Positions 1 to 64,000 of a stretch of 64,000 nt of DNA are shown here, one piece after another. A program made the translations under genes and the position numbers. Every line of letters begins with the position of its first letter. Positions within the stretch are counted from its first letter, which is position 1. The notes beneath the pieces were generated by a model. The model had not been told where the DNA came from, did no database searches, and was given only the letters and a program-made list of their open reading frames with translations. The stretch is from a virus (Duplodnaviria; Caudoviricetes), in the IMG/VR virus record IMGVR_UViG_3300037067_017690, positions 32,001 through 96,000 of that record. One strand, 5' to 3'.

Positions 1-824
1 TTCGTCAAAAAATCGAGAATGCATATATTATTGAAAAATTTTTTAAACCAATTGCTAGAGTTCATAAATTTTATAAAAGATCAGCTGCAGAAATCAAACA
101 TAATGTACGAATTCAAAAAAATATAAATGATCAAGATCGCGATTTAATTTTGCCCACAATCAAATGGAATAAAGTTCTTGAAGGTACAAAAGATACTTCA
201 TTGTTAAGTATTTGGCGTGAATTACAAACAATGGGGGCGTTATCAGTTAGAACTTATGCGGCTGGTGCAGGAATAGATCTTGATGAAGAACGTAAAAATA
301 TTAAAGAAGATAACGAATGGCTGAAAAAGCATCAAGCTGAAATGACTCCTCCTCTCCCTCCTGGTGGTGGGGATCAAGGTTTTAATTTAGGGGGATCTTT
401 AAAAGATAAAAAAGCATTTAATAAAAAAGAAAATATTTTAAGAAATCTTAGTCAGATAAAAAGGCTCAAAAAAAGTGCTGGTGGAAATAGTGTTCCTTCC
501 GAAGTTTTTGATACAAAAATTTGGGACAAAAATGGAACTTATAATAACATAAATTTCCAAGATGTTGAAGAAATCGCAAGAATTGCTCTTGAAAAAAATC
601 TAGATTGGGATCAAGTTGAAAGCGAATTAATCAAAGAAGGATTATCAGATTCTAAGATTGCTACAACAAGAGATATTTTTGAACAAGAAGGTATAGTTGA
701 AAGAGAATATGCTAAAAATAAAAAATATGAACAAGCAAGTGTTAATAATCTTAATAAAGTCGTTGATAATCATGATAATGATGGTCCTAGTCGTTTAGGA
801 ACACTTTTTCTTTCTGGTAAGTAA
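1..824 (+). CDS. Portal protein, C-terminal part (gene begins upstream of window)
   Basis: Frame is open from position 3 (RQKIENAYIIEKFFKPIARVHKFYKRS...LILPTIKWNK...GALSVRTYAAGAGIDLDEE). It lies directly upstream of protease-scaffold-capsid genes; the call rests mainly on synteny. Confidence 0.55.
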   Translation, partial: RQKIENAYIIEKFFKPIARVHKFYKRSAAEIKHNVRIQKNINDQDRDLILPTIKWNKVLEGTKDTSLLSIWRELQTMGALSVRTYAAGAGIDLDEERKNIKEDNEWLKKHQAEMTPPLPPGGGDQGFNLGGSLKDKKAFNKKENILRNLSQIKRLKKSAGGNSVPSEVFDTKIWDKNGTYNNINFQDVEEIARIALEKNLDWDQVESELIKEGLSDSKIATTRDIFEQEGIVEREYAKNKKYEQASVNNLNKVVDNHDNDGPSRLGTLFLSGK

Positions 825-967
825 TTTCCTAAAATTCACTCTTTCATTTAAAATAAATTCTAGAATTCCTCTAAATACAGTTTTTAATTCTCAAAAGATA
901 GATTGTTTTAAAATTATTTGAAAAGATGATTTTAAATTTCCTTAATCATACAAAGAGGATTAAATTC

Positions 968-1129
968 ATGGGTTTTAAAAAGACGGGTCCAGTAGAAATT
1001 ACACACGTATTTACATTAGATGAAGAAAAAGATTCAACTAATTTAGGATTAAATGTTGAAGCCTTTGAAAAAGCTAAACAAGAAAAAAAGGAAGGGGAAC
1101 AAAATGTTCAAGAAAATCGGAACAATTGA
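968..1129 (+). CDS. Small hypothetical protein (MGFKKTGPVE...)
   Basis: GAGGA RBS upstream of ATG 968, within ORF 926..1129. Confidence 0.55.
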   Translation: MGFKKTGPVEITHVFTLDEEKDSTNLGLNVEAFEKAKQEKKEGEQNVQENRNN

Positions 1130-1973
1130 TATATCAAATGTTATAGAATATAATTTTCTTCGTGACGAATTTTCGAAACATGCTTCTATTAATCATAAAG
1201 CAAATATAAATCTGTTAGATTCTAATATTTTTAAAAAAGTTTCAAAACTTTATAATATTTCTTCTGATCCAAAGGATTATGTCTACGCAGTTGCACGCGG
1301 TGTGACCACATTGGTTAGAGGAGCAAGAGCTCAGGAAACTACAAATGCAAATGGTGATGCATTTCCAAGAGAAGAATTACTTCGTAAAAGAAGTGATGAT
1401 ATATTTGTGTACCAAACATTTAATTTAAAACCGCTTCACACAGAACATAAAGCTGATGATCCTAAAAAAGCAGCTGGTTTTTTATTAGATAGTCATTATA
1501 GCCAATTAAATCCAAATGATGAACATATTGATATCATCGTTTGTTGTGATAAGAAAAAAGACAAAGAAGGAGCTATGGGAATTTCTTCTGGTCGAGTAAA
1601 ATCTTTTAGTATGGGTTGCAATGTTGATTATACAGTGTGTTCTATTTGTGGAAAAAAAGCCGCAAAAAAAGCTGATTATTGCAATCATATTAGATTTATG
1701 AAATGCAGTTATGTAAATGGGAATTATTGTTTTGAGGAATGTTATGGAGTTGAATATTCTGAATTTTCTAAAGTGCGTCATCCCGCTGATAGAACTGCAC
1801 TCACAGAACAAATTTTATGTAAAGCTGCTTCTTCTAAGTCTGCCGTCACTCTCTTAGAGGATTTAGGTTTTAATAAAAAAGCAAAAATGGAAATTATGGG
1901 GTTCATACGGAATAATATGGATAATATGCCTGATTCAATGTTGCAATTGTGTGAGAAACTAATAGTCAACTAA
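1104..1973 (+). CDS. Prohead/capsid maturation protease
   Basis: NANGDAF..EL, H-x-x-H...DP.KA.G, SMGC.V and a CSICG...C.H Zn-knuckle; sits between portal and scaffold; AAGGGG RBS before MFKKIG. Confidence 0.7.
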   Translation: MFKKIGTIDISNVIEYNFLRDEFSKHASINHKANINLLDSNIFKKVSKLYNISSDPKDYVYAVARGVTTLVRGARAQETTNANGDAFPREELLRKRSDDIFVYQTFNLKPLHTEHKADDPKKAAGFLLDSHYSQLNPNDEHIDIIVCCDKKKDKEGAMGISSGRVKSFSMGCNVDYTVCSICGKKAAKKADYCNHIRFMKCSYVNGNYCFEECYGVEYSEFSKVRHPADRTALTEQILCKAASSKSAVTLLEDLGFNKKAKMEIMGFIRNNMDNMPDSMLQLCEKLIVN

Positions 1974-1987
1974 AAGGAGGATTATTA

Positions 1988-3037
1988 ATGATTAAGAAAG
2001 CTCAAGGAGAGAAGGGAAATGATCCTCGCAAAGATTTACCAGAAGGTACTGGCGTTGGCGGATCTTATTTGAATACAGCTATTCAAGATAAGAATCCTGC
2101 TGATTTTCATAAAGACGCACCGCCTCCTGTGTTATCAGATGCGAAGGATATCGCTGATGCTAAAGATAAAGCAATTAGCGAACTTCAACCCTCTATGAGA
2201 AATCCTTCGACAGATCCTAATGAAAGGGTTCCAGAACCTGAGGATATGTCTAAATTGAGCATAGAAGAAAAAGGTTTAGCTGATGAACTTCGTGCAAGAA
2301 GAAAAGCTAGATTGAATTTTGTTGCTCAAGAAGAAAAAAAGGATGAGGAAGAGGAAAAGAAGGAAGAGGAAAAGAAATCTAAGAAATCTCAGACTGAAGA
2401 AAAAAAGGATGAGGAAGAAAAGAAATCTAAGAAATCTCAGACTGAAGAAAAAAAGGATGAAGAAGAGGAAAAGAAGGAAGAAGAGGAAAAGAAATCCAAG
2501 AAAGCTCAGACTGAAGAAAAAAAGGATGAGGAAGAGGAAAAGAAGGAAGAGGAAAAGGAGAGTAAAAAAAGCAGTTTAGTTCGTGAAGCAAATGAAAATT
2601 TTATTCGCAAACATAAAAAATGCATGAGACTCGCTAGTGTCGAACTCAACAAAAATCTTGTTGAAAATCCAATTAAGGCAGAATTATTCGACAAATTTGC
2701 TACACTTCTGGGATATAATGACGAAAATGAAATTGATGGTCATACTGCTTCTCTTGTTCAAAATGCAATTGAGATAGCATTTGAAAATGCTGGTGAAAAA
2801 TGGTTCAACAAATTAATGGAAAGAACCGCAAGTTACATAGGTTTTAATGATGAATCTTTAGTTCAAGTTGAAGCTACATATGCTGGATTAAAAACTGCAA
2901 AAGTTGTTTCTGCTGAAGGTGTTGATGTAAAAGAAGCTGCAAGACTTACTGAAGGTAATGTTCCAGTTCTTACAAAAACATCAAGCATTAAAGGTTACAA
3001 AAATGTTCTTGATGGTGCATTTACTATTAAGAAATAA
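1988..3037 (+). CDS. Capsid scaffolding protein
   Basis: Highly charged K/E repeats; position between protease and capsid genes; AGGAGG RBS. Confidence 0.6.
   Translation: MIKKAQGEKGNDPRKDLPEGTGVGGSYLNTAIQDKNPADFHKDAPPPVLSDAKDIADAKDKAISELQPSMRNPSTDPNERVPEPEDMSKLSIEEKGLADELRARRKARLNFVAQEEKKDEEEEKKEEEKKSKKSQTEEKKDEEEKKSKKSQTEEKKDEEEEKKEEEEKKSKKAQTEEKKDEEEEKKEEEKESKKSSLVREANENFIRKHKKCMRLASVELNKNLVENPIKAELFDKFATLLGYNDENEIDGHTASLVQNAIEIAFENAGEKWFNKLMERTASYIGFNDESLVQVEATYAGLKTAKVVSAEGVDVKEAARLTEGNVPVLTKTSSIKGYKNVLDGAFTIKK
2328..2575 (+). repeat. Tandem K/E-rich repeats (KK[S/A]QTEEKKDEEE...) within scaffold
   Basis: About 4 imperfect copies of ctcagactgaagaaaaaaaggatga. Confidence 0.9.
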
Positions 3038-3067
3038 CATTAAATAAGTTTAAGGAGGATTTTCGAA

Positions 3068-3751
3068 ATGATAGACAAAAATGCAGTAAAAGTTGTTGGT
3101 AGAAAGGTTTCAGAACCTGTTCTTCCATCTGCCCAGTTTGAAGCTGGCACAGTTCTTGCTGTTATTGATAATGGCGGAAAAAGAGCAACTCGTCCAGTTT
3201 ATTCTACTGATGCGGCTGGCGTTGTTCTTGGTTGTGCTTGGAATGATAAAGCACTTATTCGTAAAAAAGCTCTTATTGATGAAGCAGTAGTTTTAATTAG
3301 TAGCGATGTTACTAATTTGAAAAAATCATTAGTTCAGGATGTTAAAGTTACTAATGTAGCAAAAACATCTACATTTACACTTTCTGATTACAGTGTGAAT
3401 GCAACTAATGGTACAATTCAAAGAGTTCCAGCAGGAGATATTGCTGATGGTTCCACAGTTCTTGTGAGTTATGTTTATCAGCTTTCAGAAGTGGAATTAA
3501 TTACTGAAGGTACAAACGTTCATGGTAATTTGGATGATACCGCAGCTACTGGAGAAATTACAGTGCTCCGTGATTACACGATTGTTCCGACAAATGTTTT
3601 TGACACTAAGGAAGCATATGCAATAGGCGATGCACTAAAAGTGAAAACTGGTGGAATATTTAATAAAACCACTGGTCCACTTTTTGGTAAGGTTTATGCT
3701 GCTCCTACTGCTGCATATCCGTTTTTAACAGTTGAATATCCAGCTAACTAA
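3068..3751 (+). CDS. Capsid decoration/cement protein
   Basis: Beta-rich, V/G/A/T-rich 227 aa immediately upstream of MCP; strong RBS. Confidence 0.55.
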   Translation: MIDKNAVKVVGRKVSEPVLPSAQFEAGTVLAVIDNGGKRATRPVYSTDAAGVVLGCAWNDKALIRKKALIDEAVVLISSDVTNLKKSLVQDVKVTNVAKTSTFTLSDYSVNATNGTIQRVPAGDIADGSTVLVSYVYQLSEVELITEGTNVHGNLDDTAATGEITVLRDYTIVPTNVFDTKEAYAIGDALKVKTGGIFNKTTGPLFGKVYAAPTAAYPFLTVEYPAN

Positions 3752-3791
3752 TTGAAATTATTTTAACAGAGAAAAAAGGAGAATAGGAAAG

Positions 3792-4931
3792 ATGAATAAT
3801 CCTTATAGAAAATCTCCAGTTATTACGGAGCAAATAAAGACAGCAGGTGGTGCTAGTTCGCTTATTAGTGAATTCAATATGCCAGCTGGTAAAACTCTGA
3901 AAACTGGAACGGTAGATTACTCGAAGGAATCAGTTTTCAATAAAACTGGTGAACTTAACGCATCTAATAAAAGAGATGCACTTTCACAGATTCAGCACAT
4001 TCTGACACATAAAGATGCTTGGATGGCTGCTGAACTTGGAAAGAAAATTGCTGCTGATTCAAGCATGTTCAATAATGCTGAAGTTGGTCAGGCAATTCGG
4101 GAAGCGTTCAATGATCCGACTGGTGAAGGTCATGCCATTATCGGTCAGCAATTATTGAATCCGATTAAAGAAATAATCGACTATGAAGGTTGGGTCCGTA
4201 AGGTTCTCAAAGTTCGTACTGTCGGTGATGGTGAAATCGTACGTTACGATAAAGATATTCATGTTGTTGCATGGGTTGTTGCAGAAGATGCAGAAACTCC
4301 AGAATCAAGAGTTACTGGCAAATACATCTATCCACCTGAATTTGAAGTTACAGCTCGTCCTACAGTGTTGTTAAAGGATATATTCCAGAAACAATACGAC
4401 GTTCTTGCAAGAGCTCAGGACAAAGCTCGTCAAGGTATTGAATACAAGGAAGATAGTGCTGGTATTGCTCTTTTGAGAAAAGCTGCTGTCACAGTTAATG
4501 ATGTGACTTATTTTGCTAATCTCAACCTCAATTCACTTGAAGATATCAAATATCAGGTTGAAAAAAACCGTTTGGTAGTTGATAAATTCTTAATCAACAG
4601 ACGTGAAATGGGAGACATTATTAAATATATGTCAGCTCAGGTTGATCCAGTTACTCAGAGAGAAATGATTCTTGCTGGTTATGTTGCAACAGTTCTCAAT
4701 GCTGCTATTATTACATCAGCTGGTACAGGCGTGTATGAAGTAGTTGCTCCTGGTGAAGTGTTTGCATGTACTGCTCCTGATTACATGGGTGGTATGCCAA
4801 TCAGACAGGATCTGATGAGTGAACCATTTAGCCAGAGCCTTGAAGGCAAACCTGCTCGTGGTTGGATGTATTATGAATTAATTTCTCAGGTGATCGTTAA
4901 TCCGAAGGCTGTATCCGTTGGTCGCAAATAA
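3792..4931 (+). CDS. Major capsid protein
   Basis: 379 aa with high-expression codon usage; IIDYEGWVRKVL...YPPEFEV...ARAQDKARQGI resembles large-phage HK97-fold MCPs; followed by a terminator. Confidence 0.8.
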   Translation: MNNPYRKSPVITEQIKTAGGASSLISEFNMPAGKTLKTGTVDYSKESVFNKTGELNASNKRDALSQIQHILTHKDAWMAAELGKKIAADSSMFNNAEVGQAIREAFNDPTGEGHAIIGQQLLNPIKEIIDYEGWVRKVLKVRTVGDGEIVRYDKDIHVVAWVVAEDAETPESRVTGKYIYPPEFEVTARPTVLLKDIFQKQYDVLARAQDKARQGIEYKEDSAGIALLRKAAVTVNDVTYFANLNLNSLEDIKYQVEKNRLVVDKFLINRREMGDIIKYMSAQVDPVTQREMILAGYVATVLNAAIITSAGTGVYEVVAPGEVFACTAPDYMGGMPIRQDLMSEPFSQSLEGKPARGWMYYELISQVIVNPKAVSVGRK

Positions 4932-4938
4932 ATAATTT

Positions 4939-4962
4939 GGGGGAGTTTTTTCTCCCCCTTTT
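4939..4962 (+). terminator. Rho-independent terminator
   Basis: gggggag-tttttt-ctccccc followed by tttt after MCP. Confidence 0.85.
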
Positions 4963-5010
4963 ATTGCTTCCAAAAAGGTATAAAACTCAGTTAGGGAGGA
5001 TTAATTATAA

Positions 5011-5550
5011 ATGAATAATAGATCATCAGAAATTAAAAAGGTAGCAGCTGTTCGTGTTGCCAGCGATATGTTGACAGCATTGGACAAAACTGCAGAAGAT
5101 TTTGAAAAGCAGGGTAATCGTACTGCTGCTTATCAAGTCGATCTTGCTCGTCATTTCCTCAAGAAAGCTATTGAAGAAGGCGAATTAGACGGCATCGAAG
5201 TTCCAGAAGATCTTCTCAGTAACGACCTTTTCGAAAACGTAATTGATGATGATCCGTATAGTCCTTTTCAGGTGGAAGATAATCTTGATGATGAAATCAT
5301 TTTGAAATCTAATCCAGATGCTGAACCTGTATTGGATGACGATCTTAATAGCTTAGATCTTGACGATCTAGATGATCTAGGTGTTTCGGGAAATACAAAG
5401 CCAGACTTTGAACCGGAATGTTCTGGTCGTTGTGGCGGATTAAAGAAATTCGATTACGAGAAGTGTGCTTATTTAGAAAATGATGAAAGTTCCAAAAGAG
5501 CTAGTCGTCTTTCAAAAATGGCAGAAAGTTATAGAAGATCTCGTAGGTAA
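5011..5550 (+). CDS. Acidic hypothetical virion-associated protein
   Basis: ORF with GGGAGG RBS; contains KKVAA, KTAE and KKAI motifs. Confidence 0.6.
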   Translation: MNNRSSEIKKVAAVRVASDMLTALDKTAEDFEKQGNRTAAYQVDLARHFLKKAIEEGELDGIEVPEDLLSNDLFENVIDDDPYSPFQVEDNLDDEIILKSNPDAEPVLDDDLNSLDLDDLDDLGVSGNTKPDFEPECSGRCGGLKKFDYEKCAYLENDESSKRASRLSKMAESYRRSRR

Positions 5551-5557
5551 TATAATT

Positions 5558-5591
5558 TATGGGGGTAGAATTTTTACCCCCATATTTTTTT
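5558..5591 (+). terminator. Rho-independent terminator
   Basis: tatgggggtaga...tttacccccata followed by a T-tract. Confidence 0.85.
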
Positions 5592-5629
5592 ATAGTTAGT
5601 AAAAATTAAAGTTAGAAGGAGAATTTAAA

Positions 5630-6271
5630 ATGTCAGCACTTAAAATCAAAAGTCTTCACGAACATTTTTCTGGTCTAGAAAAAGAAATTTGGGTTCAAAA
5701 TGTTTCCAATCCTCAAGGTAATATCGTAGTTACAATTGATATTGAAACAGGAGAATCTGTTACAATTCCTAAGGGTCCAGATCCATTACCGCTTACAGAA
5801 AGATTTACATTTGATAAATTAAAAAAATCGAATGAATTACGTCAATTGGTTATGGATAAAAAATATTTGAGAATTCTTACCTCAGAAGAAGCTGATGAAT
5901 ATTATTCCAAAAAAGGTAAAAATCGCTATGATAATGTAACAAAAAGACAATCACAATTAGAACAAAAAGTCATGAATGATGCTCTTGATACAATTCAACA
6001 AGTTGAACAAGGAAAGGCAACAGTTGGAAATGTTCTTGGAGAAACTGTTAAAAAAGCTGAGGAATTAATTCCACCAAAAATTTACGATCTTGAAAATCAG
6101 TTTAGGAATAAAGTTCTAACTGAAGATGATTATATTGAACAATTAAGATTGATCATTACAGATATAAACGAAGAATCGTTGGCTTACTTACAAAGTAAAA
6201 CAAAAAACGCTAAGAAGGTCAAAGATTTCTTAAAAGAAGTTCAGAAAGAAATAGTTTCAACAGATGAATGA
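5630..6271 (+). CDS. Hypothetical protein (head module)
   Basis: 213-aa ORF with AGGAG RBS. Confidence 0.6.
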   Translation: MSALKIKSLHEHFSGLEKEIWVQNVSNPQGNIVVTIDIETGESVTIPKGPDPLPLTERFTFDKLKKSNELRQLVMDKKYLRILTSEEADEYYSKKGKNRYDNVTKRQSQLEQKVMNDALDTIQQVEQGKATVGNVLGETVKKAEELIPPKIYDLENQFRNKVLTEDDYIEQLRLIITDINEESLAYLQSKTKNAKKVKDFLKEVQKEIVSTDE

Positions 6272-6575
6272 TACAAAAGAAAAAGTTGTAACAATTAAAG
6301 AAGGACAGGTAGTTGATGATGGAAAATATTTTTCCACATCGGAACTAAATGTTGCAGGATATCTCCATTTCAAAGGAAAACGAGTAGTTTCTGCTGATCG
6401 CCTCGAAAGTGGTAAATATGAAATTACTTTTAGTAATCCTGAACTCGAAAATGGAAAATCTTGCGAAGAACTCGAAATTGAATTTCTTAATTCAGAATAT
6501 ATCAAATTTGATAATTCAATGAAAACAATTAAGAAAATTATCTACTCTAAAAATAATAGCGGTAGAAGAAAATAA
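6264..6575 (+). CDS. DUF5659-like small phage protein
   Basis: FSTSELNVAGYL...G motif; overlaps the upstream stop. Confidence 0.5.
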   Translation: MNDTKEKVVTIKEGQVVDDGKYFSTSELNVAGYLHFKGKRVVSADRLESGKYEITFSNPELENGKSCEELEIEFLNSEYIKFDNSMKTIKKIIYSKNNSGRRK

Positions 6576-6601
6576 TTTGCGAGTTTCTGTTTTATAAAAT
6601 T

Positions 6602-6639
6602 AAAGGCGATTGAGCATCATTTGCTTAATCGCCTTTTTT
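6602..6639 (+). terminator. Rho-independent terminator
   Basis: aaaggcgattgagca-tcatt-tgcttaatcgccttt plus T-tract. Confidence 0.85.
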
Positions 6640-6662
6640 GTTCCCCGTTTAAAATTATTTTT

Positions 6663-7076
6663 ATGAAAATAGCATATTCTCTCACAGCACAAAAACCTAA
6701 TTGGCTCAATATAATTTTCTGGTTAACAGATTATATAAATGATGAATGGATTATTGTTCAACAACCTACATATTTAGGATCAATTGAATTAAATGGTAGT
6801 AGTCTTATTACAAATATAGAATCTTCAGTTAATGGATTTTATCCATTTAAAATAAAAGTCCACGCTTCTAAATTTGATGCTTTGGCTACAGGTGGTATAG
6901 GTAAAATTAAAATGATCATTGGGTCATTGAGTACCGAATTAGAAAATCCTCCAATGCATGTGTTGAAACAAACGGATAAACCAATCGATGAAAGTTCAGT
7001 AATAGAAATTAGTAAACAAAAAGGACTATGGGATTTATACCCATGGAACCAAGAAAATGATGATTTTACTAATTAA
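6663..7076 (+). CDS. Hypothetical protein (MKIAYS...)
   Basis: ORF; TAAAAT 7 nt upstream of ATG 6663 and no SD. Confidence 0.55.
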   Translation: MKIAYSLTAQKPNWLNIIFWLTDYINDEWIIVQQPTYLGSIELNGSSLITNIESSVNGFYPFKIKVHASKFDALATGGIGKIKMIIGSLSTELENPPMHVLKQTDKPIDESSVIEISKQKGLWDLYPWNQENDDFTN

Positions 7077-8283
7077 AGCAAATCTTTTTCTGCGTCAAAG
7101 GGATCATATCAGAGTCAAAAATTTTTCTAACTCCTGCTCCTTTGTGTTTAATAATTTTAGAAGCATTATAATCTGCTTCTAATTCTATTCCACATTTCAG
7201 ACACTTGAAGAGTGACTGACTCACTCGATTGTCCTCATGTCTGAATCCACATTCTGAACATTCCCGACTCGTAAAAGCAGGATTGACTATAGTAAAAAGA
7301 ATACCATTCTCTTCACAAAATCTGTTCAATTTCTTGTGGGTAAAATTATATACCCACCTAACATATTTATTATCACACTTCTTACGCTTCTTCAAATCTC
7401 GGAGATCTTCTACTTTAATTTCTTTAATATTTTTCAAACTGAGATTATTCACTAAATGATTAATATATTCATTTCTATAAATCAATGATTGCCTAAAATT
7501 TTTAGATCCGGAATAATTTTCTGTTGGTTGCTTCTTGCGAGAAATTTTATCATAAATTTTATGGAGATCTTTAGTTCCAATATATTCTTGTCTTGAAGTA
7601 ACTAGAAGATTTATAAATCCCATATCGATTCCTAAAATATCTCCTGAAGATTTCAAAGGAACTTCTTTTTCGTGAATAAACTTTAACCAATATCTATCTT
7701 GAAGATCTTTGCGAAGAAATATAGTTTTCTTGTGAGTCCAATCTTTATACTTATTAGAATGTTTATGGTGTTTTATAGGAAGATTAAAAGTATGAGCATA
7801 TTTTTTATTCCTCATATAGGGAGATCTAATCAGAATAAATTCATCAAAATGAATGGAATCCTTAGAATCCCACATTGTCTGATCTAATTCTATTTGAATT
7901 GTTTTGAAATCTGGAATCTTTAATTTTTCAATAATACCAATTTCTTCGAATCTCTTCTTAAGAAATACTAATTGTCTATTTTTCTTAAGAAAATATTTCA
8001 TACATTTTTTATATTTATGTAATTTATATTTCCAGAAATTTCGTCTAAGATGTTCTATTTCTAAAGATGCATGTTGATAGCATTGTTTTCTCCATTGAGA
8101 ATGTTGAAGTTTATTGATTGGCAACAATTTAGTGGACAACATCTTCTTATGAGGAAGTTCTCTAGAAATAATCTTTTCCATGTAAAATTTAAGATCCGTC
8201 TCATAATCCTTAAATAATTGATCAAGAATCAGAGTCTTCTTAGAAGTCTGAAATTTTAAAAGATGTTTAGATGTTCGAATCAT
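7069..8283 (-). CDS. tnpB: Stand-alone TnpB/Cas12f-like RNA-guided endonuclease
   Basis: RuvC-I LGIDMG, RuvC-II VEDL, TSRECSECG...FKCLKCG Zn finger, RuvC-III ADYNASKII; likely start MIRTSKH at 8283; no adjacent tnpA. Confidence 0.9.
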   Translation of the reverse strand: MIRTSKHLLKFQTSKKTLILDQLFKDYETDLKFYMEKIISRELPHKKMLSTKLLPINKLQHSQWRKQCYQHASLEIEHLRRNFWKYKLHKYKKCMKYFLKKNRQLVFLKKRFEEIGIIEKLKIPDFKTIQIELDQTMWDSKDSIHFDEFILIRSPYMRNKKYAHTFNLPIKHHKHSNKYKDWTHKKTIFLRKDLQDRYWLKFIHEKEVPLKSSGDILGIDMGFINLLVTSRQEYIGTKDLHKIYDKISRKKQPTENYSGSKNFRQSLIYRNEYINHLVNNLSLKNIKEIKVEDLRDLKKRKKCDNKYVRWVYNFTHKKLNRFCEENGILFTIVNPAFTSRECSECGFRHEDNRVSQSLFKCLKCGIELEADYNASKIIKHKGAGVRKIFDSDMIPLTQKKICFN

Positions 8284-8339
8284 TTTTATACTATACCTGA
8301 ATAAATTTAAAAAGTTATAATTTTTCAAAGGACAATTTT

Positions 8340-8741
8340 ATGAAAAAAGCAATTTTTTATAATGGTGACAAAAAATTAAATATTCTGGTTCCAGAATCAA
8401 TTGATGAGAAATATCGGGGCATGAAGGTTTTTAAATCAGAAAAAGATTGCGAATATGATGGAATGATGTTCGAATTCGGTTCAGATATTGATTATATGAC
8501 TATGAATGGGATGAAGTTCCCATTGACCATGGTTTTTCTTGAAAAGGATATGTCATTTATTAACCAAATTGATGCAGAAATCGATGATGATAATATACCA
8601 ATACCAGAGCGTGCTAAGAGCTGTTTAGAATTGATAAAAGACTTATCCTTTTATAAGGATAAAAATAATCGTGTAGAGATCACAAACGATCAAGAAACAC
8701 GGTTTAAAAAACTCTCCAAATTAATAAGAGAATTATTTTAA
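8340..8741 (+). CDS. DUF192-like protein
   Basis: E.KYRGM...DGMMFEF...M.GMKFPL.MVFL pattern. Confidence 0.6.
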   Translation: MKKAIFYNGDKKLNILVPESIDEKYRGMKVFKSEKDCEYDGMMFEFGSDIDYMTMNGMKFPLTMVFLEKDMSFINQIDAEIDDDNIPIPERAKSCLELIKDLSFYKDKNNRVEITNDQETRFKKLSKLIRELF

Positions 8742-8900
8742 TTCAAATACTAAATTTCCACAATCCCATATTCTATCGAAACCATTGATTTGCATATTCT
8801 CCCATTCAGTAAGTTTAGGATCAAAGATAGTAAGAATTTTAGATAGTTTGTGTTTTTGATACTTTATGCGGGATTGTAAAATATCATATTTAGTATAAAA

Positions 8901-9158
8901 ATGATTTGAAAAATTTATAAAAAGATATAAAAATTTCTCGTATACAAATAATAATTCATATACATTTTTTGAAAATTAAATTTTCAAAATGGGTAAACCA
9001 TCTACCCTTGCTTGTTTAGCAATTTTAAATTGCTTATATTTCTCTATTCTAATTTAGCTATGCTAAATTTTATAAATCTACTCAAAGTTGATTTATAAAA
9101 AATATTATAAATCATATAAAATTTTATAATAAAATTAAATATTAATCTTTATAATTTG
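8901..9158 (-). mobile_element. 250-bp non-autonomous IS607-related mini-element (MITE-like) carrying omegaRNA-like hairpins
   Basis: Flanked by CAAATTAT (9158..9151) and CAAATCAT (8908..8901). 8900-9045 matches the tnpB-end region of the IS607 at 27517-27680; 9121-9157 resembles the other IS607 end at 29438-29474. Confidence 0.8.
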
Positions 9159-10059
9159 GTCCAGAAATATCTACTAATTCAAATCCATTCTTTAAATACA
9201 CATTTCCATTACTGAATCTTCTATCTGCATAAGTAATTAAAGATTTTGGAGAATAAATCTTAATAAAGTATGATAGCAACTTACTAAATCCACCCATCAC
9301 ATTAGTATTCAATTTATTACAATACCTCAATAATTCATATTCATACTTCTTGTTATATCTTGGTTTACCAAATGTTGCCAATGCAACTAATTTTTCATTA
9401 AAAAATAATCCTAAATTGATAGATGATTTGACTTCATCTTGAATATGATTGTGATATAAAAATTCAGAACAATCTTTATATTTGAGTTGTTTTATTTCAC
9501 ATTTTCTAGCATGGATTTTTTCTTTGATTAATCCTAATTTAGTTAATATTATGGATTTTACAATTTCTTGTTTTTGAATCCATTCTGATTCAAATATGTG
9601 AATTATTTGAATTCCTTTATTTAAGAAATATTCTGATTTATTGAGATGATATGTGGGAATTTTTCCTCCTCCGATTTCGGAATGCCAATAAAGCCCATTG
9701 AATTCTATCCCTATATTTTTTGAAGGAATATAGATGTCTAATTCATATTTGTATTTCTTTTCATAATATCTTTTGTTGCATTCAATTGAAATGTGCTCTT
9801 GGAGCCAATTTTGAAGTTCTGATTCTATGTTTGAAAAGCCAGAAAATATTGGATAACATTTAAGACATCTAGGTATAATTCCATTCAAAATTGATTGATT
9901 AAAAATATTATTGCACTTTATGCATTGCCAAGGATAATTTTCATGACCATTAGTATAATCTTCTAATGAAAATAATGGCCTGATTGTTTTAAAATTCAAA
10001 ATTTTATTATAGAATTTTTTATTCTTAGTTTTTAATATTTTTGTTTTAATTGGATTAGA

Positions 10060-10660
10060 TTGTTGTGGATAATTTGTTCCATATTTTTTAAGATTGGTTT
10101 GTTTTATTTGCTTTTTTATGGATTCATGTTGAAAATTCCATTCACAACCATATTTTTTAAGATTAGTTTGTTTTATTTTATTTTCAATTTTTTCAGATTG
10201 TCTTGGATTTTTTACTCCATATTTTTCAAGATTGGTTTGTTTAATCTTTTCCTTAGTTTCTTCTGATTGAAAATTATGCTCTACTCCATATTTTTCAAGA
10301 TTAGTTTGTTTAATCTTTTCTCGAATTTTTTTAGAGCTCAGGACATTTTCACAACCATATTTTTCAAGATTAGTTTGTTTTATTTTATTTTTTATTTTTT
10401 CAGATTGAAATGGATTTTCTACTCCATATTTTTTAAGATTAGTTTGCTTGGATTTTTCTTGTACATATTTATTTTTCATAGAACATTTATGTCCATATTT
10501 TTCAAGATTGGTGGCATTTTGTTTGGCCTTTACAAATATGTTTTGCGAAGAATGTTTTACTCCATATTTTTCAAGATTAGTTTGTTTTATTTTATTTTTT
10601 ATTTTTTCAGATTGAAATGGATTTTCTACTCCATATTTTTTAAGATTAGTTTGCTTGGCG
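10060..10660 (-). repeat. About nine 69-bp (23-aa) tandem repeats KQTNL[EK]KYGVEN...
   Basis: Repeated ccatattttt[tc]aagatt[ag]gtttg on the + strand. Confidence 0.9.
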
Positions 10661-10806
10661 AATTTTAATTTATACGTCATCCCTTCCTTAGAAAAAGAAC
10701 ATTTTTGAGAACAAAATGTTTTATGATTATGATTTTTTCGACATACTGGGCATATACTCATAAAAAGAATATACCGCAATTATAATTTTTCAAAAGAGGA
10801 ATTTTT

Positions 10807-12141
10807 ATGGCCGAAAATGACAATTTTAATTTATTGAAAGCAATTCAAGGTAGAAGAATTGTTTTTGAACGCATATTTCATGATGGATCTGGTTCGCCTC
10901 GAGATCCAGATAATTTCGGAATCGGCAATGTAAGTGAACCCAATTTTGTAATTAAAAGTCCAAAACAAGTCCAAGTATATATGGGAATCGGTGATAGATT
11001 AGACACAGGGAAATTTAGATTTGTATGGAATACTCCGATTGATGCTCAACCAGGAGAAGATTGGCAAATCGAATATGGTATGACAATATCAGGCACTTAT
11101 AGAACTCAAAAAGAAAAATTTACAGTGATTGATGTTGCAGATGTCGAAGATGTTGGTGCGGAATTGCATGAAGCAGAACAAAAAGATGAAATATTATTTT
11201 ATCTCGAGAATAATCCAGAATATTATGTAATTCAAATTGTGAGCAATGATGGTTATTTAATAGATCCAAATGAATTGGAAATTGTCATATTACCTGAAAA
11301 TGATGCCAATCCTGTTTATTCTGCAGGAAGACAAGATTTGAAATATTTATCAGTTGGAAAATATGAAGTAGAAATTCCAGGATTGTTACGAGGTGATTAT
11401 GTAATGATGTATCGTTACAGATATAATTCAACAACTCGTCCTGAAATGAAAGCTCTTAAATTAAAAATCATCACTCCATTACATTTTAGTGTAATGCCTG
11501 AAATTAGATTTCATATAGATAAAGCACAAAAATCTATGAATAAAGTTCAGGGATATACAGATGCAGATTTATTATTAGCTATGGGAATGTCAGCAGATTT
11601 CTTTAATGAACATCCTCCAAAATCAGCATTTGCCGCAGAAGAAGTAATGATGAATTGGAGATTATGTTTTATTTATGGTGCTTCTATCTGGGCATTAAAA
11701 GCTCAATATATTATGGAAGTTGATTTGAGTTTTGATTATTCAGGTCAAACAATTTCTTTGACTTATGATCATAAAGGGGATATTTCTTCTTATATTCAAA
11801 GTTTATTAGAAGAATATCGTACAATGATGGATAAAATCAAAACTCATATCGCTCTTGATAGTATTGCCGGAGGTTCCATCGGTAAAAGAGTTTATGGACC
11901 TGCAAATACATATATCTTTGGTGATCACGCAATTGATAGTGGAGGAGTTGGTCAAAATAATACTGGGAGAACGAATGCTGCTTCTCCAAGATCTGCAAAT
12001 CAAATAACGCAAAAAACTATAAATACAAATGATATGTATTGGTGGCATTCTGTTTATAAACGCAGTACGCCAAGTGGTCCTCAGAATAGTGCAAACCCTA
12101 TCGGGAATCCACGAATGTTTCCAGCAATTAAATTTCATTAA
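10807..12141 (+). CDS. Putative neck / head-tail adaptor protein
   Basis: 444 aa with Ig-like N-terminus and IDKAQK...YTDADL...FDYSGQTISL; position after the head module; inference only. Confidence 0.45.
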   Translation: MAENDNFNLLKAIQGRRIVFERIFHDGSGSPRDPDNFGIGNVSEPNFVIKSPKQVQVYMGIGDRLDTGKFRFVWNTPIDAQPGEDWQIEYGMTISGTYRTQKEKFTVIDVADVEDVGAELHEAEQKDEILFYLENNPEYYVIQIVSNDGYLIDPNELEIVILPENDANPVYSAGRQDLKYLSVGKYEVEIPGLLRGDYVMMYRYRYNSTTRPEMKALKLKIITPLHFSVMPEIRFHIDKAQKSMNKVQGYTDADLLLAMGMSADFFNEHPPKSAFAAEEVMMNWRLCFIYGASIWALKAQYIMEVDLSFDYSGQTISLTYDHKGDISSYIQSLLEEYRTMMDKIKTHIALDSIAGGSIGKRVYGPANTYIFGDHAIDSGGVGQNNTGRTNAASPRSANQITQKTINTNDMYWWHSVYKRSTPSGPQNSANPIGNPRMFPAIKFH

Positions 12142-12149
12142 AGGATATT

Positions 12150-12545
12150 ATGACCCTTTCACAACTAATTAGACACGCTTCAGAATCTCATTCTTTAGAA
12201 TATTTGTTAACACTCCCAGCAATGAGTAAGATTGAAATGACAGGAGAAGACAATCAAGAATTTACTGTAATTGGAAAAAAAGGATTGTATTCTTATCAAA
12301 ATCAATCTGATCTTACACTTCAAGAATTGATTCAATTGCTTCCAATTCAAAAATACCAATTTGAAATAGAATTTGAACAAGAAGAAAGAGATATATTGAA
12401 TGAAGCTAGAATTCTTAGATCAATAATCCAGAGAAAACCAGAATTAAAAGAAAAATTAAAAGAATTAGAATCTGAAATAGCTAAAGATCCTAAATCGGCA
12501 TATGAGTATGCTTTAAATGCTAAAAACAAAATTGATAAATTTTAG
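12150..12545 (+). CDS. Truncated paralog of the 51234..52307 helical-repeat protein
   Basis: N-terminal ~123 aa nearly identical to the 52307 gene; ends after the first repeat. Confidence 0.75.
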   Translation: MTLSQLIRHASESHSLEYLLTLPAMSKIEMTGEDNQEFTVIGKKGLYSYQNQSDLTLQELIQLLPIQKYQFEIEFEQEERDILNEARILRSIIQRKPELKEKLKELESEIAKDPKSAYEYALNAKNKIDKF

Positions 12546-12553
12546 GAGATACT

Positions 12554-13006
12554 ATGAATTTAAAAAATATTGCAAAAAAAATTGCTCAGATAACAAATTT
12601 TGATATAATGCAAGAATTAAATAAAGATCTTGAATTGGAATATGCTGCGGCAATTCAATACATTCAACACGCTGCTCAAATTAAAGGTGCAGAATTTTTC
12701 AGTGTACAAAAAGAATTAATAAAACATTCCGAAGAAGAAATGCAACACGCTGTAAAGATTAGTGAATGGATTAATACCCTTGGCGGCATTTCAACGATAG
12801 ATGTCGAAACAAGAAAAATTTCTGAGGATTCAATTGAAATGTTACATCAAGATTTAGATGGGGAAATGGATGCAATTTCACGATATAAAAATAGAATTGG
12901 CCAAGCTGAACAATTAGGTGAATTAGGATTAAAAAAAGATTTGATGGAAATTCTTTCTGAAGAAGAAGAACATCGTAGAGATTTAGAATTTGCAATAGGA
13001 TTATAA
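12554..13006 (+). CDS. Ferritin-like / bacterioferritin-family protein
   Basis: LELEYAAAIQY..H, EEMQHA, E.DAI.RY, EEEEH diiron-type motifs; N-terminal MNLKNIAKKIAQ leader. Confidence 0.85.
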   Translation: MNLKNIAKKIAQITNFDIMQELNKDLELEYAAAIQYIQHAAQIKGAEFFSVQKELIKHSEEEMQHAVKISEWINTLGGISTIDVETRKISEDSIEMLHQDLDGEMDAISRYKNRIGQAEQLGELGLKKDLMEILSEEEEHRRDLEFAIGL

Positions 13007-13007
13007 A

Positions 13008-14870
13008 ATGGCTGATCCATATGTTGAATTATTTAATATTGAACAATTTGCTGGCATTAATATAGCTGAGTCATATTATCAGTTTTATCTCTCTGCGATA
13101 AGACGTGATCCATTTTATGCTACTGATAGATTTTTAATTCCTTATCTTTTTACTCCAATCCAATTTAAAGCAGAAATTCATAATCATTCGAATCCAATTG
13201 GTTGGAAAGTAGAAGTCTATAATGGTAATGCAAAAATTTACGCATTTATAAATGAATCTGCTACATTTTTCTTTCAAATAACTCCTCGTAAAGGTCCGAA
13301 TAAAATTTATCTTGTTTTATACGATCAAACAAATAAACAATTTGAAACTATTCCTGTATTTTTTGAAGCTGTTGATTATTTAATGCCTTCATTTCCATTT
13401 ATAAATGAAATGGTAAAAAATCGAATTCATATAGAAAAATTATTGAATTATTCTATAACAAATGAAAAATTAAATTCTGTTGAAATTGAAGAAACTTGGG
13501 GTAAATTGGGAGCAAGATTTGATTCAAATAGATCCGATTCTTTAGATTCAGAATTATCCTACAGATTAAGAGTACGGACTTATCTTCAAGGTATTTATGA
13601 AAAGAAAGATAAAAATGATGGATTGAAAGATGTTCTATATTCAATTTTTGGAATTAATCCTATTATTGTTAATCATCAGGATATTAGATTTCCAATATCT
13701 GTTGTTGGTAATATAGGTTCTGCTACAAAATGGGCAAATGATGATTATGGATCATTTGGATCTGGGGCAATAGGCCAAATGGTATTACGAGATGAAACGA
13801 TTATCAATAATGGATTCGATGTAATTGTGTGGGGAGAAAAAGATGTAGATGTCATCAGAAATAAAATTGATCAAATTTCTCCTATTTATACAGAATATGG
13901 GATTAAACTCGGCTCAGACTATATCTCCTACGCTCTCTCGAGCCCCACAGACGAAAAGTTTACATTTGAAAAGGGGTTTCTCTATATAGATAGATTTAAC
14001 ATCGTAAACAAAAAAAATGAGCTCTCTCCGAGTGTTATAACAGTGATTGAAGAAACTATTCCATTTGAAATTGGGGAAAAGGTAAAACTGGGAAGTCAAG
14101 AATACACTGTAAAATTTATAGACACAAATGATAAAGAAATTGGTTTTGAAGAAAATATTTTAGAAACGGTTGATGGATTGAAAATTGGTTCAGCAGAAGA
14201 AGCAATATATGAAACAGATATATTGCCAATTCCAGATGAATCTATTTATTATGGAGATTTATTTCTGTATAAATTTAATACAGCAGAAGTAAATCTTTAT
14301 TTAAAAAGAGCCAAATCAACTTCTGAAATGTTATCAGTTTCATATACGCCATTCAATATTAATGAATTAGTATCTTATGGAATGGTAGATGATTTAATTG
14401 ATATGGAAACAACTGGACCAATATGGCAGACCGGGAGGACATATAATTTTGCTTCACCTGCTGGAAAATATATTTACAGAGAATTATCAGAACCATTACA
14501 CATTGATGGAATAGAATCATTTAAATTAACAGTTACTTCTAGTTTACCAGGAACTAATTTGTTATTTTTTGGATTAGGAACAAGATTATGGTCTAATTAT
14601 CAAGATATTGAATATTTAGTCCCTATTAATTTATCAGGAACTACTTCTGAAGATAAAGTGTTTGATGTTTCTGATATAGATGCAAAAATCATAAATAATA
14701 TAAGGTATATATATATAATACAAGGAACTTCTGGTTCTGTGTTTGTGGCCACATTTTCTAAATTAACAACAGATAAAACTTGTTCATTTTTTAAATTGAA
14801 AGCTACAGTTAAAAATGTCACTCAAAAATATGATTTTGCAATGGGTGATTTTATATTAAAGAAAATTTAA
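13008..14870 (+). CDS. Putative baseplate/tail structural protein
   Basis: 620 aa; ETWG.L...SYRLRV...DGLKDVL.SIFGINPII resembles baseplate wedge proteins. Confidence 0.5.
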   Translation: MADPYVELFNIEQFAGINIAESYYQFYLSAIRRDPFYATDRFLIPYLFTPIQFKAEIHNHSNPIGWKVEVYNGNAKIYAFINESATFFFQITPRKGPNKIYLVLYDQTNKQFETIPVFFEAVDYLMPSFPFINEMVKNRIHIEKLLNYSITNEKLNSVEIEETWGKLGARFDSNRSDSLDSELSYRLRVRTYLQGIYEKKDKNDGLKDVLYSIFGINPIIVNHQDIRFPISVVGNIGSATKWANDDYGSFGSGAIGQMVLRDETIINNGFDVIVWGEKDVDVIRNKIDQISPIYTEYGIKLGSDYISYALSSPTDEKFTFEKGFLYIDRFNIVNKKNELSPSVITVIEETIPFEIGEKVKLGSQEYTVKFIDTNDKEIGFEENILETVDGLKIGSAEEAIYETDILPIPDESIYYGDLFLYKFNTAEVNLYLKRAKSTSEMLSVSYTPFNINELVSYGMVDDLIDMETTGPIWQTGRTYNFASPAGKYIYRELSEPLHIDGIESFKLTVTSSLPGTNLLFFGLGTRLWSNYQDIEYLVPINLSGTTSEDKVFDVSDIDAKIINNIRYIYIIQGTSGSVFVATFSKLTTDKTCSFFKLKATVKNVTQKYDFAMGDFILKKI

Positions 14871-14882
14871 GGAGAGTGAAAA

Positions 14883-15104
14883 ATGTATTATGAAAAAATC
14901 AAAAAATTATTACATGAAGAATACGGAATTCAAAATTTTGATTCGAATACTAAATTTAGTGAACTTGGATTAGATTCGTTAGATAAAGTTGAAATTATCA
15001 TGTATCTAGAAGAAGAATTCAATATTGAAATTACTGATGAAGAAGGAGATAATGTTAACACAGTAAAAGATTTAGTTGAATTAATTCAAAATAAGAAAAA
15101 TTAA
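14883..15104 (+). CDS. acpP: Acyl carrier protein
   Basis: ELGLDSLDKVEIIMYLEEEFNIEI with the phosphopantetheine Ser motif; 73 aa, acidic. Confidence 0.92.
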   Translation: MYYEKIKKLLHEEYGIQNFDSNTKFSELGLDSLDKVEIIMYLEEEFNIEITDEEGDNVNTVKDLVELIQNKKN

Positions 15105-15505
15105 ACATTTTGTATAACAACCTTTTTAGTATCAACAAAATAAAGTGCTCTAATATTATATCCATTATTTCCCCTCAGATGTTGATAACTATAATTTAAT
15201 CTATAGATAATAAATCTTTCATCTTGATTGACACCGATCAAAAATTCTATTTTCCCAGTTTTGATTATAGGTGCCAATACACCACAATCTTCAGATTTGT
15301 ATTCCATAACATCAATAAGTTGCATTTTATTAGATTGTAATAAGTCATCAAAAGAAAAATTTTTTAAATGACTATTTAAATTAATCAATGACAATTCTAA
15401 TCCCATTTCTTTTTGCGCAACTTTAAGACCTTCAACCAAATCTGTTTTAGCAATAGGATCTTTCGCCACTTTTTTTATTTCTTCTGCTATTTTTGAAAGT
15501 TTCAT
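15101..15505 (-). CDS. Hypothetical protein with MKLSKIAEEIKKVA leader
   Basis: ORF coupled to upstream gene (ATGA overlap). Confidence 0.7.
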   Translation of the reverse strand: MKLSKIAEEIKKVAKDPIAKTDLVEGLKVAQKEMGLELSLINLNSHLKNFSFDDLLQSNKMQLIDVMEYKSEDCGVLAPIIKTGKIEFLIGVNQDERFIIYRLNYSYQHLRGNNGYNIRALYFVDTKKVVIQNV

Positions 15506-16218
15506 TTTATTTCTCCGATATATGTATTTTTTGGTTTTGGTATTACCCTTGGTCTTGGACTTTTAAATGGATCATCTTCGGGAGTTGGTTTTGTTTTTAC
15601 AGGTGTACGTAAAGGTCTTGTCACAGGTTTCTTTTCAGGAGCATGAACTTGAGCTGTTTTATTTTCTTCTTTTAATTGTTTGAATGCTCTTATGAAATCA
15701 TCGTTTTCAATTTCTGAGAGAAATTTTTCAATATTAACTGCTCTATCATCGCGATTCTGAAATATCTTTAGTTTTGGTGAATAGCCATAAACTTCATTAG
15801 TTATTTTATTTCTAATGAAATAAAGACCACCTATTTTAAGATATTCTTCCATGTATCTTGGAGTTTGAAGATCCATTCTGGTTTGTTTGAAATAATGGCA
15901 ATCTTCTATTCCTGTCATTTCTTTAATTAACCATTCTGAGTCTTCATAAATTGAAATAGAAACTACTTTCCTAATTTCTTCAGCTATTTTTTCAAGATTC
16001 AAAAGTTTTTGCACTTTATCTGTTATATATATTTGACATTTTAGTCCATACTTATGTGGATCTGTAATAATAGATTTTAATTTATCATTCGGTAGTTTAA
16101 TTAATTTATTATACCATGATTCCATTTGTTTATCATTATATTTTCCACATTCTGCCATGCTTTCTCTAATCACTGAAATTAAATCCGATTTATCATCAGC
16201 TATTTTTTTAAGATTCAT
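15502..16218 (-). CDS. Putative internal head protein, Pro-rich C-terminus
   Basis: Likely start MNLKKIADD at 16218 (AAGGA RBS); internal LNLEKIAEEIRKVV; IYEDSEW...LYFIRNK domain resembles the N-domain of 16582..19023. Confidence 0.65.
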   Translation of the reverse strand: MNLKKIADDKSDLISVIRESMAECGKYNDKQMESWYNKLIKLPNDKLKSIITDPHKYGLKCQIYITDKVQKLLNLEKIAEEIRKVVSISIYEDSEWLIKEMTGIEDCHYFKQTRMDLQTPRYMEEYLKIGGLYFIRNKITNEVYGYSPKLKIFQNRDDRAVNIEKFLSEIENDDFIRAFKQLKEENKTAQVHAPEKKPVTRPLRTPVKTKPTPEDDPFKSPRPRVIPKPKNTYIGEIK

Positions 16219-16228
16219 AAAATTTTCC

Positions 16229-16570
16229 TTATGCGACATTAAAATGTACAGATTTTGGAAAACCAGATGTCCACCCACCAATATAAAAATCTTTATCACT
16301 AAGCTTATCTGGTATTTTTCCATTAACTGCTTTTATAATTGCTGGTGGCACAACCTTATTTAATACTTCATCTATATTATTATCAAGAGTGTCAATTTCT
16401 ATATTGACTGGTTGTTTAATAATTTCTTGATTTTTCGTCTTATAAAATCTAATTTTTGCTTTTACAGTAAATGATGGCACTTGTATGTTAATGGTAGTTT
16501 TATCATCATACACATATCCTTCAAACTTTGCCACTTTTCTAATTCTTTCAGCTATTTTTTTAAGATTCAT
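16229..16570 (-). CDS. Hypothetical protein with MNLKKIAERIRKVA leader
   Basis: 113-aa ORF with AAGGA RBS. Confidence 0.7.
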   Translation of the reverse strand: MNLKKIAERIRKVAKFEGYVYDDKTTINIQVPSFTVKAKIRFYKTKNQEIIKQPVNIEIDTLDNNIDEVLNKVVPPAIIKAVNGKIPDKLSDKDFYIGGWTSGFPKSVHFNVA

Positions 16571-16581
16571 AAATTTTTCCT

Positions 16582-19023
16582 TTATCCGTTTTTCCAGTCA
16601 TCGGGATCTTCGGCTAAATCTTCCTCATCTGGATTTTCTAGATCTTCAAGCATTTCTCGAAGATTTTCCTTTTTAATAATTATAGCGTCTAAAAGATCCG
16701 CAGCTTCTTTGGGATAATCAATGCATGCTTCAATTACTTTATGAACTGTATCTGGATCTTCTTGTGATAAAAACATTAAGATCTTCGCAACAGGAATTTT
16801 TAATTCACGACGAGCATTCATATCTTGAATTGCTTTTGAAAATTTTCTCCACATTTGAGTACCAATTTGAATCAACCAAGGTTCATGTTTTATATCATCA
16901 GCTTTAATCAAAACATTCTTTAAAGTTTTTTCATCAATACCACTTAATCCATGGTGAGTAATCATTTCGGCAACACCTTTGCAGAGTTCTTGTACAAGAA
17001 CCGGAAATATGAATGCTTTAGCAATTACTACTGATTGTTCTTCTCCTTCAGAATTTTTTTCGTATTCTACTTTAGAAGAACCAGCTGCCATTTGACCGAG
17101 ACCCATTCCAGAAAAATCAAATGTCCAATACATTCTATATGAACCTACTGAAATTTTATCATAGAGATCAACTAATTCAGGGCTAATCTGATTTAATTCT
17201 TGCATTAAGAATTTATGAAGAGTAAGCATAGCATTTACAGCAGATCCATGAACTAATGAATTCAAACTTAATCGTTTATTGACCAATTTTCTGAATCCTG
17301 GAGTTTCTTCAATTAATTCTTCGAAATCTTCGTCCGATAAATCTTCTACTGTAGTATTGATATCAACATGTTGAGTTAATTGAGCACGAATTCTTTTTTC
17401 ATCAATACCCCATACTTCGGCAACTGCTCGTACAGCAAGATCTTCAAGTTGTTTTTTATGTTGATGCTCTTCCATCATAATTCTTTGAAATAATTCCATT
17501 AGAACCATATGTCCATCAGGAAGATTGACTTCTTCTTTTCTATTTTTTATATCTTCGTAACCTTCTTGAGAAAGTTGTTCACCATAAACTGCAAAAATTG
17601 GATGTTTACCAAATTCATGAGTTTTATCATTTCTGATATTTTTCCAGAATTTTTTAGTAGATGGAGCAACATCTTTATCAAAATTTGCTGATTTATCTAT
17701 AGAGGCAGTTTTTTCAAGTTGTGAAATATTTTCTTTTAGAAGTTGAATAAAAAATTCTTCTAATCTAAAAGTTGATGGCACATACTTAATGTTTTTGAAC
17801 AAATCAGAAATGTCATAATTGATATTAAATATTTCATCGAAAAATTTTATAGCATCAACAATTAATGAAACTTTTCCGGGAATAATCGTAAATTTATAAT
17901 GTTTTTCTAAAGATTTTCTGATATCATCTTCTATTTGATATCTTTGAGCTTCAGAAAAAGTTTTTTGTAAGAATATTTTTAATGTTTTATCATTTTCAAT
18001 TGCTTTTTCTGGAGTTTTATATTTTTGTTGCCAATCAGCAGAAAAATATGGTTCTATTAATTTGATTATTTCATCATTTAATTCATATTTATTTTTTAAT
18101 GAAGTATCAATTTTTTTCTGGATAGATAAATCAAAAACAAATTTAAAATATAGAAAATCATCACCTTCAATAAGAATTTTATCCCCAACTAATTTTGTTG
18201 AATTATCATATTTTAAAACATCCTTTAATTTTTCATTTAAGATAATTTCAATCATTTTTTCTGGTAATTTTGCCAATAATTGTTGCTTATTGATTGATTT
18301 ATCGTGCACATCCATAAATTGATGGCTACCAAATTCAAATTGGTATTTCTCAGTCCTGCCTTTTTCATCTTTTGATTTTCTATTGATAATTATATGAAGT
18401 TGTTTGTAATTTGTAAAAGCCCCCTTACCAGTTGTGCACCATTTAGTTCCTCTCCCCCAAAAAGCAGCAGCATCATAAGATAATGGGAGAATATACATCC
18501 AATTAGAATCTTTATATAACACTTTAGTTTGAACGGTTTTTATATATTTTTCAATATCGGTTTCTTCAATTTCTTCCTCTTCCTCTTCCTCATCTTCCAA
18601 ATAATCTTTGAGTGCTAAATACAAATCACCATGAGATTTATATTTCATAATATCAGGATCTATTTTTAATTTTTCGATTTTAGTGCGTTTACTAATAAGT
18701 TTTTCTACTTCGACTGTAGATATTTTAGGATCACCAATTTTTTTATTTAATCTTTCAAGTAATGATTTCATATACCTAACTTCATTAAAAGCAATTAGAT
18801 ATTCATTAATTTTATCATGATCATCTAATTGCAATTCATTTTTCTTATAAAGGATTAAAAGCCATTTACAATAGTTCCCCATTTTCATAACTTCGTCACC
18901 CTTGACGATAGTGGTAGGATCCATTTTCAAAATATTGTAAAATATTTCTTTGTCAATGTCTTTATAGAATTTTTCTCGAATTTCTTCTAATCGTGAATTG
19001 TGACTTCTTTTTCTTATTGGCAT
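16582..19023 (-). CDS. Large two-domain phage protein (GTKWCT-motif N-domain plus helical C-domain)
   Basis: 813 aa; LYKDSNW..ILPLSYDAA.FWGRGTKWCT; the domains are joined by LEKTASIDKSA. Confidence 0.7.
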   Translation of the reverse strand: MPIRKRSHNSRLEEIREKFYKDIDKEIFYNILKMDPTTIVKGDEVMKMGNYCKWLLILYKKNELQLDDHDKINEYLIAFNEVRYMKSLLERLNKKIGDPKISTVEVEKLISKRTKIEKLKIDPDIMKYKSHGDLYLALKDYLEDEEEEEEEIEETDIEKYIKTVQTKVLYKDSNWMYILPLSYDAAAFWGRGTKWCTTGKGAFTNYKQLHIIINRKSKDEKGRTEKYQFEFGSHQFMDVHDKSINKQQLLAKLPEKMIEIILNEKLKDVLKYDNSTKLVGDKILIEGDDFLYFKFVFDLSIQKKIDTSLKNKYELNDEIIKLIEPYFSADWQQKYKTPEKAIENDKTLKIFLQKTFSEAQRYQIEDDIRKSLEKHYKFTIIPGKVSLIVDAIKFFDEIFNINYDISDLFKNIKYVPSTFRLEEFFIQLLKENISQLEKTASIDKSANFDKDVAPSTKKFWKNIRNDKTHEFGKHPIFAVYGEQLSQEGYEDIKNRKEEVNLPDGHMVLMELFQRIMMEEHQHKKQLEDLAVRAVAEVWGIDEKRIRAQLTQHVDINTTVEDLSDEDFEELIEETPGFRKLVNKRLSLNSLVHGSAVNAMLTLHKFLMQELNQISPELVDLYDKISVGSYRMYWTFDFSGMGLGQMAAGSSKVEYEKNSEGEEQSVVIAKAFIFPVLVQELCKGVAEMITHHGLSGIDEKTLKNVLIKADDIKHEPWLIQIGTQMWRKFSKAIQDMNARRELKIPVAKILMFLSQEDPDTVHKVIEACIDYPKEAADLLDAIIIKKENLREMLEDLENPDEEDLAEDPDDWKNG

Positions 19024-19117
19024 AAATTTATATTACCTTATTTTATATTTATTGTAAATATAAAAATTTTAAATCTAATTCTTAATTGTAATTAATTTTA
19101 CGGTATTAATTCTTATC

Positions 19118-21679
19118 ATGATAAATACATATATACCCTTACACGTTCATTCAATGACTTCCTTTCTCGATGGATTTATTGATATTGAGAAATATGTCGC
19201 ATTTTGTAAAGAACAACAATTTCCTGGTTGTGCAATTACAGATCATGGGAGTATGAGTTCAGTTATTGAATTCTATCAGCAATGTGAAAAACATAAAATC
19301 AATCCAATTATTGGTTGTGAAATGTACATTACACAAAAAGATGATAGAGATGAACCGATCCGAGATAATTTTCACATAAATATATTTGCTAAAAATGAAC
19401 AGGGATACAAAGAATTATGTACTATATTTACAGAATCTAATATTAATCGATATTATTATAGGCCAAGAACTCATATTTCTGTTTTAAAAAAATATGCAAA
19501 AAATTTAATTTGTTCATCAGCTTGCATGTCCGGAGAAATTCAACAATGTTTATTGAAACATCCAAATGAAAAAGGATTAGCTATAGCAAAACTTAGAGAA
19601 TATATGGATGTATTTGGAGATGATTTTTATATTGAACTCGTACTTGCAGATTTAAATGCTCAAAGAGATGCAAATAAATTATTGATGGGATTGATAAAAG
19701 ATTATAATCTAAAATTTATTATTACTACAGATGCTCACTATCTTAGACCTGAAGATGAAATTTGTCAAGATGTTTTATTAAAAATTCAACGTGAAGGTTT
19801 TACATTTTCTTCGAAAACTCATTGGGTAGCAACTTTTGATGAACTTAAAAAATTAGTAAAAGAACAACATCCATATATTAATGATGAATTTTTCAATAAG
19901 GCTATAGAATATACTCACGAGATCAATAAAAAAGTACATATTGATTTTTCTGAATGGATAGGTAAAATTAATATGCCAGATTTCAAAAATGAATTAAATA
20001 TGGATAATTTGAAATTCTTTGAAAAATTGACAGCAGAAGGCTTCGATAAATTTCTTGATAAATACGAAAAGTATGTTGGTCCAATGTCTGAAGAATTGGA
20101 AGAACGATACAGAAAACGAGTTAAATATGAATATGAAGTATTAGCAAAATCAGGAAGTTTTTTATATATTTTACTTGTAAGAGATATAATTCAAAAAGCC
20201 CATAAATTAAAGACGATAATTAAACCCAACCAATTGAAGGTTGGTGATTATTTTTACAAGAATGAAATTAAATATGCAGTTATTTCAATTGATTCAGAAT
20301 TTATAGTGTTGAATTTTTTTAATAATCAAATAGAAAAAATTACATTGGATATTAATGAGAAAATTGAATTGAGTAAAGAAATTATGACAGGGATGGGTCG
20401 AGGATCAGCCGCTGGTTCTCTGATTTGTTATTTATTAGATATTACTCAAATAGATCCAATTCGCAGAGATTTACTTTTTGAACGTTTCGTAAACCCAACT
20501 AGATTGTTCGGAGGATTTCAACCAGAATTATCTTGTTTATCTTATGCAATGTATAAATTATATCATTATAAAGAAGAACATGATAAATGGAATTTAGAAA
20601 ATATCTTAAAAAAACATAATATCGAAATTGATGATAGATTAAGAATTGAAATTGATTTTTTTCAAAAATATAATGCTGAACCATATATTTGTTATGTAGC
20701 TTCAAAAGAAGAATATCGTGAAACAAAAAATATCTTTAATTCTTGGTTATTATATCATTTAGGGATTACAGATGAAGAACCTAAAGAAGATTTTAAAGCA
20801 AAATATTCTCCTCCAACTTTTCCTGATATAGATGTAGATTTTTCAGATAAAGGAAGAGCAGTTGATATGATGGTTGAAAATTATGTGTCAAATAATAATG
20901 ATCATATCACTAAAAGAAGAGCATATCCGGTTGCGGCTTTCGGACAGTTAAAATGCAAAGGAGCAATTAAAGATGTAGCAAAAGCTATTGAATCCATTAT
21001 TATAGATTATTCGAAAACATGGGAAGAACATGAAAAAAATAATAAGAAAAAATATACAGATGAAACTGAAGATGGATTAAATGTGGCTCGTGATAAATGG
21101 GAGAAAGCAAAAGAAAATTATATCAAAGAAGGAATTTTTGATCCTAAAATGTTAAAATATTTATCATTTGAAAATGTCAATAAAGCGACTAGAGAAATGC
21201 CGGCTAATGTTACTTTCGATGATTTAAAAGCTGATAAAAATTTAAAATTATATAAAGAAATCCCTAAAGTGATGGAAATTGCTGAACGATTGGAATATAC
21301 TAAAAAATATTTAGGAACTCATGCTTCAGCAGTGTGTATCATTCCTGAATATATGGTTGATTGTGTTCCGATAGCTAGAACTGGAGATGATTTTATTATA
21401 GCTATGAATGATGTTCAAGCATGTGGTGGAGATTATTCTAACAATTTAGGATTGGTTAAAAATGATATTCTCGGATTAACTTCATTATTATTTTTACAAG
21501 AAGCTCAAGAGATGGCAGCAACTCATTTTGAAGTTATAGCAGAAAGTGGAAAGCGATATTGTTTTGATTATAATGCAAAATTCGAATTAATAGATGGGAC
21601 AATCAAACATATAATAGAATTACAAGAAGGAGATGATATAGTTGGCATCATTTCTGATGATGCCAACTATATCAAATAA
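19118..21679 (+). CDS. dnaE: DNA polymerase III alpha subunit, N-terminal fragment (PHP + palm)
   Basis: PLHVHS..SFLDG, AITDHG, TTDAHY, GRGSAAGSL, PDIDVDF, THAS.V, VKNDILGL; lacks fingers/HhH/OB C-terminal part. Confidence 0.92.
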   Translation: MINTYIPLHVHSMTSFLDGFIDIEKYVAFCKEQQFPGCAITDHGSMSSVIEFYQQCEKHKINPIIGCEMYITQKDDRDEPIRDNFHINIFAKNEQGYKELCTIFTESNINRYYYRPRTHISVLKKYAKNLICSSACMSGEIQQCLLKHPNEKGLAIAKLREYMDVFGDDFYIELVLADLNAQRDANKLLMGLIKDYNLKFIITTDAHYLRPEDEICQDVLLKIQREGFTFSSKTHWVATFDELKKLVKEQHPYINDEFFNKAIEYTHEINKKVHIDFSEWIGKINMPDFKNELNMDNLKFFEKLTAEGFDKFLDKYEKYVGPMSEELEERYRKRVKYEYEVLAKSGSFLYILLVRDIIQKAHKLKTIIKPNQLKVGDYFYKNEIKYAVISIDSEFIVLNFFNNQIEKITLDINEKIELSKEIMTGMGRGSAAGSLICYLLDITQIDPIRRDLLFERFVNPTRLFGGFQPELSCLSYAMYKLYHYKEEHDKWNLENILKKHNIEIDDRLRIEIDFFQKYNAEPYICYVASKEEYRETKNIFNSWLLYHLGITDEEPKEDFKAKYSPPTFPDIDVDFSDKGRAVDMMVENYVSNNNDHITKRRAYPVAAFGQLKCKGAIKDVAKAIESIIIDYSKTWEEHEKNNKKKYTDETEDGLNVARDKWEKAKENYIKEGIFDPKMLKYLSFENVNKATREMPANVTFDDLKADKNLKLYKEIPKVMEIAERLEYTKKYLGTHASAVCIIPEYMVDCVPIARTGDDFIIAMNDVQACGGDYSNNLGLVKNDILGLTSLLFLQEAQEMAATHFEVIAESGKRYCFDYNAKFELIDGTIKHIIELQEGDDIVGIISDDANYIK

Positions 21680-21824
21680 GAAGGAAATGACTATGAAGAA
21701 GTATTTAAATTCATTTACAGATTTAAGTAAAAAATTTTATGAAGAAAAGGGGATTCCAGAACCCAAAATATTCTTTAATTATAAGAAAAAAATTTTATGA
21801 AGAAATTTTCAGGAGAAAAACTTA

Positions 21825-22025
21825 ATGATCACAAATAATTTAATACAAGAATTGATTGAAACTTGTAAAGTTGTAGATGAACAATATAAACAACAATGTG
21901 AAAAATGGGATGCTGATATGGGAAGTTCATCTTATAAGGATGGAATCAATATAGAATATTGTATTGAAGCTGCTGATTGGCATAGAATATCATTAGCACT
22001 AAGAAAATTGCAAGGAGTGAAATAA
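21825..22025 (+). CDS. Hypothetical protein
   Basis: ORF with AGGAG RBS. Confidence 0.6.
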   Translation: MITNNLIQELIETCKVVDEQYKQQCEKWDADMGSSSYKDGINIEYCIEAADWHRISLALRKLQGVK

Positions 22026-22373
22026 ATGTTTTTACTTGAAAAAAAGTTTAATGTTGAAGAAGAAAAAGGATTTTTCTTTGTTGATGCTTTTGATGTCGAA
22101 AACAAACTTGTATATCGATTTAATTATGAAGCTGATGGATTAACAAATCTCATAGAAATTGAAATTGAACCATTAACACCATCAGGATTAAGCATTGGAG
22201 ATTTTATGGTTGTTGATGGTTCTGTGGATAATGTAAGAGAAGAAGTGTTTAAAATAGCTCCAAAAGAATTAAAACGATTATACAAAGAACAAGAAGAAAA
22301 AATAAAAGAATTAGAAGAAAAAGATATAAAAACTCAACAAGAAGCGGAAAAACAAGATTTATTACTGATATAA
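22026..22373 (+). CDS. Hypothetical protein
   Basis: Coupled ORF (TAAATG) with GGAG RBS. Confidence 0.6.
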   Translation: MFLLEKKFNVEEEKGFFFVDAFDVENKLVYRFNYEADGLTNLIEIEIEPLTPSGLSIGDFMVVDGSVDNVREEVFKIAPKELKRLYKEQEEKIKELEEKDIKTQQEAEKQDLLLI

Positions 22374-22413
22374 TGTATTTAATATTTTATAGGTTTTTAT
22401 AAAATTTACGGAC

Positions 22414-22602
22414 ATGAGTAAAAGTAAATGCAAATGGGGAAATGCAATGTGTTCAACTTCCTGTATAGGATTAATGTTGGTTCAAAGACCTAATGGATCA
22501 CAATTATTGTGTGACAGACCTATTGATAAACCTATTGTGCTTTCCGAATCTCAGGAGCATATTACTATTTTATATAAAAAATGGATAGAGGAACAACGGT
22601 GA
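22414..22602 (+). CDS. Small Cys-rich hypothetical protein
   Basis: ORF track; 62 aa. Confidence 0.4.
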   Translation: MSKSKCKWGNAMCSTSCIGLMLVQRPNGSQLLCDRPIDKPIVLSESQEHITILYKKWIEEQR

Positions 22603-22973
22603 ATCAATTTCTTAATTATGTTAAAATGTGCACAATTGATACAGATATTCAACCATTGTGGAAACCATCTATCGGTCATAAATTCATCCAAAAAACTGAT
22701 GAATCTGAAATTCCGATTATTTTCACAGTGGTAAATTTGATAACTATTAAAGATGCAAAGAAAAATTTAATTTGGTTGCCATATCAAGAAGACATTCAAA
22801 ATATGCTTGCTGTTGAAAATTTTAATATGTTATTAGAAGAAATCTTGAATTTTCTTTATAAAGGTCCAGGAGAGACTAGTCTGCAAATGACTGGAAATGA
22901 AGTACTTTTTGCATTCGCAAAATTCAAATTATTTCATAAAAAGTGGTGTCAGGGAAATTGGATTTCATTTTAA
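22581..22973 (+). CDS. Hypothetical protein
   Basis: ORF; WKPSIG...IWLPYQED motif. Confidence 0.55.
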   Translation: MDRGTTVNQFLNYVKMCTIDTDIQPLWKPSIGHKFIQKTDESEIPIIFTVVNLITIKDAKKNLIWLPYQEDIQNMLAVENFNMLLEEILNFLYKGPGETSLQMTGNEVLFAFAKFKLFHKKWCQGNWISF

Positions 22974-23009
22974 ACATCATGTTATTTACGAGGAACAAAA
23001 AGTATTCAA

Positions 23010-23855
23010 TCATAAATGAAATTTGTTATCTTGAATTTCTAGATCCTTCTTTTCGGTTTCAGAAAAGAAATCTAAAATCTTATCAAATGTTAAATCACAC
23101 AATTCGTCTACCCAATCATAAATGAAATAGAGCTTACGACTTTCTCGAATAACACCGAAAAGAATTGGATCTTTTTCTTGTTTTGTTTTATCACGATTTC
23201 TATTTTCTGGATCAAAATGTAATATGACATAATTATCAAATATTTTAAGAGCGTCCAATTTCTCCTTGACTGCTATAGCTTCTTCTGGGATCACTCGAGT
23301 AAAGTTTTTGATCCAATCAAGCCTAAGCCCTTTTTCACATTTTTCACAAATTGTGGCGAGTTGTTCTTCAGTTATGAATTTCTTAAAATCAATGGCAAAT
23401 AATTGACTTTCAAATTTGTTTACAAATTCATTATCCTTTAATTTTTCAACGAGAGCAATTTGTCCAAGTTTTTGAGCATTCTCAATTAATTTTTTGTAAG
23501 TGTTTATTCTTGTTTCATAGATTGCGATTTCTTCTTTGCTTTTCAAAACCAATTCAAATGCTTTAGAAACTGGCAACGCTGTAATTTGTGTTTTTTTGTG
23601 AGAAATCCAATTGAACATTTTTTTAATAAGAGAATTTTTTCGAGATTTATCAATATCTCCTATAGAAACACTGTTATTGTTATTATCGCTCATAACAAAA
23701 TTATTGACACTCCACATTGAGTTTGTGACTGCGGAAGATCCAGTTGCTACGTATGATCCAATATTTCCAGAAGTGTCCATTTCTTTTTTATGTTTTGGAA
23801 GATTGTAATCTACGACAAAATTGTTAAAAATATCCAATGTTTTTTTATCAGCCAT
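23010..23855 (-). CDS. Hypothetical phage protein
   Basis: 281 aa; KDPILFGVI..SRKLYFI.DW.DE.CDLT; AGGAG RBS. Confidence 0.7.
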   Translation of the reverse strand: MADKKTLDIFNNFVVDYNLPKHKKEMDTSGNIGSYVATGSSAVTNSMWSVNNFVMSDNNNNSVSIGDIDKSRKNSLIKKMFNWISHKKTQITALPVSKAFELVLKSKEEIAIYETRINTYKKLIENAQKLGQIALVEKLKDNEFVNKFESQLFAIDFKKFITEEQLATICEKCEKGLRLDWIKNFTRVIPEEAIAVKEKLDALKIFDNYVILHFDPENRNRDKTKQEKDPILFGVIRESRKLYFIYDWVDELCDLTFDKILDFFSETEKKDLEIQDNKFHL

Positions 23856-23879
23856 GGTTTTTCTCCTTTTTTACTATAG

Positions 23880-23897
23880 ATACCGCATTTACGGTAT
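23880..23897. promoter_or_regulatory. Back-to-back CGGTAT promoter-like motifs (ataccg-cattta-cggtat)
   Basis: Inverted pair lying between divergent RBS-led ORFs (23855 minus, 23923 plus). Confidence 0.55.
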
Positions 23898-24042
23898 TCC
23901 TTGTAAAAGGAGAAGAAATTTCATGGTCCGAGGAACTATACTATTGATCAAATCACATACTATGGAAATTTTGGAGAAATTATCAATAAGCACCATTACG
24001 AGATGTATTTTCCGAAAGATCGTGAATTTGTTGTAACTTTAT

Positions 24043-24189
24043 AGGAAGTTTGGTTGAGGAGTGGTTCTCCTAATAAACTCAAGGTTCTCGCCCTAGAAAT
24101 AGGAGAGCAAATTTGCCGAGCTGTCATAGCCACTGGGCGTTTAATGATGATGGTTTTATTGCATAAAAACCAATGCCAGCCTACTTCCT
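24043..24189 (+). ncRNA. Candidate structured non-coding RNA (unassigned family)
   Basis: GC-richer intergenic island; ends pair (AGGAAGT/ACTTCCT, GGTTG/CAGCC); internal hairpins including CCTA-GAAA-TAGG and TGGTTTT/AAAACCA. Confidence 0.55.
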
Positions 24190-24190
24190 T

Positions 24191-25200
24191 ATTTTAGATT
24201 AAAATTTCATCATGAAATTAGTTTAAAATAACTATTTCATAAAAAGCTATATAAAATTATATTACTTTTATATGAAAACAGTCTAAAGAACTCTTTTCGA
24301 ATTAGAGAGAACCTATATTTCAATTTAGATTCTTTTGACAAGTTGAATAATTCTTTCCAACTCAAAGAATTCCAATCTAAGTCTTGCTTCCATAGCTTCT
24401 TTAGATTCTCAATATTCTTCTTCACTGGATAAAACCATCCTTTGTCATACTTCTTATAGCCTCTTCGGGCTATCTCAATCGATGATGCTACTTGGTCTGG
24501 TGTGTGATCATCTCCATAGTTCACATTGCCTACAAAACTTGAATATGCTGCATTCACCTCAATTAGTTCAATACCATTCAATCCACATCTTTTTCTCAAA
24601 TTATTTACAATTCTTCCTCTATCCCATCTTCCATTTACTAATCTATAATTAAATCCAAATCTTGTCAATCTGTCTTTATAAGTAATGTAGACAGTTTGAA
24701 TTTCTCGATTGATTATTTTTTCTAAAAGATCATTGAATTGAATTCTATTTTCATTCATGCCGGAAGCAATATCTTGATAAATCCCATCTACTTTAATTCC
24801 ATTTTTGATCATGAATTCTTTAAGAATGATTATTTGACGATCTAAATCTGATTTTTGTTTAGTATTACTTACTCTAGCATAGAGGACATTGATTTTTTTA
24901 ATTTTAGAAGATGAGAGTAGACCTGAGACGTCGTATAGAATTTTATGAGAGGTGATTTGAATCCATTTGATTTTATTAGATTTTTTCTAATTCCAAAGAG
25001 TTTGAGAAGTGATTCCAAATAATTTTCTTACTTCTTTAGCTGTTTTAAATTCTTCCATGATATCAAATTATAAATCATGTTTAGAAATATTCAATAAAAT
25101 TTAAAAGAGGTATAATTTAATAAATGATTAGATGATAAATAATATAACTTTATAAGATTTTATAAAGAATTTTAACAAATGAGTCAATTAAAATTTAATA
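24191..25200 (-). mobile_element. Defective IS607-family element (tnpA nonsense + internal deletion fusing tnpA to tnpB 3' end); ends approximate
   Basis: ATG 25058 MEEFKTAKEVRKLFGITSQTLWN*KK...YARVS...DLDRQ...DIASG...KDRLTRFGFNY continues in frame into TnpB-type NNL.KRC...VNAAYSSFVGN...ASSIEIARRG, stop at 24237. Confidence 0.8.
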
Positions 25201-25208
25201 AATCCCTT

Positions 25209-25865
25209 TTATGGCAAGAGGGATTTTTCTATTTTCTTTTTTTGCCATTGTTTGATTTTTCTTGGTAATAATCTTAATTTATTTTGAATAAACATTTTTT
25301 CTATTTTATTCAATTTTTCAATAAATAAAATTCCATCCATATGATCAATTTCGTGCAATACTGCTCTGCAAGCCATACCCTCAAGAATAAAATCTTTTTC
25401 AGTTCCATCAATTGTAAGTGATCTAATTTTAGCGGATTTAGGACGAATCACTTGAGCAAATATTCCAGGAAAACTCAAACATCCTTCTTTAAGTTTGATT
25501 TCACCTTCAGTTTCAACAATGACAGGATTCACTAAAGAGAATGCATTATCTTTTTCATCTCTTAAAACGCATAATCTTTTAGGAATTCCTACTTGAATAG
25601 CTGATAAACCGAGTCCACCTAATGCACCCATATATTGGATCATGTCTTTAGCCAATTGAACTATTTCATCTGTGATTTTTTCAATTGGTTCACTTTTTTG
25701 TCTTAAAATGGAATTAGGATAAAATAGTAATTCAAGATTTGGTAGTGAAATTTCATTTTTAGAAGGTTCGTTAGATTGTAGAATTTTAGCTACATCCTGT
25801 GTGGGAACTGTTATAGTTGTTGAAGTATCATCAACGATAATAATAGGTTTATTTTCTTCTGTCAT
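25209..25865 (-). CDS. def: Peptide deformylase
   Basis: GLGLSAIQVG, EGCLS and HEIDHMDG motifs. Confidence 0.95.
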   Translation of the reverse strand: MTEENKPIIIVDDTSTTITVPTQDVAKILQSNEPSKNEISLPNLELLFYPNSILRQKSEPIEKITDEIVQLAKDMIQYMGALGGLGLSAIQVGIPKRLCVLRDEKDNAFSLVNPVIVETEGEIKLKEGCLSFPGIFAQVIRPKSAKIRSLTIDGTEKDFILEGMACRAVLHEIDHMDGILFIEKLNKIEKMFIQNKLRLLPRKIKQWQKKKIEKSLLP

Positions 25866-25949
25866 AAATTTCCTTTCTTTTAGGAATTATACCTGATTTC
25901 TCTTTACTATTCAATTCTCTATCCTTCATATAAAGAAAAGGAGAAATTA

Positions 25950-26248
25950 ATGAAAGATGGTTTTTTCTTACAGATAATCAAAAAATTCCAATAAGAATTT
26001 AGATATTAAAAAAGAAGAATTGTTATAAAGGGCTGACTTTTACAGCAAGATTAAGTGAAATAGAAATAGTTGAAGAAGAAATTATGAATGATTTTGAAAA
26101 AGATGAAGTAATAGAGAAATTTTTGTCTGAAAATCATCAATTACCTGTTCAATATTCAGCTAAAAAACAATTTAATTATGCTATTGAATTAGCTAATCAT
26201 TTTGGATTATATGATGCGGCAGACATTATCAGAAAGAAAACTTTTTGA
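25950..26248 (+). pseudogene. Degraded small gene(s); intact tail ORF 26084..26248 (…ANHFGLYDAADII…)
   Basis: RBS+ATG at 25950, then protein-like fragments in alternating frames. Confidence 0.35.
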
Positions 26249-26355
26249 GTTTTACTGAAGAAATTATGTTAGAAGAGGTATATATGATCCAAATGTGCAA
26301 GAAATTTTAGAAATAAATCACGAAATATTTTGTCATCAAGAAGAAGGATAAGAAC

Positions 26356-26703
26356 GTGCAGAACATTTTACAAGAAATTATATGTGAAACATATGAAAAA
26401 GAATTTCGAAGAAATCCTGAAAAAGTTGCGATGTTAATTCCATTTATACTAAAAAACAAAAAACGTATAGAACTTTTATTGATATGGGAAGGATATGTAG
26501 GAATTTTTGTAAATAATAATGGAAAATGGACTTGTTTAAGTTGTCATGATTCTTGTTGGAGAGAAGATGGCGTAAATCGTTTCTTGTCAGAATATATTGA
26601 TCAATTGTTGCATATAGATTTTACTTGTGGTTGGTATGGAAAGATCAAAATTTCAGAAATTGATGAAACATTAAGAAAAATAGAACGTGAACGCAATTCA
26701 TAA
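26356..26703 (+). CDS. Hypothetical protein
   Basis: ORF with AAGGA RBS and GTG start. Confidence 0.55.
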   Translation: MQNILQEIICETYEKEFRRNPEKVAMLIPFILKNKKRIELLLIWEGYVGIFVNNNGKWTCLSCHDSCWREDGVNRFLSEYIDQLLHIDFTCGWYGKIKISEIDETLRKIERERNS

Positions 26704-26713
26704 AGGAATAAAA

Positions 26714-27526
26714 ATGACTAAAGATTTATTTGGTGATAGAATGAAAATGTATGAAACTTTAGACCCTAAAACTAAATTTATGCCTTTATTGCCAATTTGT
26801 GTACGATTGGATGGTAAAACTTTTCATTCATGGACAAAAGGATTAAAAACTCCTTATGATGATGATTTCAGAAATTGCATGGTTGAAACAACAAAATTCT
26901 TGGTAGATGAAACTGCTGCCGTAATGGGTTATACACAATCAGATGAAATAAGTTTGATTCTTTATTCTGATAGTTGCGAAAAACAAGTATATTTTGAAGG
27001 AAAAGTTAAGAAAATAATCAGTGTAATTTCAAGTCTTTGCACGGCTAAATTTAATGAAATTTCTAAAAAAGTATTTCCGAATAAGCCTTTAGCATTTTTT
27101 GATTGTAGAGCTTGGCAAGTTCCGAATCTTATTGAGACTGTCAATGTATTATTGTGGAGAGAATTAGATGCTACAAAAAATAGTGTAACTATGGCGGCAT
27201 CTTGTTATTATTCACACAAGGAATTAATGAACCAAGGGAATGCGGATAAACTAGAAATGTTGCATAAAAAAGGTGTGAATTGGAATGATTATCCTACGTA
27301 TTTTAAAAGAGGTGCATACGTAGCCAGAAGAAAAATTCTTAGGGAATTATCTGAAGAAGAAAGGATGAAAATTCCTGAACAACATAGACCAGCTAAAGAT
27401 TTAAAGGTTTCAAGAACTACTGTTATGGTATTAGAACTTCCTCCTTTACTAAAAATTAAAAACAGAGTAGAAGTAATTTTCAATGGGGGTCCAATTATTT
27501 TGGAAAGTGAATCACAAATGATTTGA
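26714..27526 (+). CDS. tRNA(His) guanylyltransferase Thg1-like protein
   Basis: GDRMKMYE, VRLDGKTFH, YTQSDEISL, FDCR, WRELDA.KNS and KGVNWND motifs. Confidence 0.92.
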   Translation: MTKDLFGDRMKMYETLDPKTKFMPLLPICVRLDGKTFHSWTKGLKTPYDDDFRNCMVETTKFLVDETAAVMGYTQSDEISLILYSDSCEKQVYFEGKVKKIISVISSLCTAKFNEISKKVFPNKPLAFFDCRAWQVPNLIETVNVLLWRELDATKNSVTMAASCYYSHKELMNQGNADKLEMLHKKGVNWNDYPTYFKRGAYVARRKILRELSEEERMKIPEQHRPAKDLKVSRTTVMVLELPPLLKIKNRVEVIFNGGPIILESESQMI

Positions 27527-27553
27527 AATTTTTATAAAAAGATATAAAAATCC

Positions 27554-28807
27554 TCATATACAAATCAATTTCGAATTTTGATTCATATACATTTCAAGAA
27601 AATTGGTCAGAATTTCTGACCAATTTTCTACTTGGGTAAACCATTTACCCATAATTCTTTTAGCAATATTTATTGCTGAATTTAAATCTCTGTCAATTTC
27701 TATAAATTTATTCAATCTTACTCTTCTTATACTCAAATCAGAATTAAATTCTCTCTTTCCTGTTAAACAATTCTCTTGTGAAGTGTAAGCTTCATTTACT
27801 TTATAAAAATCTAATCCTAGATTCTTAGCTTTATATTCTAAAAATCCTTTAAATCTACTCAATGTTCCTCTGTTCTGAGTTGATTTATTCTTACCTCTCT
27901 CTTGTGGGCTCCTTCCTCTTGTTACTAATTTCTTTGTTTTAATATCACCAACTATTAAACATCCAATATTATTTCCCGTACAAATATCAATTATTTCTCT
28001 AGATGCTTTGTGTTGAAAATCCTTGTTCTTATTAGTTATTTTTCTTGAAATCTTATTAAATCTATTCTTTATCTTCTTCCAATTATTACTAAATTTCTTT
28101 TTGATGTCTATTTTCGATTGAAGAAGACCTTTTCTTTTTTCTAATTTTTTAAATTGATTATTTTTGATTGAGAAACATTTACCAACATTTGAGAAACATT
28201 TACCAACATTTGAGAAACAAGTAGCTATTTGAGAACACCCTAAATCAATTGAAAGAAAATTATCTTTTGATAAGATTAGATTTGATGGTTGTTCAGAATA
28301 CACAAAGATAATAAAATATTTATCATCTTCTTTTTTAAAAGTAATAGTTTTTATAGTGGAATCATTAATCTCATATTTAGAAAATATTTCTGGAAGATCA
28401 ATAATTAATTTATTTTTAATGGAATTTAGATTGAGTTCTAATTGATTATTATTTATTTTGAACCCACCATTTCCTTGATTGAAATCTAACATAAATGAAG
28501 TGAAATATTTCCAACTTTTGAATTTATGAGGAAATTTAGCAGTAGAATTTTTCTTTTTGTTTAGAGCAAAGAATGATTTGATATTATTAATGAGAGTTCT
28601 GCAAGTATTTTGAGCAGATTTAGAATTGATCGTAAGATTGTTTAAATTTCTATAATTTTTATAAAATTGATTTAAATCTTTAGATTGCAATCCTTTACGA
28701 GCTTGTTCTAATAATTGATTATAAAGAATTCTATGTTCATTACTAAGAGTATTTATTTTGATCTCTTGTAAATAATTTGGGAATATTCTAATTTTTAATG
28801 ATTTCAT
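27554..28807 (-). CDS. tnpB: IS607 TnpB RNA-guided nuclease
   Basis: LKIRIFP HTH start (MKSLKIR, 28807), LSIDLG, IVGDI, LEYKA, NEAYTSQ, DRDLNSAINI. Confidence 0.9.
   Translation of the reverse strand: MKSLKIRIFPNYLQEIKINTLSNEHRILYNQLLEQARKGLQSKDLNQFYKNYRNLNNLTINSKSAQNTCRTLINNIKSFFALNKKKNSTAKFPHKFKSWKYFTSFMLDFNQGNGGFKINNNQLELNLNSIKNKLIIDLPEIFSKYEINDSTIKTITFKKEDDKYFIIFVYSEQPSNLILSKDNFLSIDLGCSQIATCFSNVGKCFSNVGKCFSIKNNQFKKLEKRKGLLQSKIDIKKKFSNNWKKIKNRFNKISRKITNKNKDFQHKASREIIDICTGNNIGCLIVGDIKTKKLVTRGRSPQERGKNKSTQNRGTLSRFKGFLEYKAKNLGLDFYKVNEAYTSQENCLTGKREFNSDLSIRRVRLNKFIEIDRDLNSAINIAKRIMGKWFTQVENWSEILTNFLEMYMNQNSKLICI
28168..28219. repeat. 21-bp in-frame tandem duplication in tnpB (CFSNVGK x2)
   Basis: ttgagaaacatttaccaacat x2.5. 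Confidence 0.95.
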
Positions 28808-29411
28808 CTTTAATTTCTCGAAGATTATCTTCTGTTTTTTTAATCTTGTTTTTATAAGATCTTTTTCCATATAATTTCATTGAAAAATAATGAACAATTG
28901 AAATAAGATCTTCAGCAAATTCTTGTTGTTCTGTTTTATTTTCACTTTTATCTAAAATGATTATTTCAGAATTATTTTCTCTTGCCAATTTTTCAAAAAA
29001 TTCAAATCCAAATCTTACTAACCGATCTTTATAGAAGATAATCAATTTTTCTATAGAATTTGTAAGAAAATATTTAATTAATTTTTGAAGACCTTGTCTG
29101 TTATAATTTAATGCAGAACCAAATTCAGAAATGACTTCATCAATTTGAATCCCATTTTTGAAACAAAATTCTTTGATTTTAGATTCTTGACCAATTAAAC
29201 CAGATTTTTGTTGTTTAGTAGATTCTCTGCAATAAATCACATTTAATCTTTTTGAAGTTTTGATTCCTTTGATTTTGAGTAAATGTTCATCTGTATATCT
29301 TCTATGTTTAGAATTTAATTTTATAGGAACTAATTTTTGATTTTTATCCCAATTCCTAAGAGTTTGTTTAGTAACATTTATTAATTTAGAGAATTCATTT
29401 ATTGTATACAT
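28788..29411 (-). CDS. tnpA: IS607 TnpA (MerR-type HTH + serine recombinase)
   Basis: QTLRNWD...HRRY, YCRES (catalytic Ser), KDRLVRFGFE, EDLISIV.YFS.KLYG.RS. Confidence 0.93.
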   Translation of the reverse strand: MYTINEFSKLINVTKQTLRNWDKNQKLVPIKLNSKHRRYTDEHLLKIKGIKTSKRLNVIYCRESTKQQKSGLIGQESKIKEFCFKNGIQIDEVISEFGSALNYNRQGLQKLIKYFLTNSIEKLIIFYKDRLVRFGFEFFEKLARENNSEIIILDKSENKTEQQEFAEDLISIVHYFSMKLYGKRSYKNKIKKTEDNLREIKDEIIKN

Positions 29412-29525
29412 ATAAGAATTATTATAATCCTTATATTATTTTATAATATAAATAAATATTAATGGTCATAATTTATCAGAACAGTTTGAATTAGTTAAAA
29501 TATAGTCTGGGCGTAAAATTATTAC

Positions 29526-30383
29526 ATGATAAATTATGGATTATTACCAGATAAAGAAGATCCAAGAGATTTTTTATTTTTACAAGCTCCTGTAAAAAAT
29601 AAAGAAATGCCTAATTCTATTGATTTAAGAAATTTGCAAGGTCCAATTACTGATCAAGGACATTTAGGCGCATGTACTGGTCATGCATTAGCAGGATTAA
29701 GAACTTATCTTGAACGAAAATCTCCATCATTTATTGATGGAAAAGCCGGAAAAGAAAATATTAATATTAATATTAATACATGTCCTGAAAGATCTATATG
29801 GGGAAATATTAAAAATTATGTAAATTCTTTATTTGTAAGTCGAAAAGTTGAACAATATTCTCCATTATTTATTTATTATGAAATAAGAAGAAAAGAAGGT
29901 ACTCTTGATAGAGATTCCGGTGGAACAATTAGAACTGGCATGAAAATCTTAAATAGTGTAGGAGCATGTTCGGAAAAAATTTGGCCATACAAAATTCGTA
30001 ATTTCAATATTGAACCTCCTCGGAAAGCATATAGAACTGCTCGTAAAAATCAGGTACTTAGTTATTATCGCATTACTGATGAAAATAAAATTCAACATAT
30101 GAAAATCGCATTATCAAATAAATTAGGGATTGTTGGTGGATTAATGATTCATACTAATTTTTATAATGTAAGTAGTGAAGGATTTATTAGAGATTTAAAT
30201 TCAAAAGATAGTCAAATTGGAGGGCATGCCATTTTATTTTGTGGGTTTAATGATTTATTAAAATGTTTTATTATTAGAAATAGTTGGGGAACTAATTGGG
30301 GGAAAAAAGGGTATGCGTTCATAAGTTATGATTATGTAGAAAAATATAGTGTGGATTTGTGGGTAGCTAATGAATGGGAGTGA
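29526..30383 (+). CDS. Papain-like C1A cysteine protease
   Basis: DQGHLGACTGHA, GGHAI, RNSWGTNWGKKGY. Confidence 0.9.
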   Translation: MINYGLLPDKEDPRDFLFLQAPVKNKEMPNSIDLRNLQGPITDQGHLGACTGHALAGLRTYLERKSPSFIDGKAGKENINININTCPERSIWGNIKNYVNSLFVSRKVEQYSPLFIYYEIRRKEGTLDRDSGGTIRTGMKILNSVGACSEKIWPYKIRNFNIEPPRKAYRTARKNQVLSYYRITDENKIQHMKIALSNKLGIVGGLMIHTNFYNVSSEGFIRDLNSKDSQIGGHAILFCGFNDLLKCFIIRNSWGTNWGKKGYAFISYDYVEKYSVDLWVANEWE

Positions 30384-30426
30384 AAAAAATTATTAAAAAC
30401 ACCAGTGAGTCAGGTATAGTTAATCA

Positions 30427-30801
30427 ATGGAAACAATTAGCAAAAAAGTAAAAATTTATTTTAAAATGTTTGAAAATGTTGCATCTTTAAAACAAGAGAT
30501 TAAAAATTCATTTAACATTTTTGATACAGATATTTATTTTACAAATTGTGCATTTCTGTTTACTGACAATAAAGAAGTTCTTCAAAAAATAATATTTGGT
30601 ATTTTAGATTCAATTCTCATGGATTGCAAAATTGGAAAATTAGATTTTGTAGAAGCAACTATAAATAAAGAAAAACGAGATGAAAAAGGTAATTTTATAT
30701 TTGTTGATAAAGCAAAAATAGATCTTCATTTAGTTCGTTGTTATATTGGCACTCGTGAAGATTTTATGGAAAAGTATAATCATTTAGAAAATCTAGAGTA
30801 G
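30427..30801 (+). CDS. Hypothetical protein
   Basis: ORF preceded by CAGGTATAGT at 6 nt. Confidence 0.6.
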   Translation: METISKKVKIYFKMFENVASLKQEIKNSFNIFDTDIYFTNCAFLFTDNKEVLQKIIFGILDSILMDCKIGKLDFVEATINKEKRDEKGNFIFVDKAKIDLHLVRCYIGTREDFMEKYNHLENLE

Positions 30802-30811
30802 GAGTAATTTT

Positions 30812-31870
30812 ATGTTCAATTATAAATTGGAAAATTCTGAATCATCTCAAATTTATGATTATATTGTATTCAATGATGATCTTCCATGTTTTATTATTTC
30901 TTATGACCAAGGAAAAAAAAATGCAAGATATTATGATTGGGGAAGAAATCTTATTTTTATTGAAAATAATGATGCATTTTCAATTCGCCAATTAATCAAA
31001 ATATTTAATGGAGAAAATGATGAGTTTATAAAAGAAGTTGAAAAAGAATCAAAAATCCTTCGAACTAATGAAGATTTTATTCATTACTTCTTATACAAGA
31101 AAATATTTAATCAGCCATTTGAAAAGAAATGTTCGCTGTTAGAATTATCTTCTGAAATTACAGAATTGGCTCATAAATATTTTTCAGAGATTTCTATGTT
31201 GTCTGAAGTTACATTTAAACTTGATCCTACTGGTCCATATAAAATTTTATCTAATTTGGACGAAATGGAGAAAGAAATAATTTTGGATATCGCACGAACA
31301 TTAGGGAAGGAAGATTTTAAAATACCAAATTCAGATATTGTTTTTGTTGGAACTGGAACAAAACCTTTTGTCCATTTTAAATTTCCGGGAATTAATCATT
31401 TAAATGCACTTATAGGCTTAGAAGTCTATAATAAGGATTTCAATTTATCTTTTGATTTATCTGTAAAACAAATTGAAACAGAAATAGATCCGGAAGAACT
31501 TGAAGAAAAGGAATCACCATCATCAGAAATTGTTGTTGATGAAAAATATTCAGCCACATTAGCACAAGGAATTTCAACAATTAAAATTCAACAAGATTTA
31601 AAAAATAATTACGAATTGCGTAGTTTTGTGATTATGGATATTATAGAAGAATTATCTAATGAAATAAAATTAATTGTAATGGCAAATTCGAAAGATAGTT
31701 GTATTAAATTTTTAAAAGAAGAAAAAATTCCATATACTAATATCTATGAAGTTAAAGATGTTGTGAATACTTCTGAAATTAAAGACTTCATTTCTTATCC
31801 ATTTAAATTAGTTGATTTTACAAAATTTTACGATTTTATCAAAAGATTAGAACGAACTCCAAAAATCTAA
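30812..31870 (+). CDS. Hypothetical protein
   Basis: 352-aa ORF with GGAG RBS. Confidence 0.65.
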   Translation: MFNYKLENSESSQIYDYIVFNDDLPCFIISYDQGKKNARYYDWGRNLIFIENNDAFSIRQLIKIFNGENDEFIKEVEKESKILRTNEDFIHYFLYKKIFNQPFEKKCSLLELSSEITELAHKYFSEISMLSEVTFKLDPTGPYKILSNLDEMEKEIILDIARTLGKEDFKIPNSDIVFVGTGTKPFVHFKFPGINHLNALIGLEVYNKDFNLSFDLSVKQIETEIDPEELEEKESPSSEIVVDEKYSATLAQGISTIKIQQDLKNNYELRSFVIMDIIEELSNEIKLIVMANSKDSCIKFLKEEKIPYTNIYEVKDVVNTSEIKDFISYPFKLVDFTKFYDFIKRLERTPKI

Positions 31871-31992
31871 AGAATTCTCTTTACTTACTAATTTTGAGGT
31901 ATAAATCTTTACGATTCAACTTTTAGACTCTATTTCTCTTTACAATATTATCATAATGGTGAAGTTGTTAAAAATATTGAAATAAAATAATC

Positions 31993-32021
31993 TTTACAAA
32001 TAAGAAGAAAGTATCTATCTT
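31993..32021 (+). promoter_or_regulatory. Sigma70-like early promoter TTTACA-N17-TATCTT
   Basis: Same consensus at 33646, 39748, 46751, 48025 and 49939. Confidence 0.7.
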
Positions 32022-32027
32022 ATAGTT

Positions 32028-32666
32028 ATGAACAAGGAATATAAAGCAAAATCAAAACAATTGAAAAAATTTTTCATGAGTAAATTCAATGGAATTATTC
32101 AGAAAAAAATTGTTGCAAAAGAAATTAAGAATTTTACCATCGAACAATTGAAGGAACTTCAACACAGAGAAATTCTAGAAGATACAGAAAATTATGCCAT
32201 TTTACCAGATGAAGGATTGAGTCTCTTAAAACTTTCCTTTAATAAAAATAAAATAGTTACAGAAATCATTCCGGCAATTCCACTTATTTATAAAGATGAA
32301 CCAAAAGATTTATATGATTTTTGTCATAAATATTTTTGGGAATTGCCCGATTTTTTAGCAACTGATTTTCGTGGATACGGTGAAATGCTCAGTAAGATTC
32401 GTGATTATTTTTATATAGCCAAACTTCCATTAAAAAAAGATGTGATAAAAATCATTGATGAATTAATTCGCAAATTCAAGAATGGAGAAATTGATTCATT
32501 TATAGCATTAAATCTTGATTTTGTCGCCGAAAGTATTTATTTTTCAATTGCTCCTCGTGAAGAAAAACTATATTATTTAGAAGCAGTTCATGATATGAAA
32601 CATTCATTAGGATGGGAAGATACATTAATTGTGAGAATCCCTAAAATAAAAAGGATGCCAAAATGA
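32028..32666 (+). CDS. Hypothetical early protein
   Basis: ORF directly after promoter. Confidence 0.6.
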   Translation: MNKEYKAKSKQLKKFFMSKFNGIIQKKIVAKEIKNFTIEQLKELQHREILEDTENYAILPDEGLSLLKLSFNKNKIVTEIIPAIPLIYKDEPKDLYDFCHKYFWELPDFLATDFRGYGEMLSKIRDYFYIAKLPLKKDVIKIIDELIRKFKNGEIDSFIALNLDFVAESIYFSIAPREEKLYYLEAVHDMKHSLGWEDTLIVRIPKIKRMPK

Positions 32667-33097
32667 AAATTGAAAATGTCAACAAGCTGATAAAATTTTT
32701 CGACAAAATTAATGGATTTTTAAAGAAAAAAGAAAAGAATGAATTCGCAAGATGGTTTTTGTCATGGACTCCGCTCTCAACAAAAAATGAAAATATCAAG
32801 ATAAAATTTGGCCATTTAGGACCATATTCTACTACTGAAAGACAAATTATTGAAAAGGCTTCATGTAAAAGTGTTTTGAATTTCAAATCCTTTAATGAAA
32901 TGTTGAATGATCCGGAAGCAGAAATCGCATGTTACATAGGACGTGATGATGACAAATTCATAGAAATAACGAAAGCAGAGGATTTAAAAATTGTTAAAAA
33001 ATATAGAAATAAAAAAATCAAGATTAAAACTTTTAAAGATTTTCAAAAATATTATGATATCCTAAATCTTTATTTCAATACGATAGTGGAATATTAA
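32663..33097 (+). CDS. Hypothetical protein
   Basis: ATGA-coupled ORF. Confidence 0.6.
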   Translation: MKIENVNKLIKFFDKINGFLKKKEKNEFARWFLSWTPLSTKNENIKIKFGHLGPYSTTERQIIEKASCKSVLNFKSFNEMLNDPEAEIACYIGRDDDKFIEITKAEDLKIVKKYRNKKIKIKTFKDFQKYYDILNLYFNTIVEY

Positions 33098-33127
33098 TCA
33101 AATTTCGAAATATTCAGAAAGGATCAA

Positions 33128-33328
33128 ATGGAAGTAATTTTGATAAATTCCTCAATTCATAAAAGAAACGAAGGATTAACAACCAGCATCACAATGAAAA
33201 AAGAACAAATTGTAAGAGTGATTAAAGAACATCTCCTTACTAAAATAAAAATGGAAGATGTTGATTACATTGCTCAGATACTTATTGAACATGAAAATGA
33301 AATTATCAAGTTGAGTACATTTGAATGA
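33128..33328 (+). CDS. Hypothetical protein
   Basis: ORF with AAGGA RBS. Confidence 0.5.
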   Translation: MEVILINSSIHKRNEGLTTSITMKKEQIVRVIKEHLLTKIKMEDVDYIAQILIEHENEIIKLSTFE

Positions 33329-33654
33329 ATGATGATTTTTCTGAAATACTAAATCACTTTGAAAGACTTCATAAAAGGAAATTAGAATACCAACACTTCA
33401 AGAGATGTGTTGGCCAAGAGAAAGCTAAATATCGTAAAAGCAGTGCAATGAAGGATTATTGGAAGAAAAAGAAAGAAAAAGAAAAACACGATAAAGAAGA
33501 CGAAGAAGCAGCAAGGAATTATGTTCATGAATCGTGTTATTGTCATTTGGGTAATCCACCATGCGGGTTCTGCACAGATTCAAATTATTGTGAAGATTGC
33601 GATGTTCGAACTTTAGATGATGAATGTCCAAAATGTGGAAAATTCTTTACATAG
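33325..33654 (+). CDS. Cys-rich Zn-binding hypothetical protein
   Basis: CYCHLGNPPCGFC...CEDC...CPKCG. Confidence 0.6.
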   Translation: MNDDFSEILNHFERLHKRKLEYQHFKRCVGQEKAKYRKSSAMKDYWKKKKEKEKHDKEDEEAARNYVHESCYCHLGNPPCGFCTDSNYCEDCDVRTLDDECPKCGKFFT

Positions 33655-33673
33655 AGATAGAGTGATCTATCTT
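33646..33673 (+). promoter_or_regulatory. Early promoter TTTACA-N16-TATCTT
   Basis: Consensus match upstream of RBS/ATG 33694. Confidence 0.6.
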
Positions 33674-33693
33674 ACAAAAAGGAGAATCTAAAA

Positions 33694-33852
33694 ATGAAAA
33701 AGAAACAAAAAATCATGAGTGAAGTACAGGAAGCCATTTTGTGTCTTCGAAAGAAGGGGTTGACAAGTCAGGAAATCGTAAAAGAATTCAAACTCAGTAG
33801 ACAGCAAGTTGCAGCAGTAATTGCGTGGAATACGATGAGAACTGCGGCATGA
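33694..33852 (+). CDS. Small HTH protein (not in ORF track)
   Basis: MKKKQKIMSEVQEAILCLRKKGLTSQEIVKEFKLSRQQVAAVIAW; AGGAG RBS; ATGA overlap with helicase. Confidence 0.65.
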   Translation: MKKKQKIMSEVQEAILCLRKKGLTSQEIVKEFKLSRQQVAAVIAWNTMRTAA

Positions 33853-35423
33853 AATCTTATCCTCACCAAATAGAAATATTTGAATGGTTTAAGGAATGTT
33901 TGAATCCTGCGCTAAAAAATAAGATTCTAAGATTCATTATTAATGCAATGTGCGGAGTAGGAAAAACGCACATTGCACAACTTATAATATATTATTTTTT
34001 AGTGCAAGGTAAACGAGTATTATTTTTAACATACACAAGAAATGAACTTCGCGAACAAACATATAAAAGATGCATGGAAGATGGGATTATTCCGAAAGAA
34101 TATATTGGGATTTTTAAAACTGATAAAAAAGAAATCGAAAAATTCCTAATTATTACAATACCACAAACAATTAGAAATTTCTTGTTTCCTTACAAATTTG
34201 ATCTAATCATAATTGATGAAGCTCATGAATATTTGGAAACAAAAGATAAAAAATCTGCCCAAACTTTGAAAAAGATAATTGCATTAAATTCACATAAAAA
34301 CACTGTAATTATCGGATTAACAGGCACAGCTTTCGAAATTATGTTGGAAGGAAAATTTTTTGATATTAAGAATGATCAAGTTGCTTACAAAATATATGAT
34401 TCTCTTATGGCTCTTGAAGATGGAATAATCAGCAATATTAATATAAATGCCATTTACGTAAATTTTGAATTAAAAAATGAAGCATATAAAAAAGATGGCG
34501 AATTAAGTTCGATTGGTCAAGAAGTTTTAAAAGATAAATTAATAAATGCTTTAAAAGCAAACAAATTAATTCCAACATTATCAGGGAAAACCTTGATGAT
34601 TTGTGCTAAAATATCTGACGCAGAATCATTGTCGGCTTATATAAATTCTACTTTTGGAAATGGCAAAACAATTTCATTGTGCAAGACATCAAACCAAGAT
34701 GATTTATTTGGAATTGATCTAGAATTTAAAAATCATCCAGGAATTCAATTTTTGATAGTAGTTGGGATGTGTGGAGTTGGTTGGGATTTTCCAGGATTAA
34801 TGAATGTAGTAGATTTGACATTTACAATAAATCCTAAATTGATTATTCAAAGATTTAGCCGAGCAGTAAGAAAATGTGAAGGCAAAGAACCGAATTATTA
34901 TTATGTTGCTGACGAAAGAAAGACACCATTGATGGTGCGTAATTTATTATTTCATGCATTATATTTAACGACAAAAAAGGGAATTGAAACTTATATTAAG
35001 AATAATGGAAACATTTCTGCTCCTGTATTTGGGGTAAATATGAACAAAATGATAAATCTTTCTTCTATGGAAAATTTTTATAATGAACTAGAAAAAGAAA
35101 ATAAAAAGAGAGATATCTTAGAACTCGGGGATTTCAAGAGTTACGCATTTTTAATGAATGTCGATGCAAAATCAAAAATGATTTTTCAAATGTCTTTAAA
35201 ACAATTGAAATGCCATTATAAAGAACAAAAAAAGTTTTTTGAAAAGATGTTGTCTGTATATCCAGATCAAACCATAAAAATAATAAATCAACACATTTCT
35301 CAAAAAAGAAATAATCCGAATACTTTCAAGTTACATATGGTCTTTAGAGATTGCAAGAATATTTCATCTGAAATTTGGGATATGTTTTTTAAAGGCTTTG
35401 AACCAGAAAACATGTTATTATGA
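33849..35423 (+). CDS. SF2 (DExH) helicase
   Basis: YPHQ, AMCGVGKT (Walker A), IIDEAH, GLTGT, GVGWDFP, QRFSRAVR. Confidence 0.88.
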   Translation: MKSYPHQIEIFEWFKECLNPALKNKILRFIINAMCGVGKTHIAQLIIYYFLVQGKRVLFLTYTRNELREQTYKRCMEDGIIPKEYIGIFKTDKKEIEKFLIITIPQTIRNFLFPYKFDLIIIDEAHEYLETKDKKSAQTLKKIIALNSHKNTVIIGLTGTAFEIMLEGKFFDIKNDQVAYKIYDSLMALEDGIISNININAIYVNFELKNEAYKKDGELSSIGQEVLKDKLINALKANKLIPTLSGKTLMICAKISDAESLSAYINSTFGNGKTISLCKTSNQDDLFGIDLEFKNHPGIQFLIVVGMCGVGWDFPGLMNVVDLTFTINPKLIIQRFSRAVRKCEGKEPNYYYVADERKTPLMVRNLLFHALYLTTKKGIETYIKNNGNISAPVFGVNMNKMINLSSMENFYNELEKENKKRDILELGDFKSYAFLMNVDAKSKMIFQMSLKQLKCHYKEQKKFFEKMLSVYPDQTIKIINQHISQKRNNPNTFKLHMVFRDCKNISSEIWDMFFKGFEPENMLL

Positions 35424-35905
35424 ATATCGCAGAAATATCGCAAACACAGAAATAAAAATGGAAAATTATGCTGAATGTATGGACGTTTACAAATGATAAT
35501 ATAAACTCTATCTTGTAATAAAAACACTTTTAAGATTGGATTTTTTAAAATGAACATTATGAAGAGATCAAAAAAATTCATCAAATTTCTAAAGATATTC
35601 TGAAATATTGCGAAAAGGGAAAATATAGTAATGAATTAATTCATGAATTGTTAGGCATGCGAACTATCGAAAATAAAGAAGTATGTGATTTCTTACAAGA
35701 AAATATAGAATTCGGACCATTTTGTGAAAATAAAAACACACTGTATGAAGTATATTTAGATTATTGTGATAAAAATGTGTTATCTCCTGCATCTTTTAGT
35801 CATTTTTTCAAATGTATTTATCGTTCTCATAATAGTTGCAGACCAACACAAGTGGGGACAAAAGAAAAAAGAATTAGAAAAATTTATGGTCTAAAATTGA
35901 AATGA
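35420..35905 (+). pseudogene. Disrupted gene; intact 3' part (35648..35905) resembles a primase-associated winged-helix domain
   Basis: 11-bp near-duplication at 35423 and in-frame stops upstream; FLQENI...LYEVYLDYC...FFK.I motif. Confidence 0.4.
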
Positions 35906-35953
35906 ATACCAAAGAAATACAAAGTATAGAAATGGTAGAATAGGAGTTGTGTA

Positions 35954-36379
35954 ATGATACTTAATAAAATTCGTGAATTGAATCAACTTTCTTCGAGTAT
36001 GCACAAAGTTACACTCGAAATTTTAGAATTTTTTAATCGTAGACAATTTAATGATGTGAAATCATTAGTTGAAGAATTATTAGGGAAAGAATCAAAACAA
36101 ATTCCATATAAAAATAAAATAATGCTAAAAAATGAATTAGTAAAAATTTTTGGAGATCAAATCGTATCGCTAAATTTAAACGAAATGAAAATCAAAACAA
36201 ACCAATTATTGTTATTGTATTCTGAAAAATTTCCAAATGATTACTCTTCGACGATTTTTGGAAGAAAAATGATGGCTTCATTATCTTACATACAAACAAA
36301 ATGCAATTGTTTTTTTAAAGTTGGCGGAAAGAATATTAGATATTGGACTATTTATTCATTTAATGAAAACAAAAATTAA
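35954..36379 (+). CDS. Hypothetical protein
   Basis: ORF with AGGAG RBS. Confidence 0.55.
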   Translation: MILNKIRELNQLSSSMHKVTLEILEFFNRRQFNDVKSLVEELLGKESKQIPYKNKIMLKNELVKIFGDQIVSLNLNEMKIKTNQLLLLYSEKFPNDYSSTIFGRKMMASLSYIQTKCNCFFKVGGKNIRYWTIYSFNENKN

Positions 36380-37062
36380 TAATTTAATTGATGAACTATT
36401 AGGAAATCTCACACTCGAACAATATGTTGAAGAATGTGCAAAACGAGGAATTCTTTCTAGAAATCAATATCGAAAACATTATAAAGAAATTCCAAATGCA
36501 AAACATGATCTTGGTGAAATTGAAATTCGAGAGAGTGATTTTTTTAAACTGGTCAGAAATAAATATTATCTAAGTTTAGAAGATCGATCATATAAATTAC
36601 GGAGCAAAGTTTGAAGCGAAAAATACACGATATTGGAAAGAATCATGTAAAATCGTCAAGAATAAAAGAATTCATAGAATACCATGGAAATATTTTAACA
36701 TCAATGAACTGGATTTTTTCGATGCTGTAGAAATGAAAATAATTGAAAATAAAAACAAGGAAGAAGAATTGACTGTCTCTTATAATGATAGTACATTTGT
36801 TCCTTCGTATTTTCTGAAATTTTATATTAAAGATTTAGGTCCCATTGTATCTATGGCCATAATTTATTTGATGTATTTATGCGAATATGAAATGTCTGGA
36901 ATTTCTTATGCTTCATTAGCAAACAAAATTGGAGTTCCGGAGAAAATTTTATTTGATTCTTTACATCAGAAAAATCTAGATCTATTTATTAAAAAGGATG
37001 GACAAAACTTAATGCTAAATAAAATGTTATGGAAAGAAATAAGATCGAAAACCATATTTTAA
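36363..37062 (+). pseudogene. Single gene frameshifted by a GATC duplication (36582..36589)
   Basis: Removing 4 nt joins 36363 to the 36733..37062 frame and restores an internal repeat (LTLEQY...ESDFFKLV / LSLEDH...ELDFFDAV). Confidence 0.7.
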
Positions 37063-37066
37063 ATTT

Positions 37067-37717
37067 ATGAAAAAATATCGTGATCATACAGAAGTTAAGG
37101 AATCTCAATTTTATACTTCCACAGCTAAATGCAGGATTCGAAAATCATTATTAGATTATTTTGTTGGAAATCCCAAAAATATATTTACTTTTTCCGGAAT
37201 TAAAGCTATGGATGTTTATGCATTCTCGATTAAAAATGCACATATTATTTCTATAGAAGAAAATAGGGAAATTTGGGAAGCTCAATCTCTTAAACATCGT
37301 AAAATAAATACTCAATATTTATGGTATGAATTTAAAGATTGGGTAAAACAAGGAAATCATTTTAATCCATTCGATATATATTATCTCGATTTCAACAGAA
37401 TTTGGTCTGTTGATTTTGAAAATGAAATAAATGATTTTTTTGCTTTAAATATGAAAAGAGATTCTATTATTGGTATAACAGTAGTTGCTGCAAGAGAATC
37501 TCTTGCAGAAATTGAGAAAACTCAATGTTTTCAAATGACTTGTGCTGGCAATCCAAAATCTTTTTTCGAAAATCGTGCAAATGTTATTTCTGTTACAATC
37601 CAAAATATAGCAAAAAAATGTGGAAAAACATTAAAGTTACTAAATCAAGAATCAATGAATTATATTGCTTCTAAATGTCCAATGTTGTTTATGGCTTACA
37701 AAATTGTGAAGGTATGA
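37067..37717 (+). CDS. Putative SAM-dependent methyltransferase-fold protein
   Basis: IFTFSG, IISIEEN and FDIYYLDF resemble Rossmann MTase motifs I, II and IV. Confidence 0.5.
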   Translation: MKKYRDHTEVKESQFYTSTAKCRIRKSLLDYFVGNPKNIFTFSGIKAMDVYAFSIKNAHIISIEENREIWEAQSLKHRKINTQYLWYEFKDWVKQGNHFNPFDIYYLDFNRIWSVDFENEINDFFALNMKRDSIIGITVVAARESLAEIEKTQCFQMTCAGNPKSFFENRANVISVTIQNIAKKCGKTLKLLNQESMNYIASKCPMLFMAYKIVKV

Positions 37718-37806
37718 ACCCTCCTTCAGCACAAGGCATGAAGGCTTCTTGTAATTTATTTTTATCGTTAATAGTAGTTTCGGTTTACACAGTTTAAAAT
37801 ATATTT

Positions 37807-38235
37807 ATGCACTATTATAAACCAGAACATTTTATAATTCAAGAACTATTTGATGAACAAATAATCAACATGTATGGCAATAAATGTTGGTCATTTATAG
37901 ATAGCAGACTTCTGTATTCGATAGATCAAATTAGAAATTATTTCAATAAAAAAATTACAATTAATGATTGGTTTTGGGGTGGTCAATTTAGTCAACGAGG
38001 TTTTCGCACTGATGCCAAAATGAATGCTCAAGCTCCATATTCACAACATGTATGCGGCAGAGCTGTTGATTTCGATGTTGATGGATTAAGTGCTAACGAT
38101 GTGAGATTGGCAATCATCACTAAAAAAAATACAGAACAATTTCAATATATTACCGCAATGGAAAAAGATGTAAATTGGATACATATAGATGTGCGCAATA
38201 TTTCGAATAGGATATTCCTTTTCGGCTCAAAATAA
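37807..38235 (+). CDS. Peptidase M15 (Zn D,D-peptidase / endolysin-like)
   Basis: RGFR...SQH.CGRAVDF...WIHIDVR. Confidence 0.85.
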   Translation: MHYYKPEHFIIQELFDEQIINMYGNKCWSFIDSRLLYSIDQIRNYFNKKITINDWFWGGQFSQRGFRTDAKMNAQAPYSQHVCGRAVDFDVDGLSANDVRLAIITKKNTEQFQYITAMEKDVNWIHIDVRNISNRIFLFGSK

Positions 38236-38303
38236 ATTTACATTGCGAAGACTTTTTTAGAGGTGTTTTCTTATTAATCATTTCCGAGAGTAAAATTCTT
38301 CTT

Positions 38304-39125
38304 ATGGAAGAAAATAATAAATTACGTGAAAAAATGATTGTGCTTAATCATGATATTTCAAATCCATTGCAAACTATCTTAATGAATATTGAAATTATTT
38401 TTAAAACTCTTAAAAATAGCAATATAGATAGAAATATTTTTGAAAAACTTCAATTATGTTTAGAAAAAATGATTGACGCAATTAAAGCAGTACAATTGAC
38501 AGTTCATGATGTTTTAGATATTAATCAAGAAGTAGTTCCTTACAAAAGTTTGCAAAAACTATTAGAAGAAATTGCAATTCAATATGAAGATTTATATAAT
38601 AGTGGAGTAAGATCATATGAATTTGCAGACAATACAATAAGTCAAAAAGAATTTTACGATTATAATATTGACAAAATTATACGAATCATGAATAATCTTT
38701 TATCTAATGCCACTAAATATACACCAAATGGAATGATTATTATTACTTTAGAGGAAGAAGAAAATCATTACATTATTAAGGTAAAAGATAATGGATATGG
38801 AATTCCTAAAGAAAAATTAGATAAAATATTTGATAAATCACAAATAAATTCACAATTTCAAACAATGGGGTTGGGGATTGGATTATCTATCGTAAAAGAT
38901 TTGGTAAAATCTATGAATGGAGAAATACGAATAGCTTCAACGATAGGATTAGGAACTCAAATATCTATCTTGATTCCAAAAATCCGTCAAGACGTATTGA
39001 ATTATGATCTGGAAAAATTAGAAATAATTATGGAAAATATGGTAGAATTAAATAATCAAATTATTTATAGATTATCAAATGAAAAAGAAATAAAAGAATT
39101 TGATTTAAATGAAAAACACCATTAA
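38304..39125 (+). CDS. Sensor-less histidine kinase (HisKA + HATPase_c)
   Basis: HDISNPL (H box at residue 16), NLLSNATKYT, VKDNGYGI, GLGIGLSIV. Confidence 0.9.
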   Translation: MEENNKLREKMIVLNHDISNPLQTILMNIEIIFKTLKNSNIDRNIFEKLQLCLEKMIDAIKAVQLTVHDVLDINQEVVPYKSLQKLLEEIAIQYEDLYNSGVRSYEFADNTISQKEFYDYNIDKIIRIMNNLLSNATKYTPNGMIIITLEEEENHYIIKVKDNGYGIPKEKLDKIFDKSQINSQFQTMGLGIGLSIVKDLVKSMNGEIRIASTIGLGTQISILIPKIRQDVLNYDLEKLEIIMENMVELNNQIIYRLSNEKEIKEFDLNEKHH

Positions 39126-39353
39126 AATTTATATTAGTTAGGAAAATTGTTCATAGGAGTTAAATGTGACAAGTTCCGAAAAAGATTTAAATGTTCGGAT
39201 GAAAAAGATTTTAGAATTAAAAACGATAGAAAATGTAATTTTATACAATTTATCAAGTCTATTAGAATCTCTTTCTTTTTCAACAGAACAAAATATAAAA
39301 AAAATTACTATTCTCTGTTAAATCTCAGGTATATTTCTTTAAAGGAAAAATAT

Positions 39354-39575
39354 ATGCTTAAGACTTATTCAGGATATACTAGTCATTTTAATAATGCCAA
39401 AAATTTTTTCAAAAAAAATGAATTTTTAGAAGCATTAAATTCAATTAATAAAGCTATTGAAGATTATTCAAATGGTATCGAATTATACGAATATAGAATT
39501 CAAATTTATAAACAATTAATTATAAAAGATGAAAAAATGGTGCAAGAATTATTGCCAGAAGATTTAAAATCATGA
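39354..39575 (+). CDS. Small TPR-like protein
   Basis: EALNSINKAIEDYSN...YEYRIQIY; AAGGA RBS before MLKTYS. Confidence 0.5.
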   Translation: MLKTYSGYTSHFNNAKNFFKKNEFLEALNSINKAIEDYSNGIELYEYRIQIYKQLIIKDEKMVQELLPEDLKS

Positions 39576-39747
39576 ATCTTTAAAATCGAAAATTGGATAT
39601 TTGCCATTGAATTATTAGATCCTTTGGTTATTTAAAAATGTCTTTTGAAAAAATCTAATAATCACGAGTATTTCTAAATTGTTTCACTTTACTTTTCCTT
39701 TACAAAAAATCTTTTTTGATATAATGTATCTTTGAAATAAAAATTTC

Positions 39748-39776
39748 TTTACATTTTATTAGATAAAATCTATAAT
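39748..39776 (+). promoter_or_regulatory. Early promoter TTTACA-N17-TATAAT
   Basis: Near-consensus sigma70 promoter. Confidence 0.75.
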
Positions 39777-39819
39777 AAAGTTAATTTAGAAGTTTTAGTT
39801 AGAGATAAAGGAGAATAAA

Positions 39820-40674
39820 ATGAGTGAAATAAAATCATGGGATTTTGATGTTAAAGAAGTGCTTTTGCAAGATATACCAGAGTTTAAGGGTGTTACAGGA
39901 TTCGAAAGAGATAAAATTCTTATTAATGCCACAGATAAATCAAAACTTGGAATTGTTTCGAAAAAATACACAGTTGTTTCTCATAAAATGGCAGTTAATA
40001 CATTATTGCAATCGATCGGCGAAATTTCAAAAGATGATCGAAAATTTGAAAAAATGAACATTTTGGAAAATCGTTTAATTTTTGGTAAAAATAAATCAAC
40101 AATGAAATTAGATATTGAATTTCCGGATGTTGTTTTCGATTTAGGAAAAACTCAAACAAATATTGATGATATCGTTAATTTTCAATTTACATTATATAAT
40201 GGATTAACTGGAAAAGATCCTTTTATAGTTCAATTTGGTGGTAATCGTTTAGTTTGCAAAAATGGGTTAACAACAAAAACAATCGTAAAAGATGTTCGAT
40301 TTGTGCATAGAAATATTGATATTCAAGCTCTTAAGCAAGCTATAAAGAATCAATTTTCTGGATTCACAAAAATTGTAGATGAATGGAAAATGTTAAAAAA
40401 TAAAAATATTTCTGATACAGATTTGAAAAAGTTTTTCAACCACTTAAATAAAGTTTCTTTAAAAAATTTTGTTCACAATTTTCATATAAAAAAAATTCAA
40501 ACAATTTCTCCAGAAATTTTAGAAAAGGAAGGTAGAAACTTATGGACAGTTGCTAATTTAGCAACTAATTATACAACTTATGATGCAAAGATTATTAAAT
40601 CCGATAACGCATATCGGAGAATCAATCTTATTAATAATTTCTTTTATAATGAATGTTTAAAATTGGCTGCATAA
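39820..40674 (+). CDS. DUF932-family protein
   Basis: LGIVSKKYTVVSH, NGLTG, RLVCKNGL, NLWTVAN..T.Y. Confidence 0.75.
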   Translation: MSEIKSWDFDVKEVLLQDIPEFKGVTGFERDKILINATDKSKLGIVSKKYTVVSHKMAVNTLLQSIGEISKDDRKFEKMNILENRLIFGKNKSTMKLDIEFPDVVFDLGKTQTNIDDIVNFQFTLYNGLTGKDPFIVQFGGNRLVCKNGLTTKTIVKDVRFVHRNIDIQALKQAIKNQFSGFTKIVDEWKMLKNKNISDTDLKKFFNHLNKVSLKNFVHNFHIKKIQTISPEILEKEGRNLWTVANLATNYTTYDAKIIKSDNAYRRINLINNFFYNECLKLAA

Positions 40675-41363
40675 TGAAAGAAAAATTTTCAAAATTTTAT
40701 AGACAATTTTTTAATTTAATATCTTCCGAAGCAGAATTAATAGAAAAAGCACTTTATAAATCTGATACTTCACAATTTCAAAAATATGTAGATGAAGAGA
40801 AATCTATTCATAGTTATAAATGTTTTAATTTTAAAATAGATTTTTTTAAAGATTCACAAGATATTTTAAATGTATTTTTAGAACCTTTTGATGATAAATA
40901 TGATTTTGCAATATTGTTAAATACTATAAAAATGAAAATAAAAAACAGAACAAAATTTTATATTATATGTAATGACGAAGGAAAATTATCATCATTTAAT
41001 ATTGGAGAAATTAAAAATGGTTGTAATGGATGTTGTGTATTTTCAAAACAATTTATTGATTTCATAGTGCATAATTTGCATAAAATTATTGATGTAAGAA
41101 AAATAGTTGGATCAATATTATTAGAATTATCAGATATAAAAGACCCAGATCAATATTTTGAAGAATTATTGTTTAGAACTTGGGCAAAAGTTAATAATGA
41201 AGGCATACAAATAACTTGGCGAAATTTAGAACAAATCTTATGCATTGATATTTTATCGACATTTTACACTCATCTTAAAAAATCAGTTATTTATCCTTCT
41301 GAATTCCAATTAATTATTGATTATTCATATCAGGACGTGTTAAAATACTTTTTTTCTAATTAG
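40674..41363 (+). CDS. Hypothetical protein
   Basis: TAATG-coupled ORF. Confidence 0.55.
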   Translation: MKEKFSKFYRQFFNLISSEAELIEKALYKSDTSQFQKYVDEEKSIHSYKCFNFKIDFFKDSQDILNVFLEPFDDKYDFAILLNTIKMKIKNRTKFYIICNDEGKLSSFNIGEIKNGCNGCCVFSKQFIDFIVHNLHKIIDVRKIVGSILLELSDIKDPDQYFEELLFRTWAKVNNEGIQITWRNLEQILCIDILSTFYTHLKKSVIYPSEFQLIIDYSYQDVLKYFFSN

Positions 41364-41374
41364 GGGGAGAAAAA

Positions 41375-41896
41375 ATGAATATAAATAAAATTTTAAAAGC
41401 AATGAAATTTGCTGCAGAATGTCATGCGAAACAATTTCGACAAAATGGAATTACTCCATACATTAATCATCCAATAAGTGTAGCATATAAGGTGTCTACT
41501 TTAAAAGATGTTACTGAAGAAATGATTATAGCTGCTGTGTTGCACGATGTTTTAGAAGATTGTGAAGAAATTACACAAAAACAAATTGAAATAGAATTTG
41601 GTGCAACAGTAGCAAATTATGTGAATTGGCTAACAAATCAATCTAAAAAACTTGGTATTAAACCTCGATCTTTTAGAAAGAAATATGATTGTGAACGATT
41701 GGCAAATGCTCCAATAGAAGTAAAAAAAATAAAATTATGTGATAGAATTAATAATCTTAGCGAATTAAAAGATTTTAATAAAAATTTTATTAGTATATAC
41801 ATAAATGAATCTGAAATGTTATTACATCATATTGGGAATGTTGATGCGGAATTATTACAAGAATTAATGTCATTAATTATCAAAATTAGGGAATGA
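41375..41896 (+). CDS. HD-domain (p)ppGpp hydrolase-like protein (Mesh1/SAH type)
   Basis: FAAECH..Q.R...PYINHP, AAVLHDVLED, IKLCDRINNL. Confidence 0.85.
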   Translation: MNINKILKAMKFAAECHAKQFRQNGITPYINHPISVAYKVSTLKDVTEEMIIAAVLHDVLEDCEEITQKQIEIEFGATVANYVNWLTNQSKKLGIKPRSFRKKYDCERLANAPIEVKKIKLCDRINNLSELKDFNKNFISIYINESEMLLHHIGNVDAELLQELMSLIIKIRE

Positions 41897-42835
41897 TTTA
41901 AAAACTTTAAAAATTTCATTATCTAATTTCCCATTCATTACATCTTGTTGTAAAGCTAAAATTCCTTCACTATGAGCTCTACGAGGATGATATGGTCTTT
42001 CAGAAACAATTGCGTCATAAATATCAGCAATAGTAACAATCCTAACATATTCTGGGATATCATTTTTTGTCATACCAATAGGGTATCCAGATCCATCTAA
42101 TTTTTCATGATGTTTGAAAGCAATTTCTTCTGCCAGAATCATAGAATCAATTCCAAATGCTGATAATGGTTCAAGAATTGTTTTCCCTTTTATTGTGTGC
42201 CTTTTAATCATATCAAATTCATTATCTGATAATTTTGTTGTTTTATTCAAAATATTTTCTGTAATTCCATGTTTTCCTACATCATGCAACATTGCTGCTA
42301 ATTTTAAATTCTGAATCATCGTTTCATCAAATTTCATCGCCGTAGCAATCGATGCAACTATTTTACTAACTCTATCATTATGGCCTTTTGTCAATGGATC
42401 TCTTAATTCTTCAAGATTTGCAAAAGTTGTTATCATAATTTCTTCAGCTTTTTCAAAATTCAAAATTTTTGATTCTTTTAGTGCATTTTCTATTTTTCGT
42501 TTCAACATATGAAACGAAAATGGTTTTTGTATAGCATCATAAAAATTGGCTTTGAATAATTGTTCGTATGATTCTGTAGATATAAATCCTGAAACAGCAA
42601 TTATTGGAATATTATGATTCAATTCATTTATTTTTGCAGCTGTTTCAAATCCATCCATTAGTGGCATTTGTATGTCTAATAAAATTACATGAGGGATTGA
42701 TCCATTTGTAATAGCATCTAAAAGAAGTTGACCATCTTTATATGTTGATATTTCATATTTGTCATTCAAAGTTTCTCGAATTGTATTTCTCATATAAATA
42801 TTATCATCAGCATAAAATATTATTTTTTTAATCAT
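41873..42835 (-). CDS. Response regulator REC + HD-GYP phosphodiesterase (RpfG-like)
   Basis: YADD, LLDIQMP, QKPF; HDVGK, HHEKLDGSGYP, ADIYDA...RPY. Confidence 0.92.
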   Translation of the reverse strand: MIKKIIFYADDNIYMRNTIRETLNDKYEISTYKDGQLLLDAITNGSIPHVILLDIQMPLMDGFETAAKINELNHNIPIIAVSGFISTESYEQLFKANFYDAIQKPFSFHMLKRKIENALKESKILNFEKAEEIMITTFANLEELRDPLTKGHNDRVSKIVASIATAMKFDETMIQNLKLAAMLHDVGKHGITENILNKTTKLSDNEFDMIKRHTIKGKTILEPLSAFGIDSMILAEEIAFKHHEKLDGSGYPIGMTKNDIPEYVRIVTIADIYDAIVSERPYHPRRAHSEGILALQQDVMNGKLDNEIFKVFKSFPNFDN

Positions 42836-45193
42836 TTAATTTAATACCTTGCTGATTGAAGTGTTTTGAATTTCTGTAATATCCATACTATCTTTAATAA
42901 AAGGATATCTTAAAATTACAGAATTTGTTCTCACAAAATCTTCTATAATAAAATTAAGATATCTTTTCGAATATCGTGAAATTGTTTGCATTGGCATGGT
43001 AAATGAAGTTATGTTTTCAATAGTGGTAGGATTTAATTGATTATAAATTTTACCAGTTTGATCAATAATTGAAATGGAATTAATTTGAATTCCATCATAG
43101 ATTTTTTCATCATTTTCCCCTAATACAAAAGGACGAACGTTAATAATTGCATCATGACTGTAAATTCTATAATTATCAAAATCTACTCCGTAAGTGAAAG
43201 TTGTAGAACCAATAATAGATTCTTCTTGACTATCAGGACTCATCGCTGTTATTACATCAGTATTTTTTCCTCCTGCGAGAGTGAAATTATCTACTTTTGC
43301 TATAGGGATAGGAATTTTTTGAAATTTTTTATGATTTGCCCAATAATTTTTTAATTGTTGGCCAGGAGCATAATGAGAATCATTCAACCCTGTAAGATCT
43401 ATATTTGACGGAACAACAGGAGGAATTGTATTTTTATAATAATATATTTGCGTAGTAGATTCATTAATTTTCTTCAAAGAAATATTTGATCCATCAAGAT
43501 ATTTTTTCAAATGTTTTCTATTACCTGATTCTATTTTATCTGTTAACCAATTAGTGTAATACCAAGCAGTGTCAACACCACCTCCATCTTTTTTATCTTC
43601 CATTTTTATTGCATCAGTAATATATTTTTCATTCCCATTACCAGTAGTTCTATATAAATCATTATACAAATGAATCCCATTTTTATAATATGTATTTTCT
43701 GAATCATACCATGAAGGTAAATACAACATATTCTTTCTTGCGTAACCACCCATTTTCGAAATATATTCAGATCTCCAAGACATTAATGTAATTAATTTTT
43801 CAGGATTCGATTCGACAATTAAATTTCCATATCTATCATTCGCATTATGAGCTGTAGTAGGCATCCACACAGGGCTATACACATTTTCTTGATTCCAATC
43901 TGTTCCTCGAAATAATCCATACATGCCCTGTGTTGTAAAACTTGTAAATGGAAATATTGATGCTGCATCTTCACACATGGTACTTCTATCAAAAGCAAAA
44001 AGATATGAACTCAACGTTACCGCTGGAAATTCCATATCTTTATCTCTATAACTCGGGAACCCCAAAGGATTTGTTGTATTTGTTTGATTTGTATAATTCC
44101 AATAGGCTTTTCCAGTCATCCCACAAAAAATTCTCCAATCTTGAGGATAAATATCTTTATTTTTAAAAGTCCATCCATCAACATTTATTGGAGGAAATTG
44201 CCAATATGTTTTATAAGACTTCCCTTTTTCGGCAACGTAAATATTGTGATAAGGACTATAATGAGGATTTCCATTATAATTTATTCGATATTCTGTGTTT
44301 GGTCTATAAAATCTCCATTTTGAATGGTCTTCATTGGCACAATCCCATCTGACATTATTTACATAATCAAAATATTGGTTATAATTATGCACCATTGTAT
44401 GAATCCCAGATTTTGTAAAAAATCTTTTTCCATTTGATACTAATCTACTTCTTAATGGTAAATTCATAATTTTCCATCCGAATCCATCAATAATCTGATC
44501 ACCAATTAATCCGACTGTTGGAAATCCAGTAACTTTATCAGTCATATTACCAATTGGAGGTCTTGCCTTTACCATTAAATCTTCAGCTGTGTGAATATTT
44601 TGGAAGAAATAAATTAATGATGATAAAATTTCATTTCCATTATTTAATGTAAAGAGAGTTTGAATGTATTCAAAAGAAGTAGCACTATAACCTAAAGGAT
44701 GGCCAATCATGGGAATTGATAGAAAATCATTAACTATAAGTGTATAAGCATTTGGTAATACATGAGGAAAATTAGGATTCAATAAATCCCATTTAAATGG
44801 TTGAGTCATTCCTCTATGAAATATATAAGTAACAAAAAATGATGATTGCAATAATTCTTTATACTGTCTTAAATAATATGTATTATTGTTATGTGTTTTT
44901 AAATACATTATAGAATTAGTAGCAGTTCGTCCTGGTGCATATTTTGGCACAGATTCAAAAGTAAGTCCTGAAGCAACTTGTTGAATATTTCCTAATGCTG
45001 GAATTCTTACAGTTTTTGTTTGATATTCAGTCCTTGGTCTAGTATATATATTAATAGATTGAGGAAGAGTTCGAGAAATATTTTTCTCTTTAGAATCTTT
45101 AAAATACAAGGATTCTTCATCTGAAATTGATTTACCGCCAATTTCATAATTTGTTATTGTAAATGTTTCTGAATAACTAAATATTTCTGCCAT
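42836..45193 (-). CDS. Putative virion structural / receptor-binding protein
   Basis: 785 aa, Y/W/N/T-rich; in the minus-strand structural run. Confidence 0.5.
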   Translation of the reverse strand: MAEIFSYSETFTITNYEIGGKSISDEESLYFKDSKEKNISRTLPQSINIYTRPRTEYQTKTVRIPALGNIQQVASGLTFESVPKYAPGRTATNSIMYLKTHNNNTYYLRQYKELLQSSFFVTYIFHRGMTQPFKWDLLNPNFPHVLPNAYTLIVNDFLSIPMIGHPLGYSATSFEYIQTLFTLNNGNEILSSLIYFFQNIHTAEDLMVKARPPIGNMTDKVTGFPTVGLIGDQIIDGFGWKIMNLPLRSRLVSNGKRFFTKSGIHTMVHNYNQYFDYVNNVRWDCANEDHSKWRFYRPNTEYRINYNGNPHYSPYHNIYVAEKGKSYKTYWQFPPINVDGWTFKNKDIYPQDWRIFCGMTGKAYWNYTNQTNTTNPLGFPSYRDKDMEFPAVTLSSYLFAFDRSTMCEDAASIFPFTSFTTQGMYGLFRGTDWNQENVYSPVWMPTTAHNANDRYGNLIVESNPEKLITLMSWRSEYISKMGGYARKNMLYLPSWYDSENTYYKNGIHLYNDLYRTTGNGNEKYITDAIKMEDKKDGGGVDTAWYYTNWLTDKIESGNRKHLKKYLDGSNISLKKINESTTQIYYYKNTIPPVVPSNIDLTGLNDSHYAPGQQLKNYWANHKKFQKIPIPIAKVDNFTLAGGKNTDVITAMSPDSQEESIIGSTTFTYGVDFDNYRIYSHDAIINVRPFVLGENDEKIYDGIQINSISIIDQTGKIYNQLNPTTIENITSFTMPMQTISRYSKRYLNFIIEDFVRTNSVILRYPFIKDSMDITEIQNTSISKVLN

Positions 45194-45878
45194 ACTGTTC
45201 TATCACTTTCAATAAATTTTCTGTAATAAATTGTAAAATTGTTGTCATTGAAAATGCTCTTATTTTGTTATTTATAAATTTCGAATAAAATTGAGCAATT
45301 TTCACATCTCCTAAAATAAGTTTTACTTTTATCAATTCTTCAATTTTGGTAAAATTGTAACAATCAATTTCTAATATTGCAATGTTATTTTTCAATTTAA
45401 TAAAATATTGAGGATTTAATATATCTAATTTTTTGTTCTTTTTTAATTCATTAATAATTTCTTTTTGAATTAATCGTCGAAGTTGAATTTCAAGAATTTT
45501 TGAATTATTTTTAATTTCTGGAGGAATACCAATTATTTTTCTGGTTACAATTGCTGGAATATGTGTAAATCCCATTTTTTTAGAAACATTATAACGATGA
45601 ATCCCATCTGAAAGCCGATATTCTTTTAATTCTTCGTCATAATATAATTTGACTGGCGGCAAAGCCATATTATGTTCGAGACTCTGCATGATGGTTTCAT
45701 ATCTTTGTTGATTCCAAACATTTTCATCTTTGATTTCATTTATTGGAACTATTTCAAAATCATCTTTAAACCAATATCCATCTTCTAAGAAATTTACATA
45801 TTGTTCAGCAAAATCATTATGAATCATTTTACGATCTAATTTATATTCATAATGCGTTTTTTGTGCAATTTTAATCAT
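45177..45878 (-). CDS. ParB/Srx-like domain protein
   Basis: LPPVKL...LSDGIHRY...MG..HIPAIV; likely start MIKIAQK. Confidence 0.7.
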   Translation of the reverse strand: MIKIAQKTHYEYKLDRKMIHNDFAEQYVNFLEDGYWFKDDFEIVPINEIKDENVWNQQRYETIMQSLEHNMALPPVKLYYDEELKEYRLSDGIHRYNVSKKMGFTHIPAIVTRKIIGIPPEIKNNSKILEIQLRRLIQKEIINELKKNKKLDILNPQYFIKLKNNIAILEIDCYNFTKIEELIKVKLILGDVKIAQFYSKFINNKIRAFSMTTILQFITENLLKVIEQYGRNI

Positions 45879-45895
45879 TACAGATAAAATCATAA

Positions 45896-46735
45896 TTATT
45901 CCCAATTCCCATCTATTATATAAAATCTAAAATAAAAATTTTCAAGCACGCCAATTCTGCTCAATCCTATTGTTGAAACCCATCCTGCTTCGCCAATATT
46001 TGCTCCATTTGGGGAATAATCCCCAGATCCTGCAGGGTTTTTTGTTAATAATTTATTAGTTCCTGAAATAGCAGTAGTTGGGACTTGATTGCTATCTAAA
46101 TTATATTTTTCTTCCAGAAATAACCCTACATCATTTAATGTAGAAGTTGAAAATATATCACTATCTCTAAAATCAGATCTTTTTGAAATCTCAATTAAAT
46201 AATGTCCTCTACCACCTCGAACATCTCTTTTACCAGTTTTCAAATAAGATTTAATTATGAAATAATCATTTGATTGATTAGCGTTGTATATTAATTCTGG
46301 AATCCCTATATCTACTGCCTTAATTCTCACAGTCCATAGGACAGATCCTGCTGGCATTATAATATTTAACATGGAATCACCAAAATTAGATATTCTTGAA
46401 ATTTCTTCTTCATCTTGGCTCACATATCCATCATCTGTTTGAACTTTTAAGAACGCAGTAATATTTCCTTGCTTTCTCATTTCTATTTTAAACCACTTGC
46501 CTGGAAGACTATTCACACTGATCGCAAAAGTGACTTGTTGAGCGGTAGCAGATATGTTTTTGAATCCTTGACCATTATAAATATGATATTGGTCATTAAC
46601 TCGAACAATCATGTCTGTTTCTGGATCATGTGTTCCTTCTAATGGGATTGTAGTATAAATTTCAGGACTGATTCTTATTTCAGTCCAATTATTCCCATAA
46701 TTTTGAAATGTGGTTGCACCTAAATGAATTGCCAT
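45896..46735 (-). CDS. Putative structural protein
   Basis: 279 aa, beta-rich; TAAAAT 6 nt before ATG. Confidence 0.55.
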   Translation of the reverse strand: MAIHLGATTFQNYGNNWTEIRISPEIYTTIPLEGTHDPETDMIVRVNDQYHIYNGQGFKNISATAQQVTFAISVNSLPGKWFKIEMRKQGNITAFLKVQTDDGYVSQDEEEISRISNFGDSMLNIIMPAGSVLWTVRIKAVDIGIPELIYNANQSNDYFIIKSYLKTGKRDVRGGRGHYLIEISKRSDFRDSDIFSTSTLNDVGLFLEEKYNLDSNQVPTTAISGTNKLLTKNPAGSGDYSPNGANIGEAGWVSTIGLSRIGVLENFYFRFYIIDGNWE

Positions 46736-46750
46736 AACGTAATTTTAATC

Positions 46751-46779
46751 TTTACATCTATGAAATTAACCTCTATATT
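46751..46779 (+). promoter_or_regulatory. Early promoter TTTACA-N17-TATATT
   Basis: Consensus match heading a plus-strand island. Confidence 0.7.
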
Positions 46780-46960
46780 ATGAATAATAAAAAGGGAAAA
46801 TAAATAATGGCTAATTCCATATATTATGATAATATGTTGCGTTGCAAATGTGGTTCATTAGCTATAACAGTTGATGAAAAAAGAAAAGTATGTGATGTTT
46901 GTTATTGGAGAAATAAATTTTTAAAAATGCGTAAAAAAGTGGAAAAAATGGAGTATAAAA

Positions 46961-47386
46961 GTGAAAAATGAATTTAAAGATGCATTAGACCAAACAGTAA
47001 TAATCGGTGAAAATCACAATTTATTTTTAAATTTGGAGATTCTTTTTGAAGATGATTGCTTCTATGAAATAGGTTTGGCAAGTGAAGATGAAATAAATGA
47101 TGGAAGTGCCCTTTTTTATGGGTCAGGAGATCCAGGTAGTACCGAAACCTATTTCAGTGAAGATGAAGTTAAAAAATATCTTTCTCACTGTATTTCTATG
47201 ACTCCTATTTTGAATAAAATTTATGGAAAAGAAGATGCTAGTGAACTCAGTGATTCAGTATTTCTCAAAGAAACTGATATGACATATATATTAATTCGCT
47301 TGGTAAAGAATTTCTTGGGCAAAAAACGAAATCTTATCAAAACAAAAGATAAAAAATATCAGTGGGTTATCAAAAATGTTAAGTAA
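46961..47386 (+). CDS. Hypothetical protein
   Basis: ORF with GGAG RBS. Confidence 0.6.
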   Translation: MKNEFKDALDQTVIIGENHNLFLNLEILFEDDCFYEIGLASEDEINDGSALFYGSGDPGSTETYFSEDEVKKYLSHCISMTPILNKIYGKEDASELSDSVFLKETDMTYILIRLVKNFLGKKRNLIKTKDKKYQWVIKNVK

Positions 47387-47624
47387 TAAAATCGATAAAT
47401 TTGCGGCCAAAAAAGAATTATATAAAGTCTTCTTGGATAAATTACCGAGAGAAGAATTGATAAGAAAATCCTTATCAGATCTTGAAGATAATGAATTTAC
47501 AGAACTTCAAGATTTCGTTGGTAACCATCAAAAAGTTTGTAATTGGTCAACAAACATTGGGCTAATGGAAGCAATTGAACATATTGTGGATGATGCAAGA
47601 GGAAATGATAATATCAATGAATAA
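47376..47624 (+). CDS. Hypothetical protein
   Basis: Overlapping ORF. Confidence 0.55.
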   Translation: MLSNKIDKFAAKKELYKVFLDKLPREELIRKSLSDLEDNEFTELQDFVGNHQKVCNWSTNIGLMEAIEHIVDDARGNDNINE

Positions 47625-47997
47625 AATTAACGAAACAAAATCTTATATTACTTATGAACATGAAAAAGTATTAATTTCTTTTTATAAAACTATATGCTAT
47701 TCTGTAAAATGGTATAGTAATACAATCAGAATTAAATATGATTACACTAAAAATAATATTTTGAATGAATTTATTGGATCTCCTCATTTGGCAGTTTATA
47801 CAATTTCAAATCTCGATGATAAAACTCCAGAGGAAACTTTAAAAAATAATTTTTCAGAACTTTTAAAATCAATTTCTAATACGATAAACATAGAAATTAA
47901 AAGATATTCAAAATCTGTAAATACCAAAAAAGATGAAGATAAATTTTTTTGTAAAGCATTTTCTAAACACAAAGTAGATAAGGATTGGGAAATATGA
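47617..47997 (+). CDS. Hypothetical protein
   Basis: ORF starting MNKINE. Confidence 0.5.
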   Translation: MNKINETKSYITYEHEKVLISFYKTICYSVKWYSNTIRIKYDYTKNNILNEFIGSPHLAVYTISNLDDKTPEETLKNNFSELLKSISNTINIEIKRYSKSVNTKKDEDKFFCKAFSKHKVDKDWEI

Positions 47998-48024
47998 GTA
48001 AATATAAAGGATATTAAGTAAATC

Positions 48025-48053
48025 TTTACATTCTCAAAATTGTTTTCTATTCT
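48025..48053 (+). promoter_or_regulatory. Early promoter TTTACA-N17-TATTCT
   Basis: Consensus match upstream of AGGAG/ATG 48076. Confidence 0.7.
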
Positions 48054-48075
48054 ACAATTAAATAAGGAGAAATAT

Positions 48076-48516
48076 ATGAATAAAATTAAATATGTATACA
48101 AATTTTATATTCCTGTTAAAATTCAATTTTTGAATAGTAATGATGAAAATGATGAAAAATTATTTTCAAATCTTTCCGATAGATCAAAAAAAGATGTTTT
48201 TGAGGAGATCAAAAACGATTTTGATAGTTCTAATCTTGAACAATATGCAACGGATGTAATTGATGGAAAAATCGTTTCAATGACAATAACCGGATATTCA
48301 TTAAATGGCGTATATTGTGAAGTGGGAGTTTGTAAAAAATTAACTAAGAAAGAAATTTATCAAGTTATAAATTACATTTCAGGACAATGTTCTGATGGTT
48401 GGGGAGAATGTTGCGAACAAAAAGAAAAATTTGTTGATGGTATAGAATGTTACATACTTACTTGGTGGAGTGAAGAATATCCTGAAATTGAATATGTTGG
48501 AGTATCAAAAGTATGA
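48076..48516 (+). CDS. Hypothetical protein (GQCSDGWGE motif)
   Basis: ORF with AGGAG RBS. Confidence 0.65.
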   Translation: MNKIKYVYKFYIPVKIQFLNSNDENDEKLFSNLSDRSKKDVFEEIKNDFDSSNLEQYATDVIDGKIVSMTITGYSLNGVYCEVGVCKKLTKKEIYQVINYISGQCSDGWGECCEQKEKFVDGIECYILTWWSEEYPEIEYVGVSKV

Positions 48517-49799
48517 AAACAAGAAAAATAAATAGAGTTCATTTTATAATCACTGGAGAATGGCTCACTTGGATGTTGAGACATTTGTGGGTCGAAGGCA
48601 GCGAAGTAAAAGCTGTCAATGTATGGTGTGGGGCTTTTCCAAAATTAACTAGTGAAAAGATCATAAAAACTCATTTTCTTGATGTGGTATCTGGGAGAAA
48701 GAAATTTGTTGGTGATAATGAATATGATCTTGTTGATGATAATAAGAAATACTGGAGCACATATCAAGATGGGGAAGAAAATACTTCTTTCCCTTTACTC
48801 CAGAGTTGGGAAGATGTGATTCTCCTGAAAAAAGTGAAGCTTTATTTTTCAGAAATGAATCTTCGAGGAGTCAGAATGAATAGAAGATTCGCTACTACTC
48901 AAGAAGGCAATGGAAATAATTCTATATATTGGGCACAAGCAGTAGAAGAAAATAAAACAGAAAATTTTTATCGCAAACACGTAAGTGATAATTGGTCAGA
49001 AATCAGGAATTTGACAATGCGTTTGAAAATGGATCTGGATTTACAAATGCTTGAAACTCCTGATGCTCCACTTCCTGTTACTCCTACATTCAATACTAAA
49101 AAAGCATATCCGAAAGCAAAAGGAAATATTGATCAATGTTTTGATTTACGAGATGAAATTGAAGCGATTCTTACACCGATAAGAATTTATTTTGAAACAA
49201 AATATGAAGGACATATTCACATTGATGATACTATGAATTACAGTGGATTATCACAGTTCAATAAATGGGATATTGCCAAAGAAGAAAAACGAAGAGGAGA
49301 AGAATCAAATATTAGCGAATTGGCTCTTGAAGAACGTGATCAAGAAAATAAATCCGAATCTTTGATTGAAAAAATCGAAAAGGGTAAATCTTTAGATGTT
49401 ATGGCTTACGTCCACAATCTTGTTGAAGATAGTAAACGTGAAGATCGTTTCGAACCAGATCAGCCAGAAAATACAAAATGGACTTCAGGATACATTGATA
49501 GAGAAGGAAAACTTTATACATGTGCTGATTTACAACATATAAATTTTGCTGATGAATTATGTGAACATTTCAAGTTAAAGAAAGACAAAGACGAAGATAC
49601 TCAAATAACTCTTGACAAATTAGGATGGGTAAAAATATCTATGAGTAGATTTATGTGGGTGGAAAGAATTAAACCTACCGAAAAACAAATAAACACTATG
49701 CACCGATACATGCTTGGAAAAGGAATGAAAAAAGCTCTTTTTAATACATTCTTGCCAGAAAATGCAAAAACTTTAGGAGAAGTGTTTAATGATGATTAA
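48513..49799 (+). CDS. Hypothetical protein
   Basis: 428 aa; C-terminal GYIDREG....C....H...A motif. Confidence 0.7.
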   Translation: MKTRKINRVHFIITGEWLTWMLRHLWVEGSEVKAVNVWCGAFPKLTSEKIIKTHFLDVVSGRKKFVGDNEYDLVDDNKKYWSTYQDGEENTSFPLLQSWEDVILLKKVKLYFSEMNLRGVRMNRRFATTQEGNGNNSIYWAQAVEENKTENFYRKHVSDNWSEIRNLTMRLKMDLDLQMLETPDAPLPVTPTFNTKKAYPKAKGNIDQCFDLRDEIEAILTPIRIYFETKYEGHIHIDDTMNYSGLSQFNKWDIAKEEKRRGEESNISELALEERDQENKSESLIEKIEKGKSLDVMAYVHNLVEDSKREDRFEPDQPENTKWTSGYIDREGKLYTCADLQHINFADELCEHFKLKKDKDEDTQITLDKLGWVKISMSRFMWVERIKPTEKQINTMHRYMLGKGMKKALFNTFLPENAKTLGEVFNDD

Positions 49800-49938
49800 A
49801 ATCTATGTTTCTTTACTCATTACAATTGCTCTTTACATAATGTGGAATGGATTAAAGATTGAGTATGGTAAACCAGATAGCGGGAAAACTCATTGGAAAA
49901 TAGAAATTTATTCCTTGAAAAGATTTTTCAAATAAGTC

Positions 49939-49967
49939 TTTACATTCTTCTCGTTATCATCTATCTT
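49939..49967 (+). promoter_or_regulatory. Early promoter TTTACA-N17-TATCTT
   Basis: Consensus match followed by GGAGG RBS. Confidence 0.7.
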
Positions 49968-50073
49968 ATATTCGGAGGTATTAAATGGATCTTGATCACA
50001 AAATTTTAGCTAAAGACATAAAGAATTTCCTTCATGATTATGCAAAAATAAATCATGAAAATGAAATTAGTGT

Positions 50074-51237
50074 TCACGTCTTAACCGTCACATACTTATC
50101 GAGAGCGTCTTCATTATTCGAATAACCCATTCTCTTATAACCATCAACTGTGACGGCAGGCGACGCAGGAGAGGCGTTGACACCGCTGAAGTAAATACGT
50201 TTATCCTGAGCTAATAAATTTCTACGTTTTACATAAGCATCTACAGCAAAATTAGTAATTCCAGAACCTTTTTGTAATCCAGAAGGAACAGCCATTTCTA
50301 TTTGATAAATTTCATGTAATTTTCTACATTGAATTTGGTTAGCATTCCAAAATGTAATTGTTTGTGCATTATTATTAATTTTGAAATTTGTCCACCAATC
50401 ACCTACATAAATACGCTCTCCTGGAATAAATTTATCAGAAAATAAATGACGAATAATTGTTTTCCCATCAACTGTGTAAAAACATTCATTATATACATCA
50501 AAAAATGAAATATTACTTAATGAATATGTGTAATTAGTTAAAGTTAATAGTTCATTATATTTTTTAATCATTACCTTATTATCGTAGAACACAACAAATC
50601 CAAATGAATCAATTATTCTATATGCTATGTTGGAATACAAATATGATACTTTTAAAATTTCTTTAAAAATATCATAAGCATAAAATCTGTCATTTTTTGA
50701 CACAAGCATTGTTTCTGCATTAGAAGCAATAAATGTGTAATTGGCAAGATGAGAAAAATTATAATGATCAAATTGAGGAATGTAAAAAGAAGTTTTTCCA
50801 TCTGAACTAAAAATAATACATGTGTGTCCTAAATTATAAAAATCTGCAATTAATGTGTTAAAATCTTTTTCTCTATATAATGACCAATCAGCACATTTAT
50901 AAATTCTTAAACGTCCACCTGCGGAAATGCAAGCGAGTGTATTTGTATTTTCATTATATTTTACATATAAACTTACAAAAGGAACACTAAATGAAATTCC
51001 CCCGCCGTCGGGGAATTCTATAATAGTTGAAAATCCTGTGGTATAATAGCTTATTATTATTTCTTCACTAATTAATTCAATTAATTTACTTTGCATCGAA
51101 GTAACAACCAATTCGGTTGTACCACCTTTATTAAATTCTGTAACAACGGCATTGCTAGCCGAAGATATATAAATAGTATTGTGTGTGGAAAGTAAATCGT
51201 AAATATTTTCTGAAGAATAATATGTTTCGTCATTCAT
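50074..51237 (-). CDS. Putative structural protein (beta-propeller-like with Ig-like C-terminus)
   Basis: Beta-rich ORF; likely start MNDETYY, coupled to upstream stop. Confidence 0.55.
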   Translation of the reverse strand: MNDETYYSSENIYDLLSTHNTIYISSASNAVVTEFNKGGTTELVVTSMQSKLIELISEEIIISYYTTGFSTIIEFPDGGGISFSVPFVSLYVKYNENTNTLACISAGGRLRIYKCADWSLYREKDFNTLIADFYNLGHTCIIFSSDGKTSFYIPQFDHYNFSHLANYTFIASNAETMLVSKNDRFYAYDIFKEILKVSYLYSNIAYRIIDSFGFVVFYDNKVMIKKYNELLTLTNYTYSLSNISFFDVYNECFYTVDGKTIIRHLFSDKFIPGERIYVGDWWTNFKINNNAQTITFWNANQIQCRKLHEIYQIEMAVPSGLQKGSGITNFAVDAYVKRRNLLAQDKRIYFSGVNASPASPAVTVDGYKRMGYSNNEDALDKYVTVKT

Positions 51238-52307
51238 AGTGAATAAATCAGTTCCTTTGCCTTCTTCCATTTTTTTAAAACTTCAATATTTACATTCATA
51301 TTCTTTTTATCATTTTCGAACCAATATAATACGTATGCATCCTGATATTCTAATGGAAACTTTTTCCATTCAGAAAATTCTTTTTTACATTCATATATAA
51401 ACATTGGATTTTTAGTATATTCAATCAATGATTTTGATTTAAGGGTTAAATCGGTAACACACTTCTTGCAAAAATCATTGTACATTTTTGAATAATAAGA
51501 ATTATTCGCTATCGCTGGTTCACCTTCTGGGAATCTTCCTTTGATGACATCTTTAGCATAATAATAAGCCTCTCTAGAATCTTTAGCAATTTCTGGTTCT
51601 ATTAACGAGAATCTTCCTTTAATAACATCTTGAGCATAATAATAAGCATTATAAGGCTCTTTTGCTATCGCTGGTTCACCTTCTGGGAATCTTCCTTTAA
51701 TAACATCTTTAGCATAAATATATGCATAATAAGGATCCCTAGCTATCGCAGGTTCACCTTCTGGGAATCTTCCTTTAATAACATCTCTAGCATACCAATA
51801 TGCATATTTAAGATCTTTAGCTATAGCAGGTTCTCCTAATGGGAATCTTCCTTTGATTATATTCAGAGCATAATTATATGCTAATTTAGCATCTTTAGCT
51901 ATTACAGGTTCTCCTAATTCAAATCTTCCTTTAATAACATTTAGAGCATACTCATATGCCCATTTAGGATCCTTAGCTATTTCAAGTTCTAATTCTTTTA
52001 ATTTTCCTGATAATTCTGGTTTTCTCTGGATTATTGATCTAAGAATTCTAGCTTCATTCAATATATCTCTTTCTTCTTGTTCAAATTCTATTTCAAATTG
52101 GTATTTTTGAATTGGAAGCAATTGAATTAATTCTCTTATAGTAAGATTAGATTGATCTTGGTAATTATATAATCCTCTTTTTCCAGTTGCAGCAAATTCT
52201 TGATTGTCTTCTCCTGTCATTTCAATCTTACTCATTACTGGGAGTGTTAACAAATATTCTAAGGGATGGTATTCGGAAGCATATTTAATTTGTTGAGAAA
52301 GGGTCAT
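51234..52307 (-). CDS. Helical-repeat protein (26-aa EPAIAKD..YAY.YA.DVIKGRFP.G repeats)
   Basis: About 6 repeats at 51510..51980; paralog at 12150. Confidence 0.8.
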   Translation of the reverse strand: MTLSQQIKYASEYHPLEYLLTLPVMSKIEMTGEDNQEFAATGKRGLYNYQDQSNLTIRELIQLLPIQKYQFEIEFEQEERDILNEARILRSIIQRKPELSGKLKELELEIAKDPKWAYEYALNVIKGRFELGEPVIAKDAKLAYNYALNIIKGRFPLGEPAIAKDLKYAYWYARDVIKGRFPEGEPAIARDPYYAYIYAKDVIKGRFPEGEPAIAKEPYNAYYYAQDVIKGRFSLIEPEIAKDSREAYYYAKDVIKGRFPEGEPAIANNSYYSKMYNDFCKKCVTDLTLKSKSLIEYTKNPMFIYECKKEFSEWKKFPLEYQDAYVLYWFENDKKNMNVNIEVLKKWKKAKELIYSL

Positions 52308-52567
52308 TCAATAATCCTCCAATGATTTTTAATATTTGATTTGAGAACCACACCATGTTCGCCTAATTGAACATTCTTCATAGACTTTTTTTCTCCAGCA
52401 GTAGAAACCACACTAATTTCGTAACAATCATTCATATCACGAATGACTTTTATTCGAGTGCCTTTTGGGGCAACTAATATATCTAATTTTCGGGTGTCTT
52501 TGAAAATTGGTGTTTTTATCAATTTTGCTTCAAATCTTAACTGACTATATTCGCATTTATTCGGCAT
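52304..52567 (-). CDS. Small hypothetical (SH3-like) protein
   Basis: 87-aa ORF with GGAG-like RBS, ATGA-coupled to next gene. Confidence 0.5.
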   Translation of the reverse strand: MPNKCEYSQLRFEAKLIKTPIFKDTRKLDILVAPKGTRIKVIRDMNDCYEISVVSTAGEKKSMKNVQLGEHGVVLKSNIKNHWRIIE

Positions 52568-53940
52568 TTTCCCACTCCTTCTATATTCACAGTTGTAGAT
52601 GCATATCCATTCGCATTTGTAATTGAACTAGGAGTAACTAAAGTTGCTGATACTGTCGCATCAGGAACTATTTCCCAATTCAATGTGACACCTTGAATAG
52701 GCTCATCACTTGCATCTGTTACTTTTCCAGTTATAATAATTGTTTTTTCTATATTTTCCCATTCAAAAGTTTTCTCATTTGCTGTTAATTGCAATATATA
52801 TCCATTCATTAAAGTTCTGAAAATTATTTCATTACTATTTTCAGTTGTGTAAATAACTTGTTCAGAAGGAAAATCAACAAGTACATCTTTAATCAAATCT
52901 GTTATGTAATATCCACCTATGTAAGTAATAGAATCAGAAAATACTTTATAAATTGATAATTTTGTATCTCCTGATTCGTTCCCTACAATTATTGATAATC
53001 CAGCAACTCTATCAAAAATAAATTGTTCTAATGTGAGGGCAAATGTTTTAGTAGCAACAAGCCAATTTGAAGTTTTTGTAACATCATAAATTTGCAAAGA
53101 ATTTGTTTTAAGTATAACTATATAGCCTTTTTCTCCAATAAAATATTCTAAACCAACTAAATTAGCTATTCCAATTGGAATTGTTTTTGTGATGATTTTT
53201 ACTATTGGATCAATAATTATTACATCATCTCCAGAAGTAGAAATTAAATTTTCTCCAGTAGTAAATTTAACACCTTCTCCTTCAAAAGAATATCCCCCAT
53301 CATTCGTAATAAAACCACCTTCTCCAGGTAATGTTAACCAATTCTCGATATTGCCAGAACTTAAATCATATCTAAATATATATTGTGAATTTTTTTTGGT
53401 TATAAAAAATAAATTATTTGTACCAACTAATTTGAAATCTTGCTGTTCGGTTACAAATTCATTAAGTGTAAATCCTGTATTTCTGACAGACACAGTATCA
53501 GTAACATAATTCCATTTGATTTCTTCAATATCACCAGTATAAATCCTAAATAAAAATAAAAAATTATTATCAATAGCATCTACAGAAAATAAATGCAATG
53601 TTATTTTTAATTCAGTTGAATAAGGGATTGTCCTTGTTAACACATTTGTATCTTGTAAAATATTTCCGGTCATATCAATAATAACCATGCGAAGTGTTAA
53701 AATTAAATCTCCACCAATATCTTCTTCATATTTTTCTAAAAGCAATCCCAATCTATCTAAATTATTTAAAAATTGGGCATCAAGAATATTCCATCCTGCA
53801 AAATCAAAAGATGAAATAACTGTTTCTGTAAAATTAAATAAAATTCCTGCATTATTATCATTACCTATAGAACAAAATCCTTTATTAGATAATCTTGATA
53901 TTCTAAATAATTGAGCTGCACCTGTTAAATTTATCGACAT
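52537..53940 (-). CDS. Putative structural protein with C-terminal Big-1 Ig-like domain
   Basis: VTDASDEPIQGVTL.W...S.ITNANGYAST.V Big-1-like motif. Confidence 0.6.
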   Translation of the reverse strand: MSINLTGAAQLFRISRLSNKGFCSIGNDNNAGILFNFTETVISSFDFAGWNILDAQFLNNLDRLGLLLEKYEEDIGGDLILTLRMVIIDMTGNILQDTNVLTRTIPYSTELKITLHLFSVDAIDNNFLFLFRIYTGDIEEIKWNYVTDTVSVRNTGFTLNEFVTEQQDFKLVGTNNLFFITKKNSQYIFRYDLSSGNIENWLTLPGEGGFITNDGGYSFEGEGVKFTTGENLISTSGDDVIIIDPIVKIITKTIPIGIANLVGLEYFIGEKGYIVILKTNSLQIYDVTKTSNWLVATKTFALTLEQFIFDRVAGLSIIVGNESGDTKLSIYKVFSDSITYIGGYYITDLIKDVLVDFPSEQVIYTTENSNEIIFRTLMNGYILQLTANEKTFEWENIEKTIIITGKVTDASDEPIQGVTLNWEIVPDATVSATLVTPSSITNANGYASTTVNIEGVGKCRINANIVS

Positions 53941-56900
53941 TACATTACCTTCCTTGATCTATAAGCTATTGCTATAAAATGCATTTGATGATCTGGCCAT
54001 CTATCTAAATAAAAAGTTTTACTCCATTCTGTGTCCTGATTTTCTTCCCAATGTCCATAATGAGTAATTTCACCATCATGATATGTAGTTGGATCATATC
54101 TCCACCCCTTCATATTCCCAAGCCAATTTTGTTGCCAAGTTTTATGTTTACCAGGAGATGATTGTGCATCATTTCTATCAAGAGTTACAGAATAATATCC
54201 ATTCCCAATATAACATTCTACAGTGGCTTTAGGGACATTGTTTCCAAATCTATCTTTTACACTTATAGAAATTGCTTTTTCTTCTGAAAAATAATCAGTT
54301 TTATGATACATTCTTTTTTTAACTTCATCGAAATCCCAATAAATTTCCCATGAATCCGGAATAGCAGGAGATCCTTGGCCACTGTGAAATTCGAGATATC
54401 CTGGTTCTGCAAAATCAGCAAATGCCATAAATGGTCTGTTCGCTTTAAATCCATATCTCCACATACCATTAGATTTTAAAGCAAGACATGATTCTTTTCC
54501 ATCTCCATCATATAATTTATCAGCTATAAAATTTTCATTACAAATTTCTGTAATTGTTATATCGTTGCCAATACGATCCCATGTATATGTATAAATTTTC
54601 GTATCATCAATTGTAAATAAAAATTTATCTTTTACGATAACATCTTTTGATGTTCCACTTAAAGATAAAGAATCAATTGCTGCAAGATTATTTGTATTTA
54701 AAATATCAATATTTCCACTATTAACTAAAAGCCAAATATCTCCATTCCAAAATTCAATTTTTTCTATTGAAGAATAATCTAAACCATGAGAAAAAGCTTT
54801 TGTTACAACATTCAAACGAACTATTTTATCAGATCTCAAGAAAAATACATTCATGCGATATTTTTTGATGTAATCAAAATCTTCTCCCATATTAACTGTT
54901 GTTTGCACAGTGTTATTATCAATAAAAATCATTCTTTGATTTTCACAGAGCAAAATTAATTGCCCTGCATAAAATTCTGCATCTTTAATATTATATCCAA
55001 CTGTAATCGGAATATTAAATAAATTATTTTCATTTTCTAGCGCCTGATCAAATCTAATAGTTCTGTAATTTACTAAAGTTGTTTGAATATCAACATAATA
55101 TATTTTTCCTCCAAATATATAAGCATATTCAAATGCCGAAATATTAGATAAATTTAAAATTTTCTTTAAAGTTCCTGTAGATTTCTCTCCGATAAACAAA
55201 TCACCAGCTGAATTTGATATTACAACATTTAAATTATCAATGACTGCAAATTGAGCCAGTGTAATTGGCCAATTCCCAGTAAGAGTTCTAGTTGTATAAG
55301 TAGAATTATCTCCTACTCGATACATTAAATCACCAGTATTGCTTTGGTATAAGATTATGTATTCGTCAATTATTTTGTTAACATAAATAGAAATAACATT
55401 AAATAAATTTGAATCAAATTCAGAAAATGTATTTCCGCTAAATTGGTATAATTTATTTGTTTCAGTTCTAATAAATCGATCAGTATTTATTTGATGAGTG
55501 TCTTTGATTGCTGCTGGTAAATTATTTATTAAAGTTGTTCTTGCGAATGTTTCGGTAGAAGTATTAAATTCTAATAGTTTCAAATCAATCCCATCATCTG
55601 ATAATGCTTGAAATATATTTATTGATGGATTAAAAATTCTATGTTTTAAACTAAGAATTTCTCCTGTGTTTAAATAATTTTCAGCAAAAAATAATTTGCT
55701 AGATCCTTGTTTTGTAGCTAAATCTAATTCATGCAACATTCCTGTTTCAAAATTATAAATTGAAGTGCTGTTAAAAACTTTTTTACAATAAATAAACGAT
55801 TTTTCAAAATCAAATATTTTTAATTCATTAGCATTTGTTTCATCATAAACATATAAATTTTTTGCATCATCAGCAATGAATATTGTTCCAATAGTATTTA
55901 TTCGTTCTTTTAAATGAATATTCGTAAAGAAATTAAATGTTTTTTGATATGATGAGAAATCACTCCATCTAATTGTTTCTAATGCATTAGCGGCAATTCT
56001 ATATGATAAATTCATTCCGTCAAATGTAAATTCTAAATTGCCAGCATAAGTATTTGTAATCATATATGATTTAGTTCTATTAATTCTTGGCCATGTTGAA
56101 ATAGTTGTTTTAAAAATTTTTTCAGAATATAAATCATAATAATACATAATATCAGAATTCACATTATCTACAATAGCTTTTTTGATAACGCCAATAGGAC
56201 GATAATTTCTTTTATTTGTTAAATTTTTAATGTAATTTTTTGTCATTAAAAATGTAGTAGATGCATTTTTGGTAATACCAACAAAATTACCTGTATTCAT
56301 TTGTTCAAAACTATCAATTATATAATATGATGGATGTAATGAATTTACAGGAATAGATGCTAAAGTCAAAGTTGTAGAAGTATTTGAATTAATTATAACA
56401 TCTATTGTAGATCCATATCCAAAATCCAGTAAAACTGTACGACCAGTTTGTCCATTAACAGTCCATGTTTTAATTGTGTCAGTTAATGTGCTACCAACTA
56501 CAGTAGCGGTTCCGGAATCAACAACTTGCTGAGATGGTTGACCATAATTTATTACAATTTGATAAGAACAATTTAAAGTCCATGTAATACTAGAATTCTG
56601 TAATGCTAAAATATTATTTGTGTTATTTAAAATATATTCACCAATTCTATTTTTCTTAAATTCTATTGATACATATTTTCCAGTAAATTCATTAACAGTC
56701 CAAGATTTAGATGTGTCAGCTAAATTTACCCCATTAATATTACTTATTGTATTTGAATCAAATGGATCTGTATAAGTTCCTGTAATATTCGTGAAATCTA
56801 AAATGACTGACATTGTATGATTTACTTTATAATAAGTATCATTACAAATGAATTCAATTTCTGTTCCTGTATAAGTTAAAGAAGTAGGAGTGAAATTTCC

Positions 56901-59900
56901 AAATCTTGCATAAATAAATTTATTATTTGTATTATCATATCTTACAATAAATTGACCACTAATAAATGCAAAATCATCACCATTTACTATGAATTCATAT
57001 GGATTAATTGAAAATGCAGATAAAATTCCAGAAACATTAATCACACCTATTTCTTTAGTTTTTGATGACCAATTAGTACTTATTTGAGTTGTGGTTGCAT
57101 AGTTATAAATCAGATTATTACTAGTATAAATAATTTCAGTTGTTTTATATTTATATGCACCAGTAATATTTGCTCCAGTTATTGCAAAATTAGTAGAAGA
57201 TAAATCTGTATAATCAATTCTTCTAATTAAATTTGTATAAATTATCCACATATAATCATCATCAACAGTTAAATTTACATAAGTTCCTGTGTATGGATAT
57301 TGAGCAAAATTTCTAGACCATAACATATCAAGATTTTTTGTAAAACAACTAATTCTAGAACTATTGATAGTAAAAACATGAGTTTGATTTTGTAAAATTT
57401 GCAGATCTTTAGAAAACAAATTATTTGAAGCAGTTATATAGCTGCTAATGCCAGTGTATTGAGAAGTATTTGGACTATATGTAGAATTATTAATAATTGC
57501 AGATCTCATAAATAGCCAATGATTTGGGAATGTTTCAAAAGTAAAAACATCTTCAATAGTTCCAATTACATCGAATCTAAATGTTTGTATTTTATTTTCA
57601 TTATAAGAAATTGCGAATATCAATAAATCATATACATCATCATCTTCTGAAACACCAGGATTATTTGTTGAAGCAACATAAGCTTCAGGAATAAAATCGC
57701 AAATCATATCTTTTACAAATAAACCAGTTGAATGATTATAAATATGGATTAAATTATCACCAACTTCATTAAATACTCGATAAGTTCCGTGAAATTGAGG
57801 TGGACCTTTAATAATTGCCCATAAATAGTAGCCATTATTAGTTGCAGGAATTGCCGATTTTAAGACATGAGTATTTATTGATGTAGAATCTCCCAAATTA
57901 ATTTCGAATACTATTTTATTATTGTCATCAATTCCGAAATAATTTGAACCATTTTTAATAATTCTTGTAGCAGGATATTTAAGTGGCAAATAAGAATCTT
58001 CGGAATAATCTTCATTATATAAAATCAATCGTTTATTAAAATAATCATATCCATAGAAATGAGATTCATCTTCATAATGCAATTCTACAATTCTATCATT
58101 TTTTTCGGTATAAGTTAATCCCTGACCAGTATAAGAACAAAGCTGTTTTCTATTTGGATCAGATGTAACACACATTGACCCGAAAGCTACTACATCAGCA
58201 ACATAAAAATTATTTAATTGAATCAAATGAAACGTTTCTGTGCGAAATGATTCTTGTCCCTTATTATAATAATAGAATTTTGTATCTCCAATATTGAATC
58301 CAACGATATAAGAAATTGATTCAGATATTTTTGTAAAATTATCAGTTGTATGAGTATTTCTAATAGTCGATAAATTATCATCAATAACTTTAACTACATT
58401 ACCTTTTTTATCAAACAAATGTAAAAATCCATCTTTATAAAATGCATCATGAATATAATTATTGCCAAATAAATGAAATCCTGGAAATCCAGCAAATACA
58501 ATATCTTGATTATAGATTGTAACAGCACCTTGTTGAGTGATATAAAAATCTTTTGCACCTGATATAGTTTTATTCATTTCTAATTTTGTAATATTTTCAA
58601 AATTATTTTGTAATAAGAATACATTATCAGTCCATTGAATTTTATGCCCATCTTGCATTATTTTTACATTATCATAATTGAAACTTTGGTAATATGGTTC
58701 AATTAAATTCCCTTCGAAAGAAACTCTATGAATTTTATCTTGTCCTGAATCATTAATATGAAAATAAAATGCATCTGTTTTATCTTGTATTAAATCTGTT
58801 GTCCAAGATAAATTTGAACTGTTGAATATCGGAGTATTAATTCTTCTAGACGAAGGAGTTTCATCAAAATGAATTTGATGAGGTAAATTTTGAGAAAAAA
58901 TCACTCTTGATTCCATATAATCATTACATGCCTGAAGTGCGACACATGTCACTATAGATTCTCTTAAATAAATTCCACCAATTGTATCTATTCTTAAATT
59001 CAAAATGGTTGATTTTTCAAAAGTGGAGCGAACTACAATTGATAAATTTTTATAATAAGGATCATATGCCATACCAACTATTGATTGACGAGATTCATCC
59101 CATACAGAAGTGTAAGAACGTACATTAATTTGCCCTAATTTAGAAGTTAATGTTGCATTAAATATTTCAATGCAACCGTTTCCGGAAGAGATAAAGGTAT
59201 ATCCCCTATCCTTATCAATTAAACAGTCGATACGATCTGTAGTAAACGTAGAACTTACCACACTAATAGTGTCTTGAGTTGTAGTATCATATTTTACTAA
59301 ACCGAGACCAGTTCTTGAGAAAATAGCATAATTTCCAATAACAACATAATTTTCAGAAGCAACATTTGTAACTATTGAAGTAATTGAAGTAAAAATTTCA
59401 TTTTCTTTTGGAATTGTATATCCTGACCCATCAATTAAAGCAAATCGTTCATGAATCATGAATATTTTTTCAAAAGCATGTGCAAAAAAAGTTGTATTTA
59501 AAGCCACAAATTTATTATTGGTAAAATCATAATTAAAAGTATGAAGTTCATATGAATATCCAATTTTTTTAGAAGTAGTAGAAGCCAAAATTCTAACATA
59601 TTTTTGAGTTGTAGACAAACATGCTGCTTCTATAATATATCCATCAAAAACTGGATATCTTTCATGTGTCCAAAAACCCTGAACCCATGGATCTGGTTCA
59701 TAAGTAATTTCTGTTCCATTATTAGGAGGATATACTTCTTGATTCCAAGATAATTGGTCCATTTGTCCATTTCGACTAATGATAAAATATTTACTATGTC
59801 CTTCATTATGAAGAAGAAATAAATTACCAATACTATCAATTATATTTTTATTTCTATAGTCTTTAATATTGATTTGTTCAGAATGAACAACATCATAATT

Positions 59901-61598
59901 ATCATCTCTCCAAACATGAAAAGTAGAATTATCTATATCGTAAGTTAAAAATCTTCTAGTTTTATTAGACCATTGAAGAATATCACAAGGTAATAAATAA
60001 TAATAATCAATAGTTATTGTGCTTGTTTGAGGAATAGTTACATTGTAAATTCTTCCATCTGCTTTATCCATATTATATCGTCTGTCATATCTGTAATCAA
60101 CAAGTAAAGATTTTGTTGGAACATCGGCAATATTAAATGTGATTCGAGTTTTTGTAGAACTTGGTTGTTGATTTTCAATTCTTACTTGCCCTTGAGCTGG
60201 CAATCCACTAACTTCGGTAAATGCAAATGGATGTGTATCTTTAAAAATCATTAATGTATTAGCTTCAATATTATCATTGGCTAAAGAAAAAGTTAATCCT
60301 TGTCCATCAATAATTGCGATAGCAGATTCATTAGTAATAGTTGTTGATATAGTATCAAAACTAATTCCACTGACTTTCAGATTTTGAAATGGGGCATCAT
60401 TTACATGAAATGTAATTCTAGAATTTCCAGCAGATGGTAAATCATTTTCAATAAGAACTTGACCTTGAGTTGGTATCCCGGAAAAAATATTTGTAAATTC
60501 AAAAGGTTTATCATCTTTGAAAATACTTGATAATCCTTCATCTAAATCATCATAAGGTATTGTAAATACTTTATTGGGTACTGTGATTATTCCGGTAGGA
60601 ACTTCATTTGAGACAGAAATTCCTGAATGATGATAATTTACAATTAGTGAAGCAGTTGGAGCATCAATAGGATTGAATTCTATTGTGCTTTGTCCAAGTG
60701 ATGGATTATCAGAAATAAATCGAATTTCATTTTGATTTGGAGCATTTGAAGTTAATGCATAAGGAAATACAATCCCATCTTTTACAATTGTCAAAGTATT
60801 TAATTGAATTGTGTTACTTGCAATTGCAAATAAAATATTGATGCCATTAATATTACCAACAGGAATTTCATCAGTAACTATATTGTGATGGATATAAGAA
60901 ATAGTAACAGAAGCTCTTGGCGCATCTGAAATATAAAATTGCAATTCTGTTTGTCCTGATCCAGGTTCATTATCGCGAACCAATACTCTTCCTGCTTTTA
61001 ATAAATCTAAATCTGTTATAGGAATAAATGTAAAAGGTGCTCCATCTTTAATAATAGAAATTGTATTAATATCAATATAATTATTTTGAACAATGAACGC
61101 TCTATTAGGTGATGTAATTGTCCCAGAAGGTGTAATGTCCTGGTGAAAATTCTGAGAAATTATAACTTTTTGATAAGATGTTGTAATTGAAGCTGTCGGA
61201 GTATCTCCGGGATTAAAAATAATAGTAGATTTTCCTAATGGATTATTATCAATAAGATTAACGTGTCCAGCTAAAGGAATTGTCCAAACAGCAACATTAG
61301 AAACTACAAGAGATCTTGAACTTCCATCTATTATAAAAGTCATAGTTGACGCAATATCTTTATTATTTAATGTAAATGTAAGGAATCTTCCATCTATTAA
61401 TGGTGTTGGAGTTTCAGCAAAAGAATTCAAGATTTCATATCTTGTTGATCCATTCTCTTTTAAAGTCCAATTATAAATATTTCGTTGTGTTAATTTGAAA
61501 TGTCCATTTGTATTATAATAAGACCAATTTAAAGTTTCTGTAATTGGTCCAAATACTTCTGTGTATACTGTTTTTAGAGTTTTGTTGAGTTCTGTCAT
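53940..61598 (-). CDS. Giant (2552 aa) virion protein, tail fibre/spike-like
   Basis: About five ~85-aa N-terminal repeats (E.P.G.I...N..F.....I.KD..PF), long beta-propeller-like region, duplicated DT.K.WTVN..TG motif. Confidence 0.65.
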   Translation of the reverse strand: MTELNKTLKTVYTEVFGPITETLNWSYYNTNGHFKLTQRNIYNWTLKENGSTRYEILNSFAETPTPLIDGRFLTFTLNNKDIASTMTFIIDGSSRSLVVSNVAVWTIPLAGHVNLIDNNPLGKSTIIFNPGDTPTASITTSYQKVIISQNFHQDITPSGTITSPNRAFIVQNNYIDINTISIIKDGAPFTFIPITDLDLLKAGRVLVRDNEPGSGQTELQFYISDAPRASVTISYIHHNIVTDEIPVGNINGINILFAIASNTIQLNTLTIVKDGIVFPYALTSNAPNQNEIRFISDNPSLGQSTIEFNPIDAPTASLIVNYHHSGISVSNEVPTGIITVPNKVFTIPYDDLDEGLSSIFKDDKPFEFTNIFSGIPTQGQVLIENDLPSAGNSRITFHVNDAPFQNLKVSGISFDTISTTITNESAIAIIDGQGLTFSLANDNIEANTLMIFKDTHPFAFTEVSGLPAQGQVRIENQQPSSTKTRITFNIADVPTKSLLVDYRYDRRYNMDKADGRIYNVTIPQTSTITIDYYYLLPCDILQWSNKTRRFLTYDIDNSTFHVWRDDNYDVVHSEQINIKDYRNKNIIDSIGNLFLLHNEGHSKYFIISRNGQMDQLSWNQEVYPPNNGTEITYEPDPWVQGFWTHERYPVFDGYIIEAACLSTTQKYVRILASTTSKKIGYSYELHTFNYDFTNNKFVALNTTFFAHAFEKIFMIHERFALIDGSGYTIPKENEIFTSITSIVTNVASENYVVIGNYAIFSRTGLGLVKYDTTTQDTISVVSSTFTTDRIDCLIDKDRGYTFISSGNGCIEIFNATLTSKLGQINVRSYTSVWDESRQSIVGMAYDPYYKNLSIVVRSTFEKSTILNLRIDTIGGIYLRESIVTCVALQACNDYMESRVIFSQNLPHQIHFDETPSSRRINTPIFNSSNLSWTTDLIQDKTDAFYFHINDSGQDKIHRVSFEGNLIEPYYQSFNYDNVKIMQDGHKIQWTDNVFLLQNNFENITKLEMNKTISGAKDFYITQQGAVTIYNQDIVFAGFPGFHLFGNNYIHDAFYKDGFLHLFDKKGNVVKVIDDNLSTIRNTHTTDNFTKISESISYIVGFNIGDTKFYYYNKGQESFRTETFHLIQLNNFYVADVVAFGSMCVTSDPNRKQLCSYTGQGLTYTEKNDRIVELHYEDESHFYGYDYFNKRLILYNEDYSEDSYLPLKYPATRIIKNGSNYFGIDDNNKIVFEINLGDSTSINTHVLKSAIPATNNGYYLWAIIKGPPQFHGTYRVFNEVGDNLIHIYNHSTGLFVKDMICDFIPEAYVASTNNPGVSEDDDVYDLLIFAISYNENKIQTFRFDVIGTIEDVFTFETFPNHWLFMRSAIINNSTYSPNTSQYTGISSYITASNNLFSKDLQILQNQTHVFTINSSRISCFTKNLDMLWSRNFAQYPYTGTYVNLTVDDDYMWIIYTNLIRRIDYTDLSSTNFAITGANITGAYKYKTTEIIYTSNNLIYNYATTTQISTNWSSKTKEIGVINVSGILSAFSINPYEFIVNGDDFAFISGQFIVRYDNTNNKFIYARFGNFTPTSLTYTGTEIEFICNDTYYKVNHTMSVILDFTNITGTYTDPFDSNTISNINGVNLADTSKSWTVNEFTGKYVSIEFKKNRIGEYILNNTNNILALQNSSITWTLNCSYQIVINYGQPSQQVVDSGTATVVGSTLTDTIKTWTVNGQTGRTVLLDFGYGSTIDVIINSNTSTTLTLASIPVNSLHPSYYIIDSFEQMNTGNFVGITKNASTTFLMTKNYIKNLTNKRNYRPIGVIKKAIVDNVNSDIMYYYDLYSEKIFKTTISTWPRINRTKSYMITNTYAGNLEFTFDGMNLSYRIAANALETIRWSDFSSYQKTFNFFTNIHLKERINTIGTIFIADDAKNLYVYDETNANELKIFDFEKSFIYCKKVFNSTSIYNFETGMLHELDLATKQGSSKLFFAENYLNTGEILSLKHRIFNPSINIFQALSDDGIDLKLLEFNTSTETFARTTLINNLPAAIKDTHQINTDRFIRTETNKLYQFSGNTFSEFDSNLFNVISIYVNKIIDEYIILYQSNTGDLMYRVGDNSTYTTRTLTGNWPITLAQFAVIDNLNVVISNSAGDLFIGEKSTGTLKKILNLSNISAFEYAYIFGGKIYYVDIQTTLVNYRTIRFDQALENENNLFNIPITVGYNIKDAEFYAGQLILLCENQRMIFIDNNTVQTTVNMGEDFDYIKKYRMNVFFLRSDKIVRLNVVTKAFSHGLDYSSIEKIEFWNGDIWLLVNSGNIDILNTNNLAAIDSLSLSGTSKDVIVKDKFLFTIDDTKIYTYTWDRIGNDITITEICNENFIADKLYDGDGKESCLALKSNGMWRYGFKANRPFMAFADFAEPGYLEFHSGQGSPAIPDSWEIYWDFDEVKKRMYHKTDYFSEEKAISISVKDRFGNNVPKATVECYIGNGYYSVTLDRNDAQSSPGKHKTWQQNWLGNMKGWRYDPTTYHDGEITHYGHWEENQDTEWSKTFYLDRWPDHQMHFIAIAYRSRKVM

Positions 61599-61708
61599 AA
61601 TGAAATTTTAATTGTCATTTTAAATTATTCTGTGAACAATTATTTTAAAGATTTAAACCTCATTTATCCATAAAAAGGGTATTTCTTAATAGAAGAAGGA
61701 GAAATTAA

Positions 61709-61861
61709 ATGACAGTTGGTAAATTATGGCAAGAATTAATGAATTTAAATTCTGAAAAAGCTAGATTTGTAATGATGAATCTATTCGAAGTTACTCAGAA
61801 TGAACTTACTCAATTTTTATCAGAAAATAAAGATGTAAAAATTATCTTAGAGAAAAAATAG
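61709..61861 (+). CDS. Small hypothetical protein (not in ORF track)
   Basis: AGGAG RBS; MTVGKLWQELMNL..., 50 aa. Confidence 0.55.
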   Translation: MTVGKLWQELMNLNSEKARFVMMNLFEVTQNELTQFLSENKDVKIILEKK

Positions 61862-61893
61862 GCCATCCTTTTTCTAAAGATAGCCTAAGTAAA

Positions 61894-62025
61894 TTATTTT
61901 TTCTTTATGTTTGGAACATTTGCTCTATTTTTTAATTGTAAAACAATTGGTTCTGTTCCACCTTCTTTTTTAGAAACATTTTTAATTTTTGCATTTATAG
62001 GTGTTGATTTCTTTTTAAAAGCCAT
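61894..62025 (-). CDS. Small basic protein (not in ORF track)
   Basis: AGGAGG RBS; MAFKKKSTPINAK..., 43 aa. Confidence 0.55.
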   Translation of the reverse strand: MAFKKKSTPINAKIKNVSKKEGGTEPIVLQLKNRANVPNIKKK

Positions 62026-62053
62026 TTTAATCCTCCTTAAAATTTATTTATCA

Positions 62054-62536
62054 TTAAATAATTAAAAATAATTTTAAATCAGAATTCAAATTTAATGACT
62101 TTTTGTGTTTGATATTCAAAATAGATCTTCGATGATTAATCAATGCTCTGTAAACTTCGTGATTAGAATTCATTTCAATAGGAATACATTCTAAAATTAT
62201 CTCATCCTTTACTTTGTAAAAATCACCTAATTCAACTCTGTTTTCAACTATTGAGTAAATCGCAGATTTTGTGAATACAATTGTGTAAATTTTTATAGAA
62301 TCTTCATCTATATAAGCAAAATGCATCTTTTCAAAACCATCTGGTGTTTTTGTTAGTTTAATATCAATGTGATTATCTTTCAATATTTGAAATAGGGATT
62401 CTTTGTTTAAAAAATCATTTGTGGGTTCACTGTAAATATTCAATGATAATAGAAAATAATCACAATGTATTTCATGAATAGAAGATAGAATGAAAGGTAT
62501 AAAATGTAAAGGGTATAATACATCATGGACATTCAA
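62054..62536 (-). CDS. Hypothetical protein
   Basis: 160-aa ORF; start uncertain. Confidence 0.45.
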   Translation of the reverse strand: MNVHDVLYPLHFIPFILSSIHEIHCDYFLLSLNIYSEPTNDFLNKESLFQILKDNHIDIKLTKTPDGFEKMHFAYIDEDSIKIYTIVFTKSAIYSIVENRVELGDFYKVKDEIILECIPIEMNSNHEVYRALINHRRSILNIKHKKSLNLNSDLKLFLII

Positions 62537-62556
62537 TTTCTCATTGAAAGGATAAT

Positions 62557-64000
62557 ATGAATACTATTTGTCTTATTTGTAAAAAAGAAGTAAAGGGAAA
62601 ATGGTTTTGTTCTAAAGAATGTAGAAGTTCAGAATTAGGTCGTAAAATAATTTACGAAAGGAAACAAGCTAAGTGGAGAATTACATTGGGGACAGATAAT
62701 CCTCAAAAATTAAAATCTGTTCGTGAAAAAACTAAACAAAAAAATCTGGATACATGTGGACATACATGCAATTTGCATTCCGAGGATGGCATAAAAAAGA
62801 AACAAGCTACTTGGGAAGCTAAATACGGTGAAGGTATAACTAATCCAATGCAAGCCGAATCGGCGAAGAAAAAAGCACAAAATAAATGTGAGGAAAACAC
62901 AGGCTATAGAAATCCTCAACAATGTCCTTCGATTCGTAAAAAAACAGAAAATAAATGTATAGAAATATATGGATATAAAAGTCCTTTAGGCTCTCCGATT
63001 ATCCAACAAAAAATTACAGAAACGAATAATAAAGTTCATCATGGCCCAAGACCTGCATGTGATCCTACTGTAAAAGAAAAAATGAAAAAAACATGCGAGA
63101 AAAAATATAATGGTTCTAGTCCTAGTGCTTCTCCAGAAGTAAAAAATAAAGCAAAAGTGCATTGGAATGGAGAAAATTCGCCATTTTGTTTACCAGAAAT
63201 TAAAGAAAAAATTGTTAAAAAAAATATAGATAATTTAGGTGTCCCAAATCCATTTATGTCACAAACTATTCAAAATCAAATTAAAGCACATAATCTAAAA
63301 ACATTAGGTCATGAGAATCCATTTGGATCATCAATTATTCAAGAAAAAATTAATCAATTTTGGAAAAATAATCCTGATAAATTCGAAGCAAAAATAACAA
63401 AAATGACTCGCACAAAATTTGATATTTATTATAAACAATATTTAATAGACATGAAGATAGTAAAACCATTATTCGATATAAATGAATATAAAGGAAGTAA
63501 TTTTGCATATAAATGGCTGTGTTTAGGATGTAATTTAGAATTTACAGATTATATAATCCCTAGATGTTTAAATTGTTTTCCAATTACAACTGGAACTTCT
63601 TTTGCTGAGCAAAAACTCCAAAAATGGTTAGAATCATATATTGAAATTAAACGTAATAAAAGATATTTCGAAGGCTTTAGAAAATATAAATATGAACTTG
63701 ATGTTTTGGTTCCATCAAAAAATATTGGAATTGAATATGATGGTTTATATTATCATTCAGAAATCAGAGGATGTAAATATCCATATTACCATTTAAATAA
63801 ATCAGATTATTTTTTTAAAAATAAAAATATTTTTGTAATTCATATTTTTGAATCAGAATGGCTTCATAAACAAGAAATTGTTAAATCATTAATTTCGAGA
63901 GAATTAAATTTGATTGAAAATAAAATTGATTCAGTAGATTGTGTCTTAAAGAAAATCTCATCAGAAGAATCTAATAAATTTTTAGAAAAAAATCATATTC
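62557..64000 (+). CDS. Second repeat-containing homing-endonuclease-like protein, running off the window end (not in ORF track)
   Basis: MNTICLIC...FCSKEC, diverged KYG..NP repeats, YELDVLVPSKNIGIEYDGLYYHSE, IHIFESEW..KQEIVKS; paralog of the 10761 gene. Confidence 0.85.
   Translation, partial: MNTICLICKKEVKGKWFCSKECRSSELGRKIIYERKQAKWRITLGTDNPQKLKSVREKTKQKNLDTCGHTCNLHSEDGIKKKQATWEAKYGEGITNPMQAESAKKKAQNKCEENTGYRNPQQCPSIRKKTENKCIEIYGYKSPLGSPIIQQKITETNNKVHHGPRPACDPTVKEKMKKTCEKKYNGSSPSASPEVKNKAKVHWNGENSPFCLPEIKEKIVKKNIDNLGVPNPFMSQTIQNQIKAHNLKTLGHENPFGSSIIQEKINQFWKNNPDKFEAKITKMTRTKFDIYYKQYLIDMKIVKPLFDINEYKGSNFAYKWLCLGCNLEFTDYIIPRCLNCFPITTGTSFAEQKLQKWLESYIEIKRNKRYFEGFRKYKYELDVLVPSKNIGIEYDGLYYHSEIRGCKYPYYHLNKSDYFFKNKNIFVIHIFESEWLHKQEIVKSLISRELNLIENKIDSVDCVLKKISSEESNKFLEKNHI

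Follow-up and report, generated by a model that had tools for sequence, protein, structure and literature searches.

Standalone omegaRNAs, i.e. scaffolds without an effector or a transposase that occur in genomes also carrying complete loci, act in trans (Altae-Tran et al., 2021, as summarized in PMC10691335). Gene-less PATE-like IS200/IS605 elements are known from Geobacillus stearothermophilus; many of them encode omegaRNAs, and they depend on TnpA as well as TnpB supplied in trans (PMC10055086). For the IS607 IStron of C. botulinum, a gene-less laboratory mini-IS is excised in trans, and ends of ~40 bp (left) and ~60 bp (right) are sufficient for this; the IS607 TnpB cuts the donor joint (PMC10690162). 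The guide used by TnpB is the stretch of 16–20 nt that immediately follows the right end (PMC10690162, PMC10691335). In most IS607 elements the terminus is GG, integration takes place next to GG and the TAM is G-rich, the RAGATH-18 RNA is the omegaRNA of some IS607 TnpBs, and homing into co-infecting phages has been discussed under the term “non-restorative homing” (PMC13565253).

Here, we describe a 250-nt insert located in a phage genome. Comparative analysis of the sequences confirmed that it is a non-coding, gene-less and internally deleted IS607 that splits a homing-endonuclease gene. In our judgement it is probably, though by no means certainly, an active derivative, mobilized by TnpA and carrying a scaffold that the resident TnpB can use in trans. 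Like the standalone omegaRNAs, as these are summarized in PMC10691335, it is a scaffold-only and possibly mobilized unit with a predicted guide in its flank and a complete element in the same genome; it differs from them in being of the IS607 type (serine recombinase), phage-borne, present in a single copy and located inside a homing-endonuclease gene, and its action in trans is predicted. With the PATE-like elements it shares a gene-less, minimal organization and conserved left and right ends (PMC10055086), but those elements depend on a Y1 (HUH) transposase and have ssDNA hairpin ends and a TTGAT-like TAM, whereas the parent of the insert is of the serine-recombinase type and lacks hairpin ends. 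The C. botulinum IStron resembles the parent in combining a serine-recombinase TnpA and a TnpB with an omegaRNA that overlaps the 3′ end of tnpB and the right end (PMC10690162); in contrast, the locus described here has no group I intron, and AT-rich sequences (AAATTAT, ...CAT ends) take the place of GG/TGGG in its core and target. Moreover, the mini-IS of that system was man-made, whereas the insert is natural. Finally, Fanzor2 and “pro-Fanzor” proteins (mimivirus L79, PDB 9b0l; PMC13565253) have in common with the resident TnpB a Gly at the position of the canonical Glu, an aligned alternative Glu and an association with an IS607-type recombinase, while the resident TnpB differs in being a phage protein of 417 aa with one conserved Cys at the zinc-finger site. 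To the published gene-less omegaRNA elements the insert adds one well-documented example rather than a surprise. Two of its features are unusual, the AT-type target and ends of the IS607 lineage and the location inside another selfish gene; the Fanzor2-like TnpB and the naturally trimmed scaffold are further points of note.

Origin of the analysed sequence

The window, i.e. the whole stretch of 64,000 nt that was analysed, comprises bases 32001–96000 of a 105,868-bp IMG/VR virus record, which represents ~42% of a complete genome (CheckV). The G+C content of the window is 24–37%. The record encodes an HK97-type major head protein, a head-tail connector, a DnaE-type polymerase and a helicase, which identifies its source as a large tailed phage. 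The full stretch was present in one run only, a groundwater metagenome. The ORF of the DnaE-type polymerase (19118–21679, plus strand) covers only positions 42–440 of the 1190-position PHROG 405 profile, and the gene therefore seems to be split. The features of the window that are relevant to the insert are listed in Table 1.

Table 1. Features of the insert, of the interrupted gene and of the resident IS607 (positions within the window)
Feature	Position	Strand	Basis and remarks
Mini IS607 element	8901..9150	-	250 nt, no ORF of its own; restored frame, intact relatives, both ends match the IS607 at 27518-29467
Left-end (LE) segment, presumed TnpA-binding end	9094..9150	-	81% identity, ungapped, to 29411-29467, plus shared 7-nt flank
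Right-end (RE) segment with omegaRNA-like scaffold	8901..9089	-	Full-length match to covariance model R1
Hairpin 1 (AGCAAT / ATTGCT)	9018..9034	-	Fold and motif coordinates; IS607 counterpart 27662-27677; loop changed
Hairpin 2 (GGGTAGA / TTTACCC)	8991..9007	-	Family covariation; IS607 counterpart 27634-27650
Hairpin 3	8967..8989	-	Tip 16 nt shorter than in IS607; family compensatory change
Hairpin 4	8940..8963	-	Tip shortened; IS607 counterpart 27556-27592
Hairpin 5	8908..8937	-	Adjoins terminal AAATCAT (8901-8907)
TAM-like left flank AAATTAT	9151..9157	-	Codons Pro-Asn-Tyr; same 7 nt flank the full IS607 at 29468-29474; putative TAM role
Predicted guide-encoding flank, starts TTTTATACTAAATATG	8881..8900	-	Predicted from TnpB systems
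Interrupted homing-endonuclease gene, N-terminal part	9151..10779	-	Pfam DUF7487; PHROG 3339; alignment with P0122
Same endonuclease gene, C-terminal 55 codons	8735..8900	-	Still open; 73% identity to P0122 536-591
Complete IS607-type element, 1950 bp, in the last codons of the Thg1 gene	27518..29467	-	Family-wide terminal ...CAT, shared AAATTAT flank
tnpA, serine recombinase with MerR-type HTH	28788..29411	-	Pfam Resolvase 1.6e-16, MerR_1 2.6e-11
tnpB, 417 aa counted from Met22 of the listed ORF	27554..28807	-	Pfam OrfB_IS605 and Cas12f1-like_TNB
Perfect 21-bp tandem duplication in tnpB	28178..28219	-	Adds CFSNVGK; no difference between its two DNA copies
omegaRNA-like scaffold of the full IS607	27518..27737	-	R1 170.6 bits (sequence was in the training set)

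The insert and the interrupted homing-endonuclease gene

The ORF upstream of the insert (10779 to 9142, minus strand) ends with ...ISGPNY, followed by KD and a stop codon located inside the insert. The downstream 55 codons (8900 to 8735) form an open frame with the sequence FYTKYD...RIWDCGNLVFELK; at this base composition, an open stretch of that length has a chance probability of 0.007. Removal of 8901–9150 (minus strand) rejoins ...SGPNY to FYTKYD... and restores a homing-endonuclease gene of PHROG 3339; that this deletion gives back the full gene had been proposed in a first-pass annotation of this DNA. Intact relatives read straight through the joint: in more than 2,000 database relatives the two gene parts form one unbroken sequence (...PNYFY(T/M)K...). 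The same annotation had left the codon at the joint as either Tyr or His, and here the relatives decide for the former, having TAT (Tyr) and not CAT. The N-terminal part aligns to residues 1–535 of an intact relative, P0122, and the C-terminal fragment continues this alignment (Table 1). The PHROG 3339 “homing endonuclease” profile (536 positions) is covered from 116 to 480 by the window ORF and from 111 to 533 by P0122. Relatives of the split gene contain (i) DUF7487 repeats, (ii) a PD-(D/E)xK-type domain (MTES_1575) and (iii) a Mom-like C-terminal domain. The N-terminal part comprises the DUF7487 repeats, the PD-(D/E)xK-like domain and the start of the Mom-like domain, within which the insert is located.

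The insert is oriented in the same direction as the endonuclease gene, and its right terminus is AAATCAT (8907–8901, minus strand). The insertion site, AAATTAT/TTTTAT, is the AT-rich coding sequence of a conserved motif, Pro-Asn-Tyr/Phe-Tyr. Apart from the two-codon tail of the split gene, no ORF of at least 30 aa was found within 8901–9150, in agreement with the earlier description of the insert as non-coding. The former tnpB frame is broken by a stop codon and by indels, many of which are not multiples of three.

The proposal that the two ends of the insert are those of an IS607 was also borne out. The left end (~57 nt), taken together with the AAATTAT flank, matches the window sequence 29411–29474 at 52 of 64 positions without gaps (81%). 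Compared with seven left ends of the lineage, it shows clear likeness to that of the resident IS607 only (score 66, the others reaching at most 38). The right end (~185 nt) shares 69% identity with the tnpB-side end over ~134 nt (E 4e-15), and the final 36 nt of the insert are 94% identical to the right end of the resident IS607. Two structures of the insert have no counterpart in the full IS607, namely a 10-bp inverted repeat across the LE/RE junction (9069–9099, minus strand) and a 7-bp hairpin (9052–9068, minus strand).

The resident IS607 element

The IS607 with tnpA and tnpB that had been noted 18 kb away from the insert is complete, and both of its genes look intact. Inspection of the sequence showed that it has neither terminal inverted repeats nor a target-site duplication; the right flank is TTGTG or TTTTA and the left one AAATTAT, with no duplication between flanks. 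The MerR-type HTH of TnpA is N-terminal, and tnpB is located downstream, the two ORFs overlapping at 28788–28807. TnpA keeps all columns invariant in six homologues, including a RES(64)T motif, which, by analogy with S67 of the C. botulinum enzyme (PMC10690162), would hold the catalytic serine. An effector of the insert's own lineage is encoded in the same genome: this TnpB keeps the catalytic D, E and D, with D209, E360 and D395 being invariant in 40 homologues. By these comparisons, TnpA and the catalytic residues of TnpB look intact.

The whole TnpB lineage has a Gly (G308) at the canonical RuvC-II Glu and an invariant Glu (E360) just before a YTSQ motif. It lacks zinc-finger cysteine pairs, and one conserved Cys is present where the zinc finger would be. 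The lineage profile matches the mimivirus Fanzor2 (9b0l; E 1.8e-16), with E360 aligned to the Fanzor2 Glu, and its match to the ISDra2 TnpB is weaker. The structure model of the resident TnpB (mean pLDDT 77) has a TnpB/Cas12f fold. The 7-residue duplication (CFSNVGK) is found in the window copy alone, being absent from all 39 homologues, and the model places it in a hairpin after the first RuvC strand (pLDDT <50).

All close relatives of this TnpB that were found (50–59% identity) are from viral or unbinned metagenome contigs. Among prokaryote genome representatives (185,579 genomes) the best match reached 32%, and no host copy was detected. The lineage, a phage-restricted IS607 that combines a relocated catalytic Glu, the lack of a zinc finger and AT-rich ends with a compact scaffold of ~150 nt, is of use to studies of how Fanzor2 originated.

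Several observations concern the neighbourhood of the lineage members. The Thg1 (tRNA-His guanylyltransferase) gene occupied by the resident IS607 (27498–27526 and 29468–29510) ends with ...ESESQMI, and the joined flanks would read ...ESESQIIYQNSLN. In four metagenome contigs (L184, 2538–2760; L185, L186 and L187) a GIY-YIG homing-endonuclease gene directly follows an IS607 of this lineage, which gives a further example of the lineage bordering on a gene of that kind; L184 also has a thyX gene on the upstream side of its IS607. A tnpB relative (59% identity) of another contig (L183, 1501–2718) matches its database protein only when TGA is read as Trp, which indicates that the lineage also occurs in recoded (code 4) genomes.

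Conserved RNA structure of the right end

The covariance model R1 is based on an alignment of the final 210 nt (right-end side) of 16 non-redundant elements, from which the insert was excluded. The relatives used have TnpBs of 50–59% identity and all come from viral or unbinned metagenome contigs. The right ends of all 16 elements finish with ...CAT. R1 finds the insert over the full model length, with the match stopping exactly at the terminal CAT (76.5 bits, E 1.8e-13), and this score is close to those of the lowest-scoring true family members (81–94 bits). The insert is the only extra match in the window, the next best having an E value of 0.07.

These values bear on the trivial explanation that the resemblance is a chance similarity of AT-rich sequences or an artefact of assembly, which we regard as hardly credible. 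In a genome with a G+C content of 25–30% short AT-rich matches are indeed common, but the gap between the R1 match of the insert and the next one is large on this scale (1.8e-13 vs. 0.07), and it is exactly 250 nt whose removal restores the frame. In addition, a contig of 3188 nt from the source run agrees with the window sequence throughout the insert, although it comes from the same sample and is not independent.

The fold of the window copy consists of five successive hairpins. When it is projected on the 16-sequence alignment, 76% of cells are paired, compared with 32–47% in a control with slid partners. In the same alignment 24 pairs change on both sides, and none of 500 shuffles reaches the observed covariation score. 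Hairpin 3 shows compensatory change in 12 of its 15 pairs across the family, despite its position within the coding region, and hairpin 2 covaries from T-A to C-G, A-T or G-C; both were independently recovered by RNAalifold. The covariation check suggested earlier has thereby been carried out: the family supports the structure, and this structure is conserved between the insert and the IS607.

In the insert, 40 of the 54 model pairs form, while deletions have removed 11, either from the tips of hairpins 3 and 4 or from an outer helix with weak support. Relative to the resident copy, the insert has 2 compensatory, 3 compatible and 2–3 disruptive pair changes. One base pair of hairpin 3 is flipped from A-T to T-A, and hairpin 5 contains a 2x2 internal loop. 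Single-sequence folds of the insert and of the IS607 copy give the same five hairpins. The stems reported in the first-pass annotation to be kept in order were recovered: AGCAAT/ATTGCT with a changed loop, GGGTA.A/T.TACCC kept and the GAAAATT stem shortened. The stem next to the GAAAATT stem is likewise kept but shortened, and a fifth one comes after it. The naturally shortened scaffold points to hairpin tips that may be dispensable.

The scaffold is specific to this IS607 lineage. From its position at the 3′ end of tnpB and the right end, the covariation and the published biology of TnpB, we infer that the conserved structure is an omegaRNA. In Rfam, neither the insert nor the right end of the IS607 matched any family, group I introns and RAGATH-18 included (gathering score; E up to 1). 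The lack of a group I intron match also speaks against a self-splicing, IStron-like insert that would be silent, with the endonuclease still being made. IS607-type IStrons do exist inside genes (PMC10690162, PMC4227781), but here the left part (~57 nt) is far too short for a ribozyme core and the ORF stops two codons into the insert, so that we consider such splicing very improbable.

Target sites and predicted guides

Both the insert and the full IS607 are located directly after AAATTAT and end with AAATCAT, and three complete relatives sit after AATCCAT. From these sites and the CAT ends it appears that the lineage uses an AT core and AT-rich sites. The GG terminus and target of typical IS607 elements were not found: the right ends of the family are CAT and the flanks end with AT. 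The CAT-type ends are a variant of the lineage, and its membership in IS607 stands.

The 16- and 20-nt guides predicted for the insert and for the IS607 match only their own flanks within the 105-kb contig. More distant relatives of the endonuclease gene share CCAAAYTAY, and their guide region differs at 3 or more of 16 bases. Possible targets would be confined to close alleles. For the C. botulinum IStron, TAM and right end (TGGG and TCGG) are distinguished by position −3, and the occupied site is spared there (PMC10690162); the corresponding pair here is the putative TAM TTAT and the right end TCAT. By parallel with the IStron, the TCAT right end, as opposed to the TTAT target, may spare the occupied site. 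Excision is predicted to leave a scarless joint, in which ...CCAAATTAT is joined to TTTTATAC.... A promoter scan returned 8 sites, with 6.9 expected.

An inverted 16/17 match to the right-end junction (GAATCAT followed by TTTTATACTA) occurs at 8274–8299 (plus strand), where it overlaps the start codon of a second tnpB. It is probably a chance match in AT-rich DNA.

Further copies and uninterrupted relatives

The suggested search for more copies and for empty sites gave a divided result: uninterrupted relatives exist, but neither a second copy of the insert nor an exact empty allele was recovered. A second copy was looked for in the 105-kb contig, 57 family loci, 80 pattern-matched viral loci and 3 whole viral records, and an exact empty allele among the relatives and the contigs of the source sample. 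One contig of that sample, ~80% identical, joins position 8861 to 9215 with 106 bases instead of 353 (~247 nt shorter), and is by this comparison an uninterrupted relative.

In IMG/VR, a single-protein search for close TnpB relatives returned none, a profile search for TnpB returned two close loci only, and exact right-end patterns had no match. A looser pattern of hairpin 2 returned at least 120 stretches, of which 80 were kept as loci; R1 accepted one of them, which is a known tnpB 3′ end. The insert, used as a distant blastn query against a phage collection, had no match.

Proposed activity of the insert

As an active gene-less derivative, the insert would have arisen by an internal deletion that removed tnpA and nearly all of tnpB, with ~57 nt of the left end, ~185 nt of the right end and the omegaRNA scaffold remaining. 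The resident TnpA would recognize both ends and excise or integrate the 250-bp unit via a circular intermediate, using an AT core next to AAAT(T/C). Read-through transcription together with the split gene would yield the scaffold followed by 16–20 nt of the flank as a guide. The resident TnpB would bind this RNA and cut DNA in which AAATTAT is directly joined to the match of the guide, i.e. the endonuclease gene without the insert, whether freed by excision or present in a co-infecting relative. Copying from the occupied allele during repair would then restore or spread the insert. The published findings outlined at the start lend support to these steps (PMC10690162, PMC10691335). The absence of decay in the split gene and the many substitutions and non-triplet indels relative to the IS607 suggest, on the simplest reading, an insert that was already gene-less on arrival, whether it came by transposition or by homing from another genome.

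Alternatively, the insert may be a dead relic: a full-length IS607 relative could have inserted at this site and lost its genes by deletion on the spot, leaving an inert remnant. This is a possibility of some substance, if a less probable one. The insert is present in a single copy, and its scaffold is diverged and shortened; moreover, hairpins 3 and 4 are likewise short in some full-length members of the family, so a different parent could explain part of the shortening in one step. Against this, the stems are kept while loops and tips have changed (with the compensatory and compatible changes noted above, 2 and 3, respectively), both termini are retained at 81–94% identity, and the frame-breaking indels imply a time without coding constraint, yet the fragment of the host gene is undecayed.

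For the active derivative, the part of the proposal that concerns guiding in trans is made reasonable by the published work on IS607 and on standalone omegaRNAs (PMC10690162, PMC10691335). It is less assured on three counts: (i) an identity to the resident scaffold of only ~70–83%, the shortening of hairpins 3 and 4 and the 2x2 loop of hairpin 5 weaken the case for compatibility of the TnpB with the scaffold, (ii) the resident tnpB carries the 21-bp tandem duplication beside the first RuvC strand, and (iii) no second insert copy and no exact empty allele were found in the searches described above. As the contig represents ~42% of the genome (CheckV), a better-matched partner may lie elsewhere. 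If the insert is active, it would illustrate how a phage can widen the target range of a single TnpB nuclease with no more than 250 bases, and that guide-only transposon derivatives spread in phage populations as they do in bacterial chromosomes.

The more far-reaching reading is that of a working RNA-guided gene drive of one selfish element against another, in which the insert, transcribed along with the split gene, supplies a second guide for the Fanzor2-like TnpB and intact endonuclease alleles are cut in co-infecting relatives. We consider this unlikely. Were it true, the allele would be converted into its interrupted version or the rival genome would be lost, and the locus would be a natural instance of a transposon moving between phages by “non-restorative” homing, the IS607 lineage concerned having changed from GG to AT-rich targets.

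Other TnpB and IS607-like sequences of the window

Two other sequences of the window were considered as partners of the insert and rejected, as neither shows sequence or model similarity to it: the second TnpB (7069–8328) and a decayed IS607-like relic at ~24.1–25.1 kb. The former is encoded by a solo tnpB (7069–8283, minus strand) of another lineage, with a canonical RuvC Glu (IKVEDL) and a CxxC zinc finger and without tnpA. It is separated from the end of the split endonuclease gene by ~450 bp, and R1 finds nothing at the 3′ end of this tnpB.

The decayed element (24237–25100, minus strand) belongs to another IS607-like subfamily, and its upstream HTH part is cut by a stop codon. It has no relationship to the insert or to the second tnpB. 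A 191-aa ORF at the same position combines the middle of a serine recombinase (Pfam Resolvase) with a tail resembling a TnpB C-terminus (inspection, weak BLAST). The element shares 38% identity with the resident tnpA over 136 residues (tblastn, 24645–25043). Directly downstream of it lies a G+C-richer, structured-looking stretch (24041–24192), which could be the element's own guide-RNA scaffold, encoded on the minus strand.
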